From assembly GCA_020440745.1 (NCBI GenBank), contig JAGRNM010000001.1:1-29046 (forward strand): a stretch of 29,046 nucleotides of DNA, written 5' to 3'. The notes beneath the pieces are model-generated. The model worked only from the letters and a program-made list of their open reading frames with translations, was not told the origin of the DNA and searched no databases. How positions within the stretch are numbered: the first letter of the stretch is position 1; the number at the start of each line of letters is the position of its first letter. The stretch comes from Deltaproteobacteria bacterium (GTDB lineage Bacteria; UBA10199; DSSB01). This document shows, piece after piece, positions 1 to 29,046 of the stretch. A program made the position numbers and the translations under genes.

Positions 1-147
1 GAACAAGAAAAAACTTATGAAGGCTTATTCAGCTTTGATCGCACTAAGTTTGCGATGATCTATAACTCTGGCAACTTCTTTAAAGACTTAGGAGATAAGG
101 TGATTAAGGACGAAGTTAAATTAAACTTTAAGGTAGTTGTGGAATAA
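1..147 (+). CDS. 3' fragment of a CDS whose 5' end lies outside the window; C-terminus weakly resembles the YceI-like (polyisoprenoid-binding) family
   Basis: Frame 1 is open from position 1 to TAA at 145-147. Translation is EQEKTYEGLFSFDRTKFAMIYNSGNFFKDLGDKVIKDEVKLNFKVVVE. The FxFDRxxF and GDxVxxDEVKL tail pattern resembles YceI C-termini. The ORF track omits it because it is truncated. Confidence 0.3.
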   Translation, partial: EQEKTYEGLFSFDRTKFAMIYNSGNFFKDLGDKVIKDEVKLNFKVVVE

Positions 148-183
148 TTTTTTTCTTTAAAAAATAATTTTTTATTTTCAGCA

Positions 184-876
184 TTATTTAAAAAAAGTAT
201 CAGACAAAAAGTCTTCTAACATCTTAACAGTGGATTTTCTAAACTTAGCCATCATGGGAAGTTTGGCAAGTTTAAGCAGGCGCATCATGATTTCTAGACT
301 TTCTTCTAACAAACGATGGCTTCGTTCTTGATTGTCTGATTGGTCATGGATCCAAAAAAATAACATGCCAAGGTGATAAAACCAAAGTAGTTGAGGAAGG
401 TAGGTTTTAAGGTCCTTAGGTAAAGGGGTTTTAGTGTCTTCTATAATAGAGCGGCAAATTTCTAAACTACGAGACCTAATGGCTTCGGTATGAGGACTAA
501 AAGGAGAAAGGGGATGTTGAGGGTCCGAGCCTATGCGGGCTAGGGCGCCTACTAGGTTGCGGTAAGGTTTTTTGTTTTCAAACTCGGCTAACACGAGAGC
601 TTTGATCCTGGTTTTAAGGTCTTGCTTTTCTTTAAGGGTGCTTTGGACTTTTATAAAAATCTCTTTTTGAGTTTGGGCATAAAATTCCATCACAATAGCA
701 TCTTTGGATTTAAAATAATAATAGGTAGCTCCCAAAGCTACATTTGCTTGTTTAGAAATCTCTCGCATCGAGCTTTGTTCAAAGCCTTTTTTACAAAAAA
801 GTTTAAGCGCGGTCTGGTAGATGCGTTCTTGCGTGGCACTGGCTTTGGGAGTTTTTTTGTTTTCAGTAAAAGACAT
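184..876 (-). CDS. TetR/AcrR-family transcriptional regulator
   Basis: 230-aa ORF. The N-terminal HTH region TQERIYQTALKLFCKKGFEQSSMREISKQANVALGATYYYFKSKDAI is a classic TetR_N signature. It lies divergent to a membrane-protein gene and beside a desaturase. Confidence 0.85.
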   Translation of the reverse strand: MSFTENKKTPKASATQERIYQTALKLFCKKGFEQSSMREISKQANVALGATYYYFKSKDAIVMEFYAQTQKEIFIKVQSTLKEKQDLKTRIKALVLAEFENKKPYRNLVGALARIGSDPQHPLSPFSPHTEAIRSRSLEICRSIIEDTKTPLPKDLKTYLPQLLWFYHLGMLFFWIHDQSDNQERSHRLLEESLEIMMRLLKLAKLPMMAKFRKSTVKMLEDFLSDTFFK

Positions 877-891
877 GTCTTTATTCCTGAC

Positions 892-909
892 TATAGTTAA
901 TGGACTATA
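892..909. promoter_or_regulatory. Perfect 6-bp inverted repeat TATAGT-N6-ACTATA 16 bp upstream of the tetR start; candidate operator in the divergent promoter region
   Basis: Arms at 892-897 and 904-909, read directly from the sequence. The position between divergent genes fits TetR autoregulation. Confidence 0.3.
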
Positions 910-1112
910 ACTTAAAGAGTTGGCCGTGGCTTCTTGTCAATTAGTTTTTTGAACGCTTTCAAAATATTTTAGAACTAGTTTTAAAAATGGACTCATTAAT
1001 TATCTTTGAGTTAAGGTGCTGACTAATAATGAATTCTCTTATTTTATTTTTAGCTTTTTTCTTTATAGTCTTTTTTATCTTGGTTCAGCATTTTGTTAAG
1101 AAAGATTAATCC

Positions 1113-1715
1113 ATGATTATTGGTCATTATGCTGCGGCTTTGATTCCTCATAGTTATTTTAAAAAAGTGCCTTTGTGGTATTTTTTGGTGGTGGCTAATT
1201 TGCCTGACTTTTTGTGGATGACTTTAGCCCTTTTAGGAATCGAGGAGACTAAGCCTCAGCATTTTTGGCAGGCCAGTTTTGATCGTATCCAAGTGCAAAT
1301 GCTTTACAGTCATGATTTGTTGCCAGGCTTGTTTTTGGCTTTGGTGGTGGCTTTGTTGACTTTTCTTTTTTTTAAGCGCGGGATTATTGCCTTGGTCTCG
1401 GCAGCTTTGATTCTTTTGCATCATGTGGCGGATTGGGTTTCGGGTTTTCCCCATTATTGGATGGGACCTGGTTCTTTAGAGCTTGGTTGGGGTCTTTATT
1501 ATCGAGAACCTTATTTGGCTTTGGTTTTAGAAGCGCTTTTTGCAAGTGCTTTAGTTTTTCTTTATCTCAAATTAGAAGCCCGTCATGGCAGGCCTAAGAG
1601 TAGGGCTTATCAGCTTAAGCTTTATCTTTTATTTATTTTGGGTTCTTTAATGTGGTTGCCCACCGCCAGATATTCTATGTCAGAGCTTTATCAATTTTTT
1701 GTTTCTCACACTTAA
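1113..1715 (+). CDS. Hypothetical polytopic inner-membrane protein, His-rich; possibly a DUF457/YdjM-like membrane-bound metal-dependent hydrolase
   Basis: 200-aa ORF with several hydrophobic segments and conserved-looking His residues (GHY, HSYF, LLHHVADW). It lies divergent from tetR. The family assignment is uncertain. Confidence 0.5.
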   Translation: MIIGHYAAALIPHSYFKKVPLWYFLVVANLPDFLWMTLALLGIEETKPQHFWQASFDRIQVQMLYSHDLLPGLFLALVVALLTFLFFKRGIIALVSAALILLHHVADWVSGFPHYWMGPGSLELGWGLYYREPYLALVLEALFASALVFLYLKLEARHGRPKSRAYQLKLYLLFILGSLMWLPTARYSMSELYQFFVSHT

Positions 1716-1720
1716 TCAAC

Positions 1721-2638
1721 TTAAACAGCGCTTACCTGCTTCATTACCTGAATGTAACCTTTGGGGATTTCTACTTCTTGATAATGTCCCTGTTTCTTTA
1801 AATACTTGTGCAAAGCTGGCAGTCGGTAAGGGGGTACGCTTGGATAGAGGTGGTGTTCTAGATGATAGTGGACATTGTTGGGAGCAACCGTGAGTTTTTC
1901 CCACCAGCTGGCTAGGGTCGTACGAGTATTTTCTAAAGGGTTGTTAGAAGTTAATTGGGGCACGCCAGCGTGTTCTGCCACTTGTCTAATACGGGCAAAG
2001 AACATGTAAGAAGTCAAATAAGCTAGCCACCAAAGTAGATAAAGCCAAGGATGGCCGCTTAGCCATAGGATGGCAAATAAAAGGACTTGGGCTAAAAGGG
2101 GACCGCTTAGATTTTTAATCAAGGAAGTTTTTTTCTCTTCTTCTTTTCCTAAGCTAAATAAATCCCGTCCTTGTTTAAAAGTACCAGCCAAAATTTTGAC
2201 GCCTGTTTGTCCAGTAAGGTCGCGGACAAACTTTCGTCTTAAGCTAGACTTGGTGACGGGATAGGCTTGGTAATTGGGCAAATCAGGATCGTCGGGTTGG
2301 CCTACGATGCGGTGATGCTTGGCGTGGATTTTTTTATAAGTGTCTAGATCGGCTAAGATGGGATAGGCCGCTAACCATTTACCAAAAAATTGATTGAGTT
2401 TAGGACTTTTAAACAAAGCCCCATGACCACAGTCGTGCATAGTCACGCCTAGAGCAAGCTGCCGTCCACCAATGAGGATCCAGGCTATGATAATGCTTAA
2501 GGGATGGAGCCAAAGAGCCACTAGGGCAAAGCTAGCGGCAATAATGCCCCAGTTAATTAAAAAAGTGAGTAAAGCTCTGGCATTGCTTTTTTCTAAAAAG
2601 GGGCGGAGTTCTTCTTTGTTAAGTTGAATAGGAACCAT
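1721..2638 (-). CDS. Membrane fatty-acid desaturase family protein
   Basis: 305-aa ORF with the three His boxes of membrane desaturases: HDCGHG, HAKHHR and HYHLEHHLYP. It has N-terminal TM helices. Confidence 0.8.
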   Translation of the reverse strand: MVPIQLNKEELRPFLEKSNARALLTFLINWGIIAASFALVALWLHPLSIIIAWILIGGRQLALGVTMHDCGHGALFKSPKLNQFFGKWLAAYPILADLDTYKKIHAKHHRIVGQPDDPDLPNYQAYPVTKSSLRRKFVRDLTGQTGVKILAGTFKQGRDLFSLGKEEEKKTSLIKNLSGPLLAQVLLFAILWLSGHPWLYLLWWLAYLTSYMFFARIRQVAEHAGVPQLTSNNPLENTRTTLASWWEKLTVAPNNVHYHLEHHLYPSVPPYRLPALHKYLKKQGHYQEVEIPKGYIQVMKQVSAV

Positions 2639-2766
2639 AATTTTACCTTCTCTTTTTAATTTAATGAGGATGGGATTTTTTCACAAGACAAAATCTTTTC
2701 TTGGTTGGCTTTTATGGGTCTAATTGTTAGGGATTTTTTGTGTTTTTTAATTATTAAGGAGATTTT

Positions 2767-4449
2767 ATGTCCGCTATTCTTAATCGTTATTCTCGTCGTA
2801 TTACCCAAGATCCCGATCAGCCAGCCAGCCAGGCCATGCTTTATGGGACAGGTCTGACTAAGGAAGATTTAGAAAAAGCCCAAGTGGGGATCGCCTCTAG
2901 TGGCTATGAGGGCAATACCTGCAATATGCATCTTAATGCTTTGGCGGCCTTGGTTAAGCAAAGCTGCCAAGAAGCTGGTTTGGTGGGTTTGGTTTTTAAT
3001 ACCATTGGGGTCAGTGATGGTATCTCTATGGGAACAGAGGGCATGAATTATTCTCTTCAATCGAGAGAAATCATTGCCGATAGTATCGAGACGGTGATGA
3101 GTGCCCAATGGTATGACGCTAATATTTCTATTATGGGCTGTGATAAGAATATGCCTGGGTCCTTGATCGCTATGGGCAGGCTTAACCGTCCTAGTATCAT
3201 GGTTTATGGAGGAACCATTAAGCCCGGTCATTTTAAGGATCAAAAGTTAGACATTGTCTCTGCCTTTGAAGGTTTGGGTGCTTGTGTGGCGGGTAAGATC
3301 ACGCAGGGTGACTTAGAAGGTATTTTAAAAAACGCCTGTCCCGGTGCAGGTGCTTGTGGCGGCATGTACACGGCCAATACTATGGCCAGTGCTATTGAGA
3401 CCTTAGGCATGAGCTTGCCTTATAGTTCTTCTTACCCCGCGGTGAGTGAGGAAAAAAAACAAGAATGTTTAAAAAAAGTAGGCCCAGCCATCCGTCATCT
3501 TTTGGAAAAAAATATAAAACCCAGAGACATTATGACGAGGGCGGCCTTTGAAAATGCCATGGTGGTGGTCATGGCCTTGGGGGGTTCTACTAATGCGGTT
3601 TTACACCTTATTGCTATGGCCAAAAGTGTGGATGTCCCCTTGACGATTGATGATTTTCAAAAAGTCAGTGACAGGGTGCCTTTTATAGCGGATCTCAAAC
3701 CCTCGGGCCAATATGTGATGGAGGATCTTTTTAAAGTGGGTGGGGTACCAGCGGTGCAAAAGTTATTATTAAAGGAAGGTCTTTTAGAGGGTTCTTGTCT
3801 TACCTGTACGGGCAAGACCTTGGAAGAAAACTTAAGCGACTTGCCAGGCTTGAACCAAGGGCAAGAGGTCATCAAGCCTCTTAGTCATCCTATCAAAAAA
3901 ACCGGTCACTTACAGATCCTTTATGGCAATGTGGCTCAGGGAGGTTCGGTGGCCAAGATTACGGGTAAGGAAGGAACCAAATTTACCGGTAAGGCTAGGG
4001 TCTTTGATGCAGAAGAAGAGGCGATTGAGGCCCTTAAAGCCAAAAAAATTCAAAAAGGTGATGTCCTAGTCATCCGTTACGAAGGTCCCAAGGGAGGACC
4101 TGGTATGAGTGAAATGCTTAAAGTAACGGCAGTAGTGATGGGTGAGGGCCTCGGTAAAGAGGTGGCTTTAATCACCGATGGTCGTTTTTCGGGGGGGACC
4201 CACGGCTTTGTGGTGGGTCATATTGTGCCAGAGGCCCAAGAAGGCGGTGTGATTGCTGTCATTGAAGAAGGGGACTCTTTGACCATTGACGCCGAAAAAC
4301 GGGAGATTAATCTCCATGTGGAAGAGTCTATCTTGGCGGAAAGATTAAGGAAATGGACGCCTCCTCCTTATAAGGCTACTCAAGGGACTCTTCGTAAGTT
4401 TATTAAGTGTGTCTCCAATGCCTCCGAAGGCTGTGTGACCGATCTTTAA
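2767..4449 (+). CDS. ilvD: Dihydroxy-acid dehydratase (IlvD/EDD family, short form)
   Basis: 560 aa. Fe-S ligand motifs [13 protein letters not shown] and [16 protein letters not shown] are present. N-terminal RRITQD...GIASS and C-terminal [19 protein letters not shown] blocks match IlvD. An AAGGAG RBS sits 6 nt upstream of the ATG. Confidence 0.88.
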
Positions 4450-4512
4450 GCCTTTTGTAATAAAGAATAGCAGAATAGAGTCTGCTAAAAAAATGTCTTA
4501 TTTTGTCTTATA

Positions 4513-4539
4513 TGTCGAAAAGTGTCTTAATTTTCGACA
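4513..4539. promoter_or_regulatory. Perfect 9-bp inverted repeat TGTCGAAAA-N9-TTTTCGACA immediately upstream of a -35-like hexamer
   Basis: Arms at 4513-4521 and 4531-4539, read from the sequence. No U-run follows, so it looks more like an operator or binding site than a terminator. Confidence 0.3.
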
Positions 4540-4544
4540 GTCCT

Positions 4545-4573
4545 TTGACAGGCTTAGTTTTTAAAGTTTAATA
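4545..4573 (+). promoter_or_regulatory. Sigma-70-like promoter, TTGACA-N17-TTAATA
   Basis: Consensus -35 TTGACA at 4545-4550. A 17-nt spacer separates it from the -10-like TTAATA at 4568-4573. It faces the long noncoding region. Confidence 0.3.
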
Positions 4574-4638
4574 CTTTGTTTTCTATAACTTATTAAAATT
4601 ATTAATTAATTTTTAAATTCGTCAAAAAAAATGACTTT

Positions 4639-4654
4639 TGGCACGCTTGGTGCA
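4639..4654 (+). promoter_or_regulatory. Sigma-54 (RpoN)-type -24/-12 promoter-like element, TGGCACG-N4-GTGCA
   Basis: Sequence ttTGGCACGcttgGTGCAct. The GG and GC dinucleotides have the exact canonical spacing of the TGGCACG-N4-TTGCW consensus. The only mismatch is at the first T of TTGC. The predicted TSS is near 4666, pointing at the heptamer array. Confidence 0.35.
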
Positions 4655-4800
4655 CTGAATAAAAGACAGATCACGGGTAGGATAGAAAAAAAAGGCTCTT
4701 TCAAAACTTAAAACTCAAACAAGGCAATCAGGGCCTTTTCACTAAGGGACCGCAAGAGAAAGTTAAGCAAGCTTAGCTTTTCTCAAAAAAATCCAAGGTC

Positions 4801-4995
4801 AGGTAAGCGCGGGTAAGCAAACGGGTAAGTCACTGGGTAGGAAAACTAGGTAACCGGGTAAGCAAGCGGGTAAGTAAAATGGGTAGGAAAACTAGGTAAC
4901 CGGGTAAGCAAGCGGGTAAGTAAAATGGGTAGGAGAAGTAGGTAAGTTTACTGGGTAAGTCACTAGGTAGCTGGGTAAGCACTCAACTGGGTAAA
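4801..4995. repeat. Array of about 17 GGGTAAG-like heptamers at roughly 11-12 bp spacing, including a 46-bp tandem duplication (4835-4880 and 4881-4926, plus a diverged partial third unit)
   Basis: Heptamers GGGTAAG, GGGTAGG, AGGTAAC and AGGTAAG start at about 4801, 4811, 4823, 4835, 4848, 4856, 4868, 4881, 4894, 4902, 4914, 4927, 4939, 4953, 4965, 4972 and 4989. The unit gggtaggaaaactaggtaaccgggtaagcaagcgggtaagtaaaat is repeated exactly twice in tandem. There is no ORF of 60 aa or more on either strand. Confidence 0.8.
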
Positions 4996-5087
4996 GAAAA
5001 TGCGGGCATTTGGGCAGCCCGCAGAAATGGGCTGCCAAGGATTTTACGATAACTCCTCTTTTATCATATTCCCTTTGGGCACTCCTT

Positions 5088-5118
5088 AAGCGACCTTATT
5101 TACGGTCGCTTTTTTTTT
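5088..5118 (+). terminator. Rho-independent terminator: 8-bp stem AAGCGACC/GGTCGCTT, 8-nt loop, then a 9-T run
   Basis: Read directly: aagcgacc ttatttac ggtcgctt ttttttttt. A weaker GGAGGGC-T7 element follows at about 5172-5187. Confidence 0.55.
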
Positions 5119-5219
5119 AATAAAGCCTAAAAGTATCAGGTTTCCCTCAAAAGCTCTCTGTTCCTCAAGGATGGAGGGCTTTTTTTATTGTCTCGCTTAA
5201 AAAAAATGTCTACAGGAAG

Positions 5220-5234
5220 AGCCCGAGTCGGGCT
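5220..5234. promoter_or_regulatory. Palindrome AGCCCGA-G-TCGGGCT in the promoter region of the epimerase gene
   Basis: Perfect 7-bp arms with a 1-nt centre, about 80 bp upstream of the 5317 start. Candidate dimeric regulator site. Confidence 0.25.
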
Positions 5235-5316
5235 TGTTTAAACATCTTGAGCTTATTTAAGACCATAATTACAGGTCCTTATTTGATTTTTTATTGTTTT
5301 TAATTTTGAGGTGGAC

Positions 5317-6225
5317 ATGAAGATTTTAGTGAGTGGTTCTAGTGGCTTAGTGGGATCTCATTTAGTTTCTCAATTAAAGGCTTCCGGTCATGAGATTGCT
5401 CGTTTGGTCCGTCATGCAGCGGATCGGGCGGTTGGCGAGATTTATTGGGAGCCCTCTCGGGGTTCTATTGATAAAGAGGCTTTGGAGGCTTTTGCTCCAG
5501 AGGCTGTCATTAATTTGGCGGGAGAAAATATTGCTTCTGGTCGTTGGACCGAGGCTAAGAAAAAAGAGATTCGGGATAGTCGAGTAGAAGGCACTAAGAT
5601 TTTGTCCAAGGCACTGGCTCATTTAAAGCTACGGCCTCAGGTTTTTATTAATGCTTCTGCTTTAGGTTATTATGGAGAACGAGGAGAAGAGTGGATGACC
5701 GAAACTTCAGAAGCTGGCCTTGGATTTTTACCAGAAGTCTGCCAAGCTTGGGAAGACGCCACTCAAGAAGCCAAGCAAGCCAAGATTCGTACTATTAATT
5801 TAAGGATTGGTATTGTCTTAAGCAAAGAAGGAGGAGCTTTAAAAAAAATGCTCACACCTTTTTGTCTGGGACTTGGTGGTGTGATGGGCAACGGTAGGCA
5901 GTTTATGAGTTGGATTGCCTTAGAGGATTTGATTCGTATCCTTCTGTTTGCTTTAGAAGAGAAGAAGCTAGAAGGCCCAGTCAATGCGGTCAGTCCCCAT
6001 CCGGTGACTAATAAGGTCTTTACCAAGACTTTGGGGAGAGTTCTTTTAAGGCCCACGATTTTTCCTATGCCTGCTTCTGTGGCTAGGATGATTTTTGGAG
6101 AAATGGCTGATGACTTGCTTTTGGCAAGTACTAGGGCCCGGCCAGAAAAATTAAAAGCGGTGGATTTTGAATTTAAGTATCCCCAATTAAAAGAAGCTCT
6201 TAAATCGATTTTGGGAAAAAAATAA
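5317..6225 (+). CDS. TIGR01777/YfcH-like NAD-dependent epimerase family protein (SDR fold with C-terminal DUF1731-like region)
   Basis: N-terminal Rossmann motif ILVSGSSGLVGSHL. The length and C-terminal region are typical of the YfcH family. The ORF track starts at GTG 5311. ATG 5317 with GAGG 5 nt upstream is the likelier start. Confidence 0.75.
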   Translation: MKILVSGSSGLVGSHLVSQLKASGHEIARLVRHAADRAVGEIYWEPSRGSIDKEALEAFAPEAVINLAGENIASGRWTEAKKKEIRDSRVEGTKILSKALAHLKLRPQVFINASALGYYGERGEEWMTETSEAGLGFLPEVCQAWEDATQEAKQAKIRTINLRIGIVLSKEGGALKKMLTPFCLGLGGVMGNGRQFMSWIALEDLIRILLFALEEKKLEGPVNAVSPHPVTNKVFTKTLGRVLLRPTIFPMPASVARMIFGEMADDLLLASTRARPEKLKAVDFEFKYPQLKEALKSILGKK

Positions 6226-6301
6226 AAGTTTATTGATTAACTTTTATAGAATCAGACTCTAAAGCTTCAGTGTTTTTTTAATTTCTAATTTTAGGCGAAT
6301 C

Positions 6302-7849
6302 ATGTCCCAACCCATCGTCAACTTAGAGGCTATTATTCAGGATCCCTATGATTTAGCCGTTGCTACAGCTCGTACTTGTTATTCGGCTAAGGGGATTATC
6401 AGAGTTCCTCAAGTTAGATCCACAGAAACAGCTAGGGTGCTTAGGGATAAGATTAGCCACTCTACTAGACAGGCCGGCCATTTAACTACTAGGCAACATG
6501 CTCACTTTGTTTTTTCTTTGGATAAGGTAAGTCGTAATTTTTTATGGTCCTTTTTACACTCCCATCCTTTTTATAATAGCGAGCAAGTCTCCCAGCGTTA
6601 TGTTAAAGTTCAGGCGGGCAACTACACGGTTCCTCCCTTAAAAGAAAAAGCCAAGACTATCTATGAGGCTTGTATCCATCGCCAGATGGAAACCTATGAG
6701 ACACTCAATCAAGTCCTCTATCCCCACGCTCAAGCTGAGTATTTAAAAGTCTTTCCTATCAGGTCAAAGCATTTAGACACCTATGCTAAAGTGATTCGCA
6801 AAAAATGTTTTGAGGTTTCTCGTTATGTTTTGCCGGTAGCCACCCATGCTTATCTGTATCACACTATTTAGGCTTTAACTTTGATGCGTTATTTTCGTTT
6901 GATGGATTATTTTGACACTCCGTGGGAACAACGTTTGGTAGTGAGTCAAATGGTGGATTTAGTTTGTGAAATAGACCCTGAGTTTAGACAAGAACTGACC
7001 GATCCTTATCCCTTAGAGGCAAGTCCTGAATATGCTTTTTTACAAAGTCAAAGACCTAATTTTTTGGCTAAGAAAGAAAGTCTAAAAGAATTTGATGAAT
7101 CTCTAAAAGGACGCCGAGCTCGTTTGATTGATTATAAGATTAATGCTCCTCAAACCTTAGCTTCAGCCGTGCGTTCGGTTTTGGGTTTAAGTGCTTCAGA
7201 AATAAGTGACGAAGCGGCGATTGCTAAAGTTTTAGACCCTCAGCAAAATTCCCAGCTGGGTGATACTTTAAATTTAAATACTCTTTCTAAGTGGGGGCGC
7301 ACTTTAATGCATCCCCATTATACTTTTAGAAAAAAAATCAGTCATACTGCTGACAGCCAAGACCAACGTCATCGGATGACTCCTGCTTCCCGTCCGGTTT
7401 TAAGCGCCCAATATAGCGGGCAGGCCGATTATATCGTGCCTAAATTAATTGAAGAAGTACCTGAGGCCGAAGAAATTTTTAAGGCTTCGATGAAAGAAAC
7501 TTTTGAGACTATTAATCAACTCTTAGAAATGGGAGTCGAAACTCAATTTGCTCTTTATTTGTTACCCAATGCTTTTCCCATTAGATTTGAAGAATCAGGT
7601 GACCTTTTAAATCTTCACCACAAATGGCATTCCCGCGCTTGCTACACGGCTCAAGAAGAAATCTTTTACGCCACGGTGGATGAGTTAGAAGAAGTCAAAG
7701 CGGTCCATCCCCAACTAGTTGAGCATATCTTGGCTCCTTGTTATTTAAGAAAAAGGGCAGGCATCCGTCCGATTTGTCCAGAAGGCGACCGTTTTTGTGG
7801 CGTCAAAGTTTGGGACAAGTCTTTAGAAGAGTATGAGCGCGTGATTTAG
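6302..7849 (+). CDS. thyX: ThyX-like flavin-dependent thymidylate synthase, long single-chain form, interrupted by an in-frame TAG at 6869-6871 (ORFs 6302-6871 and 6881-7849 are in the same frame)
   Basis: The N-terminal part carries the ThyX block ...HAHFVFSLDKVSRNFLWSFL...SEQVSQRY (SxRY motif). The downstream part carries RHR (QDQRHRMTPASRP) and the C-terminal ThyX block ALYLLPNAFPIRFEESGDLLNLHHKWHSRACYTAQEEI. Both parts are in frame 2, separated only by TAG plus 9 nt. Confidence 0.6.
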
Positions 7850-7883
7850 AGAGTTTTAAAATATTACTAAAATATTATTCTTA

Positions 7884-8270
7884 TCAAGAGCGACTTTGGT
7901 AATATTTTATCCCGGATAGAATCGCTTGTTCGGAAGCAGAAATAAGACCTCCTGCCATACTTCCTGCAATGCTTAAAGCTGGGGCAGCGTATCCGCTGAT
8001 TATTTTGGTTTTTTCCCTTTTTGCCTGACCTTCACCATAGAATTTTTCAGCCAGTTTCACTGCTTGTTCAGCCCTTCTACTAAGCTTGCCAGGATCGCTG
8101 ACCCCTTTAGTCATAAGGCCGATAAATTCATCTTTGTAGACTTGTGTGAGGGGTTTACCGCGGAAACCCATATCTTGAATAGCCAAACCGGCGATTGCTA
8201 AGTCTTTTGTTGCTTCGAATTTTTCTGAAGCAGAGGCAAAAGTATTTTTAAAACTAGTTAAAATAGACAT
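7884..8270 (-). CDS. Hypothetical protein (128 aa from the internal Met MSILTSF...)
   Basis: ORF track gives 7884-8309. That start overlaps the 3' end of the upstream permease gene, so the Met at 8270 is the more plausible start. I recognise no domain. Confidence 0.4.
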   Translation of the reverse strand: MSILTSFKNTFASASEKFEATKDLAIAGLAIQDMGFRGKPLTQVYKDEFIGLMTKGVSDPGKLSRRAEQAVKLAEKFYGEGQAKREKTKIISGYAAPALSIAGSMAGGLISASEQAILSGIKYYQSRS

Positions 8271-8280
8271 GGGGGACTCC

Positions 8281-9528
8281 TTACCAATAAATCCATGAGA
8301 CCATCGCATAAAGGGGCAATAAGATCAAGGCCGCATAAATTAAATAACTAAAAAAACCTAAGGTCTTAAAACCTTGAGCATCGGCAATGGCTTTTACCAT
8401 AAAGTTAGGACCATTACCAATATAAGATAGGGCTCCAAAAAGTACGGCCCCGGAGGAGATAGCCATTAATAGATTTTCTTGGACGCTGGCCACTAAGTTC
8501 CCTTGACTAGGTAAGCCTTGGGCCAAAGAAAAGAAAGTAAGATAAGTGGGGGCATTGTCTAAAAAGGCAGATAAGGTCCCGGTAAGCCAGAAAAAGGGCT
8601 TAGGCGAGTCAATGGCCAGGCTGGGTCCGATGGCTTTGAGTTTGAGCATGGCTGGGGTCATGGTCAGGAAAATTCCAAAAAATAAAATGGCTACTTCCCA
8701 AAGGGGTTCAAAACTAAAATGATTTTTTTCTCTGACCTTTCTAGAAGTGGTCATGAGTGAAAGTCCTAAGCTAAGCGCCAGCCCCAGCTCTCTTAAGGGG
8801 CTATCCAAAAACAAACTGCCTAAGATTAAAGCAAAGTAGAGAAGATTAATTTTTCCCTCTAATCCAAAGGCTCTTTGATTTTCTAGGGGGATGACTTGGG
8901 GAAGGGGAGAGCGACTTTCTAAGTATTTTTCCCAAAAATAAAAAATAACTAACAAGGGTAAAAGGACAGAAGCCCACACAGGAAAAAGATGGAGCGTCCA
9001 GGCAAAAGGAACTCCTTTTAAATAGCCTAAGAAAAGAGGTGGGTCTCCTAAAGGAGTCAAAAGCCCACCTGTATTGCTAACAACGAGAATAAAAAATAAA
9101 GGGCGATGGAAGTGCTCTGGTTTTTCTAAATTGGCTCTTAAAAAAGGTCTAATCAGTAACATGCTGGCGCCTGTAGTGCCAATAAGGTTGGCTAAGAGGC
9201 CGCCCAGCGCCAAAAGACCGGTATTCTTAAAGGCGCTTCCTCCTAGGGAGCCTTCTATATATAGTCCTCCGCTCACCACATAAAGACTACCGATTAAAAG
9301 AATAAAGGATAGGTATTCGTGTAGACTATGGCCTAAGGGTTCCCATTGCCCTTGTTTTAAGAAAAATGCCACTACCGGTAGGCTTAAGCCCAAGCTTAAA
9401 GCTAGGCGAAAGAGATTTTTCTCCCAAAGCTTATGCAAGAGTAAGGGAAAAATACCAATGGCTATTAATAAACTAAAAAAAGGAGCTAAAAGTAGCCAAG
9501 GCAAACTTTCTATGTTAGCGGAATCCAT
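8281..9528 (-). CDS. ArsB/NhaD-superfamily (CitMHS-like) ion transporter / permease
   Basis: 415-aa polytopic membrane protein with about 10-12 hydrophobic segments. The motif VVSNTGGLLTPLGDPPLFLGY resembles the N-x-GG...TP-x-GNP signature of ArsB/NhaD-type permeases. Confidence 0.55.
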   Translation of the reverse strand: MDSANIESLPWLLLAPFFSLLIAIGIFPLLLHKLWEKNLFRLALSLGLSLPVVAFFLKQGQWEPLGHSLHEYLSFILLIGSLYVVSGGLYIEGSLGGSAFKNTGLLALGGLLANLIGTTGASMLLIRPFLRANLEKPEHFHRPLFFILVVSNTGGLLTPLGDPPLFLGYLKGVPFAWTLHLFPVWASVLLPLLVIFYFWEKYLESRSPLPQVIPLENQRAFGLEGKINLLYFALILGSLFLDSPLRELGLALSLGLSLMTTSRKVREKNHFSFEPLWEVAILFFGIFLTMTPAMLKLKAIGPSLAIDSPKPFFWLTGTLSAFLDNAPTYLTFFSLAQGLPSQGNLVASVQENLLMAISSGAVLFGALSYIGNGPNFMVKAIADAQGFKTLGFFSYLIYAALILLPLYAMVSWIYW

Positions 9529-9580
9529 GGAAGCGGCCTTCTAGCTTCTTTTGATAAAAAAGATCAATGGAGTTTAAACC

Positions 9581-10000
9581 ATGTCCTCAAGTCGTCGTGA
9601 ATTTCTAAAATCTTTAATCATTCCCGTAAGTCTTTATGCCACCGTAGCTTGTAGTCCGGCTCAAGAAAGCCAAAAAGTCGCCCAATCCTTTGTGCAGAGT
9701 TATTATGTGGACATTGATTTGCCTAAGGCCAAAGGCTTTACGGTTGCTTTGGCCTCGGACAAGATCCAACAACAAGAGCAATTAATGCAAGGTCTGGCTC
9801 CTAGGTCGAGTGCTGATAAGCCTTCGGTGAACTTTAAGTTATTAAGCCAAGAAGAGAATCAAGAAGAAGCCCGTTACGAATACCTGATTGAAAGTTCTAA
9901 GGAAACTCTTCAAGTCCTAGTTAAAGTCCGTCCCTGGGAAGGCGCCTGGAAAGTCAGCATGTTTAGCGAGAGCGCCAGAGAACTTCCCCAGGAGGATTAA
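9581..10000 (+). CDS. Small exported protein with a twin-arginine (Tat) type signal and a possible lipobox
   Basis: The N-terminus MSSSRREFLKSLIIPVSLYATVACS contains S-R-R-x-F-L-K. That is followed by a hydrophobic stretch and Cys (TVAC). The mature part is Gln/Glu-rich. Confidence 0.5.
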   Translation: MSSSRREFLKSLIIPVSLYATVACSPAQESQKVAQSFVQSYYVDIDLPKAKGFTVALASDKIQQQEQLMQGLAPRSSADKPSVNFKLLSQEENQEEARYEYLIESSKETLQVLVKVRPWEGAWKVSMFSESARELPQED

Positions 10001-10074
10001 AGTCCTTTTCTTTTTTGTACCTTAAATTTTTGTGCCTTGATGATTGAGCCACTTTCTTTCCATGAAAGCTGCTT

Positions 10075-10902
10075 TTAAGGAGCGCAAGTATAGACTTTTT
10101 TGTCAGCTTCTAAGTGACACTGACCTGTTGCCTCTTGTTGAAAATATTTTTGTAAGGCCAAGGAAGCTAACTCTTTAAGTTCATGATCCTTAGAAGAACT
10201 GGCTAAGTAATCAAGTAATCCTCGGGCTGCTTCTGGATTTTTAAATTCTCCAGGATAAAGATCTAAAGCCTTTAAGGCGTTTTTATATTGAATATCAAAA
10301 AAACCGGCTTGCTCCAAAAAGGCATTAAGCCCCACCGGTAAGCCTTGGATACCTTCTACCAAAGCCCATCCAATCATCGTGGCTCCACCTTCTCCGCCAA
10401 TCTTTTTTTGAACATAATAGTGATCAAGCTCTACAGCGGCTCCAGGTTTGAGAGCTTTTAGACGTTCCTTGGGGATATCAAGGGTTATTTCAAAGCCTTT
10501 TTCTAAGTGTTCTTCACGAACAGCTCTTTGGCGATTTTCCTCTACTTTTATAGGCAAGATCTTGACGGTGTAATAATTAGGTCGGCGATCTTTAAAAAGA
10601 AGCTTCTTTTTTTCTTTTAATTTTTGGGGATCCTTACCAAAGCGGCCTTCTTCGTAGGCCGTTATTTCTTCTGGTGTTGCTTTACGGATTTCTAAAAGAC
10701 TGCCCAACATTTTATACTCATCAACATTGCCTCTTCTGGGTTGGGTTACAGCCTGATAACCTAGGACAGACTCTTGTAGTGGATTGGGTTTTTCTAAATT
10801 ACGGGCCTGAAGTGGCAGGGTGAACCCTAAAATAAGGGCAGCAATCCCCCAAGTTAGGACGTATTTTTTAGTACTTAAGCTTAGAATACTTAAATTTTGC
10901 AT
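10075..10902 (-). CDS. Hypothetical secreted protein
   Basis: 275 aa. It has an N-terminal signal-peptide-like segment (MQNLSILSLSTKKYVLTWGIAALILGFTLPLQA) and a Lys/Glu-rich central region. I recognise no domain. Confidence 0.5.
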   Translation of the reverse strand: MQNLSILSLSTKKYVLTWGIAALILGFTLPLQARNLEKPNPLQESVLGYQAVTQPRRGNVDEYKMLGSLLEIRKATPEEITAYEEGRFGKDPQKLKEKKKLLFKDRRPNYYTVKILPIKVEENRQRAVREEHLEKGFEITLDIPKERLKALKPGAAVELDHYYVQKKIGGEGGATMIGWALVEGIQGLPVGLNAFLEQAGFFDIQYKNALKALDLYPGEFKNPEAARGLLDYLASSSKDHELKELASLALQKYFQQEATGQCHLEADKKVYTCAP

Positions 10903-11123
10903 GGGCTTTCTCCTTATAAAATTAATCCTTCTCTAAACCGGTCCTTAGAGTTTTTACTTAATAGATAGAGTATCTTCTTTTTTAGTTAAAAGATTCCGCA
11001 AGCCCTCTTACTTTATAAGGCCTTAGAGTCAAGATCGCCAATAGAAAACTTGTACTTGCCTGTCAGTCCCTCTCCGGATTAGGGGTTAAAACCCAATTTT
11101 AAGCTTAAACCACGGAATTTCCT

Positions 11124-11837
11124 ATGGCCAAGGTATTGATCTTACAAAACCATCCCGATTTTGACGCTGGTAGCTTTGCCGAAGAACTAAAGAGTCGAGA
11201 AATAGACTTTGACTATCACAAAGTTTTTGAATCGGGCGCTCCCCAACCAGAACTTTTATCAGGCGTTAAGGGTCTGATTATTTTGGGGGGACCTCTAAGC
11301 TTTAGAGTCGATCAGGTGGAGAAAAATCCTAAGCTTTTAGAACAAATTAGTTTTTTAAGAGTTGCTCTAGAAGCACACCAACCCATGATTGCCGTTAGTC
11401 AAGGAGCCTGTCTTTTGGCCGCTGCTCAAGGCGCTTGGGTAGAAAAAGCTCCTAAGGCGGTGACTGGTTGGACTCAAGGGGAGATCTACTCTGATTATTC
11501 TCGCAACAGTGTGATTTATTCCAAAGTAGAAGAAAAGAGAATACCTGCTTTTTCCTATTTAGACACCTTTCATGGTTTCCCCCCCAAGGGGTATTGGTAT
11601 GTCTACCATCCCGATTGTCGCTATTTTTCTTCGGGTATTCATGGTAATTGTTACCTTTTTAACTTTCACCCGGAAGTGACAGAAGCTTTGTTAAAGACTT
11701 GGGTGCAGAAATTCCCTCAGGATTTTGGGGGAGAAGAAGCTGCTCAAGCACTTTTGTCAGGGATTGACAAAAAACTGGACTATTCCAAAGACTTTAGTCG
11801 TAAGATTATTCATGCATTTGCTTCTTTTCTTAGATAA
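11124..11837 (+). CDS. Class-I glutamine amidotransferase-like (GATase1 fold) protein
   Basis: 237 aa with the GATase1-like layout LIILGGPLS ... QPMIAVSQGACLLAAA (nucleophile-elbow-like Cys) ... H-x-E-like C-terminal region. The exact subfamily is unclear. Confidence 0.5.
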   Translation: MAKVLILQNHPDFDAGSFAEELKSREIDFDYHKVFESGAPQPELLSGVKGLIILGGPLSFRVDQVEKNPKLLEQISFLRVALEAHQPMIAVSQGACLLAAAQGAWVEKAPKAVTGWTQGEIYSDYSRNSVIYSKVEEKRIPAFSYLDTFHGFPPKGYWYVYHPDCRYFSSGIHGNCYLFNFHPEVTEALLKTWVQKFPQDFGGEEAAQALLSGIDKKLDYSKDFSRKIIHAFASFLR

Positions 11838-11928
11838 AAGAGTTAAGAGACAAAAAGCTAAAGAATAATAAAGACTTTGGTATTAAATAGTTAAAATAAA
11901 AATCTAAAATAAAACTAAAGAGGAAATC

Positions 11929-13134
11929 ATGAGAAAATTAGTCCTTGTATTGGCCGTGTTATTGGTTGCTTGTCAGCCGCAAGAATCTAACTCCGCTCCT
12001 TCCCAGGAAAAGGAAGCCGTTAAACCTGCTGCTCAGCCTACAGAGGCACCTGCTCAAGCAAAAGAAGCTCCTGCCCCCCAAGCTGCACCTGTGGAGAAGA
12101 CAGCTCCTGTAGAAGAGAAGGATTCGACACAAAACCAAACAGGAGATTCTTTATTTGGTCCTGGAGATCCCAACAAAGTTTTAGCCAAGGTGAATGGAGT
12201 TGAAATCACTGATGCAGAAGTGGTTGAAGAACTAGAACCCAACTTTGCTAATATGCGCAAAAAGCTAGAAGAAGATATTTTAAAACTAAAGCTTAGTGCC
12301 ATTGACAACATGATTGATCGCAAATTGATCGAAGCTGCTGCCAAAGAAGCGGGTAAAAATCCCAATCAATATCTTAGAGAAGAAATAGAAGGAAAAGTAG
12401 CGGACGTTGGTGATGAAGAAGCTCAAGCCTTCTATGAAAAAAATAAACCACGTTTTCAAGGCAGACCCTATAGTCAAGTGGCTGGGGATATTAAAAATCA
12501 GCTAAAAAGTAACCAAGTGCGTATATTCCAGAGTAACTTAATGGAGCGCCTTAATGAAAACGCGGAAATAGAAGTCTACCTAGAGCCTGAACGAGTCCAA
12601 GTAAGCGTTGACGATGATCCTTCTCGAGGTTCTAAGGACGCTCCTGTGACTATTATTGAATTTACCGATTATCAATGTCCCTATTGCGCTAAGGTCAGAC
12701 CAACTTTGGCTCAGGTAAGAAAAGAGTATGGTGATAAAATACACTACGTCTTAAGAGACTTTCCTTTAAGTTTTCACAAAGATGCTCCTAAGGCTGCCGA
12801 GGCTGCTTCCTGTGCGGGAGATCAAGGTAAGTATTGGGAGTACAGCGAACTGCTCTGGAAAAATCAAAAGGCCTTACAACCCAACAAGTTAAAGGAGTAT
12901 GCCAAACAAGTTGGTTTGGATGCTGATAAATTTGGCCAATGTTTAGATAAAAATACTTATGCTGGAGAGGTACGTAAGGACATGAGAGACGGCTCACAAG
13001 CAGGAGTTACAGGCACTCCAGCTTTTTTTATCAATGGACTTAAACTCTCTGGTGCTCAACCCCTTAGTTCCTTTAAAAAAGTCATTGATTCTGAGTTAAA
13101 AAAACAAGCCAGGCAAGATAAGCCTAATAGTTAA
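11929..13134 (+). CDS. DsbA-family thiol:disulfide oxidoreductase lipoprotein with an N-terminal Pro/Ala/Glu-rich linker and a SurA-N/PpiC-like chaperone-type middle region
   Basis: Lipoprotein signal MRKLVLVLAVLLVAC. A low-complexity Ala/Pro/Glu-rich stretch spans roughly residues 20-65. A thioredoxin-fold domain carries the CPYC active site (FTDYQCPYCAK). An AGGAAA RBS lies upstream. Confidence 0.7.
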   Translation: MRKLVLVLAVLLVACQPQESNSAPSQEKEAVKPAAQPTEAPAQAKEAPAPQAAPVEKTAPVEEKDSTQNQTGDSLFGPGDPNKVLAKVNGVEITDAEVVEELEPNFANMRKKLEEDILKLKLSAIDNMIDRKLIEAAAKEAGKNPNQYLREEIEGKVADVGDEEAQAFYEKNKPRFQGRPYSQVAGDIKNQLKSNQVRIFQSNLMERLNENAEIEVYLEPERVQVSVDDDPSRGSKDAPVTIIEFTDYQCPYCAKVRPTLAQVRKEYGDKIHYVLRDFPLSFHKDAPKAAEAASCAGDQGKYWEYSELLWKNQKALQPNKLKEYAKQVGLDADKFGQCLDKNTYAGEVRKDMRDGSQAGVTGTPAFFINGLKLSGAQPLSSFKKVIDSELKKQARQDKPNS

Positions 13135-13166
13135 TTCCTTTATCTGTGTTAAAGAGATAAGGAGAA

Positions 13167-13207
13167 AAGCCTCCTCGCTTGACATAAGAGTGTAGGAGGC
13201 TTTTTTA
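13167..13207 (+). terminator. Rho-independent terminator after the dsbA-like gene
   Basis: 9-bp stem AAGCCTCCT/AGGAGGCTT with an 18-nt loop, followed by TTTTTT at 13201-13206. Confidence 0.5.
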
Positions 13208-13232
13208 TAGTGGTAATCATGAGGTTGCTTAG

Positions 13233-14504
<1,272 letters not shown>

Positions 14505-14623
14505 AAACAACCCTTTCAAAATAGACTTGATATACGATAGACGAAAATTGGCTCCTTTTTTAGTTAGAACAAAGGTTTCGTGTATAAGCTATCGTAGAAT
14601 TTTTTCCTAAGAGGGAAAAATTT

Positions 14624-14708
<85 letters not shown>

Positions 14709-14733
14709 TTTTTTTAGTTTTTGTTTGGTAGAT

Positions 14734-14780
14734 TAAAAAAATCCCGAAACCTTGTAAACAGGTTTCGGGATTTTTATTTT
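14734..14780. terminator. Bidirectional intrinsic terminator between tRNA-Ser (+) and the secreted-protein gene A (-)
   Basis: 11-bp stem ATCCCGAAACC/GGTTTCGGGAT (14741-14771). An A-run lies on the 5' side and TTTTATTTT on the 3' side. Confidence 0.5.
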
Positions 14781-14816
14781 ACAAAGATTCTATTTTAAAA
14801 AACTGACTTCTATTTA

Positions 14817-15665
14817 TTATTGTTTGACTAAAACCCACACGGTAGAAGTCCCTGGAGAAATAGCCATGCCTGCATTGTAGGCGTCTAAGGCTAAAAACTC
14901 TAAAGTAGTTCCAAAAGGAACAGTAATATAATTTTGTAGTCCTTGATCGGTAACAAAATCTTCATATAAAGAACCGATGACGCGACATTGGCTGGTATAC
15001 GCAAAACTAACGTTAGCAGACAGACCAGCGGTGCAAAGTAGCTTTAAAGTATCATTGACTTGTCTTTCTGCAGACCCAGGTAATTGAAAGGAAGAAACTA
15101 GATTAGAATTAGAAGTATTTTGAATAACCACTAAACCTTCTGATTGGGGAATAATGGGAGCAAGAATATTACTGTTGCTAGTGACGGTTGTTGCAACTGG
15201 CTGTCTTATACGATTAACAGTAATCAAATCAGTTGTATTTGTATTAGTCTGAATCGTATTAGCACTTAGACTATTACTGCTTACATGACCATCTACAGTC
15301 ACATCTCCAGTGGTATTAATAGTATCAGTAGAAAAATTTTCTGTATAAATGGTTCTAGAGGCTACTTCATCTAGGTTAGCAGTACCTGTTACGTTTAAGT
15401 CTTGTTCTATGGTAGCTCCACCATGAATTATAGCATCTCTTTGGACGGTTAACCTTCTGTCTGCATGGACGTTGTAGGCGTTTAAATCTCCATCGGCCAC
15501 CACATTACCTTCGGTTAAGACGTCGTTACCTACCAAAACATTGGCAGGAAAACTTTGGTCTAGATTAATAGTAAAGCTAGCCTGAGCAGAGCTTAAACCG
15601 ACTAAGCAAAATAGGGTGCTTAATAGGAGAGTTTGGAAGAGGAGTTTAGTTTTTTTATGTGTCAT
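14817..15665 (-). CDS. Secreted Thr/Ser/Asn-rich protein, paralog A of a local family; conserved C-terminal Cys-loop domain
   Basis: 282 aa. Signal peptide MTHKKTKLLFQTLLLSTLFCLVGLSSAQA. The central region has short degenerate repeats (LNVTGTANLD, INTTGDVTVDG). The C-terminal region LLCTAG...SQCRV...VPFGTTLEF aligns with the C-terminus of ORF B. Confidence 0.6.
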   Translation of the reverse strand: MTHKKTKLLFQTLLLSTLFCLVGLSSAQASFTINLDQSFPANVLVGNDVLTEGNVVADGDLNAYNVHADRRLTVQRDAIIHGGATIEQDLNVTGTANLDEVASRTIYTENFSTDTINTTGDVTVDGHVSSNSLSANTIQTNTNTTDLITVNRIRQPVATTVTSNSNILAPIIPQSEGLVVIQNTSNSNLVSSFQLPGSAERQVNDTLKLLCTAGLSANVSFAYTSQCRVIGSLYEDFVTDQGLQNYITVPFGTTLEFLALDAYNAGMAISPGTSTVWVLVKQ

Positions 15666-15921
15666 AGCCGTTTCCTTTCTGATTTACTTGAAAGAACAAC
15701 AACAATGACGCATCGCTAGGTTAGGGTATGAGTGTTGAATGGGGGCAGAGGAAAGACCCAAGCTTACTTGATTGTAAGCTCTTTGCAGTAGAATGATTGG
15801 AGTGCCTCTTGTTTCCATTGTTGGTAACCCTGCTCTCCCTCTTTTAAGATTTAATAAAAGTAAAAACTTAAAAAGGGAGCAGTAGCTTTGCGTCCCCGAG
15901 TTACCTCGGGTTTGCCTTTGT
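15663..15921 (-). promoter_or_regulatory. Conserved 5' leader/promoter module, copy A
   Basis: Boxes shared with copies B and C, read in minus-strand sense. The hairpin box is AGACAAAGGCAAACCCGAG-GUAA-CUCGGGGACGCAAAGCUACUG, with plus-strand coordinates 15895-15910 for the stem-loop. The other boxes are AGCAGGGTTACC, TGCGTCATTGTTGTTG and GAAAGGAAACGGCT-ATG. Confidence 0.5.
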
Positions 15922-16073
15922 CTTAATGGATTATTTTTAAGAGAGTGTGTCTCTTGTTTAAGAGATCTTGTAAGGGATTTTAAAAAGCGCTGTCTAGTTT
16001 TTTTTATATTTTGTTTAAAAAAAATTCATTATTTTTTGATGCATTGCATCTATTTCTTGTGACTTATTGCATT

Positions 16074-16114
16074 AAAAAAAACCCGAAAGCTTTTTTAAAC
16101 TTTCGGGTTTTTTC
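16074..16114. terminator. Bidirectional intrinsic terminator downstream of secreted-protein gene B (-)
   Basis: Stem ACCCGAAAG/CTTTCGGGT (16081-16108). An A-run lies on one side and a T-run on the other. Confidence 0.5.
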
Positions 16115-16134
16115 ATTTTTTATTGGTTTTATTT

Positions 16135-16827
16135 TTATCTAATTTGGAACCACTTGCCTAACATTCTTTTAAACTCAGTGGTACGACCAAAGTAGACCAT
16201 GGTGCTACTTACTTGGCTTCCATATTTATTAACGAGTGTGTCAAGGTTGTATCCAAAGCTAGTTGCTGGGGCAACGCTACAGTTTGGATAGTTGGTGTAA
16301 TATTGGACAATAATATCAGGTGCCCAACAGGTGAGGGTGACGATGGTTCCGTCTTCAACATTACTAGGTAAACGGAAAGTAGCTGTGGCTCCTGGGCTGA
16401 CACTCGCTCTCATGATCACGTGTCCTAGTTCGGTGATATTAGCATCACTATAGCTGGTGACGTTTTTATAAGGTTCAACTAGTTCACCTCGTTTTAATTT
16501 ACTTAAGTCAGCGCTTCCCGTGATAGTCGCTTGTTCAGCTACTAAAGAAACGAAGTTAGAGTTAGTTCCTGTGACTTCATTTAGGATACTAAGATTACCG
16601 ACTTCCATATCGGAAGCGATTACTTCCACACCATCTCCCCCTAGGACTAAGGTCTCACTTCCTGTAGTCCCTCCAGAGTCTATTCCTTCACTGTCGCCAG
16701 AAAGAGAAATTTGCTCGGTGGTTTTTCCTGCGTCAATGCTTTCTGCTCGGAGACTAAACGGGATGCTTAAGGCAAGCAGGAAGATTAAGGTTAAGGAACG
16801 ATGGAGTGTTTTATATTTTTGTATCAT
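16135..16827 (-). CDS. Secreted Thr/Ser/Gly-rich protein, paralog B (231 aa from Met MIQKYKTL...)
   Basis: The ORF track extends to 16956. The Met at 16827 sits directly after the conserved GAAAGGAAACGGCT RBS box and begins a signal peptide (MIQKYKTLHRSLTLIFLLALSIPFSLRAES). The C-terminal TLTCWAP...PNCSV...VYFGRTTEF aligns with paralog A. Confidence 0.6.
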   Translation of the reverse strand: MIQKYKTLHRSLTLIFLLALSIPFSLRAESIDAGKTTEQISLSGDSEGIDSGGTTGSETLVLGGDGVEVIASDMEVGNLSILNEVTGTNSNFVSLVAEQATITGSADLSKLKRGELVEPYKNVTSYSDANITELGHVIMRASVSPGATATFRLPSNVEDGTIVTLTCWAPDIIVQYYTNYPNCSVAPATSFGYNLDTLVNKYGSQVSSTMVYFGRTTEFKRMLGKWFQIR

Positions 16828-17010
16828 AGCCGTTTCCTTTCCAATGTGGTTTTGAAAAGACAAACAACAATGACGCATGACTGGGGTTAGAAAAATAATT
16901 TTTCCTTTAGGTAACCCTGCTATCCTAGTCTTTGTTTTTTGATTTCTCTTTAACAAAAACTAGGACCAGTAGCTTTGCGTCCCCGAGTTGCCTCGGGTTT
17001 GCCTTTGTCT
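16825..17010 (-). promoter_or_regulatory. Conserved 5' leader/promoter module, copy B (the shortest copy)
   Basis: It has the same ordered boxes as copies A and C. The hairpin is at 16982-16997. In minus-strand sense its loop is GCAA, where A and C have GUAA. Both are GNRA tetraloops. Confidence 0.5.
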
Positions 17011-17082
17011 AGGTTAATAGATGAACTTACAAAGATCGTCTTATTTCACTTGATTTCATTTTAAGAGATAAATACTTGCAAT

Positions 17083-17115
17083 AAAAAAGCCATCCAAGCT
17101 TTTGCTCGGATGGCT
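17083..17115 (-). terminator. Intrinsic terminator oriented for minus-strand transcripts coming from module C
   Basis: In minus-strand sense: hairpin AGCCATCC-(12 nt)-GGATGGCT followed by TTTTTT. It lies about 410 nt downstream of the small ORF stop. Confidence 0.4.
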
Positions 17116-17524
17116 TCCCTTAGATTCTGCTCTTTTTAGTTATTACTTAGAAGCTTTCATCGAGCATTTTCTGGGTTTGGTTCCAATACTTCTTGGGGTT
17201 GTTAAGAAGTATTGGTTTTTACGATTTCTTTTTTTAAAAAAATGTCATCTAGTCTTTAATTTTTTCACTCATTCTCAGTTGCTAGACTGGACTTTCATTT
17301 TAATTTTCAAAGAAACCGTTTTGTCCTTACGGAGAACCTTTGTATTTTTTTTTCATGAACCAGCCTCTATTTTTTTGAGCCTTGTTTTTCCTCTTAGGGT
17401 CTTAAGCTCTGTTAGCGGTTCTAAGTGGGAGGTTAGAGCTGGATCCTAAGGAGTTAAAGGCTAGGCCCTTTTTGCTGGTCATGATTGTTCTCTTCTAAGA
17501 ACACTTCAAGAGCAGCGCTTGGCC

Positions 17525-17635
17525 ATTAAGCCCAGCGAAGTTCTTGCATATAACCATCTAAGTCATTTTGGTTCTTGAAGAACTCAATGCTGTCGGATTT
17601 TTTAAAGAGGTTTTTGATTGCGTTTAGTTTAGTCA
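17525..17635 (-). CDS. 36-codon ORF (MTKLNAIKNLFKKSDSIEFFKNQNDLDGYMQELRWA) directly behind leader module C
   Basis: Its ATG sits in the same position relative to GAAAGGAAACGGCT as the starts of paralogs A and B. It ends at TAA 17525-17527. It has no signal peptide and is below the ORF-track cutoff. Confidence 0.3.
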
Positions 17636-17877
17636 TAGCCGTTTCCTTTCCAATTGGGTTTTGAAAAAGACAACAACAATGACGCTTAGCTTTTACTTAA
17701 GAAGAGGACTCTCTAAGGGAGAGGGAATTTTTTAGATTCCAAGTCGGAGGTTTTTTAAGACTTCGACTTCCATCTTAGGTAACCCTGCTATCCTAGTCTT
17801 TGTTTTTTGATTTCTCTCTAACAAAAGCTAGGACCAGTAGCTTTGCGTCCCCGAGTTACCTCGGGTTTGCCTTTGTC
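17633..17877 (-). promoter_or_regulatory. Conserved 5' leader/promoter module, copy C (carries an extra insert of about 90 nt relative to B)
   Basis: The boxes are near-identical to those of B: 17781-17877 matches 16909-17008 at almost every base. The hairpin is at 17849-17864 with loop GUAA in minus sense. Confidence 0.5.
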
Positions 17878-18208
17878 TAATGGATTGTCAATTTTAGCTT
17901 TTAACGAAGTTTTAGGTTTTTAAGAACCCTAGCGTTTTTTCGTTATCAACTAAAAAAAATTTTAAGAGTTAAAACTAAGAACTGTCAAATTTTTTTTTAA
18001 ATAAGTTTAATAAAAACGCTAGCATAAAAACGTACAGATCTAACAATTGCCTTATTTGGCGCGGGTTTTAAAAGAATTATTTTTTTAAAAAAATTATTAA
18101 TTTTTTATCTTTTTAAAGTCTGTAAAAGTTTGAAAGTGAAAAAAAGGGCTTGTTGATTTTAAAATTAATGAAGCTTTTTGATTTTTAATTGGCTTTAAAA
18201 GATTGTTC

Positions 18209-18967
18209 TTAGGCTTGGGGAGTGGAGTTTTTTAAGAGGAGCTGAAAAGATTTTTTTAAGTTCTCCCGTGCCTGGTGGGCTTTGATGGCTAAGAAGGGTA
18301 AACGGGTTAATAATTTAGGTCTTTTAATACTTTCGCTTAAAAGCCGACCTGCTTGAGACTGGCTATGGGGTTCTAGGAGACTTTCTACTTCTTCTAGGTT
18401 GTCTTTGAGCTCATCAATGACAAAGCGTAAAACCAGTTTGGGTATTTCTAGTTTTTGGGCTGCTTGAAGTACGCCGTGACTTTCCATGTCCACTGCAATG
18501 CCGTCGTATTTAATGGCAAGTGCTTGTTTTTCAATGGGATTTAACAGGGGATGCAGACTACTTAAAAGATTGCCCCGATGGACTTTCCAGCTTTGATTTT
18601 GGCTTAAGAGCTTAAGAGATTCTTCAGTCCAGGCTGGATCGGTGCTTAAGGGTAGGGCGCTAGCTGTATTGGCAACCACAGTAGAGGCTAGGACCAAATC
18701 GCCGGTTTTTAATTGAGAATGGAGGGCACCGCAGTAGCCAGTGCTAATAAGACGACTTAGCTTGAAATTTTCTAAGAGAAAACGCGTAGCCTGGCGGGCT
18801 CGTTTGAGTCCAACTCCTGTTTGTAGCAGGAGAATTTTTTTATCTTGGGCTTCAAATTCTAAGATGCGAAAACCTTGGTAGAGAGTCTGAGTGTAAGCCA
18901 TCCCTTTGGGAACAATGGCCTTGGCTTCATGGGGCAATGCTAGGGTGATGGCCCAGGTTTCTTGCAT
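18209..18967 (-). CDS. PNP/MTAP-superfamily nucleosidase (5'-methylthioadenosine/S-adenosylhomocysteine nucleosidase or futalosine hydrolase-like)
   Basis: 252 aa. Blocks TGVGLKRARQA, ISTGYCGALHSQLKTGD and IAVDMESHGVLQAA...KLVLRFVID parallel the Pfs/MtnN motifs SGIGKVAAA, NTGSAGGL...GD and AVEMEATAIA...VVVRAISD. Confidence 0.65.
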   Translation of the reverse strand: MQETWAITLALPHEAKAIVPKGMAYTQTLYQGFRILEFEAQDKKILLLQTGVGLKRARQATRFLLENFKLSRLISTGYCGALHSQLKTGDLVLASTVVANTASALPLSTDPAWTEESLKLLSQNQSWKVHRGNLLSSLHPLLNPIEKQALAIKYDGIAVDMESHGVLQAAQKLEIPKLVLRFVIDELKDNLEEVESLLEPHSQSQAGRLLSESIKRPKLLTRLPFLAIKAHQARENLKKSFQLLLKNSTPQA

Positions 18968-18968
18968 C

Positions 18969-19364
18969 TTATTCTGTTACAGGACAGGCTTCCTCGATGA
19001 GGACGGTAGCTTGTCCAATTTTTTGACTATCGCTTTTGCTAGTGGCGGTGATGATAATAGAATTACCATCGGGAGGAAGTTCGTTAGGAGCTGTATAAGA
19101 GCCCTCTGAGCCTTCTACATTGCTGATAGTGCCATAGGCATTGCTAGGAACGCTCCAAGTCACCAAAGTGTTGCTATCGGATTGTGAGACGTTGTTAACA
19201 AAAACCGTGGCCTCAAATTGTTGGCTTGCTCCTAAAGACAAAGAGACACAAAGAGGAGTTACTTGCACGGCAATCAAGTCTACTTGGGTGCCTCCGCAAC
19301 TCATCAGGGTCAAGCAACTTAAGACAAAAAGGCTTTTTTTAAATTTTGTCCAAGGGTGAAGCAC
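18969..19364 (-). CDS. Small lipoprotein with a bacterial Ig-like (Big_2-type) domain
   Basis: Lipoprotein signal MLHPWTKFKKSLFVLSCLTLMSCGG. The mature part follows the Big_2 pattern (VTPL.VSLSLGASQQFEATV....VTWSV.....GTIS..G.YTA...G...ITATS). It sits 2 bp upstream of the Pfs-like gene and is probably co-transcribed with it. Confidence 0.55.
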   Translation of the reverse strand: MLHPWTKFKKSLFVLSCLTLMSCGGTQVDLIAVQVTPLCVSLSLGASQQFEATVFVNNVSQSDSNTLVTWSVPSNAYGTISNVEGSEGSYTAPNELPPDGNSIIITATSKSDSQKIGQATVLIEEACPVTE

Positions 19365-19520
19365 GGATCCTCCTTATGGTCTAAAATAGGGTCAACAGCT
19401 TATTCTACATATTAGTTTTTTACATGGAGTGTCTAGTCTTTAGTGATTATTTTGGCTTTTTGGTCTAGCTAAGAAGCTTATTTGACAAAAGTTTCGCTTT
19501 ATGGCGTTTTCCCCCTACTC

Positions 19521-20813
19521 ATGTCTTTTCAACGTTCTAAAAATCTTTTTAAGAAAGCTCAGGCCCTCATGCCCGGGGGTGTTAATTCTCCTGTACGGGC
19601 TTTTAAGTCCGTGGGTGGATCACCTCTATTTTTTGTACAAGCAAAAGGGGCTTATCTCAAAGATTGTGATGGTAATGACTATGTGGATTATGTGGGCTCT
19701 TGGGGACCGATGATTTTGGGACACGCCCATCCTAAAGTGATTGCGGCGGTCCAAGAGACAGCTGCTAAAGGTCTAAGCTTTGGAGCGCCCTGTGAGTTGG
19801 AGATTAAATTAGCTCAAGAGGTGACTAAGCGTGTAGAAATGGACTGGGTACGCATGGTTAATAGCGGAACAGAAGCTTTGATGGGGGCACTACGTTTAGC
19901 AAGGGGAGTCACTGGTAAAAACAAAATTATTAAATTTTCTGGTTGTTATCACGGTCATGCTGATTATCTTTTGGTAGAAGCTGGCAGTGGGGCTTTAACC
20001 TTTGGTCAGCCCAATAGTTTGGGCGTGCCTAAGGAGATGGTGACCCATACTTTGGTGGCACCTTACAATGACTTAGATAGAGTGAGTCACTTGGTTAAAA
20101 AATATGGCAAGGATCTAGCTGCTATTGTGGTGGAGCCCATCGCTGGCAATATGGGTTTGGTCTTGCCGGAAAAAGGTTTTTTAGAGGGTCTTAAAAAGCT
20201 TGCTCATCAAGTGGGTGCCTTATTGGTTTTTGATGAAGTGATGACAGGTTTTCGTGTCGGATGGGGTGGAGCGCAAACTTATTTAGGTCTTAAACCTGAT
20301 TTAATTACTTTAGGTAAAATTTTGGGTGGAGGTTTGCCCGTGGGGGCTTATGGTGGAAAGACTAAGTATAAAAAAGCCTTAAGCCCAGAAGGAGGCGTCT
20401 ATCAAGCGGGGACTCTATCGGGTAATCCTGTTGCTATGGCAGCGGGTTTGGCAACTTTAAAGCTTTTAAAGACAAGCAGTTACCCTAGCTTAGCCCAAAA
20501 GACTAAGCGCCTTGCCTTGGGCTTGAAGCGTTTGGCCGAAGAAGCTAATGTGTCCGTGCAAGTGCCCTGGGTTCCGGGGATGTTGGCTCTTTATTTTAGT
20601 GAGCAAGTAGTAAAAAATTTAAAAGAAGCTCAGTCCAGTCAGGTAGAGCTTTTTAAACTCTTTTTTCATGCCATGCTTAAAAAAGGGATTTATCTACCAC
20701 CCAGTCCTTACGAGGCTTGGTTTCCTTCTTTAGCCCATGGAGAAAACGAGATTGCTTTAACTTTGAGAGCAGCTAAGCTTAGTTTTAGAGAGATTAAAGC
20801 TAAGAAAAAATAG
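19521..20813 (+). CDS. hemL: Glutamate-1-semialdehyde 2,1-aminomutase
   Basis: Near-colinear match to known HemL. Motifs include MPGGVNSPVRAF, DYVGSWGPMILGH, MVNSGTEA, IIKFSGCYHGHAD, DEVMTGFRV and the LGKILGGGLPVGA pyridoxal-Lys region. The start is taken at Met MSFQRS.... The ORF track's 19482 start adds 13 unlikely residues. Confidence 0.9.
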   Translation: MSFQRSKNLFKKAQALMPGGVNSPVRAFKSVGGSPLFFVQAKGAYLKDCDGNDYVDYVGSWGPMILGHAHPKVIAAVQETAAKGLSFGAPCELEIKLAQEVTKRVEMDWVRMVNSGTEALMGALRLARGVTGKNKIIKFSGCYHGHADYLLVEAGSGALTFGQPNSLGVPKEMVTHTLVAPYNDLDRVSHLVKKYGKDLAAIVVEPIAGNMGLVLPEKGFLEGLKKLAHQVGALLVFDEVMTGFRVGWGGAQTYLGLKPDLITLGKILGGGLPVGAYGGKTKYKKALSPEGGVYQAGTLSGNPVAMAAGLATLKLLKTSSYPSLAQKTKRLALGLKRLAEEANVSVQVPWVPGMLALYFSEQVVKNLKEAQSSQVELFKLFFHAMLKKGIYLPPSPYEAWFPSLAHGENEIALTLRAAKLSFREIKAKKK

Positions 20814-20906
20814 CTTCTGTTTTTATAAAATCATTTAACGATGAGTGATGAATTTTTCAAACGCTTAAGCTGTTTTCTTTAAGTGTTTTTGTAGAAAGTT
20901 AATAGA

Positions 20907-22181
20907 ATGAAAAAGAAATCTTCCCCTCTTAAAAGTTCTCCCAAATTAGCCTTAGTTCTTTCTGCAGGAGGTGCTCGAGGTGCTTACGAAGCAGGAGTGA
21001 TTCATTATATTCGTACTGCCTTACCTCCAAAAGCAGCTAACCGAGCTTTTAATATTATGACGGGTACTTCGGTTGGGGCTATTAATACAGCCGGTTTAGC
21101 GGCGACTGCCCAAGACCCTCTATTGCAGGGAGAAAGTCTAAAGCGTATCTGGTTTTCTATTAGACAAGATAATATTTATAGTCGGGATCTTTCGGCTACG
21201 ACTCATTTTTTGGGTTCTACTTTGGGTAGTATCTTAAGAAATTTTCTCACTATTAATCCTTTTCATTTAGCTAGAAGAAAAGGGCCTCACCTTGAGAGTT
21301 TTTTAAACACCGATCCCTTGAAGCGTTTTTTAAGTAAAGTCTTGGCCTGGAAACAATTAAGCAAGAATGTTTTAGAAGGGCCGGTAGACGCAGTGGCAGT
21401 CAGTACTACTAATATTACTCATGCTAGGACCGAACTTTTTTTTCATAAAAAGCCAGATTTGCCTTATGAGGGCCCTTATGTTCATCATGAAGGACCACTC
21501 AATGTGCACCAAGTCTTAGCTAGTGCGGCTATTCCCATTATTTTTCCTCCTCATAAGATTGGTAAGGATTATTATGCCGATGGTGGGTTGCGTTTGTTTA
21601 CGCCCATGAGTCCGGCTATTCAATTAGGTGCTGATCGTCTGATTGTTGTAGGTTTGCGTAAAAAACCAAAACCCCATCAAGCTTATACGGGTCCTAATCG
21701 TCAGGATAAGAAAATGCCGACCATTGGAGAACAAATGGGCCGTTTGCTCAATGGTTTATTTTTAGACCGAGTGGACTTTGATATGGAGCAGATGGAAAGG
21801 CTCAATACGGTTGTTGAAGTGGGAGAGAAAATTTATGGTAAGGATTTTTTGAAAAAAATAAATTTAAAAATGAAGCAAGAAAAGTATGAGACTGATATTG
21901 CCCGGCGGGGCTTAAGGCCTTTGGAGGCTATAGAAATCCAGCCTAGTGAGTATATTAATCAAATTTTTATGAAGTGGTTTAGAAGTTCTAAAAAAGCTCA
22001 ATTTAAATTAAGTGCTATGGAAAAACTCATGGTTAGGCTCTTAGACATTGATCCTAGCACAGGAAGCGATCTTTTAAGCTATCTTACTTTTGCCCCTAAT
22101 TATATCCGAGATGTTTTTGATTTGGGATTTGAAGATGCTAAGTCTAAAAGACGTCAATTAATTGAGATGATGGGTGATTAA
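20907..22181 (+). CDS. Patatin-like phospholipase family protein
   Basis: Oxyanion-hole motif GGARG (LVLSAGGARGAYEAG). Nucleophile elbow GTSVG (G-x-S-x-G). Catalytic DGG (YADGGL). Confidence 0.8.
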   Translation: MKKKSSPLKSSPKLALVLSAGGARGAYEAGVIHYIRTALPPKAANRAFNIMTGTSVGAINTAGLAATAQDPLLQGESLKRIWFSIRQDNIYSRDLSATTHFLGSTLGSILRNFLTINPFHLARRKGPHLESFLNTDPLKRFLSKVLAWKQLSKNVLEGPVDAVAVSTTNITHARTELFFHKKPDLPYEGPYVHHEGPLNVHQVLASAAIPIIFPPHKIGKDYYADGGLRLFTPMSPAIQLGADRLIVVGLRKKPKPHQAYTGPNRQDKKMPTIGEQMGRLLNGLFLDRVDFDMEQMERLNTVVEVGEKIYGKDFLKKINLKMKQEKYETDIARRGLRPLEAIEIQPSEYINQIFMKWFRSSKKAQFKLSAMEKLMVRLLDIDPSTGSDLLSYLTFAPNYIRDVFDLGFEDAKSKRRQLIEMMGD

Positions 22182-22186
22182 TTGTT

Positions 22187-23251
22187 TTAAGGTATGACGG
22201 CGTATTTGAGAGGGTGACTTTGTAGTCCTTTGACAAAGACTTTTTCATAGTCCCTTAAAGGGATTTTTCCCACTACTAATCCTTCTGCTTTAATTTTTCC
22301 TTCGCTTAAAAGTTGAACCGCCTTTTTAAAGAGTCTGGGTGTGTGGTGAAAGACTCCAAATAGTTGGAGTTCTTCATAATGAAGTCTGTAGGTATCCAGT
22401 TGTACTTGAGTGCCTTGAGCGCAGCCTCCATAAAAGCAAACTTTGCCTCCAGGTCTGGCTAAGTTAACTGCCATTTCCCAAGTTTCAGGTAGTCCTACTG
22501 CCTCGATGACTAGATCAGCTCCTCGTCCTTGATTTAGTAAAGCCCTAGCTTTATCTAAAGGATTGGCGTCTTGGCTTAGACTGATCACTTCTTGAGCGCC
22601 TAGGGCTTTTAGGTTGGCTAGTTTCTTAGGGTCACGGGCTAAGGCAATTAATTCAACTCCATAAAGTTTGGCTAATTGTACAAACAAAACTCCCATGGGG
22701 CCAGCGCCTAGGAGGAGAAGTTTTTCTCCTGGTTTAGGATTAATTTTTTCCATAGCGTTTAAGACACAAGCTAAAGGTTCACTTAAACTGGCGGTGGCAA
22801 AATCTAGGTCCTTTGGGATGGGATGGAGGTTTTTTTCTACAATACGAGCCGGCACTAAAAGGTATTCGCTATAGGCACCATTTAAGAAAAGTAAGTCTTC
22901 GCACAAAGAGGGTGAGTCTTTTTGGCAATAAAAGCATTTTCCGCAAGGCGCTGAGTTACCCACTACCACTCTTTGGTGGAGTTTAAAGCTTTTGACGCCT
23001 TCGCCTAAGGAGACAATGGTGCCTGACATTTCGTGACCAAAGGGAGCTGGAATTTTTTTAATCAAACGTGGGTGTCCCCGTTTAAAAGTCTTAAAGTCTG
23101 TGCCACAAGTGGTAGCTGCTCCGATTTTGACTAAGACTTCGCCTAAACCTGGTTTGGGTGTGGCCACCTGATCTAAGCGGAGATCTTCGGGCCCGTACCA
23201 AAGAAGTTGTTGCATCGTGTCTGAAACTTTCATGATTTTACCTTTTGTCAA
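22187..23251 (-). CDS. Zn-dependent medium-chain alcohol dehydrogenase (threonine/sorbitol dehydrogenase-like)
   Basis: Catalytic Zn motif GHEMSGTIVSLGEGV. Structural Zn Cys cluster CGKCFYCQKD...C. Rossmann motif GAGPMG. Confidence 0.8.
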   Translation of the reverse strand: MTKGKIMKVSDTMQQLLWYGPEDLRLDQVATPKPGLGEVLVKIGAATTCGTDFKTFKRGHPRLIKKIPAPFGHEMSGTIVSLGEGVKSFKLHQRVVVGNSAPCGKCFYCQKDSPSLCEDLLFLNGAYSEYLLVPARIVEKNLHPIPKDLDFATASLSEPLACVLNAMEKINPKPGEKLLLLGAGPMGVLFVQLAKLYGVELIALARDPKKLANLKALGAQEVISLSQDANPLDKARALLNQGRGADLVIEAVGLPETWEMAVNLARPGGKVCFYGGCAQGTQVQLDTYRLHYEELQLFGVFHHTPRLFKKAVQLLSEGKIKAEGLVVGKIPLRDYEKVFVKGLQSHPLKYAVIP

Positions 23252-23362
23252 AGACTAGGTTGTCTTGGCTTAAACCTTGAGTTTTTGTCAAATTCTTGAA
23301 TAATCTTGTCTTAGGACATAAAATGCTTAAATAATAGATAGAGAGACAAAGAGCGAGGGAAA

Positions 23363-23683
23363 ATGAGCAATGATTCACCAAGTAGGATACCGGAAGGGGA
23401 CACCCTAACCCAGGTTAAGCCTAAGCTAAAAAAACCTCCTTTGTACCGGGTAAGTCTACTTAATGACGATTATACGACTATGGAATTTGTGATCCAAGTC
23501 TTACAAAAATTTTTTCAAAAATCTTTTGAAGAAGCGACACAAATTATGCTGCAGGTACATCACAAAGGGCAGGCGGCTTGTGGCTTTTATCCCTTTGAGA
23601 TTGCTGAGACTAAAGTCAATCAGGTGATTAGTTTTTCCCGTACTCATGAGCATCCCTTGCAGTGTATTATGGAAGAAGCTTAA
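23363..23683 (+). CDS. clpS: ATP-dependent Clp protease adaptor ClpS
   Basis: 106 aa. Core [27 protein letters not shown]...[17 protein letters not shown] is the ClpS fold signature. It lies immediately upstream of clpA. Confidence 0.85.
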
Positions 23684-23696
23684 GAAAGAGGATAAA

Positions 23697-25988
23697 ATGC
23701 TTTCTGAAGAACTACAAAAAACACTTAATCTAGCTTACTTAGAAGCAAAGAACCGTCGACATGCTTATCTAACCTTAGAGCATTTGTTGTACGCGCTCTT
23801 AGAAAATGACGAGATTCAAAAGATCTTTTCAGCTTGTGGTGGTCATATCGACCAGTTAAAAAAAGACTTAGACGAGTTTTTAAATGAAGAACTACAAGCC
23901 TTAGATGAAAGAGAAAATACTTCTATTCAGACTTCTTTAGCCGTACAGCGTACTTTACAAAGAGCAATTTTTCATGTGCAGTCTAGTGGTAAGCGTTCGG
24001 TTTATCCTGCCAACGTCTTTGTAGCTCTTTTTGGCGAAAAAGACTCTCATGCTGTTTATTATCTTAGCAAACAAGAAGTTAGTCGTTTGGATGTGGTCAG
24101 TTATCTTTCCCACGGTGTTAGTAAAATGCCTTCCACTTATTCGGATAGTGCTTCTGGTCTAAACTCAAAAGCAGGGGAGGTTCCCCAATCGGAAAAACCT
24201 TTAGAAGCCTATGCCGTCAATCTCAATCAAAAAGCTTTTGAAGGTAAGATCGATCCCTTAATTGGTCGAGATAAGGAGATTGAGCGTACTATTCAGGTGC
24301 TTTGCCGACGTCGTAAGAATAATCCCCTTTACGTTGGTGATCCTGGGGTAGGGAAGACGGCTTTAGCAGAAGGTTTAGCTTTAAGAATTTTTGAAAAAAA
24401 AGTACCTGAGGTTTTAAAGGACGCAATTATTTTTTCTTTGGATTTGGGATCCCTTTTGGCGGGTACTAAGTTTCGTGGTGATTTTGAGCAAAGACTTAAA
24501 CTTGTTTTACAAGAATTAAAAAAGATTCCCCATGCTATTTTGTTTATTGATGAAATTCACACTATCGTAGGGGCAGGCGCTACTACCGGCGGCACGATGG
24601 ATGCTTCCAACTTATTAAAGCCTGCTTTACAGTCGGGAGAGCTAAAATGCATTGGTTCTACTACCTATGAAGAATTTAAAGTCATTGAGAAAGACCGAGC
24701 CTTGCACCGTCGTTTTCAAAAAATAGACGTGCCTGAGCCTAGTGTGGAAGAGACAATTAAAATATTAGAAGGTCTCAAAGAAAAATTAGAGACTCACCAC
24801 GGTATTACCTATAGTCAAGGGGCAATCGAAGCTGCTGCTACTTTAAGTCACAAACACCTTCATGAGCGTTTTTTGCCTGACAAAGCTATTGATGTTTTAG
24901 ATGAGGCGGGATCAGCCGAGCGTCTAAAAGACAAGTCCCTAAGGAAACAAGTGATTGGTGTAGAGGAAATTCAGGCTTTGGTTTCTAAAATAGCTCGTAT
25001 TCCTCCTCAAACGGTGAGCCTTTCGGATAAAGAAAAACTCAAAAATCTTCAGCACGAATTACAGCGCACTTTATTTGGTCAAGAAGAAGCTATTGATAAA
25101 GTCACCCAAGCAATTAAATTAAGTCGTTCTGGTCTTAGGGATGGAGAAAAACCCATTGCTAGTTTTCTTTTTACCGGTCCTACAGGAGTTGGTAAGACCG
25201 AATTAAGTAAGGAGCTTGCCAGAATTTTAGGAATCGAATTTTTGCGCTTTGATATGAGTGAGTACTCAGAAAAACATACTATTAGTCGTTTAATTGGAGC
25301 GCCTCCGGGTTATGTGGGCTTTGATCAAGGGGGCTTACTTACGGACGAAATCCGTAAAAAACCCCATGCTGTTTTACTCCTAGACGAAATTGAAAAGGCT
25401 CACCCTGATCTTTTTAATATCCTTTTGCAAGTGATGGATTATGGTAAGCTGACGGACAATAACGGCAAAAAAGCTGATTTTTCTAATATCATTTTGATCA
25501 TGACTAGCAATGCTGGCAGTCGAGAGATGAGTCGTCAGTCCATTGGTATTGGTAGAGATCACAAACCTTACCATGATCCTAAGTTGATTAAGGATAGTTT
25601 TAGTCCAGAGTTTCTTAATCGTCTGGACTCTGTTGTGGCATTTAAGCCTTTAGAACCAGAACATATTCATAAAGTAGCAGAAAAATTTATTGCTGAGTTA
25701 GAATTACCACTTTTAGAAAAAGGGGTAGAAATTGAACTGGATGAAAAGGTGTACAGCTATCTAGTGCAACATGGCTACGACCAGCAAAACGGTGCTAGGC
25801 CTATGAAACGTTTGATTCAGGAAAAAATCAAAAGAGTCTTGGCAGACGAAATCTTATTTGGCCGCCTGGAAAAAGGCGGGATAGTTAAGATTGAAGTAAA
25901 AGACGATGACTTAGAATTTTTTTATGAAACAAACCATCCTTCTTTAGAAAAAAGTTCGGAAACACAAGAAGTAGTGTCCATGGATTAA
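23697..25988 (+). CDS. clpA: ATP-dependent Clp protease ATP-binding subunit ClpA
   Basis: N-domain, then two AAA+ modules with Walker A motifs GDPGVGKTA (D1) and GPTGVGKTE (D2). There is no long ClpB-type middle domain. It follows clpS with a 13-nt gap when started at Met MLSEELQK, which has an AGAGGA RBS. The ORF-track start 23646 would overlap clpS. Confidence 0.85.
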   Translation: MLSEELQKTLNLAYLEAKNRRHAYLTLEHLLYALLENDEIQKIFSACGGHIDQLKKDLDEFLNEELQALDERENTSIQTSLAVQRTLQRAIFHVQSSGKRSVYPANVFVALFGEKDSHAVYYLSKQEVSRLDVVSYLSHGVSKMPSTYSDSASGLNSKAGEVPQSEKPLEAYAVNLNQKAFEGKIDPLIGRDKEIERTIQVLCRRRKNNPLYVGDPGVGKTALAEGLALRIFEKKVPEVLKDAIIFSLDLGSLLAGTKFRGDFEQRLKLVLQELKKIPHAILFIDEIHTIVGAGATTGGTMDASNLLKPALQSGELKCIGSTTYEEFKVIEKDRALHRRFQKIDVPEPSVEETIKILEGLKEKLETHHGITYSQGAIEAAATLSHKHLHERFLPDKAIDVLDEAGSAERLKDKSLRKQVIGVEEIQALVSKIARIPPQTVSLSDKEKLKNLQHELQRTLFGQEEAIDKVTQAIKLSRSGLRDGEKPIASFLFTGPTGVGKTELSKELARILGIEFLRFDMSEYSEKHTISRLIGAPPGYVGFDQGGLLTDEIRKKPHAVLLLDEIEKAHPDLFNILLQVMDYGKLTDNNGKKADFSNIILIMTSNAGSREMSRQSIGIGRDHKPYHDPKLIKDSFSPEFLNRLDSVVAFKPLEPEHIHKVAEKFIAELELPLLEKGVEIELDEKVYSYLVQHGYDQQNGARPMKRLIQEKIKRVLADEILFGRLEKGGIVKIEVKDDDLEFFYETNHPSLEKSSETQEVVSMD

Positions 25989-26010
25989 TTAAAGGCCTAT
26001 GGTCTTAAGT

Positions 26011-27570
26011 TTATTCTTTAATGTCTTTGTCTTTGTTTTCTGAGGTAGTATTTTCTTCTTCAAGAATCGTTTTACCTTTTAGATAATCAGGCAATTCCAT
26101 GCCGGCCATTTTAAAGAGTTCATTCATGGGCGGTAGACTCTTAAGCATGCCAGACATAAAGTTAGCCGTGGATGGAGTTCCGTTTCCTTCTCGGCCTCCC
26201 ATAGAATCCCAGACAGTCACTTTATCAATTTTAAGATTCTTAATGGCTTCTACTTGAGTTTTAACTAGCTCTGGTAATTTATCGGCAATCATTAACATGA
26301 CAGCGTCTTTGGCATTGCTACCAGCGGATTCAACAATGCGTTTAAATCCTTCTGCCTGTTTGGTCATGATTTCTAAAAGTCCTCTAGCTTCGGCGTCCAT
26401 TTTATAAAAGACTGCGTCTGCCTCACCTCTGGCGTGACGACGGATGCGTTCTGCTTCGGCTTCCGCTTCGATCTGTATTTTTTCTTTTGCGATTTGGGCC
26501 GGCACCACGATGTTGGCTTCTTGAGTAGCTTTATCGCGCAAGGCACGGCCTTCTTCAGCCGTTTTTTCTGCAATATAAGAGGCTTCCAAAGCTTTAGCTT
26601 GGTTGATTTTTTCAGCAGCCACGGCTGAACGTAAAGCGTCTGCTTCTTTTTGACGACGATCAGAGTCGGACTGAGCAATATCAACGCGAGCTTTGTTTTC
26701 TCCTGCTACGGCTTGGGCATTGGCTTCACTAGTTTGGATACGCTCGTTACGATGGGCTTCGGCCTCACCTACTTTGGCTTTAGCTTCCGCATCCGCGGTT
26801 TGGATGCGTTCGTTTTGCATGGCTTGAGCCTCACCAATGTTGGCCTGGGCATTGGCAGAAGCGACTTGAACGCGCTCATCTTGTACTGCTTGGGCCTCAC
26901 CGATGGAACCATCACGATTTTTTTCGGCTACGGTTTTTCTGGCATCATTAATAGCTTTAGCAGCGGCTTCTTTACCTAAGGCTTCGATATAGCCAGATTC
27001 GTCTTTAATATCGGTAACGTTGACGTTGATCAGTTTGAGACCAATCTTTTTTAATTCGGCTTCAACGTTAGAAGCCACGTTGGCCAAAAACTTATCTCGG
27101 TTACTATTAATTTCTTCAATATCCATGGTGGCTACTACCAAGCGAAGCTGACCAAAGATAATATCTCTAGCTAGGTCGTGGATTTCTTGTTGTGTCAATC
27201 CCAAAAGGCGTTCGGCTGCATTGGTCATGACGCCTTCTTCGGTGGAGATACCTACTGTAAAACGGCTGGGCACATCGACACGGATATTTTGCTTACTTAA
27301 GGCATTGGTAAGATTTACCTCAATAGAAAGCGGTGTTAAGTCTAGGTATTGGTAGTCTTGAATAATAGGAATAATAAAGGCCGCACCACCGTGAATACAC
27401 TTAGCAGAACGTCCGGCTCCTTCAGAGCCTTTGCCCACTTTACCATAAACCACTAAAATACGATCAGAGGGACAACGGCGATAGCGTTTAAAAAGAGCAT
27501 AAATTAGAGTAAAGATAAAAAGAACCACCACCGCAATCAGGATGGGGAAGGAAAACATACTTTCTAACAT
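26011..27570 (-). CDS. Flotillin / SPFH (band-7) domain membrane protein (YqiK/FloT-like)
   Basis: 519 aa. It has an N-terminal TM helix, the RCPSDRILVVYGK SPFH start, and a long Ala/Glu/Gln-rich coiled-coil repeat region typical of flotillins. Confidence 0.85.
   Translation of the reverse strand: MLESMFSFPILIAVVVLFIFTLIYALFKRYRRCPSDRILVVYGKVGKGSEGAGRSAKCIHGGAAFIIPIIQDYQYLDLTPLSIEVNLTNALSKQNIRVDVPSRFTVGISTEEGVMTNAAERLLGLTQQEIHDLARDIIFGQLRLVVATMDIEEINSNRDKFLANVASNVEAELKKIGLKLINVNVTDIKDESGYIEALGKEAAAKAINDARKTVAEKNRDGSIGEAQAVQDERVQVASANAQANIGEAQAMQNERIQTADAEAKAKVGEAEAHRNERIQTSEANAQAVAGENKARVDIAQSDSDRRQKEADALRSAVAAEKINQAKALEASYIAEKTAEEGRALRDKATQEANIVVPAQIAKEKIQIEAEAEAERIRRHARGEADAVFYKMDAEARGLLEIMTKQAEGFKRIVESAGSNAKDAVMLMIADKLPELVKTQVEAIKNLKIDKVTVWDSMGGREGNGTPSTANFMSGMLKSLPPMNELFKMAGMELPDYLKGKTILEEENTTSENKDKDIKE
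26733..26930. repeat. Three tandem, diverged 66-nt (22-aa) repeats inside the flotillin coiled-coil region
   Basis: The units (tt)tggatacgctcgttacgatgggcttcggcctcacc, tggatgcgttcgttttgcatggcttgagcctcacc and ttgaacgcgctcatcttgtactgcttgggcctcacc encode the NERIQT..A.A.A..GEA repeat. They explain the spurious antisense ORFs at 26373-26979. Confidence 0.45.
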
Positions 27571-27612
27571 GGTTTCTCCTAATACTAATGGATTAAAAGC
27601 TTAACTTGATCC

Positions 27613-28203
27613 TTAACTAGATCGGGCACTTTTTTTGACACAAAGGACGTCGCCATCTAGCACTTCTTCTACCTCCACAATCGTATGGGTAGGCAAGGGC
27701 TCTTCTTCATCACTTAGGGCTTCTAGTTCATGTAAGCTACCTTGGACTTTGATTTGCACTTTGCCGGTTCCTTGGCGTTTGGCAGGAATACTTAAATAAA
27801 CGTGGCCAATGTGACCTTTGGCATTTTGGATATTAAAATTGCCTTCTTCTTTAAGACGACTAAAGCCATAAAAAAGTAAGGTCATTAAAATCATCATACC
27901 CAAGCCGGCTAAGCTAGAATAAAATAAGGTAGAACCCGTACTAAAACCGTTGTCTAGACAAGCAAGCCCAGTCCAAGAAAAAATAGTAAAAAAACTAATT
28001 AAATTGCGGATGGTAAAAAACTGAGAGCCTAATCCAAAGTCAGCTTCGATTTCTGTGTCCACATCAGCTAGATCCGTCTCAGGTCCCCCTAAAAAAGTCA
28101 TAGCCAGTTGAATTAAAAAAAACAAAGTAAAGGGTAAGGCTAAAGCCCAGTAGACTTTTTCTATACCACTTAAGGCCTCCCACCAAAGACCAAGGTTGTT
28201 CAT
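27613..28203 (-). CDS. NfeD-family (YqiJ/YuaF-like) membrane protein, partner of flotillin
   Basis: 196 aa. It has N-terminal TM helices and a C-terminal OB-fold-like soluble domain (GHVYLSIPAKRQGTGKVQIKVQGSLHELEA). It is encoded immediately upstream of the flotillin gene, the canonical operon arrangement. Confidence 0.65.
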   Translation of the reverse strand: MNNLGLWWEALSGIEKVYWALALPFTLFFLIQLAMTFLGGPETDLADVDTEIEADFGLGSQFFTIRNLISFFTIFSWTGLACLDNGFSTGSTLFYSSLAGLGMMILMTLLFYGFSRLKEEGNFNIQNAKGHIGHVYLSIPAKRQGTGKVQIKVQGSLHELEALSDEEEPLPTHTIVEVEEVLDGDVLCVKKSARSS

Positions 28204-28409
28204 AGACTTAATTTCCTTAGTTTTAAAAAATTAAAGCTTAAACCTAATGGATTTTTTGCTGATTTTTGTCAATGCTATTAAAACTTTCTTTAGACCTAGG
28301 CTTTTTAAGAGTAGTTAAAACTTACTCAAAAATTTAAAATCTGTCCTTTTTCACGATGATTTCATGGTCTTTTCATTTTGCTTTCTTAAGGCATGCCTAA
28401 GAGAGAATC

Positions 28410-29046
28410 ATGGCAAAAAGTCTGCAGCATCAAGCTTATCAGTGGTTAAGTTATGGTCTGATCCTTGGTTTATGGCTGTTTTTGTTTTTTCCAGTTTTTC
28501 AGTGGCTGGGTGCTAGTTTTTATACCCCTGAGTATCGTTGGCATACGGCTTTATTCATTCTATTAATAGCGGTTTTCTTAAAAAAGATTTTTTCTAAAGA
28601 CTTACCTGATTTTTGTCTTCAGCTTAGATTGATTCCATTTTTTATACTTTTCTTGGGGGTATTAGGCTTTTTAGTAAGCGAGCGCTTCTTGGATATGGAC
28701 TTGGTGTCTTGCTTTTTCTTTGGCTGGGCTAGTTTTGGACTGGCGGGGCTTTTTTTACAAAAGGAGAGGTGGAAAGCCAGTCTTCCTTATTTATTACTAT
28801 TCTTAGCTGTCTTGCCTTTTAGTTTTCATATCGAGACTTTTTTGGGTTTTCCCTTAAGAGTGATCACGGCCAAAGTAGCTTATTATTTTTTTGAATCCAT
28901 AGGGATTCATGGCTTTAACCATGAGTCTATTATTTTGGTAGAAAACAAACTAGCCCATGTGGACTTGCCCTGCAGTGGTTTAAAGAGTCTTTGGGTAGGC
29001 AGCCTCTTTATTTTGGCTTTAAGTGTTTTAGAAAATTATAAAATTA
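28410..29046 (+). CDS. Exosortase/archaeosortase-family (EpsH-like) polytopic membrane protein, 5' part; continues beyond the window end
   Basis: ATG 28410. Frame 3 stays open for 212 codons to the window end. It has several TM segments. The region GIHGFNHESIILVENKLAHVDLPCSGLKSLWVGSLFILAL matches the exosortase core, where the catalytic Cys sits in a CSG-L-[RK]-S-L context after an EGN-like motif. Confidence 0.55.
   Translation, partial: MAKSLQHQAYQWLSYGLILGLWLFLFFPVFQWLGASFYTPEYRWHTALFILLIAVFLKKIFSKDLPDFCLQLRLIPFFILFLGVLGFLVSERFLDMDLVSCFFFGWASFGLAGLFLQKERWKASLPYLLLFLAVLPFSFHIETFLGFPLRVITAKVAYYFFESIGIHGFNHESIILVENKLAHVDLPCSGLKSLWVGSLFILALSVLENYKI

What the first reader, a model, noticed from the sequence alone, without database searches (positions are those of the whole stretch)
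4639..5118. Sigma-54-like promoter, then about 17 helically phased GGGTAAG heptamers with a 46-bp tandem duplication, then a strong terminator: candidate repeat-rich ncRNA or protein-binding array
The 860-bp gap between ilvD and the epimerase gene has no ORF of 60 aa or more. A near-consensus -24/-12 element (TGGCACG-N4-GTGCA, 4639-4654) points into an array of GGGTAAG, GGGTAGG and AGGTAAC heptamers spaced about 11-12 bp apart (4801-4995). That spacing is one helical turn, so every copy falls on the same face of the DNA. A 46-bp unit is duplicated exactly (4835-4880 and 4881-4926). The array is followed by two overlapping, mutually exclusive GC-rich hairpins (5002-5036) and a textbook intrinsic terminator (5088-5118). 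Two readings fit. The first is a roughly 450-nt sigma-54-dependent RNA carrying about 17 copies of a short motif. Repeat-bearing sRNAs of the CsrB/RsmZ family work as protein sponges, though their GGA motifs differ from the motif here. The second is a DNA-level array of iteron-like sites for a DNA-binding protein, similar to replication iterons or tandem response-regulator sites. Neither resembles any element I recognise. The heptamer also resembles the eukaryotic 5' splice-site consensus AGGTAAGT. I take that to be coincidental.
Basis: partly seen in the sequence, partly recalled or inferred. Interest (0 to 1): 0.8.

Follow-up and report, generated by a model that had tools for sequence, protein, structure and literature searches.

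The report
Sigma-54-driven repeat-rich candidate small RNA
The gap after ilvD in an uncultured deltaproteobacterial genome looks like a stand-alone sigma-54-controlled non-coding RNA gene with 17 copies of a GGGUAAG-like word in its middle; it matches no known RNA family, and only its promoter could be shown to be conserved.

Summary
The sequence features are real. There is a one-mismatch sigma-54 promoter at 4639-4654 and 17 same-strand heptamers with an invariant GGTA core at 4801-4996. A 46-bp block is duplicated exactly, a folded 3' domain follows, and a strong intrinsic terminator sits at 5088-5118. No credible ORF is present.

One claim fails. The heptamers are 8-16 bp apart, with a best period of 11.75 bp and no coherence at 10.5 bp, so they do not share a DNA face.

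The closest relative found (ilvD 89% identical) has a perfect sigma-54 promoter at the same place after ilvD, with similar upstream TGTC/GACA half-sites. Its contig ends 86 nt later, so the array could not be checked there. More distant relatives carry RNase P RNA after ilvD instead.

Heptamer cores vary far less than spacers (Fisher 2e-7). The array is purine-rich and predicted to be unstructured. Rfam, plasmid and phage BLAST, and pattern scans of genomes, metagenomes and viral contigs found no homologue.

Best reading (about 0.4): a sigma-54-dependent RNA of about 450 nt that acts as a multi-site decoy for an unknown single-strand RNA-binding protein. This follows CrcZ/CsrB logic but is not a member of either family. 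A neutral minisatellite, a base-pairing RNA or a DNA site array remain possible.

The parts
4494..4551 (.). Candidate upstream activator (bEBP) binding region. Six TGTC-type half-sites about 10 bp apart: TGTCTTA at 4494, 4504 and 4523, TGTCGAA at 4513, and inverted TTCGACA at 4534 and TTTGACA at 4545. They lie about 90-150 bp upstream of the promoter.
   Evidence: Read from the sequence. TGTCTTA...TTCGACA recurs upstream of the orthologous promoter in L245. Function is inferred.
4552..4638 (.). Very AT-rich spacer (21-25% GC) between the half-sites and the promoter. It could be a bend or IHF region.
   Evidence: Composition profile. Also AT-rich in L245. Inferred.
4639..4654 (+). Sigma-54 (-24/-12) promoter TGGCACGCTTGGTGCA. 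The predicted start is near 4665.
   Evidence: Only one-mismatch match in the window. L245 has a perfect TGGCACTACTTTTGCT 159 nt after its ilvD stop, against 190 nt here. It is the only such site in about 90 kb of relatives' loci.
4665..4800 (+). 5' leader with two predicted hairpins (about 4690-4739 and 4756-4785) and a boxA-like GCTCTTTCAAAAC at 4694-4706.
   Evidence: Fold z = -1.26. No sequence similarity to L245 downstream of the promoter.
4801..5001 (+). Array of 17 heptamers. The extended consensus is A-N-Y-R-GGUA-R-S, and spacers are 1-9 nt. The array is 70% purine and predicted to be unstructured.
   Evidence: Fold z = +0.58. Cores versus spacers deviate at 10/91 against 27/52 cells, Fisher 2e-7, after removing the duplicated block.
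4835..4926 (+). Two identical 46-bp higher-order units, each made of four heptamer units. Diverged copies flank them at 4789-4834 and 4927-4972.
5002..5087 (+). Structured 3' domain. It holds the GC hairpin 5001-5023, which overlaps an alternative GGCAGCC/GGCTGCC hairpin, and a longer imperfect stem at 5029-5085.
   Evidence: Fold of 4996-5125, z = -3.59, 0 of 200 shuffles as stable.
5088..5119 (+). Intrinsic terminator: 8-bp stem with 5 GC pairs, 8-nt loop, T9 tail.
   Evidence: Weak Rfam hits here are terminator-only resemblances.
5149..5190 (+). Second terminator-like hairpin with a T-run, between the candidate RNA gene and the epimerase gene.

Best explanation
The gap holds an independent gene for a non-coding RNA of about 450 nt.

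Proposed mechanism:
1. An enhancer-binding protein bound at the TGTC/GACA half-sites (4494-4551) activates the sigma-54 promoter at 4639-4654.
2. Transcription starts near 4665 and stops at the terminator at 5088-5119.
3. The middle of the RNA is a purine-rich, largely single-stranded tract with at least 17 copies of YRGGUAAG.
4. That tract works as a multivalent decoy that titrates a sequence-specific single-strand RNA-binding protein away from its mRNA targets. This is the logic of CrcZ (sigma-54/CbrB-driven, sequesters Hfq/Crc) and of CsrB/RsmZ.
5. The structured 3' domain and U-tail give stability.
6. Copy number has grown by tandem duplication of a 46-nt four-motif block.

Shown: the promoter, its conservation, the array and its core-specific constraint, the terminator, and the absence of an ORF or known family.

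Inferred: transcription itself, the activator sites, and protein sequestration. The partner protein is unknown.
For: - Sigma-54 promoter: unique in the window at this quality.
- A perfect counterpart sits at the same place and orientation after ilvD in the nearest relative L245 (89% ilvD identity). No other such site occurs in about 90 kb of relatives' loci.
- The TGTCTTA/TTCGACA half-sites and the AT-rich spacer are shared upstream.
- A strong terminator lies 450 nt downstream on the same strand, and a second one follows.
- No ORF exceeds 50 aa, and the 46-bp period is not a multiple of three.
- All 17 motifs are on the transcribed strand. GGTA is invariant in 17 of 17 copies, while spacers vary in sequence and in length (1-9 nt). 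Fisher 2e-7 after de-duplication.
- The array is 70% purine with G-poor spacers, and it folds no better than shuffles (z = +0.58), as expected for an accessible single strand. The flanking 3' domain is strongly structured (z = -3.6).
- Precedents: CrcZ/CrcY carry several A-rich motifs, bind Hfq/Crc and are induced by CbrB (PMC5113210). NrsZ is RpoN-dependent, built of repeated modules, and the module number differs between species (PMC4253122).
Against: - There is no expression data.
- The array could not be seen in any other genome. The only relative that shares the promoter is cut 86 nt downstream, and its transcribed stretch shows no similarity to the window.
- The exact 46-bp duplication shows recent slippage, so part of the copy number may be neutral.
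- The motifs are not preferentially in loops.
- No RNA-binding protein, rpoN or enhancer-binding protein gene lies in the window.
- No protein is known to bind GGGUAAG.
Confidence: 0.4

Rival explanations
1. The sigma-54 transcript is real, but the array is a neutral minisatellite. A 12-13-nt unit expanded by slippage inside a non-coding RNA or leader whose function lies elsewhere, or which has no function beyond the promoter's.
For: There is an exact 46-bp tandem duplication and a hierarchical 12/46-bp repeat structure. No array was found in any other sequence. The leader is not conserved in L245. More distant relatives have a different gene (rnpB) at this position, so the locus is evolutionarily young.
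Against: Neutral decay should hit all unit positions equally. Instead GGTA is invariant in 17 of 17 copies, while spacers differ in sequence and by indels. All copies lie between a conserved promoter and a terminator.
Confidence: 0.22
2. The RNA acts by base pairing. The repeated GGGUAAG words pair with CUUACC(C) in one or more target RNAs, either as a sponge for a small RNA or as a multi-seed regulator like the repeated modules of NrsZ.
For: It shares the promoter, terminator and array evidence of the best explanation. NrsZ shows that RpoN-dependent RNAs can carry repeated identical seed modules.
Against: Seven-nucleotide seeds with variable flanks are short. No CTTACCC enrichment occurs elsewhere in the window. 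Known multi-seed RNAs present their seeds in hairpin loops, which is not the case here.
Confidence: 0.13
3. The array works at the DNA level. It is a set of direct-repeat sites for a DNA-binding protein, for example a response regulator or an iteron- or centromere-binding protein. The half-site resembles the CpxR GTAAA-N5-GTAAA box (recalled from memory, not tested).
For: There are 17 direct repeats with a conserved 7-bp core. Perfect GGGTAAG-containing tandem repeats that look like iterons exist in viral contigs (L255, L258).
Against: Spacing is irregular (8-16 bp) with no 10.5-bp phase (R = 0.03). No rep, par or regulator gene is adjacent, and the contig carries housekeeping genes. The array lies about 135 bp downstream of the predicted start (about 150 bp from the promoter) and is separated from the next gene by two terminators. 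There is no similarity to plasmids or phages. The strand-specific purine bias is unexplained by a DNA role.
Confidence: 0.1
4. The array is the protein-binding part of a long regulated leader (attenuator) of the epimerase-thyX operon. It would work like TRAP or HutP sites that control a downstream terminator.
For: Mutually exclusive hairpins at 5001-5036 lie between the array and the terminators. The downstream genes are on the same strand.
Against: No upstream segment is complementary to either arm of the 5088 terminator, so there is no antiterminator (sequence inspection). Two successive terminators are present. The epimerase-thyX-CitMHS block is conserved in relatives without this leader.
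Confidence: 0.08
5. It is a type III toxin-antitoxin RNA antitoxin: a ToxI-like tandem repeat array with a promoter and terminator.
For: The layout is promoter, then a tandem repeat of about 46 nt in 3.1 copies, then a terminator. The repeat unit size is near that of known antitoxins (PMC3401426).
Against: No toxin ORF follows. The next gene is a conserved TIGR01777 NAD-dependent epimerase, and no ORF of 40 aa or more lies between 5120 and 5310. The repeats are composite and imperfect rather than precise units.
Confidence: 0.02

Closest known systems
CrcZ/CrcY/CrcX of Pseudomonas (Hfq/Crc-sequestering RNAs)
   Same: An intergenic RNA of a few hundred nt, driven by a sigma-54 promoter with an upstream enhancer-binding protein (CbrB). 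It carries several copies of a short single-stranded purine-rich motif and ends in an intrinsic terminator. It works as a protein decoy (PMC5113210).
   Different: The CrcZ motif is AAnAAnAA. Here it is YRGGUAAG, and apart from an A8 run no AAnAAnAA is present. There are 17 copies rather than about 6. Rfam gives no hit. The lineage is unrelated and the partner is unknown.
CsrB/RsmX/Y/Z family (CsrA/RsmA sponges)
   Same: Many copies of one short G-rich motif in one RNA, with copy number varying through internal duplication. The consensus context (A at -4, R at -1, GG core) loosely recalls the CsrA SELEX site (from memory).
   Different: The defining GGA in hairpin loops is absent. The whole RNA has only 6 GGA and 2 A-N-GGA, and the motifs are not in loops. 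No Rfam match. Csr/Rsm RNAs are normally driven by sigma-70 with GacA/UvrY, not by sigma-54.
NrsZ of Pseudomonas
   Same: RpoN-dependent and intergenic. It is built of repeated similar modules whose number (1-6) differs between species (PMC4253122).
   Different: NrsZ modules are stem-loops of about 60 nt that expose an ACAGGCAG seed, are processed, and act by base pairing. Here the units are 8-16 nt and unstructured.
TRAP-binding (G/U)AG repeat arrays and HutP UAG repeats in Bacillus leaders (from memory)
   Same: Regularly spaced short single-stranded RNA words that are read by an oligomeric RNA-binding protein.
   Different: Those are 3-nt words spaced 2-4 nt apart in mRNA leaders that control a terminator. 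Here the words are 7 nt spaced about 12 nt apart in what looks like a stand-alone RNA.
ToxI-type antitoxin arrays and plasmid iterons/centromere repeats
   Same: A tandem direct-repeat array between a promoter and a terminator (ToxI), or direct repeats with a conserved core (iterons).
   Different: There is no toxin, rep or par gene. The repeats are irregular and not in helical phase.

Membership tests
CsrB/RsmZ-type CsrA sponges | Multiple A(N)GGA motifs, mostly in hairpin loops | tested here: not met
   6 GGA and 2 A-N-GGA in 454 nt. The array motifs are no more unpaired than the spacers.
CsrB/RsmZ-type CsrA sponges | Match to the Rfam covariance models of the family | tested here: not met
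   No hit at gathering threshold or at E-value up to 10.
CsrB/RsmZ-type CsrA sponges | CsrA/RsmA encoded in the genome | not testable with these tools
   Only this 29-kb contig is available, and it has no csrA.
CrcZ family | Sigma-54 promoter with an upstream activator site | tested here: met
   Promoter at 4639-4654, conserved in L245, with shared upstream half-sites. Activator binding is inferred.
CrcZ family | Several AAnAAnAA motifs that bind Hfq | tested here: not met
   Only one A8 run at 4686.
CrcZ family | Sequence or structure homology (Rfam model) | tested here: not met
Type III TA antitoxin (ToxI-like) | Tandem repeat array directly followed by an endoribonuclease toxin gene | tested here: not met
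   The next gene is a TIGR01777 epimerase, and there is no intervening ORF.
Iterons / response-regulator or centromere site arrays | Direct repeats in helical register (about 10.5 or 21 bp), or contiguous units of fixed length | tested here: not met
   Spacings are 8-16 bp, R = 0.03 at 10.5 bp, best period 11.75 bp.
Iterons / response-regulator or centromere site arrays | Adjacent rep, par or cognate regulator gene | tested here: not met
   Neighbours are ilvD, a desaturase, an epimerase and thyX.
Sigma-54-dependent transcription unit | GG-N10-GC promoter close to TGGCAC-N5-TTGCW | tested here: met
   One mismatch here, zero in L245.
Sigma-54-dependent transcription unit | rpoN and an enhancer-binding protein in the genome; rpoN-dependent transcript | not testable with these tools
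   Neither gene is in the window, and there is no expression data.
Intrinsic terminator | GC-rich hairpin followed by a U-run | tested here: met
   5088-5111 plus T9.

The most novel reading that the evidence does not exclude
This is the sponge RNA of a so far unknown global post-transcriptional regulator in an uncultured deltaproteobacterial lineage. A sigma-54-gated RNA would present 17 or more single-stranded GGGUAAG sites to an RNA-binding protein that is neither CsrA nor Hfq/Crc, for example one of the small bacterial RRM or KH proteins. That would define a new decoy-RNA/regulator pair with a new recognition code.
Probability: 0.2. Interest if true: 0.7.

Novelty: new variant of a known kind. 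Interest (0 to 1): 0.45.

Why it matters
Protein-sequestering RNAs (CsrB/RsmZ, CrcZ, 6S, GlmY) are few, and each has revealed a global regulatory circuit. A new repeat-bearing RNA under sigma-54 control, with a motif unlike GGA or AAnAAnAA, would point to an undescribed RNA-binding regulator in a poorly known group of bacteria.

The 17-fold repeated word also gives an immediate handle for finding that regulator, by pull-down or by searching for the motif in 5' UTRs. If the array is only a minisatellite, the locus still documents a conserved orphan sigma-54 promoter that has replaced the ilvD-rnpB linkage seen in related lineages.

Tried and rejected
1. Rfam at gathering threshold on the whole window and at E up to 10 on 4440-5320. 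Only terminator-shaped weak hits appeared.
2. Heptamer-triplet pattern scan of genome contigs. All inspected were microsatellites or coding repeats. The one Bdellovibrionales hit (L097) is a lipoprotein signal peptide.
3. Refined pattern scan (Y-flanked heptamers) of metagenome contigs. They were eukaryote-like minisatellites and simple repeats.
4. The same pattern on viral contigs gave 4 unrelated perfect tandem repeats.
5. Synteny from the epimerase side. The nearest homologue is 64% identical. The epimerase-thyX-CitMHS block is kept, but other genes lie upstream and there is no array.
6. Synteny from the ilvD side. Only L245 (89%) shares the promoter, and it is truncated. L246, L251, L252, L253 and L254 have rnpB there, L249 has a HAD hydrolase, and L250 ends 95 nt after ilvD.
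7. BLAST of 4630-5125 against plasmids and phages gave nothing.
8. Literature search for GGGUAAG and for sigma-54 sponge RNAs found nothing relevant beyond CrcZ and NrsZ.
9. Coding potential. The only ORFs are repeat-derived minus-strand peptides and ORFs of 36 aa or fewer on the plus strand.
10. Heptamers in loops: no.
11. A search for the motif at ribosome-binding sites of window genes found only the desaturase gene using AGGTAA as its Shine-Dalgarno.
12. Considered and set aside as untestable or weak:
   - RNA G-quadruplexes: 12 GGG tracts, but with 9-10-nt loops.
   - Mimicry of 23S rRNA H71 (GGGUAAGU).
   - Pairing with 16S CCUUACC.
   - GUA-codon or tRNA-Val anticodon pairing linked to ilvD.
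   - Rho loading site on the minus-strand transcript.

Full report
**Context.** The window is a complete 29,046-bp contig of an NCBI MAG labelled 'Deltaproteobacteria bacterium' (names attached to P0001 and P0121), with 40.6% GC. The finding lies in the 860-bp gap between ilvD (2767-4449, Pfam ILVD_EDD) and a TIGR01777-type NAD-dependent epimerase (start about 5318). A thyX gene and a CitMHS_2 transporter follow. The rest of the contig carries housekeeping genes. It has no rpoN, no enhancer-binding protein, no obvious RNA-binding protein, and no replication, partition or toxin gene.

**The observation.**
- Promoter: TGGCACGCTTGGTGCA at 4639-4654 has the GG-N10-GC geometry and one mismatch to TGGCAC-N5-TTGCW. 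All other matches in the window need two mismatches, and two-mismatch matches occur at chance frequency.
- Array: from 4801 to 4996 there are 17 same-strand heptamers with an invariant GGTA core. Sixteen fit RGGTARS within 200 bp, against a background of 0.56 per kb per strand.
- Exact GGGTAAG occurs 13 times in the window against 3.6 expected.
- Duplication: 4835-4880 equals 4881-4926 exactly. TRF describes a 46-bp unit in 3.1 copies at 92% identity, over a weaker 12-bp period.
- Terminators: an 8-bp GC-rich hairpin with a T9 tail sits at 5088-5119, and a second terminator-like site at 5149-5190.
- Coding: no ORF over 50 aa exists on either strand. The longest are minus-strand repeat peptides, and the 46-bp period is not a multiple of three.

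The one part of the description that fails is the helical phasing. Spacings run from 8 to 16 bp. The best-fitting period is 11.75 bp (R = 0.67), and at 10.5 bp the sites are spread evenly round the helix (R = 0.03).

**Anatomy of the putative transcript.**
- The 5' leader (4665-4800) has two modest hairpins (z = -1.26).
- The array (4795-5001) is 70% purine with G-poor spacers. It folds no better than shuffled sequence (z = +0.58).
- The 3' segment 4996-5125 is strongly structured (z = -3.59, 0 of 200 shuffles as stable) and ends in the terminator.
- The whole 455 nt shows no global folding signal on either strand.
- Heptamer cores are no more unpaired than spacers (0.52 against 0.52).

So this is a single-stranded motif tract between structured ends, not a CsrB-like bouquet of loops.

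**Is the motif constrained?** Anchoring the 17 units on GGTA gives the consensus A(-4) N Y R G G T A R S. The following four columns are nearly random, and spacer lengths run from 1 to 9 nt. After removing the four units of the exact duplicate, heptamer columns deviate from consensus in 10 of 91 cells and the next four columns in 27 of 52 (Fisher 2e-7). The units are related by duplication, so this is not a clean test. Even so, the pattern is what selection on the heptamer predicts, not what uniform decay of a minisatellite predicts.

**Comparative evidence.**
- From the epimerase side, the nearest homologue is only 64% identical. Those relatives keep the epimerase-thyX-CitMHS block but have other genes upstream and no array.
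- From the ilvD side there is one closer relative: P0122, 89% identical, on a 4,027-bp Logan contig (L245).
- In L245, 159 nt after the ilvD stop (190 nt in the window) and in the same orientation, sits a perfect TGGCACTACTTTTGCT. It is preceded by an AT-rich stretch and by TGTCTTA...TTCGACA.
- The window has six such TGTC-type half-sites about 10 bp apart at 4494-4551.
- A regular-expression scan of about 90 kb (both strands) of all relatives' loci finds this as the only sigma-54-like site.

I take this as good evidence that the promoter is functional, and as a hint that the half-sites are the activator's binding sites.

L245 ends 86 nt after the promoter. That stretch shows no similarity to the window above shuffled controls, so neither the leader nor the array can be compared. 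The contig might end there because repeats break a k-mer assembly, but that is speculation.

ilvD relatives at 77-85% identity carry RNase P RNA next to ilvD instead (L246 by Rfam; L252, L251, L253 and L254 by sequence). L249 has a HAD hydrolase there. The locus is therefore young.

**Searches for the element elsewhere.**
- Rfam finds nothing in the gap at gathering thresholds. At permissive E-values it finds only terminator-shaped resemblances.
- BLAST against plasmids and phages finds nothing.
- Pattern scans for three consecutive heptamers in genome, metagenome and viral collections returned only microsatellites, coding repeats, eukaryote-like minisatellites and a few perfect iteron-like repeats.

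**Interpretation.** The most coherent reading of a conserved sigma-54 promoter, a strand-specific unstructured motif tract, a folded 3' end, a strong terminator and no ORF is a stand-alone sigma-54-dependent non-coding RNA of about 450 nt.

The closest working analogues are these:
- CrcZ/CrcY are induced by the enhancer-binding protein CbrB, carry several A-rich motifs and titrate Hfq/Crc (PMC5113210).
- CsrB/RsmZ are motif-rich CsrA sponges.
- NrsZ is RpoN-dependent and built of repeated modules whose number changes between species (PMC4253122).

I therefore favour a multivalent decoy for a single-strand RNA-binding protein, at a confidence of about 0.4. The RNA is not a member of any of those families:
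- GGA motifs are few and not in loops.
- AAnAAnAA is absent apart from one A8 run.
- There is no model match.

The partner is unknown. RRM or KH proteins are candidates only by analogy.

**Rivals.**
- Neutral minisatellite inside a real sigma-54 transcript (0.22). The exact duplication and the lack of any second example favour it. The core-specific conservation argues against it.
- Base-pairing RNA with repeated seeds (0.13).
- DNA-level site array (0.10). It is weakened by the lack of helical phase, the position downstream of the promoter and behind two terminators, the housekeeping context and the strand-specific purine bias.
- Protein-controlled leader of the epimerase operon (0.08). No antiterminator pairing is visible, and the operon exists without this leader in relatives.
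- ToxI-like antitoxin (0.02). There is no toxin gene.

**Verdict.** The feature is real and well delimited. It has a conserved sigma-54 promoter and belongs to no described family. Transcription, conservation of the array and a binding partner are all untested, and the only informative relative is truncated. It is a worthwhile candidate for a new decoy-type RNA, but it is not established as one.

Noticed in passing
window 15819-15925, 16906-17012, 17774-17880 (all minus strand): Three c-di-GMP-I-GGC riboswitch aptamers (63-69 bits, above the gathering score) lie about 0.9-1.1 kb apart. The first two precede secreted-looking proteins without Pfam domains (14817-15665 and about 16135-16830). Those two proteins are not detectably similar to each other (E = 2). 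The third precedes only small ORFs, for example a 36-aa ORF at 17526-17636.
   Followed up: partly
window 6302-7849: thyX is split by an in-frame TAG at 6869-6871 into 189-aa and 322-aa ORFs. Relatives encode a single 517-520-aa two-domain ThyX. This could be a pseudogene, a sequencing error or a read-through.
   Followed up: partly
L246 2172-2659, L252 about 7375-7700, L253 about 1450-1900, L254 about 1060-1520, L251 end: In ilvD relatives at 77-85% identity, the RNase P RNA gene lies immediately downstream of ilvD, on the minus strand in four and the plus strand in L254. The window and L245 lack it there, and the window has no rnpB at all.
   Followed up: partly
window 4694-4706: GCTCTTTCAAAAC in the 5' leader of the candidate RNA resembles the boxA antitermination element (GCUCUUUAACAA, from memory; 10 of 12). 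It could protect an untranslated RNA from Rho, or it could be chance.
   Followed up: no
window 5149-5190 and 5220-5234: A second terminator-like hairpin with a T-run and a further short GC palindrome (AGCCCGAGTCGGGCT) lie between the candidate RNA and the epimerase gene. It is unclear what they terminate.
   Followed up: no
window 4468-4487: The hairpin TAGCAGA-N6-TCTGCTA just after ilvD is followed by an A-run on the plus strand and scores as a terminator only for the minus strand. ilvD has no obvious plus-strand intrinsic terminator, so read-through into the sigma-54 region is possible.
   Followed up: no
L255 (IMG/VR UViG_3300045131_002933), reverse-complement coordinates about 4895-4965; L258 about 5125-5225: There are perfect tandem repeats (TTGTCGGGTAAG) x5.5 and (CGACTGCGGGTAAG) x7 in AT-rich intergenic DNA of viral contigs. 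They look like iterons and are unrelated to the window's array.
   Followed up: no
L141 (metagenome contig WNFM01238552.1) 389-480: An 11-bp repeat (GGGTAAGYATT) in about 8 copies lies about 40 bp upstream of an apparent coding region in a prokaryote-like contig. It is the only prokaryote-like, non-coding GGGTAAG array seen besides the window's. It is a plain tandem repeat with no sigma-54 site noted.
   Followed up: no
L123 2662-3027: A relative that shares the epimerase-thyX-CitMHS block encodes a 121-aa RRM_1 protein about 1 kb upstream of the epimerase gene, with one gene (LssY_C) between them. Small RRM proteins exist in this group and are one conceivable class of partner for a single-stranded motif RNA.
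   Followed up: no

Follow-up and report, generated by a model that had tools for sequence, protein, structure and literature searches.

An isolated in-frame amber codon in a long-form, two-domain thyX gene of a UBA10199 deltaproteobacterium

The thyX locus

We examined a window of 29,046 nucleotides, the whole stretch of DNA analysed here, from contig JAGRNM010000001.1 of a Deltaproteobacteria bacterium assembly (GCA_020440745.1; GTDB lineage UBA10199). On the plus strand two ORFs, 6302-6871 and 6881-7849, share one reading frame, with the TAG at 6869-6871 as their sole separator; the joined reading gives 515 aa. The frame runs from ATG 6302 to this TAG, continues through GCT TTA ACT to TTG 6881 and ATG 6884, and stays open to a second TAG at 7847-7849. 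The gene has no frameshifts, and no stops beyond the one at 6869-6871. An earlier sequence-only reading had described two ORFs in one frame with a TAG and three sense codons between them, and all its statements about the sequence are correct. The features of the locus are:

5311..6225, + strand: NAD-dependent epimerase with a DUF1731 domain, from Pfam matches; upstream synteny anchor
6302..6868, + strand: 5′ part of thyX, codons 1-189, encoding most of ThyX domain 1 (Pfam Thy1, 1.2e-19)
6590..6601, + strand: SQRY (Ser97, Gln98, Arg99, Tyr100), SxRY half-motif of ThyX, read from the sequence
6869..6871, + strand: in-frame TAG, codon 190, replacing a conserved Ser in the homologue alignment
6872..7846, + strand: 3′ part of thyX, codons 191-515, encoding the last domain 1 helices, the linker and the whole of domain 2
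6881..6886, + strand: TTG ATG, the conserved Leu194-Met195 pair within ...SALTLMRY... of the homologue alignment
7367..7375, + strand: RHR (Arg356, His357, Arg358), RHR half-motif of ThyX, in domain 2 only
7634..7636, + strand: Arg445, the domain 2 equivalent of Thermotoga maritima ThyX Arg174 by profile alignment; invariant
7847..7849, + strand: true thyX terminator, again TAG, matching the conserved end of the family, ...YERVI, in 24 of 24 homologues

The upstream epimerase/DUF1731 gene also precedes thyX in five related loci (L002, L003, L005, L006 and L012), and the genes for proteins of 139, 275 and 237 aa found downstream follow it in four (L002, L005, L010 and L012). The window differs from the relatives' loci in having two extra genes downstream of thyX, one at 7884-8309 and a CitMHS_2 transporter gene at 8281-9528. 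The conserved gene order indicates that the thyX locus is orthologous to those of the relatives.

Two other elements of the window were noted. Its minus strand bears three near-identical c-di-GMP-I-GGC variant riboswitch aptamers. An ORF-free intergenic region holds a dense array of GGGTAAG-like heptamers and then a terminator-like hairpin.

Two ThyX domains in one polypeptide

Both pieces match the Pfam Thy1 profile (PF02511; cut-off 24.8 bits), at 71.3 and 100.9 bits (1.2e-19 and 1e-28), and the joined reading matches it in two stretches at 180.8 bits (3.2e-53). The first piece covers profile positions 6-153 of 191, while the second contains a complete match (positions 1-191 of 191) at its residues 84-281. 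With the first piece breaking off at profile position 153, the TAG falls within domain 1 and not in the region joining the two domains. The thyX equivalog model TIGR02170 has a cut-off of 87.9 bits; against it the joined reading reaches 92.9 bits, the separate ORFs 41.2 and 45.1.

The joined reading was searched against 5.8 billion proteins at E 1e-5 or better, yielding 6651 matches. The best 120 of these are almost all of 508-550 aa, with 99-100% coverage and identities of 72% or less. Those among them that carry a source name are called "FAD-dependent thymidylate synthase" and come from Deltaproteobacteria, Bdellovibrionota and Omnitrophica MAGs. The GTDB representative genomes gave a single match (MAG HK-STAS-UBA10199-1, 68% identity) and a metagenome scan gave four matching loci, each at 73% identity or less. 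Identical proteins were sought for the 189-aa ORF, serS and the CitMHS_2 transporter, and there were none. The 5′ part taken separately shares 66-74% identity with the corresponding N-terminal regions of full-length homologues. Full-length homologues of about 517-525 aa align collinearly with 99-100% of the joined reading, which speaks against a chance pattern and bears out the proposal, made from the sequence, that an in-frame amber codon interrupts one ThyX-like gene of about 515 aa. That these homologues are uninterrupted indicates that the natural product is one chain. By these sequence comparisons we take the gene to be an orthologous copy of a widespread long-form ThyX, with two divergent ThyX domains in one polypeptide of about 515 aa. 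The long form is already common and routinely annotated; the window copy is a further orthologue with an isolated nonsense codon.

The length of the protein had been offered as a weak hint of chlamydial lineage. The ThyX of Chlamydia trachomatis (the CT632 product) is about 530 aa long and possibly has the same doubled architecture; literature searches gave nothing usable on chlamydial or tandem ThyX architecture. The best 120 matches to the joined reading and the best 120 to the C-terminal piece include no chlamydial protein, and the named relatives are "Deltaproteobacteria"/UBA10199, Bdellovibrionota and Omnitrophica MAGs. The window is accordingly not chlamydial, and the hint is unsupported.

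A catalytic motif divided between the halves

SxRY had been placed in the first part of the gene and RHR in the second, and that is where both lie. In profile alignments domain 1 keeps Ser97, Arg99 and Tyr100, corresponding to Ser88, Arg90 and Tyr91 of T. maritima ThyX, while RHR is replaced by LHSH, and Arg165 and Arg174 by Leu and Met. Domain 2 has the complementary set: Arg356-His357-Arg358 and Arg445 (the Arg174 equivalent) are kept, and SxRY has become SAQY by an Arg-to-Gln replacement. The contiguous RHRx7SxRY motif thus occurs in neither domain and is complete only across both halves, so that equivalents of T. maritima RHR 78-80, Ser88, Arg90, Tyr91 and Arg174 are all found somewhere in the joined chain. 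Four of these residues are the targets of solved T. maritima ThyX mutant structures (S88A, R90A, Y91F and R174A/K). Ser97, Gln98 and Arg99 are invariant across 59 sequences, as is RHR 356-358. Uninterrupted homologues show the same division of the motif, which therefore characterises the long form as such, not the window copy in particular.

The domain 2 motifs were placed by phmmer and profile alignments, phmmer aligning the RHR with that of Corynebacterium glutamicum ThyX (3fnn); a three-sequence MAFFT alignment with the T. maritima protein, whose query sequence is identical to PDB 1kq4, misplaced the RHR region. Structure was considered through an AlphaFold model of the closest orthologue, P0001, which is 72% identical to the window protein (pLDDT 85.4, pTM 0.83). 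Its best PDB matches are all ThyX, at probability 1.00 and target-normalised TM-scores of about 0.65-0.73, each covering one half. By sequence the similarity of solved chains to the long form is marginal (E about 1e-5, 15-18% identity). Neither sequence nor fold search found a two-domain ThyX structure in the PDB; the matches are single-domain chains only.

Canonical ThyX is an obligate oligomer whose active sites lie between subunits, each where three of the homotetramer's subunits meet (PMC5954106). By analogy, the long form may function as a dimer of pseudo-dimers, with two composite sites per pseudo-tetramer, each drawing on both halves. With the catalytic residues divided between the halves, neither fragment alone would be a thymidylate synthase; from its residue content, each of the two products, the 189-aa fragment and one restarted at Met195, would be inactive by itself.

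The stop site compared with relatives

In an alignment of full-length homologues the column of the TAG holds Ser in 23 of 24 sequences and Asn in the other, within a highly conserved block, YLYHT[IV]-S-ALTL[ML]RY. Aligning the fragments with homologues had been proposed as a way to see whether the junction falls inside such a block, and it does. The domain 1 profile alignment sets codon 190 opposite Asn163 of T. maritima ThyX, and in the P0001 model the corresponding residue is the last of a core beta-strand, directly before a helix.

Codon 190 was also read in ten related loci, representing eight distinct homologues (L002-L004 encode an identical protein). None has a stop there: nine use AGC or AGT (L001-L007, L011 and L012) and one, L010, whose product is 71% identical, uses TCG. 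A single C-to-A transversion turns TCG into TAG, whereas to reach TAG from AGY would take three changes or a pair of compensating indels. The most economical origin would therefore be a change of one C to A in a TCG codon for Ser190. This one-step path is plausible but takes its TCG from a single relative (L010), most close relatives using AGY.

On either side of the stop the gene is intact. Every column invariant in the 24 homologues is kept in the window copy, 57 of 57 before the TAG and 84 of 84 after it (141 in total). Identity before and after the TAG is 0.715 and 0.684 for the window copy, compared with 0.778 and 0.736 for the homologues, and the two ratios are alike. From these patterns thyX appears to have been under purifying selection until essentially now. 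Such absence of decay would be expected of a lesion that has only just arisen, of an artefact, or of a gene still being expressed.

Possible restart after the stop

Continued expression could take the form of a functional split, with termination at the TAG, restart at TTG 6881 or ATG 6884, and non-covalent assembly of a 189-aa and an approximately 321-aa fragment into an active ThyX. The start codons lie 9-12 nt past the stop, so that with ATG 6884 at 12 nt a two-piece product is physically possible, and only about 5 residues would be lost. A weak AGG is found 8 nt upstream of TTG 6881; it is formed by the TAG and the following G themselves, and resembles the weak AGG before the real start. 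The inter-subunit active sites of oligomeric ThyX (PMC5954106) suggest that fragments might associate, and the downstream part is perfectly conserved, as if still expressed. Yet a zero-age lesion or an error predicts the same perfect conservation, the TTG and ATG are ordinary codons for the conserved Leu194 and Met195, and on the P0001 model the cut would fall in the core of domain 1 between strand and helix, outside the inter-domain linker.

Homologues bear on the split as well. The sequence-only reading had allowed that they might naturally end near residue 189, with a separate protein starting from 6881. Instead, with the C-terminal piece as query, 110 of the best 120 matches are full-length (500-549 aa), and none of the short matches among those 120 starts at the counterpart of Met195. 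Two short proteins, P0125 (327 aa) and P0123 (332 aa), do begin near the same residue as the second piece, and both were viewed on their contigs; another four short matches are on contigs of less than 2.5 kb, and P0121 (175 kb), P0130 (66 kb) and the rest were left out of this view. P0125 starts 30 nt from a contig end, beside non-ThyX sequence. P0123 follows a separate in-frame TAG 18 codons further upstream (L014), in a stretch with several odd substitutions that looks error-prone. A recurrent split site was accordingly rejected, the one case being a contig end and the other a different, upstream disruption; sporadic disruptions of long-form thyX do occur in metagenome assemblies. With no natural split at the same position among the homologues examined, we regard a functional split as highly unlikely, though it is the strongest of the rival explanations.

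Possible decoding of the stop

A second rival has the TAG decoded into a full-length protein, whether by programmed or leaky readthrough, by suppression with a tRNA-CUA, or as pyrrolysine. In its favour the frame is open and apparently under purifying selection on either side, and TAG is rare as a true terminator in the window (2 of 25 genes). Stop usage among the 26 ORFs is 22 TAA, three TAG (counting the internal one) and one TGA. One of the terminal TAGs ends the ORF at 19482-20813 and the other ends thyX itself, exactly at the C-terminus of the family.

The event is isolated. Among the plus-strand stops of the window, only the TAG at 6869-6871 is flanked on each side by 100 or more open codons; the minus strand has one other such stop, a TAA at 15684-15686 within a riboswitch leader. 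No other interrupted gene was found in the window, and no further in-frame TAG across about 25 kb of coding sequence. The Pfam matches of well-matched neighbouring genes, among them ilvD, the CitMHS_2 transporter, serS and a fatty-acid desaturase gene, span their profiles end to end, which also indicates that the assembly is not generally error-ridden. Genome-wide reassignment of TAG, already judged unlikely from the sequence, was rejected on the TAG terminators, including the one at the conserved ...YERVI end, and on the lack of a further TAG-split gene in the window.

The 29-kb window has no tRNA-CUA, its only tRNA being tRNA-Ser(UGA), and no Pyl genes. No stimulatory RNA structure was detected at the stop: the 131 nt at 6860-6990 fold at -26.8 kcal/mol, compared with -25.9 +/- 3.5 for shuffled sequences (z = -0.25). 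The codon at this site is for Ser in all ten related loci (eight distinct homologues), and the residue is a small polar one (Ser or Asn) in a region on the FAD side, where a bulky pyrrolysine would be odd. Recoding, pyrrolysine and programmed readthrough are unsupported, and a decoded TAG is, in our estimate, most improbable. A third rival, that the locus holds two truly independent genes, one for a short N-terminal ThyX-like protein and the other for a C-terminal protein, is what mechanical ORF calling yields, but is hardly credible given a break inside a Pfam domain (profile position 153 of 191), homologues that are continuous across it, and the failure of either ORF alone to reach the TIGR02170 cut-off.

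A probable accidental nonsense lesion

The TAG is very probably an isolated, unprogrammed, accidental nonsense lesion, whether it is a genuine, very recent mutation, a strain variant or an error of consensus or assembly. The sequence-only reading had named an error, a pseudogene or split gene, and readthrough without choosing among them; programmed readthrough is argued against by the results above, and the data do not tell an error apart from a mutation that is real and young, the two being in our view about equally probable. Read literally, translation would end after residue 189, with loss of the last domain 1 helices and all of domain 2, and activity would be lost if the TAG terminates.

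A thyX gene is normally essential where it encodes the sole thymidylate synthase. A fixed null is for that reason unexpected, which favours an error, a minority variant, redundancy (through thyA or salvage) or residual expression. The window itself has no thyA, as had been stated from the sequence, and no second thyX, according to Pfam scans of its other 24 ORFs of at least 100 aa. A two-piece enzyme and amber readthrough are unlikely even when taken together; that the TAG is real and fixed, with the enzyme still active through restart at Met195 or low-level amber readthrough, is quite unlikely. If true, it would be the first thymidylate synthase kept in broken-frame form.

The finding matters chiefly for annotation: the pair of ORFs should be entered as a single disrupted thyX (pseudo, or "internal stop") instead of as two ThyX-like proteins. 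Should the stop be real and thyX encode the sole thymidylate synthase, the organism would have to rely on a second enzyme or on salvage of thymidine, and knowing this would help in understanding the metabolism of an uncultured lineage. The long-form family itself, with complementary degeneration of its halves and no solved structure, may deserve structural study.

Comparison with known systems

The lesion resembles ordinary nonsense pseudogenes and assembly-level in-frame stops of bacterial genomes and MAGs: one premature stop takes the place of a conserved sense codon, relatives do not share it, and the window has no recoding apparatus. It stands apart from them only in affecting a gene that is as a rule essential and that is here without further decay.

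The closest systems are the long-form ThyX relatives, among them P0012 (HK-STAS-UBA10199-1, JACKPJ010000001.1) and P0087 (RIFCSPHIGHO2_12_FULL_43_9), with which the window copy is collinear over 99-100% at 53-72% identity. All have two Thy1 domains, SxRY in the first half and RHR and the Arg174 equivalent in the second, and share a Cys-rich C-terminal tail, CPEGDRFCG; the relatives have Ser190 where the window copy has the TAG. Canonical ThyX, represented by T. maritima TM0449 (1kq4, 1o26) and the Mycobacterium tuberculosis enzyme (2af6, 3gwc), shares the Pfam Thy1 domain and the fold with each half of the long form. It is, however, a protein of about 220-250 aa that forms a homotetramer, each subunit carrying the complete RHRx7SxRY motif, whereas the long form is two fused and diverged copies with complementary loss of the motif halves.

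Long-form ThyX

Across the long-form ThyX proteins (single chains of about 515 aa with two Thy1 domains), both that of the window (6302-7846) and its homologues P0001-P0139, the two domains have degenerated in complementary fashion. The SxRY part of the ThyX motif is retained in the first half only, and RHR, together with the equivalent of Arg174 (T. maritima numbering), in the second half only. The C-terminal tail is Cys-rich and invariant (C480, C492-P-E-G-x-R-x-C499-G). Taken together, this degeneration and the conserved tail suggest that a pseudo-tetramer has two active sites, not four, and that the tail may hold a metal or redox site. No solved structure of a long-form ThyX exists.

Like the window gene, another family member, L014 (positions 1-160; ENA contig k141_117427), carries an in-frame TAG (...KKPAYQ*TRY...), here 18 codons 5′ of the one in the window. 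Several atypical substitutions surround the L014 codon, which probably reflects either misassembly at low coverage or a pseudogene.

Neighborhood of thyX

Immediately 3′ of thyX, relatives carry a small gene of 139 aa; in the window the two are separated by:

7884-9528, - strand: 141-aa ORF and CitMHS_2 transporter gene

This segment adjoining thyX is therefore a lineage-specific insertion; its 141-aa ORF gave no family match.

c-di-GMP riboswitch aptamers

Further along the window are the following features:

13233-14709, + strand: serS, followed directly by a tRNA-Ser(UGA) gene
15819-15925, - strand: c-di-GMP-I-GGC variant riboswitch aptamer (Rfam RF03167)
16906-17012, - strand: second copy of the aptamer
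17774-17880, - strand: third copy of the aptamer

The three aptamers score 63-69 bits (gathering score 59), and their cores are near-identical across about 100 nt. Two of them each precede an ORF (14817-15665 and 16135-16956); neither ORF has a Pfam match, and no paralogy is detectable between them. Only a 36-aa ORF (17526-17636) comes after the third. The TTG listed as the start of ORF 16135-16956 falls within the aptamer, so the true start is probably further downstream.

Heptamer array

The ORF-free spacer from ilvD to the epimerase gene holds a repeat array and, after it, two hairpins:

4797-4995, + strand: GGGTAAG-like heptamer array
5008-5036, + strand: GC hairpin
5083-5110, + strand: terminator-like hairpin with T-run

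Eight exact GGGTAAG copies and additional variants resembling GGTA(A/G)G (by eye, some 18) are spaced about 11-12 nt apart in the array, and TRF describes a period-46 unit (3.1 copies, 92% match). Over the whole window the exact heptamer occurs 13 times, against 3.6 expected. Structure in the array region was not above that of shuffles (z = +1.2), and an Rfam search of the region gave no match at the gathering threshold. One possible reading is a small RNA of repeated motifs with a protein-sequestering role; another is an array of binding sites in DNA.

What the first reader, a model, noticed from the sequence alone, without database searches (positions are those of the whole stretch)
15663..17877. 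Three copies of one modular 5' leader ahead of three consecutive minus-strand genes, with a GNRA-capped hairpin showing a loop substitution that preserves GNRA
All three copies are on the minus strand, at 15663-15921, 16825-17010 and 17633-17877. Each shares the same ordered boxes in mRNA sense. Box 1 is AGACAAAGGCAAAC-CCGAG-GNAA-CUCGGG-GACGCAAAGCUACUG. Next comes an A/T-rich spacer. Box 2 is AGCAGGGUUACC. Then a variable insert of 25-125 nt. Box 3 is UGCGUCAUUGUUGUUG. About 20 nt further is GAAAGGAAACGGCU, then AUG. Copies B and C match at nearly every position over about 100 bp. The stem is a perfect 6 bp in all copies. The loop is GUAA in A and C and GCAA in B. Both are GNRA tetraloops when read in minus sense. 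On the plus strand the loops would be the unremarkable UUAC and UUGC. This points to an RNA-level role in the 5' UTR of the minus-strand transcripts, such as a stabiliser, an RNase processing determinant or a protein-binding site. Shared boxes down to the RBS imply co-regulation of the three downstream ORFs: two secreted paralogs and a 36-aa peptide. I did not find this module anywhere else in the window.
Basis: seen in the sequence. Interest (0 to 1): 0.8.

Follow-up and report, generated by a model that had tools for sequence, protein, structure and literature searches.

The report
Three c-di-GMP riboswitches, one per gene
The repeated "leader" is three copies of a well-known RNA sensor for the bacterial signal c-di-GMP, each placed before its own gene and probably shutting off translation when the signal is high; this is an ordinary class found in a poorly sampled bacterium.

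Summary
Three minus-strand leaders share the stated boxes. Boxes 1 and 2, together with the "A/T-rich spacer" between them, form a complete c-di-GMP-I (GEMM-I) riboswitch aptamer. Rfam scores are 63-69 bits (gathering score 59, E 1e-13 to 1e-14) at 15925-15819, 17012-16906 and 17880-17774.

- **Hairpin:** the GNRA-capped hairpin is helix P1a.
- **Spacer:** it is helix P1b, with four two-sided compensatory changes between copy A and copies B/C.
- **Ligand letters:** the ligand-contact letters (Vc2 G20/A47/C92) are canonical. Rfam's top label, "GGC variant", is model cross-talk.
- **Platform:** box 3 plus the RBS block is the expression platform. Box 3 pairs with the SD and AUG in a hairpin of about -19 kcal/mol. 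Alternatively it pairs with the aptamer's two core strands.

The most likely logic is therefore that c-di-GMP binding frees box 3 and translation is switched off, as proposed for Vibrio Vc2/tfoY. That direction is inferred in silico only.

The regulated products are two unrelated ORFan secreted proteins, not paralogs, and a 36-aa ORF followed by an unusually structured 450-nt tail. Verdict: a new member of a known kind, of low to moderate interest.

The parts
15815..15929 (-). Riboswitch A aptamer (c-di-GMP-I). P1 is CCAUU 15929-15925 with AAUGG 15819-15815. P1a is 15910-15895, with loop GUAA at 15904-15901. P1b is about 15887-15826. The G20 equivalent is 15916, the A47 equivalent 15889 and the C92 equivalent 15824.
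   Evidence: Rfam RF03167/CL00126, 63.4 bits, E 5.9e-13 at 15925-15819. The P1 duplex is -6.3 kcal/mol.
15657..15713 (-). Expression platform A. It comprises box 3 (UGCGUC 15712-15707), the anti-SD strand (to 15690), the SD GAAAGGAAAC (15679-15670) and the AUG (15665-15663), folded as a sequestor hairpin.
   Evidence: The hairpin alone is -19.1 kcal/mol. P(unpaired) for the SD is 0.04-0.05.
14817..15665 (-). Gene A (KDK66_00075). It encodes 282 aa with a signal peptide and a beta-strand repeat region. It is an ORFan.
   Evidence: self-hit only. and one search give weak repeat hits to YadA-like and RTX-like proteins. One search gives no Pfam hit above the cut-off.
16904..17013 (-). Riboswitch B aptamer. 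P1a is 16997-16982, with loop GCAA at 16991-16988. GACGCA is 16981-16976. AGCAGGGUUACC is 16921-16910.
   Evidence: Rfam 68.8 bits, E 1.6e-14 at 17012-16906.
16820..16877 (-). Expression platform B. UGCGUC is 16877-16872, the SD is 16841-16832 and the AUG is 16827-16825.
   Evidence: The hairpin alone is -18.4 kcal/mol.
16135..16827 (-). Gene B (KDK66_00080). It encodes 230 aa with a signal peptide and is an ORFan. An intrinsic terminator follows at about 16108-16074.
   Evidence: self-hit only; no family. The terminator is read from the sequence.
17770..17883 (-). Riboswitch C aptamer. P1 is CCAUU 17883-17879 with GAUGG 17774-17770. P1a is 17865-17850, with loop GUAA at 17859-17856. GACGCA is 17849-17844. 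AGCAGGGUUACC is 17789-17778.
   Evidence: Rfam 67.5 bits, E 3.8e-14 at 17880-17774. The P1 duplex is -11.2 kcal/mol.
17632..17686 (-). Expression platform C. AGCGUC is 17686-17681, the SD is 17650-17641 and the AUG is 17636-17634.
   Evidence: The hairpin alone is -19.6 kcal/mol.
17526..17636 (-). A 36-aa ORF behind riboswitch C. It has the same SD/AUG module as genes A and B and is not called as a gene in the public record.
17083..17525 (-). A non-coding, highly structured tail of the riboswitch C transcript. It ends in an intrinsic terminator (stem and U-run at about 17119-17083).
   Evidence: MFE -128.1 against shuffles of -85.7 +/- 5.4, z = -7.8. The contig baseline is z = -0.8 +/- 1.7. 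No Rfam hit was found.
17959..17988 (-). A promoter-like site, TTGACA-18-TAAAAT, about 70 nt upstream of aptamer C. It matches the consensus only.
   Evidence: 11 of 12 positions. The number of such sites in the region does not exceed the shuffle expectation.

Best explanation
Each of the three leaders is a complete class I cyclic-di-GMP riboswitch (GEMM-I). Each sits in the 5' UTR of its own transcription unit.

The aptamer has three parts. P1 closes it. The canonical ligand-contact letters lie at the three-way junction.

The expression platform is translational. Box 3 and the U/C-rich strand after it can pair in two ways. One way is with the SD and start codon, which gives a sequestor and switches the gene off. 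The other is with the aptamer's two junction strands, AAAGGCAA and GACGCA, around P1a; this destroys the aptamer and leaves the SD free.

If c-di-GMP binds while the variable insert is being transcribed, it locks the junction strands. Box 3 is then left for the SD/AUG, and translation is repressed at high c-di-GMP.

What is shown: the aptamer identity and the two alternative pairings, in silico. What is inferred: ligand binding, the direction of the switch, and the position of the transcription start upstream of the aptamer.

My confidence by step: aptamer identity about 0.95; translational sequestor about 0.7; OFF direction about 0.55.
For: - Rfam hits lie above the gathering score for all three copies.
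- 98.7% of cells are paired in the aptamer helices, against 31-56% in slid registers. P1b holds four two-sided compensatory pairs.
- G, A and C stand at the positions that PMC4744006 names as the c-di-GMP contacts G20/A47/C92.
- GNRA is kept in 121 of 121 sampled relatives. A CC receptor step is present, as in 8 of 8 GNAA relatives.
- Conservation is mosaic. The cores are 98-100% identical and box 3 to AUG is 80-91%. The inserts, flanks and CDS starts are at background, 26-59%.
- A sequestor hairpin of -18 to -20 kcal/mol is predicted in all copies, with the SD 95-98% paired.
- The central aptamer strand against the segment ending in GCGUCAU gives -14 to -15.8 kcal/mol, against -6.7 +/- 2.3 for shuffles (fraction 0.004-0.006). 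The extension partner differs in each copy.
- In nascent transcripts cut before the SD, box 3 and the anti-SD pair with both aptamer core strands in all three copies. That fold is 10-13 kcal/mol more stable than the aptamer fold. This is comparable to the binding energy of a KD of about 1 nM (the KD is cited in PMC3627812).
- The same logic is proposed for Vc2/tfoY (10.1101/617340).
Against: - There is no experimental binding or expression data, and no orthologous leaders. Scans of genome and metagenome collections for the platform found nothing.
- The sequestor has no two-sided covariation.
- In full-length equilibrium folds the SD stays paired with or without the aptamer. Only the AUG changes: P(unpaired) is 0.18-0.31 against 0.07. 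The fully open state lies 5-7 kcal/mol above the MFE. The OFF/ON contrast therefore depends on co-transcriptional kinetics.
- A downstream GCGUC is not enriched in other c-di-GMP-I riboswitches, 18 of 87 against 17 of 87 upstream.
- The aptamer 5' strand against box 3 is not better than shuffles in copy A (fraction 0.36).
- The transcription starts are unknown. P1 of copy B is weak, at -2.9 kcal/mol.
Confidence: 0.62

Rival explanations
1. The aptamers are genuine c-di-GMP sensors, but the output differs from a translational OFF switch. It could be an ON switch. It could also act on mRNA stability or on Rho-dependent termination, as when bound Vc2 protects upstream RNA from decay.
For: - The SD is predicted to be paired in both equilibrium states.
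- Class I examples of both signs are known: Vc1 is ON and Vc2 is OFF, and Vc2 also controls RNA stability.
- The unit behind copy C is mostly non-coding RNA.
Against: - The strand that blocks the SD/AUG is complementary to exactly those aptamer strands that the ligand would lock. That arrangement gives OFF, not ON.
- No intrinsic terminator lies between the aptamer and the AUG in A or B.
Confidence: 0.2
2. At least copy C is not a gene regulator. Instead it is part of a long non-coding RNA that sequesters or buffers c-di-GMP, like Bdellovibrio merRNA.
For: - Only a 36-aa ORF follows, and it is not annotated.
- Behind it comes a 450-nt tail that is the most structured stretch of the contig.
- merRNA is a 445-nt RNA that carries a riboswitch and has no conserved ORF (PMC3627812).
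Against: - Copy C keeps the complete SD/AUG sequestor module, identical to those of the two protein-coding units. That argues that the short ORF is translated and regulated.
- No expression data exist.
Confidence: 0.1
3. The aptamers sense a different ligand, as a variant class. Candidates are the c-di-GMP-I-GGC variant that Rfam scores best, or a cGAMP-type GEMM-Ib.
For: RF03167 is the top-scoring model for all three copies.
Against: - All three copies have A where the RF03167 consensus has its conserved G (GACGC-G-AA against GACGC-A-AA).
- All three have G at the G20 position, where cGAMP sensors differ (one search states that this position changes).
- Of 20 metagenomic aptamers selected to carry that A, 12 are also labelled RF03167. 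The label is therefore not diagnostic.
Confidence: 0.05
4. The element is a generic 5' stabiliser hairpin, an RNase processing determinant or a protein-binding site, or it is merely the relic of a local duplication with no function.
For: - The module is found only at these three sites in the available data.
- The aptamers of B and C are 96-98% identical, loop positions included.
Against: - The full-length match to a riboswitch covariance model covers much more than the hairpin.
- Helix P1b shows compensatory changes.
- Sequence between and around the conserved blocks has diverged to background.
Confidence: 0.03

Closest known systems
c-di-GMP-I (GEMM-I) riboswitch, Rfam RF01051. The best-studied example is Vibrio cholerae Vc2, upstream of tfoY.
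   Same: - The architecture is the same three-helix P1/P1a/P1b arrangement.
- The contact letters are the same (G20/A47/C92), and so are the C...G interhelix letters.
- A GNRA loop caps the first hairpin.
- The element sits in a 5' UTR.
- The proposed control is translational OFF. An anti-RBS element lies downstream of the aptamer, and an aptamer strand captures it at low c-di-GMP.
   Different: - The loop is GYAA, with a helical CC:GG-type receptor step rather than GAAA with the 11-nt receptor. This reading rests on my own knowledge of GNRA receptor rules, supported.
- P1b is long (about 60 nt) and A/U-rich.
- Here the switching strand is complementary to both junction strands around P1a, not to the P1 strand.
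- The regulated genes are ORFans.
c-di-GMP-I-GGC variant (Rfam RF03167)
   Same: It is the highest-scoring covariance model for all three copies, and the fold is the same.
   Different: The window copies carry A, not the conserved G, directly 3' of GACGC. They also have UUACC, not UGCC, at the 3' junction. Other A-type aptamers cross-hit this model as well.
Bdellovibrio bacteriovorus merRNA (PMC3627812)
   Same: A c-di-GMP-I aptamer heads a long, structured RNA that has no convincing protein gene. This resembles the copy C unit.
   Different: Copy C keeps an SD/AUG module and a 36-aa ORF. Its expression level is unknown, and no sequence similarity to merRNA was established.
Tandem c-di-GMP-I riboswitches (for example Bc3-5 of Bacillus thuringiensis, PMC4759541; survey in PMC9481103)
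   Same: Several class I aptamers lie close together on one strand.
   Different: Here each aptamer has its own expression platform, its own ORF and a terminator before the next unit. These are three separate switches, not a tandem stack in one UTR.

Membership tests
c-di-GMP-I riboswitch (GEMM-I; RF01051 / clan CL00126) | The covariance-model score is at or above the curated gathering score. | tested here: met
   Scores are 63.4, 67.5 and 68.8 bits against a gathering score of 59 for the best clan member. Four lower-scoring overlapping same-clan matches that also passed their own cut-offs were suppressed by the tool, so the RF01051 score itself was not seen.
c-di-GMP-I riboswitch (GEMM-I; RF01051 / clan CL00126) | Two adjacent hairpins (P1a/P2 and P1b/P3) are closed by a P1 helix. 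| tested here: met
   25 pairs are 98.7% paired, with four compensatory pairs in P1b. The P1 duplex is -6.3 (A), -2.9 (B, weak) and -11.2 (C) kcal/mol.
c-di-GMP-I riboswitch (GEMM-I; RF01051 / clan CL00126) | The ligand-contact nucleotides are equivalent to Vc2 G20, A47 and C92. | tested here: met
   AAAG-G-GC, GACGC-A-AA and UUA-C-C are invariant in the three copies. The contacts are named in PMC4744006. Mapping them onto the window relies on the model alignment and on my recollection of Vc2 numbering.
c-di-GMP-I riboswitch (GEMM-I; RF01051 / clan CL00126) | An interhelical Watson-Crick pair is present (Vc2 C44-G83). | tested here: inconclusive
   The C of GAC and the G of the bulged AG in GAUAGC/GAGAGC are present and invariant. 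The tertiary pair itself cannot be tested from sequence.
c-di-GMP-I riboswitch (GEMM-I; RF01051 / clan CL00126) | A GNRA tetraloop on the first hairpin docks on a receptor in the second. | tested here: met
   The loops are GUAA, GCAA and GUAA. GNRA is kept in 121 of 121 sampled relatives. A CC step is present at the matching height of P1b, as in 8 of 8 GNAA relatives. Docking itself was not tested.
c-di-GMP-I riboswitch (GEMM-I; RF01051 / clan CL00126) | The RNA binds c-di-GMP selectively. | not testable with these tools
   This needs in-line probing, ITC or equilibrium dialysis.
c-di-GMP-I-GGC variant (RF03167) | G stands at the position equivalent to Vc2 A47 (model consensus GACGC-G-AA). | tested here: not met
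   All three copies have A there, a mismatch in the cmscan alignments. Twelve of 20 aptamers fixed to A at this position still get this label. The meaning of 'GGC' is from my own knowledge, because the defining paper is not in the library.
c-AMP-GMP (GEMM-Ib) riboswitch | A replaces G at the position equivalent to Vc2 G20. | tested here: not met
   G is present in all three copies. PMC9481103 states that a key pocket nucleotide differs in the cGAMP variants.
Translational riboswitch expression platform (SD sequestor) | The SD/start codon can be sequestered by a strand that alternatively pairs with the aptamer. | tested here: met
   The test was in silico only. Sequestor hairpins are -18 to -20 kcal/mol with 20 conserved pairs. 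The alternative pairing with the aptamer strands has a probability of about 1 in nascent transcripts. The duplex is stronger than shuffles, at fraction 0.004-0.006.
Translational riboswitch expression platform (SD sequestor) | Translation changes with the ligand in vivo or in vitro. | not testable with these tools
   This needs reporter fusions or toeprinting with and without c-di-GMP.

The most novel reading that the evidence does not exclude
Riboswitch C does not mainly control a protein. It gates a roughly 0.45-kb, highly structured non-coding RNA, directly or through translation of a 36-aa leader-like ORF. That would make it a c-di-GMP-controlled regulatory or sponge RNA in an unsampled lineage. 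All three switches would share an unusual platform in which one strand invades both junction strands of the aptamer around P1a.
Probability: 0.2. Interest if true: 0.5.

Novelty: new member of a known kind. Interest (0 to 1): 0.25.

Why it matters
- It turns an anonymous repeated leader into a specific, testable annotation. In this uncultured bacterium, three adjacent units are predicted to be repressed by c-di-GMP: two ORFan secreted proteins and a short ORF with a structured RNA. This gives a first functional handle on genes that have no homologues.
- It exposes an annotation pitfall. Rfam's best-score rule labels canonical aptamers as the 'GGC variant'.
- It does not reveal a new kind of RNA or mechanism.

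Tried and rejected
- **Searching for the platform elsewhere.** Scans for box 3...SD in species-representative genomes and in metagenomes gave 0 hits.
- **Looking for close relatives through SerRS.** The best identity was 59%, across mixed phyla, so no orthologous leaders are available.
- **Exact look-ups of protein A and SerRS.** Neither is on record in the contig index.
- **Homologues of proteins A and B.** Each matches only itself among 5.8 billion clusters. The exhaustive HMMER search of A gave only repeat-level hits to YadA-like and RTX-like proteins. Pfam and NCBIfam gave nothing above the cut-offs.
- **AlphaFold model of protein A.** pLDDT was 41, which is unusable, so I ran no fold search and did not model B.
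- **Paralogy of A and B.** Rejected (E = 2.1). There is no decayed paralogue behind copy C.
- **A leader peptide through box 3.** Rejected. The AUG in box 3 exists in A and B but is AAG in C, and the frames end differently.
- **GACGC:GCGUC competition as a general class feature.** Rejected.
- **Plus-strand 'terminators' at the P1a hairpins.** These are artefacts of reading the reverse complement.
- **First constrained fold.** It had an off-by-one error in P1a and gave inflated ΔΔG values. I corrected it.
- **The paper defining c-di-GMP-I-GGC.** It could not be retrieved.


Full report
**Observation.**
- AGACAAAGGCAAAC-CCGAG-GNAA-CUCGG-GGACGCAAAGCUACUG is identical in the three copies apart from the second loop base (GUAA, GCAA, GUAA).
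- AGCAGGGUUACC is identical in all three.
- Box 3 matches at 15-16 of 16 positions.
- GAAAGGAAACGGCUAUG is identical in all three.
- The inserts are 110, 32 and 91 nt long.
- No other copy is present in the window.

**Identity.** A scan of the whole window against Rfam gives three hits above the gathering score, all on the minus strand: 15925-15819 (63.4 bits), 17012-16906 (68.8) and 17880-17774 (67.5). All belong to the c-di-GMP-I clan, with E-values of 6e-13 to 2e-14.
- Boxes 1 and 2 and everything between them therefore form one riboswitch aptamer.
- The 'A/T-rich spacer' is the long helix P1b.
- On a gap-free alignment, 25 aptamer pairs are 98.7% paired, against 31-56% when the partners are slid.
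- P1b carries four pairs that changed on both sides between copy A and copies B/C. P1a is invariant.
- A P1 helix longer than Rfam draws is available from the conserved CCAUU just upstream and the AAUGG/GAUGG just downstream. It is -6.3 kcal/mol in A, -11.2 in C and weak in B at -2.9.

**Which member of the clan.**
- Rfam's best-scoring model is the 'GGC' variant (RF03167). However, the model's conserved G directly after GACGC is an A in all three copies.
- The letters at the positions that PMC4744006 lists as the c-di-GMP contacts of Vc2 (G20, A47, C92) are the canonical G, A and C.
- To see what the label means, I scanned 20 metagenomic aptamers that my search pattern had fixed to A at that position. 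Twelve were also labelled RF03167 and eight RF01051.
- The label is therefore cross-talk between related models. By binding-site letters these are ordinary c-di-GMP-I aptamers.
- The G at the G20 position also argues against the cGAMP-sensing subtype.

**The GNRA point.**
- In 121 aptamers recovered from metagenomes with a pattern that left the two middle loop bases free, the loop is GNRA in all 121. P1a is fully paired in 116.
- For GNAA loops other than GAAA, 8 of 8 have a CC step within 7 nt after GCUAC in P1b, as the window copies do. GNGA loops mostly have CU there, in 12 of 15.
- This fits the established rule that GNAA loops dock on CC:GG and that the second loop base is not read. The rule is from my own knowledge.
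- The U-to-C change is thus neutral within a known family constraint. It is not new evidence of function.

**Is it only a duplication?** Segment by segment:

| Segment | Identity between copies |
|---|---|
| Aptamer cores | 98-100% |
| Box 3 to AUG | 80-91% |
| Upper P1b, A vs B/C | 52-54% |
| Upper P1b, B vs C | 96% |
| Inserts | 26-49% |
| 60 nt upstream | 48-59% |
| First 60 nt of coding sequence | 54-59% |

A versus B/C is therefore old and selectively conserved. The B and C aptamers are recent copies or have been homogenised.

**Expression platform.**
- In all three copies box 3 and the following U/C-rich strand pair with GAAAGGAAACGGCUAUGAC. The hairpin is -18.4 to -19.6 kcal/mol and covers both the SD and the AUG. 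The SD is 95-98% paired in the ensemble.
- The consensus fold has 20 pairs with four one-sided changes that keep pairing. It has no two-sided covariation, because the 3' strand is the invariant SD/AUG.
- The same strand is also complementary to the aptamer. UGCGUC pairs with GACGCA, which includes the A47 equivalent. The anti-SD pairs with AGACAAAGGCAA, which includes the G20 equivalent. Together they form a junction around P1a.
- The central-strand duplex is -14 to -15.8 kcal/mol, against -6.7 +/- 2.3 for shuffles (fraction 0.004-0.006). It is extended by a different complementary tetramer in each copy.
- In transcripts cut just before the SD, this anti-aptamer fold is the MFE in all three copies, with the pairs at probability of about 1. 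It is 10.2-12.7 kcal/mol more stable than the aptamer fold. That is about what a KD of roughly 1 nM can pay (KD cited in PMC3627812).
- In full-length RNA the aptamer state lies only 2.3-4.8 kcal/mol above the MFE, and there the sequestor is complete.

**Mechanism.** The most likely logic follows from these pairings.
- The ligand binds while the insert is being transcribed and locks the junction strands.
- Box 3 is then free to close on the SD/AUG, and translation is off.
- Without ligand, box 3 invades the aptamer and the SD emerges unpaired.
- This is the scheme proposed for Vc2/tfoY, an OFF switch with an anti-RBS element downstream of the aptamer (10.1101/617340).

**Caveats on the mechanism.**
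- At equilibrium the SD is predicted to be paired in both states, and only the AUG opens: 0.18-0.31 against 0.07.
- The fully open state is 5-7 kcal/mol above the MFE.
- A downstream GCGUC is not enriched in other class I riboswitches.
- No orthologous leaders could be found.
- The direction of control is therefore an inference, at about 0.55.

**What is regulated.**
- The window is a complete contig of a MAG labelled 'Deltaproteobacteria bacterium'. Proteins A (KDK66_00075) and B (KDK66_00080) have signal peptides, and neither has any homologue other than itself.
- A and B are not detectable paralogs.
- Protein A's repeat region weakly resembles the beta-repeat parts of YadA-like and RTX-like surface proteins.
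- Each unit has its own terminator, so these are three separate switches, not a tandem stack.
- The rest of the contig is housekeeping and carries no c-di-GMP enzymes.
- Behind copy C lies only a 36-aa ORF, absent from the public protein record.
- A 450-nt tail follows that ORF. It folds with z = -7.8 against a contig baseline of -0.8 +/- 1.7 and has no Rfam match.
- This recalls the riboswitch-bearing merRNA of Bdellovibrio. I could not test it further.

**Verdict.** The finding is real and functional, but it is a rediscovery of a well-known riboswitch class. It is a new member of a known kind. Its modest extra interest comes from the ORFan regulon and the structured RNA behind copy C.

Noticed in passing
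window 17083-17525 (minus strand): A non-coding tail lies between the 36-aa ORF and an intrinsic terminator. It is the most structured 450 nt of the contig (MFE -128 against shuffles of -86 +/- 5, z about -7 to -8; baseline -0.8 +/- 1.7). It matches no Rfam family. It may be a riboswitch-controlled ncRNA.
   Followed up: partly
L014-L133 (metagenome loci) and window 15819-15925, 16906-17012, 17774-17880: Rfam's best-score rule assigns many aptamers with the canonical A at the Vc2-A47 position to the 'c-di-GMP-I-GGC' variant family (12 of 20 tested). Automatic annotation with RF03167 therefore over-calls the variant.
   Followed up: yes
window 14817-15665 and 16135-16827 (minus strand): Both riboswitch-controlled secreted proteins are ORFans. 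Each matches only its own record among 5.8 billion protein clusters. Protein A has a beta-strand repeat region that resembles adhesin-type repeats only faintly.
   Followed up: partly
window 6302-6871 and 6881-7849 (plus strand): Two adjacent ORFs both match the ThyX (Thy1) family. The first covers only part of the profile. This may be a tandem duplication or a split gene.
   Followed up: no
window 15895-15910, 16982-16997, 17850-17865 (plus strand): The consensus scanner reports three 'terminator-like' sites on the plus strand. They are simply the reverse complements of the P1a hairpins followed by TTTGCCTTTG. They are artefacts.
   Followed up: yes
window 15817-15812, 16907-16902, 17773-17768 (minus strand): Directly after each aptamer there is an (A/U)GGAA motif (AUGGAA, AAGGAA, AUGGAA), in addition to the AAGGAA of the SD. 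P1 pairing explains most of it. I did not examine whether it could serve as a second GGA site for a CsrA-type protein.
   Followed up: no
window 4450-5310: This is a gap of about 860 nt with no ORF of 110 aa or more. The 450-nt tile starting at 4951 folds somewhat better than shuffles (z = -3.4). I did not inspect it.
   Followed up: no
window 13233-14709: serS is followed directly by tRNA-Ser(UGA) on the same strand, and the pair is convergent with riboswitch-controlled gene A. The closest SerRS among the species-representative genomes is only 59% identical, so the lineage is poorly sampled.
   Followed up: partly

What the first reader, a model, noticed from the sequence alone, without database searches (positions are those of the whole stretch)
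14817..16827. Tandem paralogous secreted Thr/Ser/Asn-rich proteins with a shared C-terminal Cys-loop domain and no recognisable family
Genes A (282 aa) and B (231 aa) both start with signal peptides. Both have a compositionally biased central region with short degenerate repeats such as LNVTGTANLD and TINTTGDVTVDG, which suggests a beta-solenoid or fibre. Their C-terminal domains of about 80 aa can be aligned. LLCTAG-(16)-C...VPFGTTLEF in A lines up with TLTCWAP-(15)-C...VYFGRTTEF in B, with two conserved Cys that probably form a disulfide. Diverged surface-exposed paralogs sitting behind identical regulatory leaders are typical of adhesin, surface-antigen or secreted-effector families. I cannot assign a known family. 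Resemblance to chlamydial Pmp, C1q or phage tail-fibre domains is not convincing. An exosortase gene is present in the window (28410+), but neither protein has a PEP-CTERM-type C-terminus.
Basis: partly seen in the sequence, partly recalled or inferred. Interest (0 to 1): 0.6.

Follow-up and report, generated by a model that had tools for sequence, protein, structure and literature searches.

The report
c-di-GMP riboswitch-controlled orphan secreted proteins
Two neighbouring genes for exported, adhesin-like proteins with no detectable relatives each sit behind a standard c-di-GMP-sensing riboswitch, so they look like an ordinary second-messenger-controlled surface-protein locus in an uncultured bacterium.

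Summary
The two ORFs are real. A is 14817-15665(-), 282 aa. B is 16135-16827(-), 230 aa. Both have signal-peptide-like N-termini, are Thr/Ser-rich (A also Asn-rich), and carry a C-x15-C pair in an alignable C-terminal domain of about 100 aa.

Each is followed by a conserved hairpin that buries the ribosome-binding site and the AUG. There are three such cassettes, not two. The third precedes only a 36-aa ORF. Each cassette ends in its own terminator.

A-B paralogy is not statistically secure at the protein level (BLASTP E=2.1; hhalign P=0.38; shuffle p=0.049 and 0.002). It is supported by homologous cassette flanks on both sides and by shared motifs.

Both proteins are orphans in the searches run here (a 5.8-billion-cluster index for both; for A also every one of 1.84 billion representatives). 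Only A's residues about 40-160 match beta-helix repeats, including those of a trimeric autotransporter adhesin fragment. The C-terminal domain gives only sub-threshold Ig-like/StcE beta-sandwich signals. AlphaFold models were poor.

Best reading: c-di-GMP-controlled, Sec-exported adhesin-like proteins. This is a new member of a known kind. The direction of regulation and the actual function are unknown.

The parts
17959..17988 (-). sigma-70-like promoter TTGACA-18-TAAAAT of the first cassette
   Evidence: 11 of 12 consensus match. The -10 context CTCTTAAAAT recurs at 17058-17072 before cassette B (repeat finder D15).
17774..17880 (-). c-di-GMP class I riboswitch aptamer 1 (cassette S)
   Evidence: Rfam RF03167 (clan CL00126), 67.5 bits, E 3.8e-14, full length.
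17632..17685 (-). conserved hairpin that sequesters the Shine-Dalgarno sequence and AUG, cassette S
   Evidence: RNAfold -18.5 kcal/mol. The arm GCGUCAUUGUUGUUGUCUUUUUC pairs with GGAAAGGAAACGGCUAUGAC.
17526..17636 (-). 36-aa ORF (MTKLNAIKNLFKKSDSIEFFKNQNDLDGYMQELRWA), no signal peptide
   Evidence: Same SD-ATG context as A and B. No family hit.
17083..17116 (-). intrinsic terminator of cassette S
   Evidence: 13-bp stem followed by a U run, -22.3 kcal/mol.
16906..17012 (-). c-di-GMP class I riboswitch aptamer 2 (cassette B)
   Evidence: Rfam RF03167, 68.8 bits, E 1.6e-14. 97% identical to aptamer 1.
16823..16876 (-). SD/AUG-sequestering hairpin, cassette B
   Evidence: -17.0 kcal/mol. Mean P(unpaired) of SD..AUG is 0.14 in the full leader.
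16135..16827 (-). gene B, 230 aa. Signal peptide is residues 1-28 (16744-16827). An acidic Gly/Ser/Thr-rich N-terminal half follows. The C-terminal domain is about residues 135-230 (16138-16425) with C167 and C183.
   Evidence: Orphan.
16074..16110 (-). intrinsic terminator of cassette B
   Evidence: 14-bp stem followed by a U run, -17.8 kcal/mol. With its flanks it is 71% identical to A's terminator region over 65 nt (D3).
15819..15925 (-). c-di-GMP class I riboswitch aptamer 3 (cassette A)
   Evidence: Rfam RF03167, 63.4 bits, E 5.9e-13. The P2 extension differs in sequence from aptamers 1 and 2 but still folds as a long helix.
15661..15711 (-). SD/AUG-sequestering hairpin, cassette A
   Evidence: -15.6 kcal/mol. 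The arms are conserved and the loop has diverged.
14817..15665 (-). gene A, 282 aa. Signal peptide is residues 1-29 (15579-15665). The beta-helix-like repeat region is about residues 40-160 (15186-15548). The C-terminal domain is about residues 176-282 (14820-15140) with C211 and C227.
   Evidence: Orphan apart from the repeat hits.
14735..14771 (-). intrinsic terminator of cassette A
   Evidence: 12-bp stem followed by a U run, -19.4 kcal/mol.
14623..14709 (+). tRNA-Ser(UGA). Marks the boundary of the variable locus that holds the three cassettes.
   Evidence: ARAGORN and Rfam. serS-tRNA-Ser is syntenic in relatives, but the DNA downstream differs in each of them.

Best explanation
The interval between tRNA-Ser and a phosphorylase-family gene holds three head-to-tail, separately terminated cassettes on the minus strand. 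The first has a strong promoter match, the other two only weaker -10-like elements. Each cassette consists of a c-di-GMP class I riboswitch aptamer, a conserved hairpin that buries the Shine-Dalgarno sequence and start codon, an ORF, and an intrinsic terminator. Two of the ORFs (A and B) encode Sec-type signal-peptide proteins.

A is a beta-helix/solenoid stalk followed by a beta-sandwich-like domain of about 100 aa that carries a C-x15-C pair. B has an acidic Gly/Ser/Thr-rich, probably unstructured N-terminal half followed by the same kind of C-terminal domain.

Most likely the whole cassette was duplicated. The leader and terminator stayed under selection while the exported proteins diverged almost beyond recognition.

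What is shown: the aptamers, hairpins, terminators and ORFs; the orphan status; and A's similarity to adhesin-type solenoid repeats.

What is inferred: intracellular c-di-GMP sets how much A, B and the 36-aa peptide are made. A and B are exported, oxidised to a disulfide-stabilised fold, and act outside the cytoplasm as adhesive or matrix/surface proteins during the c-di-GMP-governed lifestyle switch.

The direction of the switch (ON or OFF with c-di-GMP) and the way the aptamer couples to the hairpin are not resolved.
For: - Rfam finds three full-length aptamers, 63-69 bits, E 1e-13 to 1e-14, and nothing else in the region at E<=1 apart from tRNA-Ser and chance or terminator hits.
- Read directly from the alignments, all three aptamers carry GACGCAAAGC and GGGUUACC, where the GGC-variant model has G at two conserved positions. 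Other genomes' aptamers with the same GACGCAAAGC core are assigned to RF01051 or RF03167 by score competition.
- A conserved SD/AUG hairpin occurs in all three leaders, -15.6 to -18.5 kcal/mol, with conserved arms and diverged loops.
- Terminators follow each ORF.
- Leaders and terminators are both repeated between cassettes (D1-D3).
- Signal-peptide features and the Cys pattern.
- A 40-160 matches the repeats of a YadA-type adhesin fragment (phmmer E 4.7e-14, BLASTP 3e-9) and of a giant repeat protein.
- A has weak FapA/bactofilin beta-helix Pfam hits. All of A's Foldseek matches are far from significant (best E 0.43); most of them, including the top hits, are beta-helix proteins.
- Both C-terminal domains hit PF20944 in the same register. 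The weak B model finds StcE 132-251 and CpaA beta-sandwich domains.
- Precedent: class I and II c-di-GMP riboswitches control adhesins, a secreted protease and families of small proteins in C. difficile (PMC11477304; bioRxiv 10.64898/2026.06.10.731418).
Against: - No homologue exists to show conservation of the proteins.
- A-B similarity is statistically marginal.
- AlphaFold models are poor (pLDDT 41 and 37), so the fold hits are unreliable, and none reaches E<=1e-3.
- No secretion, anchoring or assembly genes lie nearby, and there is no outer-membrane targeting signal. In a diderm the proteins may simply stay periplasmic.
- Aptamer and hairpin coexist in the MFE folds. The two candidate switching pairings I tested are no better than shuffled controls.
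- No riboswitch or A/B-like gene occurs at the syntenic site of relatives.
Confidence: 0.6

Rival explanations
1. A and B are unrelated proteins that merely share a reusable regulatory cassette (riboswitch leader plus terminator). Their C-terminal resemblance, including the Cys pair, is chance or convergence.
For: BLASTP E=2.1. hhalign P=0.38. The N-terminal halves show no similarity (p=0.47). The same leader also precedes an unrelated 36-aa ORF.
Against: The C-x15-C spacing is identical. Shared motifs are FxLP, LxCxA, CxV, VxFGxTxEF and a terminal W. BLOSUM45 shuffle p=0.002. Both proteins hit the same Pfam model in the same register. Both the 5' and 3' flanks are homologous.
Confidence: 0.25
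2. A and B are periplasmic proteins of a diderm cell (for example binding, stress or envelope-remodelling proteins) rather than surface adhesins. c-di-GMP control reflects envelope changes, not adhesion.
For: They have only a Sec signal peptide. There is no lipobox, autotransporter barrel, PEP-CTERM tail or neighbouring secretion genes. Function could not be assigned by any library.
Against: A's solenoid repeats resemble those of adhesin passengers. Stalk-plus-beta-sandwich tip is a typical adhesin or fibre layout. The known riboswitch-controlled exported proteins listed for C. difficile include adhesins and a secreted protease (PMC11477304).
Confidence: 0.2
3. The cassettes are cargo of a mobile element or prophage remnant integrated at tRNA-Ser, and A and B are tail-fibre or receptor-binding-type proteins.
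For: The locus lies directly next to tRNA-Ser. This site is variable among relatives, and one relative has an integrase there. The top Foldseek rows for the weak B model include tailspikes.
Against: The window has no integrase, phage or transfer genes. No direct repeat of the tRNA end was reported. There are no PHROGs hits and no tblastn hit in 50,697 phage records. The tailspike matches have rmsd above 15 A and come from a low-confidence model.
Confidence: 0.05

Closest known systems
c-di-GMP class I (GEMM-I) riboswitch regulons, e.g. Vibrio cholerae Vc1/gbpA and the C. difficile class I set (flagellar operon, CD2797 adhesin, PPEP-1 protease, several small hypothetical proteins)
   Same: The aptamer is a full-length match to the c-di-GMP-I clan. 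It sits in the 5' UTR of genes for exported or surface proteins and of a very small ORF. C. difficile has the same arrangement: several class I riboswitches precede small proteins, an adhesin and a secreted protease (PMC11477304; bioRxiv 10.64898/2026.06.10.731418).
   Different: The described C. difficile class I elements act by premature transcription termination. Here no convincing terminator lies between aptamer and ORF. A 15-19 bp hairpin buries the SD and AUG instead, and coupling to the aptamer is unresolved. The host is an uncultured 'Deltaproteobacteria'-labelled lineage. The regulated proteins are orphans.
Rfam RF03167 c-di-GMP-I-GGC variant
   Same: It is the best-scoring Rfam model for all three aptamers, at 63-69 bits against a gathering score of 59.
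   Different: At the two conserved G positions that distinguish the variant consensus (GACGCGAAGC and GcUGCc), the window aptamers carry A (GACGCAAAGC, GGGUUACC). From my own knowledge these are the usual c-di-GMP-I nucleotides. Other aptamers with the same GACGCAAAGC core flip between RF01051 and RF03167. The label is therefore a result of model competition and is not evidence of altered ligand specificity.
Trimeric autotransporter adhesins (YadA family) and other beta-helix adhesin passengers
   Same: A residues about 40-100 align with the 35-aa repeats of a YadA_head/YadA_stalk-containing protein, e.g. GGATIEQDLNVTGTANLDE against GNATIEKDLTVNGTSNLKD.
   Different: A has no YadA head, stalk or membrane-anchor domain and is only 282 aa. 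The similarity is confined to a solenoid repeat motif.
StcE/CpaA-type Ig-like beta-sandwich domains (Pfam PF20944)
   Same: Both C-terminal domains give their best Pfam hit to this model in the same register (E 0.005-0.18). Foldseek on the weak B model finds StcE 132-251 and CpaA (E about 7e-3).
   Different: All scores are below the family thresholds (13-17 bits against a cutoff of 27). The structural model is low confidence. No metalloprotease domain is present. The A/B profile also matches the generic strand A-B motif of antibody V domains, so this is fold-level resemblance at most.

Membership tests
c-di-GMP class I riboswitch (Rfam clan CL00126) | Full-length covariance-model match above the gathering score | tested here: met
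   Three matches, 63.4-68.8 bits (gathering 59), model positions 1-80 of 80.
c-di-GMP class I riboswitch (Rfam clan CL00126) | Ligand-contacting nucleotides G20, A47 and C92 (Vc2 numbering, from my knowledge of the Vc2 structure) and a GNRA tetraloop on P1a | tested here: met
   Read from the alignments. The unpaired G before the GC pair is present. A follows GACGC. The junction AC in GGGUUACC is present. The loops are GUAA or GCAA.
c-di-GMP class I riboswitch (Rfam clan CL00126) | Binds c-di-GMP and changes expression of the downstream gene | not testable with these tools
   Needs in-line probing or ITC and reporter assays.
c-di-GMP-I-GGC variant (RF03167) as a distinct specificity class | G in place of A at the conserved variant positions (GCGAAG, UGCC) | tested here: not met
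   All three aptamers have A at both positions (alignments). Aptamers from other genomes that share the GACGCAAAGC core are split between RF01051 and RF03167.
Sec-exported protein | N-terminal signal peptide with n-, h- and c-regions and a small-x-small cleavage site | tested here: inconclusive
   The features are present by inspection and hydropathy. No SignalP-type predictor was available.
Trimeric autotransporter adhesin | YadA-type head/stalk domains and a C-terminal membrane anchor | tested here: not met
   No such Pfam or NCBIfam hits in A or B. Only repeat-level similarity to a TAA fragment.
Bactofilin / FapA beta-helix families | Pfam match above the gathering score | tested here: not met
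   FapA 17.2 bits (cutoff 31). Bactofilin 13.5 bits (cutoff 27.9).
StcE_b-sandwich (PF20944) | Pfam match above the gathering score | tested here: not met
   12.3-17.3 bits against a cutoff of 27.
PEP-CTERM / exosortase substrate | C-terminal PEP motif, hydrophobic helix and a basic tail | tested here: not met
   A ends ...TSTVWVLVKQ and B ends ...MLGKWFQIR. The exosortase gene itself is present at 28410+.
Phage tail fibre / tailspike | Sequence or profile similarity to phage structural proteins | tested here: not met
   No PHROGs hit. No tblastn hit in 50,697 phage records.
   Neither family appears in the Pfam scan even at E<=10.

The most novel reading that the evidence does not exclude
A and B found a lineage-restricted family of c-di-GMP-controlled surface fibres. 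Their tip is a previously undescribed disulfide-clamped (C-x15-C) beta-sandwich domain. Their leaders represent an undescribed translational expression platform for class I c-di-GMP riboswitches: a start-codon-burying hairpin placed 30-115 nt from the aptamer.
Probability: 0.2. Interest if true: 0.45.

Novelty: new member of a known kind. Interest (0 to 1): 0.3.

Why it matters
The main gain is a testable regulatory handle on two hypothetical proteins. Their expression should follow the c-di-GMP level, which points to a role in the switch between motile and attached life in an uncultured lineage.

The three cassettes also show how a riboswitch leader and a terminator can stay conserved while the exported proteins between them diverge past recognition.

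The start-codon-sequestering hairpin could be informative for how class I c-di-GMP riboswitches control translation.

None of this overturns current understanding. c-di-GMP riboswitches in front of adhesins, secreted proteins and small ORFs are well documented.

Tried and rejected
1. Homologue searches.
- The word-indexed search of 5.8 billion clusters for A and B returned only the query itself.
- Full HMMER of A against 1.84 billion representatives returned only repeat-protein hits: P0003, P0004, and a probably spurious RTX-like P0005.
- B could not be given the full HMMER search.

2. Structure.
- AlphaFold on A alone gave pLDDT 41. On B with A as an alignment row it gave pLDDT 37. Both are too poor to use.
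- Foldseek on both models found nothing at E<=1e-3.

3. Looking for more cassettes through the RNA.
- My genome-collection scan used too generic an aptamer pattern. tblastn of A, B and the small ORF against those 120 loci found nothing.
- Two metagenome scans found nothing: the exact 38-nt aptamer core and the leader-hairpin pattern.

4. Third paralogue in the window: none. ORFs 10075-10902 and 11124-11837 are unrelated.

5. Switching mechanism.
- I tested whether the pyrimidine arm of the hairpin pairs with the aptamer's purine core. The result was no better than shuffled arms (p=0.11-0.55).
- I tested whether linker segments pair with the aptamer's 3' part. The result was no better than shuffled linkers (p=0.20-0.65).
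- Both ideas are dropped as evidence.

6. Synteny. Relatives keep DsbA-like, serS and tRNA-Ser, but have neither riboswitches nor A/B-like genes there.

7. Literature. The original description of the GGC variant (Weinberg et al. 2017, PNAS) is not in the held library. What I say about the variant's defining nucleotides rests on the Rfam consensus shown and on my own recollection.

8. The look-up of encoding contigs for protein A: not on record.
Full report
**What is in the sequence.**

- A is 14817-15665, 282 aa.
- B runs from ATG 16827 to stop 16135, 230 aa.
- The longest form of ORF B starts at TTG 16956. That start lies inside a structured RNA. The ATG shares an invariant GGAAAGGAAACGGCTATGA context with A, so the ATG is the start.

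Both proteins begin with a basic stretch, a hydrophobic core and a small-residue cleavage motif (AQA|S in A, LRA|E in B). A is 12.8% Thr, 8.9% Ser and 8.5% Asn. B is 10.9% Ser, 10.4% Thr and 8.7% Gly. Each mature protein has exactly two cysteines, 16 positions apart (A C211/C227, B C167/C183). I had no dedicated signal-peptide predictor, so export is a strong inference, not a test.

**The 'identical regulatory leaders' are riboswitches, and there are three.**

Rfam finds three full-length c-di-GMP class I aptamers on the minus strand, at 17880-17774, 17012-16906 and 15925-15819. Scores are 63-69 bits and E-values 1e-13 to 1e-14. A permissive scan of 14500-18250 adds only tRNA-Ser and chance or terminator hits.

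The best-scoring model is the 'GGC' variant (RF03167). However, at the two conserved G positions of that consensus (GACGCGAAGC and GcUGCc) the window aptamers have A (GACGCAAAGC, GGGUUACC). By the model's structure line, the unpaired G before the GC pair, the A after GACGC and the junction AC are all present. These correspond to G20, A47 and A91/C92 of the Vibrio Vc2 riboswitch; that mapping is my own knowledge. Aptamers from other genomes with the same GACGCAAAGC core are called RF01051 in some cases and RF03167 in others. I therefore read these as ordinary c-di-GMP-I aptamers. I could not consult the paper that defined the variant.

Aptamers 1 and 2 are 97% identical. Aptamer 3 is about 70% identical and has a different P2 extension that still folds as a long helix.

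**Cassette anatomy.**

Just before each start codon lies a second conserved element. The sequence GCGUCAUUGUUGUUGU(C/U)CUUUUC pairs with GGAAAGGAAACGGCUAUGAC, forming a 15-19 bp hairpin (-15.6 to -18.5 kcal/mol).
- It buries the Shine-Dalgarno sequence and the AUG.
- The probability that SD..AUG is unpaired is 0.10-0.17 in the full leaders.
- The arms are conserved while the loops differ.

Each ORF is followed by a strong intrinsic terminator: 17116-17083, 16110-16074 and 14771-14735. A's and B's terminators with their flanks are 71% identical over 65 nt.

A near-consensus promoter (TTGACA-18-TAAAAT, 17988-17959) precedes the first aptamer. Weaker -10-like elements precede the other two.

The first cassette encodes only a 36-aa ORF without a signal peptide (17636-17526). 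About 410 nt with no ORF of 30 aa or more on that strand follow before its terminator.

**Are A and B paralogues?**

At the protein level the evidence is marginal.
- Shuffling gives p=0.049 (BLOSUM62) and p=0.002 (BLOSUM45) for the C-terminal parts, and p=0.47 for the N-terminal parts.
- Single-sequence hhalign gives P=0.38.

In favour of common descent:
- identical C-x15-C spacing;
- shared FxLP, LxCxA, CxV and VxFGxTxEF motifs and a terminal Trp;
- the same weak Pfam hit (PF20944) in the same register for both;
- homologous DNA on both sides of the ORFs (leader and terminator).

I consider whole-cassette duplication followed by fast divergence of the coding part the likelier history, at roughly 3:1 over unrelated ORFs in a reused cassette.

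**What the proteins resemble.**

Nothing reaches a family threshold in Pfam, NCBIfam, PHROGs, PADLOC, PDB sequences or phage genomes. Each protein finds only itself among 5.8 billion clusters. The source is an NCBI MAG labelled 'Deltaproteobacteria bacterium', and the contig equals the window.

A full HMMER pass of A over 1.84 billion representatives adds three repeat proteins.
- P0003 is a fragment with YadA_head and YadA_stalk domains. Its 35-aa repeats align with A 41-100 (BLASTP 3e-9).
- P0004 is a giant protein with 32-aa repeats that aligns with A 49-165.
- P0005 is an RTX-like protein. I treat this hit as spurious.

Together with weak FapA and bactofilin hits, and with far-from-significant Foldseek matches for A (best E 0.43) that are mostly to beta-helix proteins, this supports a beta-helix stalk in A. 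B shows no such signal, and AlphaFold leaves its N-terminal half unstructured.

The C-terminal domain gives only sub-threshold hints of an Ig-like beta-sandwich:
- PF20944;
- StcE 132-251 and CpaA with the weak B model (E about 7e-3);
- the strand A-B motif of antibody V domains with an A/B profile.

Both AlphaFold models are poor (pLDDT 41 and 37), so I treat the fold as unassigned.

**Genomic context.**

SerS relatives (79%, then 73% identity and below) are all uncultured. Those that carry an organism name are labelled 'Deltaproteobacteria bacterium' (for example PRO3, RIFCSPLOWO2_02_FULL_46_8, CG11_..._49_13) or just 'bacterium'.

Three relatives keep the DsbA-like, serS, tRNA-Ser order. 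Each has different DNA after the tRNA. One has two other secreted Cys-containing proteins, tRNAs and an integrase there. None has a c-di-GMP riboswitch there.

The cassettes therefore occupy a variable, island-prone site. The window itself holds no mobility genes. The DsbA-like gene is syntenic with serS even where A and B are absent, so it is not specifically linked to them. The exosortase fragment at 28410+ is real, but A and B lack PEP-CTERM tails.

**How it most likely works.**

Shown:
- three separately terminated units, each with a c-di-GMP-I aptamer and a hairpin that occludes translation initiation;
- two of them encode signal-peptide proteins, one with an adhesin-type solenoid.

Inferred:
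- c-di-GMP concentration sets the output of A, B and the small peptide;
- A and B are exported by Sec and oxidised at the Cys pair;
- they act as adhesive, matrix or surface proteins.

This fits the known use of c-di-GMP riboswitches in front of adhesins, a secreted protease, pili and families of small proteins in C. difficile (PMC11477304; bioRxiv 10.64898/2026.06.10.731418).

The sign of regulation is open. The aptamer and hairpin coexist in the MFE folds. No convincing terminator lies between them. The two alternative pairings I examined are no better than shuffled controls.

**Verdict.**

The key feature, the riboswitches, was missed. The paralogy is weaker than stated.

This is a new member of a known kind: c-di-GMP riboswitch-controlled exported proteins. 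The proteins themselves are orphans of unknown fold. Interest is modest. What remains unusual is the orphan C-terminal domain and the unresolved coupling between the aptamer and the hairpin.

Noticed in passing
window 17526-17880 and 17083-17525 (-): A third riboswitch cassette encodes only a 36-aa ORF without a signal peptide. About 410 nt with no ORF of 30 aa or more on that strand follow before the terminator. This could be a decayed paralogue or a functional RNA or small protein. A 12-14 bp perfect hairpin lies at 17183-17215.
   Followed up: partly
window 6302-6868 and 6881-7846 (+): Two adjacent ORFs both match Pfam Thy1 (ThyX). This is either a split gene or a tandem duplicate.
   Followed up: no
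window 28410-29046 (+): An exosortase EpsH-family gene (PF09721, E 8e-15), truncated by the contig end. No PEP-CTERM substrate was recognised among the ORFs I looked at.
   Followed up: partly
window 11929-13131 (+); L121 8942-9991; L122 4332-5396; L123 8873-9919: A DsbA-like thioredoxin protein with a SurA_N-like N-terminal part is conserved immediately upstream of serS in this lineage.
   Followed up: partly
L122 6967-9922: At the same post-tRNA-Ser site, a relative carries two secreted Cys-containing proteins that share an N[LI]PVCVVS motif, two further tRNAs and a phage-type integrase. The site is an integration hot spot.
   Followed up: partly
L072 1213-1630: A Desulfobulbaceae MAG contig has three c-di-GMP-I aptamers in direct tandem about 160 nt apart, in a single leader.
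   Followed up: no
L004 1-83 and 5145-5234: A Paenibacillus contig carries a class II and a class I c-di-GMP riboswitch within 5 kb.
   Followed up: no

What the first reader, a model, noticed from the sequence alone, without database searches (positions are those of the whole stretch)
17083..17635. Leader module C drives only a 36-codon ORF, followed by about 410 nt with no ORF before a terminator: small protein, ncRNA or decayed paralog
The ATG at 17635 sits in exactly the same register to the GAAAGGAAACGGCT box as the starts of paralogs A and B. The ORF is only 36 codons (MTKLNAIKNLFKKSDSIEFFKNQNDLDGYMQELRWA) and has no signal peptide. The next minus-strand intrinsic terminator is at 17083-17115. 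The predicted transcript is therefore about 550 nt and mostly noncoding. It could be a bona fide small protein co-regulated with the secreted paralogs. It could be a leader peptide with a regulatory 3' region. It could be the remnant of a third paralog whose body has decayed. The plus-strand ORF 17102-17449 is low-complexity and probably spurious.
Basis: inference. Interest (0 to 1): 0.5.

Follow-up and report, generated by a model that had tools for sequence, protein, structure and literature searches.

The report
Riboswitch copy gating a 36-codon ORF
The "leader module" is a cyclic-di-GMP-class riboswitch present three times in a row; the third copy is fully intact but controls only a 36-codon orphan reading frame followed by about 410 nt of hairpin-rich untranslated RNA, and this cargo is not a decayed copy of the neighbouring secreted-protein genes.

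Summary

- **Identity of the leader.** All three "leader modules" are GEMM-I (c-di-GMP-I clan) riboswitch aptamers. Each is followed by a conserved hairpin that buries the Shine-Dalgarno sequence and the AUG.
- **Why the register is fixed.** The invariant 14-mer GCGTCATTGTTGTT can pair either with the SD/AUG strand or with the aptamer core. This explains the fixed ATG register and predicts a ligand-OFF translational switch.
- **State of module C.** It keeps the best promoter in the region, an intact aptamer (67.5 bits), the most stable sequestor hairpin and a strong terminator.
- **What lies downstream.** There is a 36-codon orphan ORF with ambiguous coding statistics. It is followed by 409 ORF-free, A-rich nucleotides that fold into three hairpin domains (z = -5.1, the most extreme stretch in the contig).
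- **Decayed paralog.** Homology between modules is confined to the aptamer and the platform. No trace of gene A or B exists downstream, so this reading is not supported.
- **Limits.** The contig comes from an isolated MAG lineage, and A, B and the peptide are all orphans. Conservation could not be tested.
- **Closest precedent.** Bdellovibrio merRNA, a 445-nt riboswitch-bearing sRNA.

Function remains inferred.

The parts
17959..17988 (-). Sigma-70-type promoter of module C (TTGACA, 18 nt, TAAAAT); predicted start near 17950
   Evidence: 11 of 12 matches. It is the only minus-strand promoter-like site found in 14500-19500.
17774..17880 (-). GEMM-I (c-di-GMP-I clan) riboswitch aptamer, copy C
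   Evidence: RF03167, 67.5 bits (gathering 59), E = 3.8e-14, full-length model match. It has a GUAA tetraloop on the first hairpin. It is 95% identical to copy B.
17688..17773 (-). Linker with three small hairpins. It is not alignable with the linkers of A or B. It contains a weak terminator-like hairpin at 17723-17709 and the 12-mer AACCTCCGACTT at 17752-17741.
17632..17685 (-). Expression platform. The anti-SD strand GCGUCAUUGUUGUUGUCUUUUUC (17685-17661) pairs with the SD/start strand UUGGAAAGGAAACGGCUAUGAC (17653-17632), burying the SD and the AUG. The same anti-SD strand can alternatively pair with the aptamer core (AGACAA, GGCAA, GACGC).
   Evidence: hairpin -19.6 kcal/mol (A -17.9, B -14.5); pair probabilities 0.95-0.99; forcing the SD/AUG single-stranded costs 7.0 kcal/mol and produces the aptamer-core/anti-SD pairing in all three modules.
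17526..17636 (-). 36-codon orphan ORF (ATG to TAA). The SD-like AAGGA lies 7 nt upstream of the ATG.
   Evidence: Codon score +0.13 bits/codon. No homolog or family. Single-sequence AF2 model has three short helices, pLDDT 81. Fold z = -1.3, with the first 44 nt unpaired.
17353..17484 (-). 3' region domain D1: a long irregular hairpin closed by UCAUGACCAGC / GCUGGUUCAUGA. The apical loop carries AACCUCCCACUU.
   Evidence: z = -3.2; helix probabilities 0.76-1.00.
17221..17319 (-). 3' region domain D2: a hairpin closed by the 11-bp helix ACGGUUUCUUU / AAAGAAAUCGU
   Evidence: z = -3.4; helix probabilities 0.90-0.99.
17183..17215 (-). 3' region domain D3: a perfect 12-bp hairpin with a C-rich loop (AACAACCCC). 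On the plus strand the same hairpin is followed by TTTTT and looks like a terminator.
   Evidence: z = -6.3 on the minus strand, -5.6 on the plus strand.
17079..17116 (-). Intrinsic terminator that ends the module C transcript, about 70 nt upstream of aptamer B
   Evidence: 13-bp stem, probability 0.98, then U6. Removing it changes the MFE from -128.1 to -102 kcal/mol.
16906..17012 (-). Aptamer copy B, upstream of gene B (16135-16827, 230 aa, signal peptide)
   Evidence: 68.8 bits.
15819..15925 (-). Aptamer copy A, upstream of gene A (14817-15665, 282 aa, signal peptide)
   Evidence: 63.4 bits.

Best explanation
Module C is an intact, separately transcribed third copy of a GEMM-I (cyclic-di-GMP class) riboswitch that acts on translation initiation.

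Transcript layout (minus strand):
- A strong sigma-70-type promoter (17988-17959) starts an RNA of about 870 nt.
- The aptamer (17880-17774) is followed by an anti-SD strand that has two possible partners.

Proposed switch:
- If the aptamer is locked by ligand, the anti-SD strand pairs with the SD/AUG strand and blocks ribosome entry at AUG 17636.
- If the aptamer is unliganded, the same strand can pair with the aptamer core (AGACAA, GGCAA, GACGC), whose sequence mimics the SD box, and the SD/AUG is freed.
- The predicted logic is ligand = OFF.

Cargo:
- What is gated in module C is a 36-codon orphan ORF, not a secreted protein.
- Behind the ORF lie 409 nt of A-rich untranslated RNA folded into three hairpin domains, then a strong terminator.

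My committed reading is that this unit is functional and mostly non-coding. Translation of the mini-ORF is the regulated step, and the peptide may be the product or may act only in cis on the fate of the RNA. The structured 3' part is a long 3' UTR or sRNA moiety.

Basis of each step:
- Shown: aptamer identity, both alternative pairings, intactness of all signals, absence of an ORF, absence of similarity to A or B, and unusual predicted structure.
- Inferred: the ligand, the direction of switching, translation of the ORF, and any function of the 3' RNA.
For: Riboswitch and platform:
- Three aptamers score 63-69 bits on Rfam RF03167, and other clan families also passed their thresholds.
- Aptamer and platform are conserved across the three modules, and GCGTCATTGTTGTT and GAAAGGAAACGGCTATGA are invariant.
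- The sequestor hairpin forms in all three modules: -17.9, -14.5 and -19.6 kcal/mol, with pair probabilities 0.95-0.99 in C.
- With the SD/AUG forced open, the anti-SD strand pairs with the aptamer core in all three modules, at a cost of 5.8-7.2 kcal/mol.

Intactness of module C:
- Module C has the only consensus-like minus-strand promoter in 5 kb.
- It has a strong terminator.
- Homology between modules is restricted to the functional segments: B versus C is 95% in the aptamer and 80% in the platform, with linker, upstream region and coding sequence at random level.

3' region:
- GC is 0.367, against 0.22-0.24 for the flanking spacers.
- Fold z = -5.12 without the terminator and -6.57 with it. 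Contig background is mean -1.0, sd 1.6, and the most extreme window overlaps this region.
- Each of the three domains has z between -3.2 and -6.3.

ORF:
- It is longer than chance at p = 0.08. The codon score of +0.13 lies between real genes (0.28-0.34) and spurious ORFs (-0.15).

Precedents:
- Bdellovibrio merRNA is a 445-nt c-di-GMP-riboswitch sRNA with no conserved ORF (PMC3627812).
- Small ORFs sit directly behind GEMM-I aptamers in other lineages.
Against: - No comparative evidence at all. The lineage is isolated: the nearest homolog of the adjacent PNP-like protein is 41% identical, and A and B are orphans.
- The peptide has no homolog.
- NCBI locus tags run 00075 (A) and 00085 (PNP-like), leaving room for one gene, presumably B, between them. 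Nothing therefore appears to have been called in module C.
- The codon score of the ORF is reached by 20% of composition-matched non-coding windows.
- The ATG is carried by the hairpin itself, so it would be present even without a gene.
- The hairpin domains score equally on the plus strand. The structure signal may therefore reflect DNA-level palindromes such as repeat-element remnants rather than a selected RNA.
- The near-identity of aptamers B and C, including loop positions, could mean a recent copy or gene conversion rather than long-term selection on C.
- A purely translational switch does not obviously control the 3' RNA.
Confidence: 0.42

Rival explanations
1. Non-functional relic. 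The aptamer and platform of a neighbouring module (B-like) were copied or gene-converted onto a stretch that has no cargo, or whose cargo was lost. The 36-codon ORF is simply what happens to follow the ATG built into the hairpin, and the 3' region is junk with leftover palindromes.
For: - Aptamers B and C are 95% identical, even in loop positions, which suggests recency.
- The ATG belongs to the hairpin.
- ORF length and codon score are within reach of chance: p = 0.08, and 8-20% of controls score as high.
- There are stops in all frames, no homolog, and apparently nothing annotated here.
Against: - Every expression signal is intact and as good as or better than in A and B: promoter 11 of 12, aptamer 67.5 bits, the strongest sequestor hairpin, and a dedicated strong terminator.
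- Linkers between the conserved segments are unalignable, so this is not one simple recent block duplication.
- GC of the 3' region is well above spacer level, and predicted structure is the most extreme in the contig.
Confidence: 0.3
2. A merRNA-like riboswitch-bearing sRNA. The transcript acts as an RNA, for example as a cyclic-di-GMP buffer or sponge, or as a trans-acting or protein-binding sRNA through its hairpin loops. The mini-ORF is irrelevant.
For: - Published precedent of a 445-nt c-di-GMP-riboswitch sRNA without a conserved ORF in a bacterium classed with the Deltaproteobacteria.
- Strongest promoter of the region.
- Three stable hairpin domains.
- C-rich apical loops (CCUCCC in D1, CCCC in D3) in a sequence with 19% C.
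- The 12-mer AACCTCC(G/C)ACTT is shared by the leader linker and the D1 loop.
Against: - The conserved platform is an SD/AUG sequestor, which only makes sense if ribosome binding matters.
- No sequence comparison with merRNA was possible.
- No known RNA family is found in 16900-18100 even at E <= 10.
- The structure signal is not strand-specific.
Confidence: 0.18
3. Module C is the upstream part of a very long leader of gene B. Transcription from promoter C reads through the terminator at 17116-17079, so gene B is under two riboswitches in series.
For: - No sigma-70-like promoter was detected in the roughly 70 nt between the terminator and aptamer B.
- Tandem c-di-GMP riboswitches are known (one search lists PMC4759541 and PMC9481103), and tandem aptamers were seen in loci L121-L135.
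Against: - The terminator is strong: 13 bp followed by U6.
- 870 nt separate the two aptamers, against about 265-285 nt in the tandem loci.
- Each module has its own complete platform and start codon.
Confidence: 0.06
4. The relevant feature is on the plus strand: either the 115-aa ORF 17102-17449, or an antisense RNA ending at the plus-strand terminator-like hairpin 17183-17215.
For: - Plus-strand hairpin followed by TTTTT.
- Weak plus-strand promoter-like site at 16870-16899, 9 of 12.
- The ORF exists.
Against: - TTG start, no SD, codon score -0.04, and no family.
- The hydrophobic, low-complexity translation is what a T-rich antisense strand gives.
- The promoter match is at chance level: 5 sites found against 8.9 expected.
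Confidence: 0.03

Closest known systems
c-di-GMP-I (GEMM-I) riboswitches, Rfam clan CL00126 (RF01051; best-scoring model here RF03167, c-di-GMP-I-GGC)
   Same: - Full-length covariance-model matches for all three aptamers.
- GNRA tetraloop hairpin, conserved AAAGGCAAACC...GGGACGCAAAGC core and GCAGGGTTACC 3' strand.
- Located in 5' leaders of genes for secreted proteins.
- The core pattern recurs in many phyla.
   Different: - The position after GGGACGC is A in all three copies, and in all 151 retrieved cores, whereas the RF03167 consensus shows G. Assignment to the variant rather than the canonical class is therefore by score only.
- Ligand not tested.
- Copy C has no protein-sized cargo. The distance to the next ORF of at least 80 aa is about 1000 nt, against a median of 113 nt in 134 other loci, of which only 3 exceed 900 nt.
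merRNA of Bdellovibrio bacteriovorus (massively expressed riboswitch RNA; PMC3627812)
   Same: A discrete transcript several hundred nucleotides long that carries a c-di-GMP riboswitch and has no protein-sized ORF behind it.
   Different: - merRNA is 445 nt and its authors found no conserved ORF. Here the RNA is about 870 nt and keeps a complete SD/AUG-sequestering platform and a 36-codon ORF.
- Expression level is unknown.
- Sequence relationship could not be tested.
Riboswitch-controlled non-coding RNAs (AdoCbl riboswitch with EutX/Rli55; SAM riboswitch SreA acting in trans). Recalled from my own knowledge, not checked here.
   Same: A riboswitch whose output is an RNA rather than a protein-coding operon.
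   Different: Those act through transcription termination or antisense effects. The platform here is a translational sequestor.
Regulatory leader peptides and upstream ORFs (for example tnaC, mgtL). Recalled from my own knowledge.
   Same: A short ORF at the 5' end of a transcript whose translation could decide the fate of the RNA downstream.
   Different: No structural gene follows within the transcript, because a strong terminator precedes module B. No known arrest motif was recognised.

Membership tests
GEMM-I / c-di-GMP-I clan riboswitch (CL00126) | Covariance-model score above the curated gathering threshold over the full model | tested here: met
   67.5 bits for copy C (B 68.8, A 63.4) against gathering 59 for RF03167, model positions 1-80 of 80. 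Four lower-scoring clan matches above their own thresholds were suppressed.
GEMM-I / c-di-GMP-I clan riboswitch (CL00126) | Position in a 5' leader, same strand, with an expression platform that can respond to aptamer folding | tested here: met
   conserved SD/AUG sequestor, and an alternative pairing of its 5' strand with the aptamer core, in all three modules.
GEMM-I / c-di-GMP-I clan riboswitch (CL00126) | Binding of c-di-GMP or another cyclic dinucleotide | not testable with these tools
   Needs in-line probing or ITC.
c-di-GMP-I-GGC variant (RF03167) specifically | Variant nucleotide in the binding core. The Rfam consensus shows G after GGGACGC. My reading that this is what the name refers to is from memory. 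| tested here: not met
   all three copies have A at that position (GGGACGCAAAGC), as do all 151 retrieved cores, including loci that also score best on RF03167.
Pseudogene of a third A/B-type secreted protein | Residual protein or DNA similarity to A or B in some frame | tested here: not met
   - tblastn best E > 30 in the region.
- Smith-Waterman of three frames against A and B, p = 0.17-0.78.
- DNA Smith-Waterman z <= 3.2.
- First 60 nt of coding sequence at random identity.
- No codon signal in the 3' region.
Small protein gene | SD and start codon at proper spacing | tested here: met
   AAGGA lies 7 nt upstream of the ATG, identical to genes A and B.
Small protein gene | Reading frame conserved in relatives, or coding statistics clearly above non-coding | tested here: inconclusive
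   - No relatives found.
- Codon score +0.13 bits/codon; 8% of spurious ORFs and 20% of composition-matched non-coding windows reach it.
- Length p = 0.08.
Riboswitch-bearing sRNA (merRNA type) | Discrete abundant transcript with aptamer and no conserved ORF | not testable with these tools
   Promoter and terminator are predicted only. No expression data, and no relatives in which to judge ORF conservation.
Structured non-coding RNA | Predicted stability beyond shuffles and beyond the genomic background, with strand specificity or covariation | tested here: inconclusive
   - z = -5.1, the most extreme region in the contig.
- The plus strand gives z = -3.5 overall and equal z per domain.
- No homologs for covariation.
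- No Rfam family.
Repeat element / MITE remnants | Multiple copies in the genome | tested here: inconclusive
   - No other copy in the 29-kb contig.
- None in the plasmid or phage collections.
- The rest of the MAG could not be searched.
Leader-peptide attenuator | A regulated structural gene downstream in the same transcript | tested here: not met
   A strong terminator at 17116-17079 ends the unit before module B.

The most novel reading that the evidence does not exclude
A cyclic-di-GMP-class riboswitch whose sole cargo is a dual-function RNA: a ligand-gated 36-aa micro-protein fused to a roughly 400-nt three-hairpin RNA that acts on its own, as a sponge, a protein decoy or a trans-acting sRNA. 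It sits beside two sister riboswitches that control secreted proteins. This would be a second, independent example, after Bdellovibrio merRNA, of a second-messenger riboswitch embedded in a non-mRNA transcript. It would also come with an SD-mimicry switching design.
Probability: 0.25. Interest if true: 0.6.

Novelty: new member of a known kind. Interest (0 to 1): 0.4.

Why it matters
If the unit is functional, it adds a case where a second-messenger riboswitch controls a micro-ORF or a structured RNA rather than an enzyme or adhesin. Very few such cases are described; merRNA is the main one.

The three modules also show a compact and testable switching design. The SD box (GAAAGGAAAC...AUGAC) mimics the aptamer core (CAAAGGCAAAC...GACGC), so one invariant 14-nt strand can choose between them.

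If the unit is a relic, it illustrates how riboswitch leaders spread as cassettes independently of their cargo. In practical terms, it warns annotators that an ATG in a conserved register behind such a leader is part of the RNA switch and is not in itself evidence of a gene.

Tried and rejected
1. Genome-collection scan with an aptamer-core pattern. The pattern was too broad.
2. Metagenome scan with a narrower two-part aptamer pattern. It returned 16 loci that share only aptamer cores.
3. Exact-sequence look-ups of the peptide, of the PNP-like protein and of B. None is on record.
4. Homology searches. The neighbour's best homolog is 41% identical; A, B and the peptide are orphans.
5. Pfam, NCBIfam, PADLOC and PDB searches for the peptide, A, B and the plus-strand ORF. 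Nothing meaningful.
6. Rfam at E <= 10 on 16900-18100. Only the aptamers were found; group I intron and other large RNAs are not detected.
7. Similarity of the 3' region to leaders, genes or UTRs of A, B or C, or to anything else in the contig. None. A fourth, decayed module is rejected.
8. RNA duplex search of the 3' region against the leaders. It gave uninformative whole-length duplexes with p = 0.04-0.2, and was dropped.
9. AF2 of protein A without an alignment. pLDDT was 41, which is unusable, so the A/B fold comparison was abandoned.
10. AF2 of the peptide. It is helical with pLDDT 81, but no control peptides could be run, so this is treated as non-discriminating.
11. The first z-score scan timed out and was repeated more coarsely.
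12. The paper that defined the GGC variant could not be read.
Full report
**What is in the sequence**

The ATG is at 17636, one base off the reported position. The box GGAAAGGAAACGGCT precedes the ATG in the same register as at gene A (14817-15665, 282 aa) and gene B (16135-16827, 230 aa). In a three-way alignment the stretch GAAAGGAAACGGCTATGA is invariant.

From 17525 to 17117 the longest minus-strand ORF is 26 aa, and all three frames are full of stops. The terminator is real: a 13-bp stem (17116-17104 with 17099-17087, pair probability 0.98) followed by a U-run. The simple scanner missed it.

The only consensus-like minus-strand promoter within 5 kb is TTGACA-18-TAAAAT at 17988-17959. The predicted RNA is therefore about 870 nt, not 550 nt.

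**What the leader module is**

Rfam places a GEMM-I-clan aptamer at each of the three modules:
- 15819-15925, 63.4 bits;
- 16906-17012, 68.8 bits;
- 17774-17880, 67.5 bits.

The best model is RF03167 (c-di-GMP-I-GGC, gathering score 59). Lower-scoring matches to other clan families that also passed their thresholds were suppressed.

At the position after GGGACGC the RF03167 consensus has G. All three copies have A, as do all 151 cores retrieved from other genomes. I therefore file them under the clan and do not claim the variant's specificity. The ligand, presumably c-di-GMP, is inferred.

**How the switch is built**

Between the modules only two segments are conserved: the aptamer, and a platform running GCGTCATTGTTGTT ... 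CTTT(T)C, then a loop, then GAAAGGAAACGGCTATGA.

The platform folds into a hairpin that buries the SD and the AUG in all three modules, at -17.9, -14.5 and -19.6 kcal/mol. In module C the pair probabilities are 0.95-0.99. AUGAC pairs with GUCAU, so the register of the ATG, and even the second codon, are dictated by the RNA structure.

When the SD/AUG strand is forced to be single-stranded, the 5' strand of the hairpin pairs with the aptamer core instead. GCGUC pairs with GACGC, UUGUU with GGCAA, and UUGUCU with AGACAA. This happens in all three modules, at a cost of 5.8-7.2 kcal/mol.

The SD box is thus a mimic of the aptamer core, and one invariant strand chooses between the two partners. The inference is that a ligand-locked aptamer leaves the strand free to sequester the SD/AUG, which means translation OFF. 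An unliganded aptamer core captures the strand, which means translation ON. This is a structural prediction, not a measurement.

**Is module C intact?**

Yes. Module C has:
- the best promoter of the region;
- a full-length aptamer;
- the most stable sequestor hairpin;
- the same alternative pairing as A and B;
- its own strong terminator.

**Is the cargo a decayed paralog?**

This is not supported.
- tblastn of A and B finds nothing in 17083-17635; the best E-values exceed 30.
- Smith-Waterman of the three translated frames against A and B is at shuffle level, p = 0.17-0.78.
- DNA comparison of the 3' region with the leaders, genes and UTRs of A, B and C is not significant, and nothing else in the contig resembles it.
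- Segment by segment, B versus C is 95% identical in the aptamer and 80% in the platform. It is at random level in the linker (32%), the upstream 60 nt (47%) and the first 60 nt of coding sequence (55%). What was copied or kept alike is the switch, not a gene.
- The three frames of the 3' region have no residual codon signal: +0.07, -0.08 and -0.02 bits/codon, against about 0.3 for genes.

In addition, A and B themselves are not demonstrably paralogous. BLASTP gives E = 7.3 and shuffles give p about 0.1. A collinear C-terminal pattern (F-x-L-P, C-x15-C, FG-T-EF) is visible by eye.

**Is the 36-codon ORF a gene?**

This is undecided.

In favour:
- the SD spacing is identical to A and B;
- the platform makes sense only if ribosome entry matters;
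- the ORF is longer than expected, P = 0.08;
- the codon score of +0.13 bits/codon lies between real genes (0.28-0.34, sd 0.18) and spurious ORFs (-0.15, sd 0.19; 8% reach it);
- the first 44 nt are predicted to be unpaired;
- a single-sequence AF2 model gives three short helices at pLDDT 81, which is weak evidence because no controls could be run.

Against:
- 20% of composition-matched non-coding windows reach the same codon score;
- the K/N-rich composition is what A-rich RNA gives on translation;
- there is no homolog, family or solved structure;
- the NCBI record appears to have no gene there, since locus tags 00075 (A) and 00085 (PNP-like) leave one slot, presumably gene B.

**The 3' region**

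It is very A-rich (A 0.42, T 0.21). Its GC of 0.367 resembles the leaders (0.38-0.41) and is well above the flanking spacers (0.22-0.24).

It is predicted to fold much better than shuffles. The z-score is -6.57 with the terminator and -5.12 without it. Across the contig, 400-nt windows average z = -1.0 with sd 1.6, and the most extreme window is the one overlapping this region.

The signal resolves into three consecutive hairpin domains:
- D1, 17484-17353, z = -3.2;
- D2, 17319-17221, z = -3.4;
- D3, 17215-17183, a perfect 12-bp stem, z = -6.3.

The plus strand gives similar per-domain z-scores. Folding therefore cannot tell an RNA-level structure from DNA palindromes. On the plus strand D3 even looks like a terminator. 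No Rfam family matches at E <= 10, and there is no match in the plasmid or phage collections.

**Comparative evidence**

None could be obtained.
- The window is a complete 29,046-bp contig of an NCBI MAG labelled Deltaproteobacteria bacterium.
- The adjacent PNP-like protein's next-best homolog is 41% identical.
- B is alone among 1.84 billion representatives, and A is alone as well.
- My genome scan used too broad a pattern and returned unrelated aptamers.
- The metagenome scan returned only aptamer cores.

Those loci do give a base rate. The median distance from aptamer core to the next ORF of at least 80 aa is 113 nt, and only 3 of 134 exceed 900 nt. Module C is at about 1000 nt. They also give analogues:
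- an aptamer followed directly by a 60-aa ORF, then about 740 ORF-free nt (L131 and L134);
- tandem aptamers followed by a conserved 28-aa hydrophobic ORF (L121, L122, L124, L126 and L135).

**Closest published analogue**

Bdellovibrio merRNA is a 445-nt, massively expressed sRNA that contains a c-di-GMP riboswitch and has no conserved ORF. Its authors proposed it as a c-di-GMP store (PMC3627812). Module C resembles it in being a riboswitch-bearing, mostly non-coding unit. It differs in retaining a complete translational platform and a mini-ORF. Homology could not be tested.

**Verdict**

The decayed-paralog reading is not supported. The unit is best described as an intact GEMM-I riboswitch transcription unit whose cargo is a mini-ORF plus a structured untranslated RNA.

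My estimated weights are:
- about 0.42 for a functional unit in which translation of the mini-ORF is the gated step;
- about 0.30 for a cargo-less relic;
- about 0.18 for a merRNA-like RNA in which the ORF is irrelevant;
- the remainder for read-through into B or a plus-strand feature.

Interest is moderate. The riboswitch family is known and a precedent for ORF-less cargo exists. The SD-mimicry platform and the micro-ORF/structured-RNA cargo are worth an experiment.

Noticed in passing
window 4450-5310 (+): An 860-nt ORF-free gap after an ilvD-like gene. It contains a sigma-54-like promoter (TGGCACgcttgGTGCA, about 4640-4655) and an array of about 16 GGGTAAG/GGGTAGG motifs at 4800-4990 (TRF period 46, 3.1 copies, 92% match). 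Hairpins with T-runs follow near 5083-5110 and 5165-5188. It looks like a repeat-motif sRNA. No Rfam family matches.
   Followed up: partly
L121, L122, L124, L126, L135 (metagenome contigs, GC 0.30-0.37): Tandem GEMM-I aptamers about 265-285 nt apart, each preceded by a conserved block (ttgcccaagg..gatgatga..gggaggtgat). The second aptamer is followed by a conserved 28-aa hydrophobic ORF (MNTVTVFTLLVLAAAFMFAAFASIIYQV, with synonymous differences between contigs) and then by secreted proteins.
   Followed up: partly
L131:225-1243 and L134:3095-4100: An aptamer that scores best on RF03167, followed 13 nt later by a 60-aa ORF with an AGGAG SD. About 740 ORF-free nt follow, then a DUF3450 protein and a 462-aa membrane protein. 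The layout is similar to module C.
   Followed up: partly
window 17741-17752 and 17423-17434: The 12-mer AACCTCC(G/C)ACTT (minus strand) occurs both in the linker of leader C and in the apical loop of hairpin D1, with 11 of 12 positions identical. It contains the anti-SD-like CCUCC. This was found post hoc, and its significance is unclear.
   Followed up: no
window 17013-17082: No sigma-70-like promoter was detected between the module C terminator and aptamer B, and the candidate for module A is also weak. How A and B are transcribed is open.
   Followed up: no
window 14817-15665 and 16135-16827: Proteins A and B are orphans with Sec-type signal peptides. Pairwise similarity is not significant, but their C-terminal parts share a collinear pattern F-x-L-P ... 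C-x15-C ... FG-T-EF. A has a sub-threshold FapA beta-solenoid hit.
   Followed up: partly
window 15819-15925, 16906-17012, 17774-17880; loci L036, L131, L134: Aptamers that score best on RF03167 (c-di-GMP-I-GGC) nevertheless carry A where that model's consensus has G after GGGACGC. Assignment to the variant by score alone may over-call it.
   Followed up: partly
window 14623-14709 (+) and 13233-14504 (+): tRNA-Ser(UGA) lies directly downstream of the seryl-tRNA synthetase gene and converges on the 3' end of gene A.
   Followed up: no
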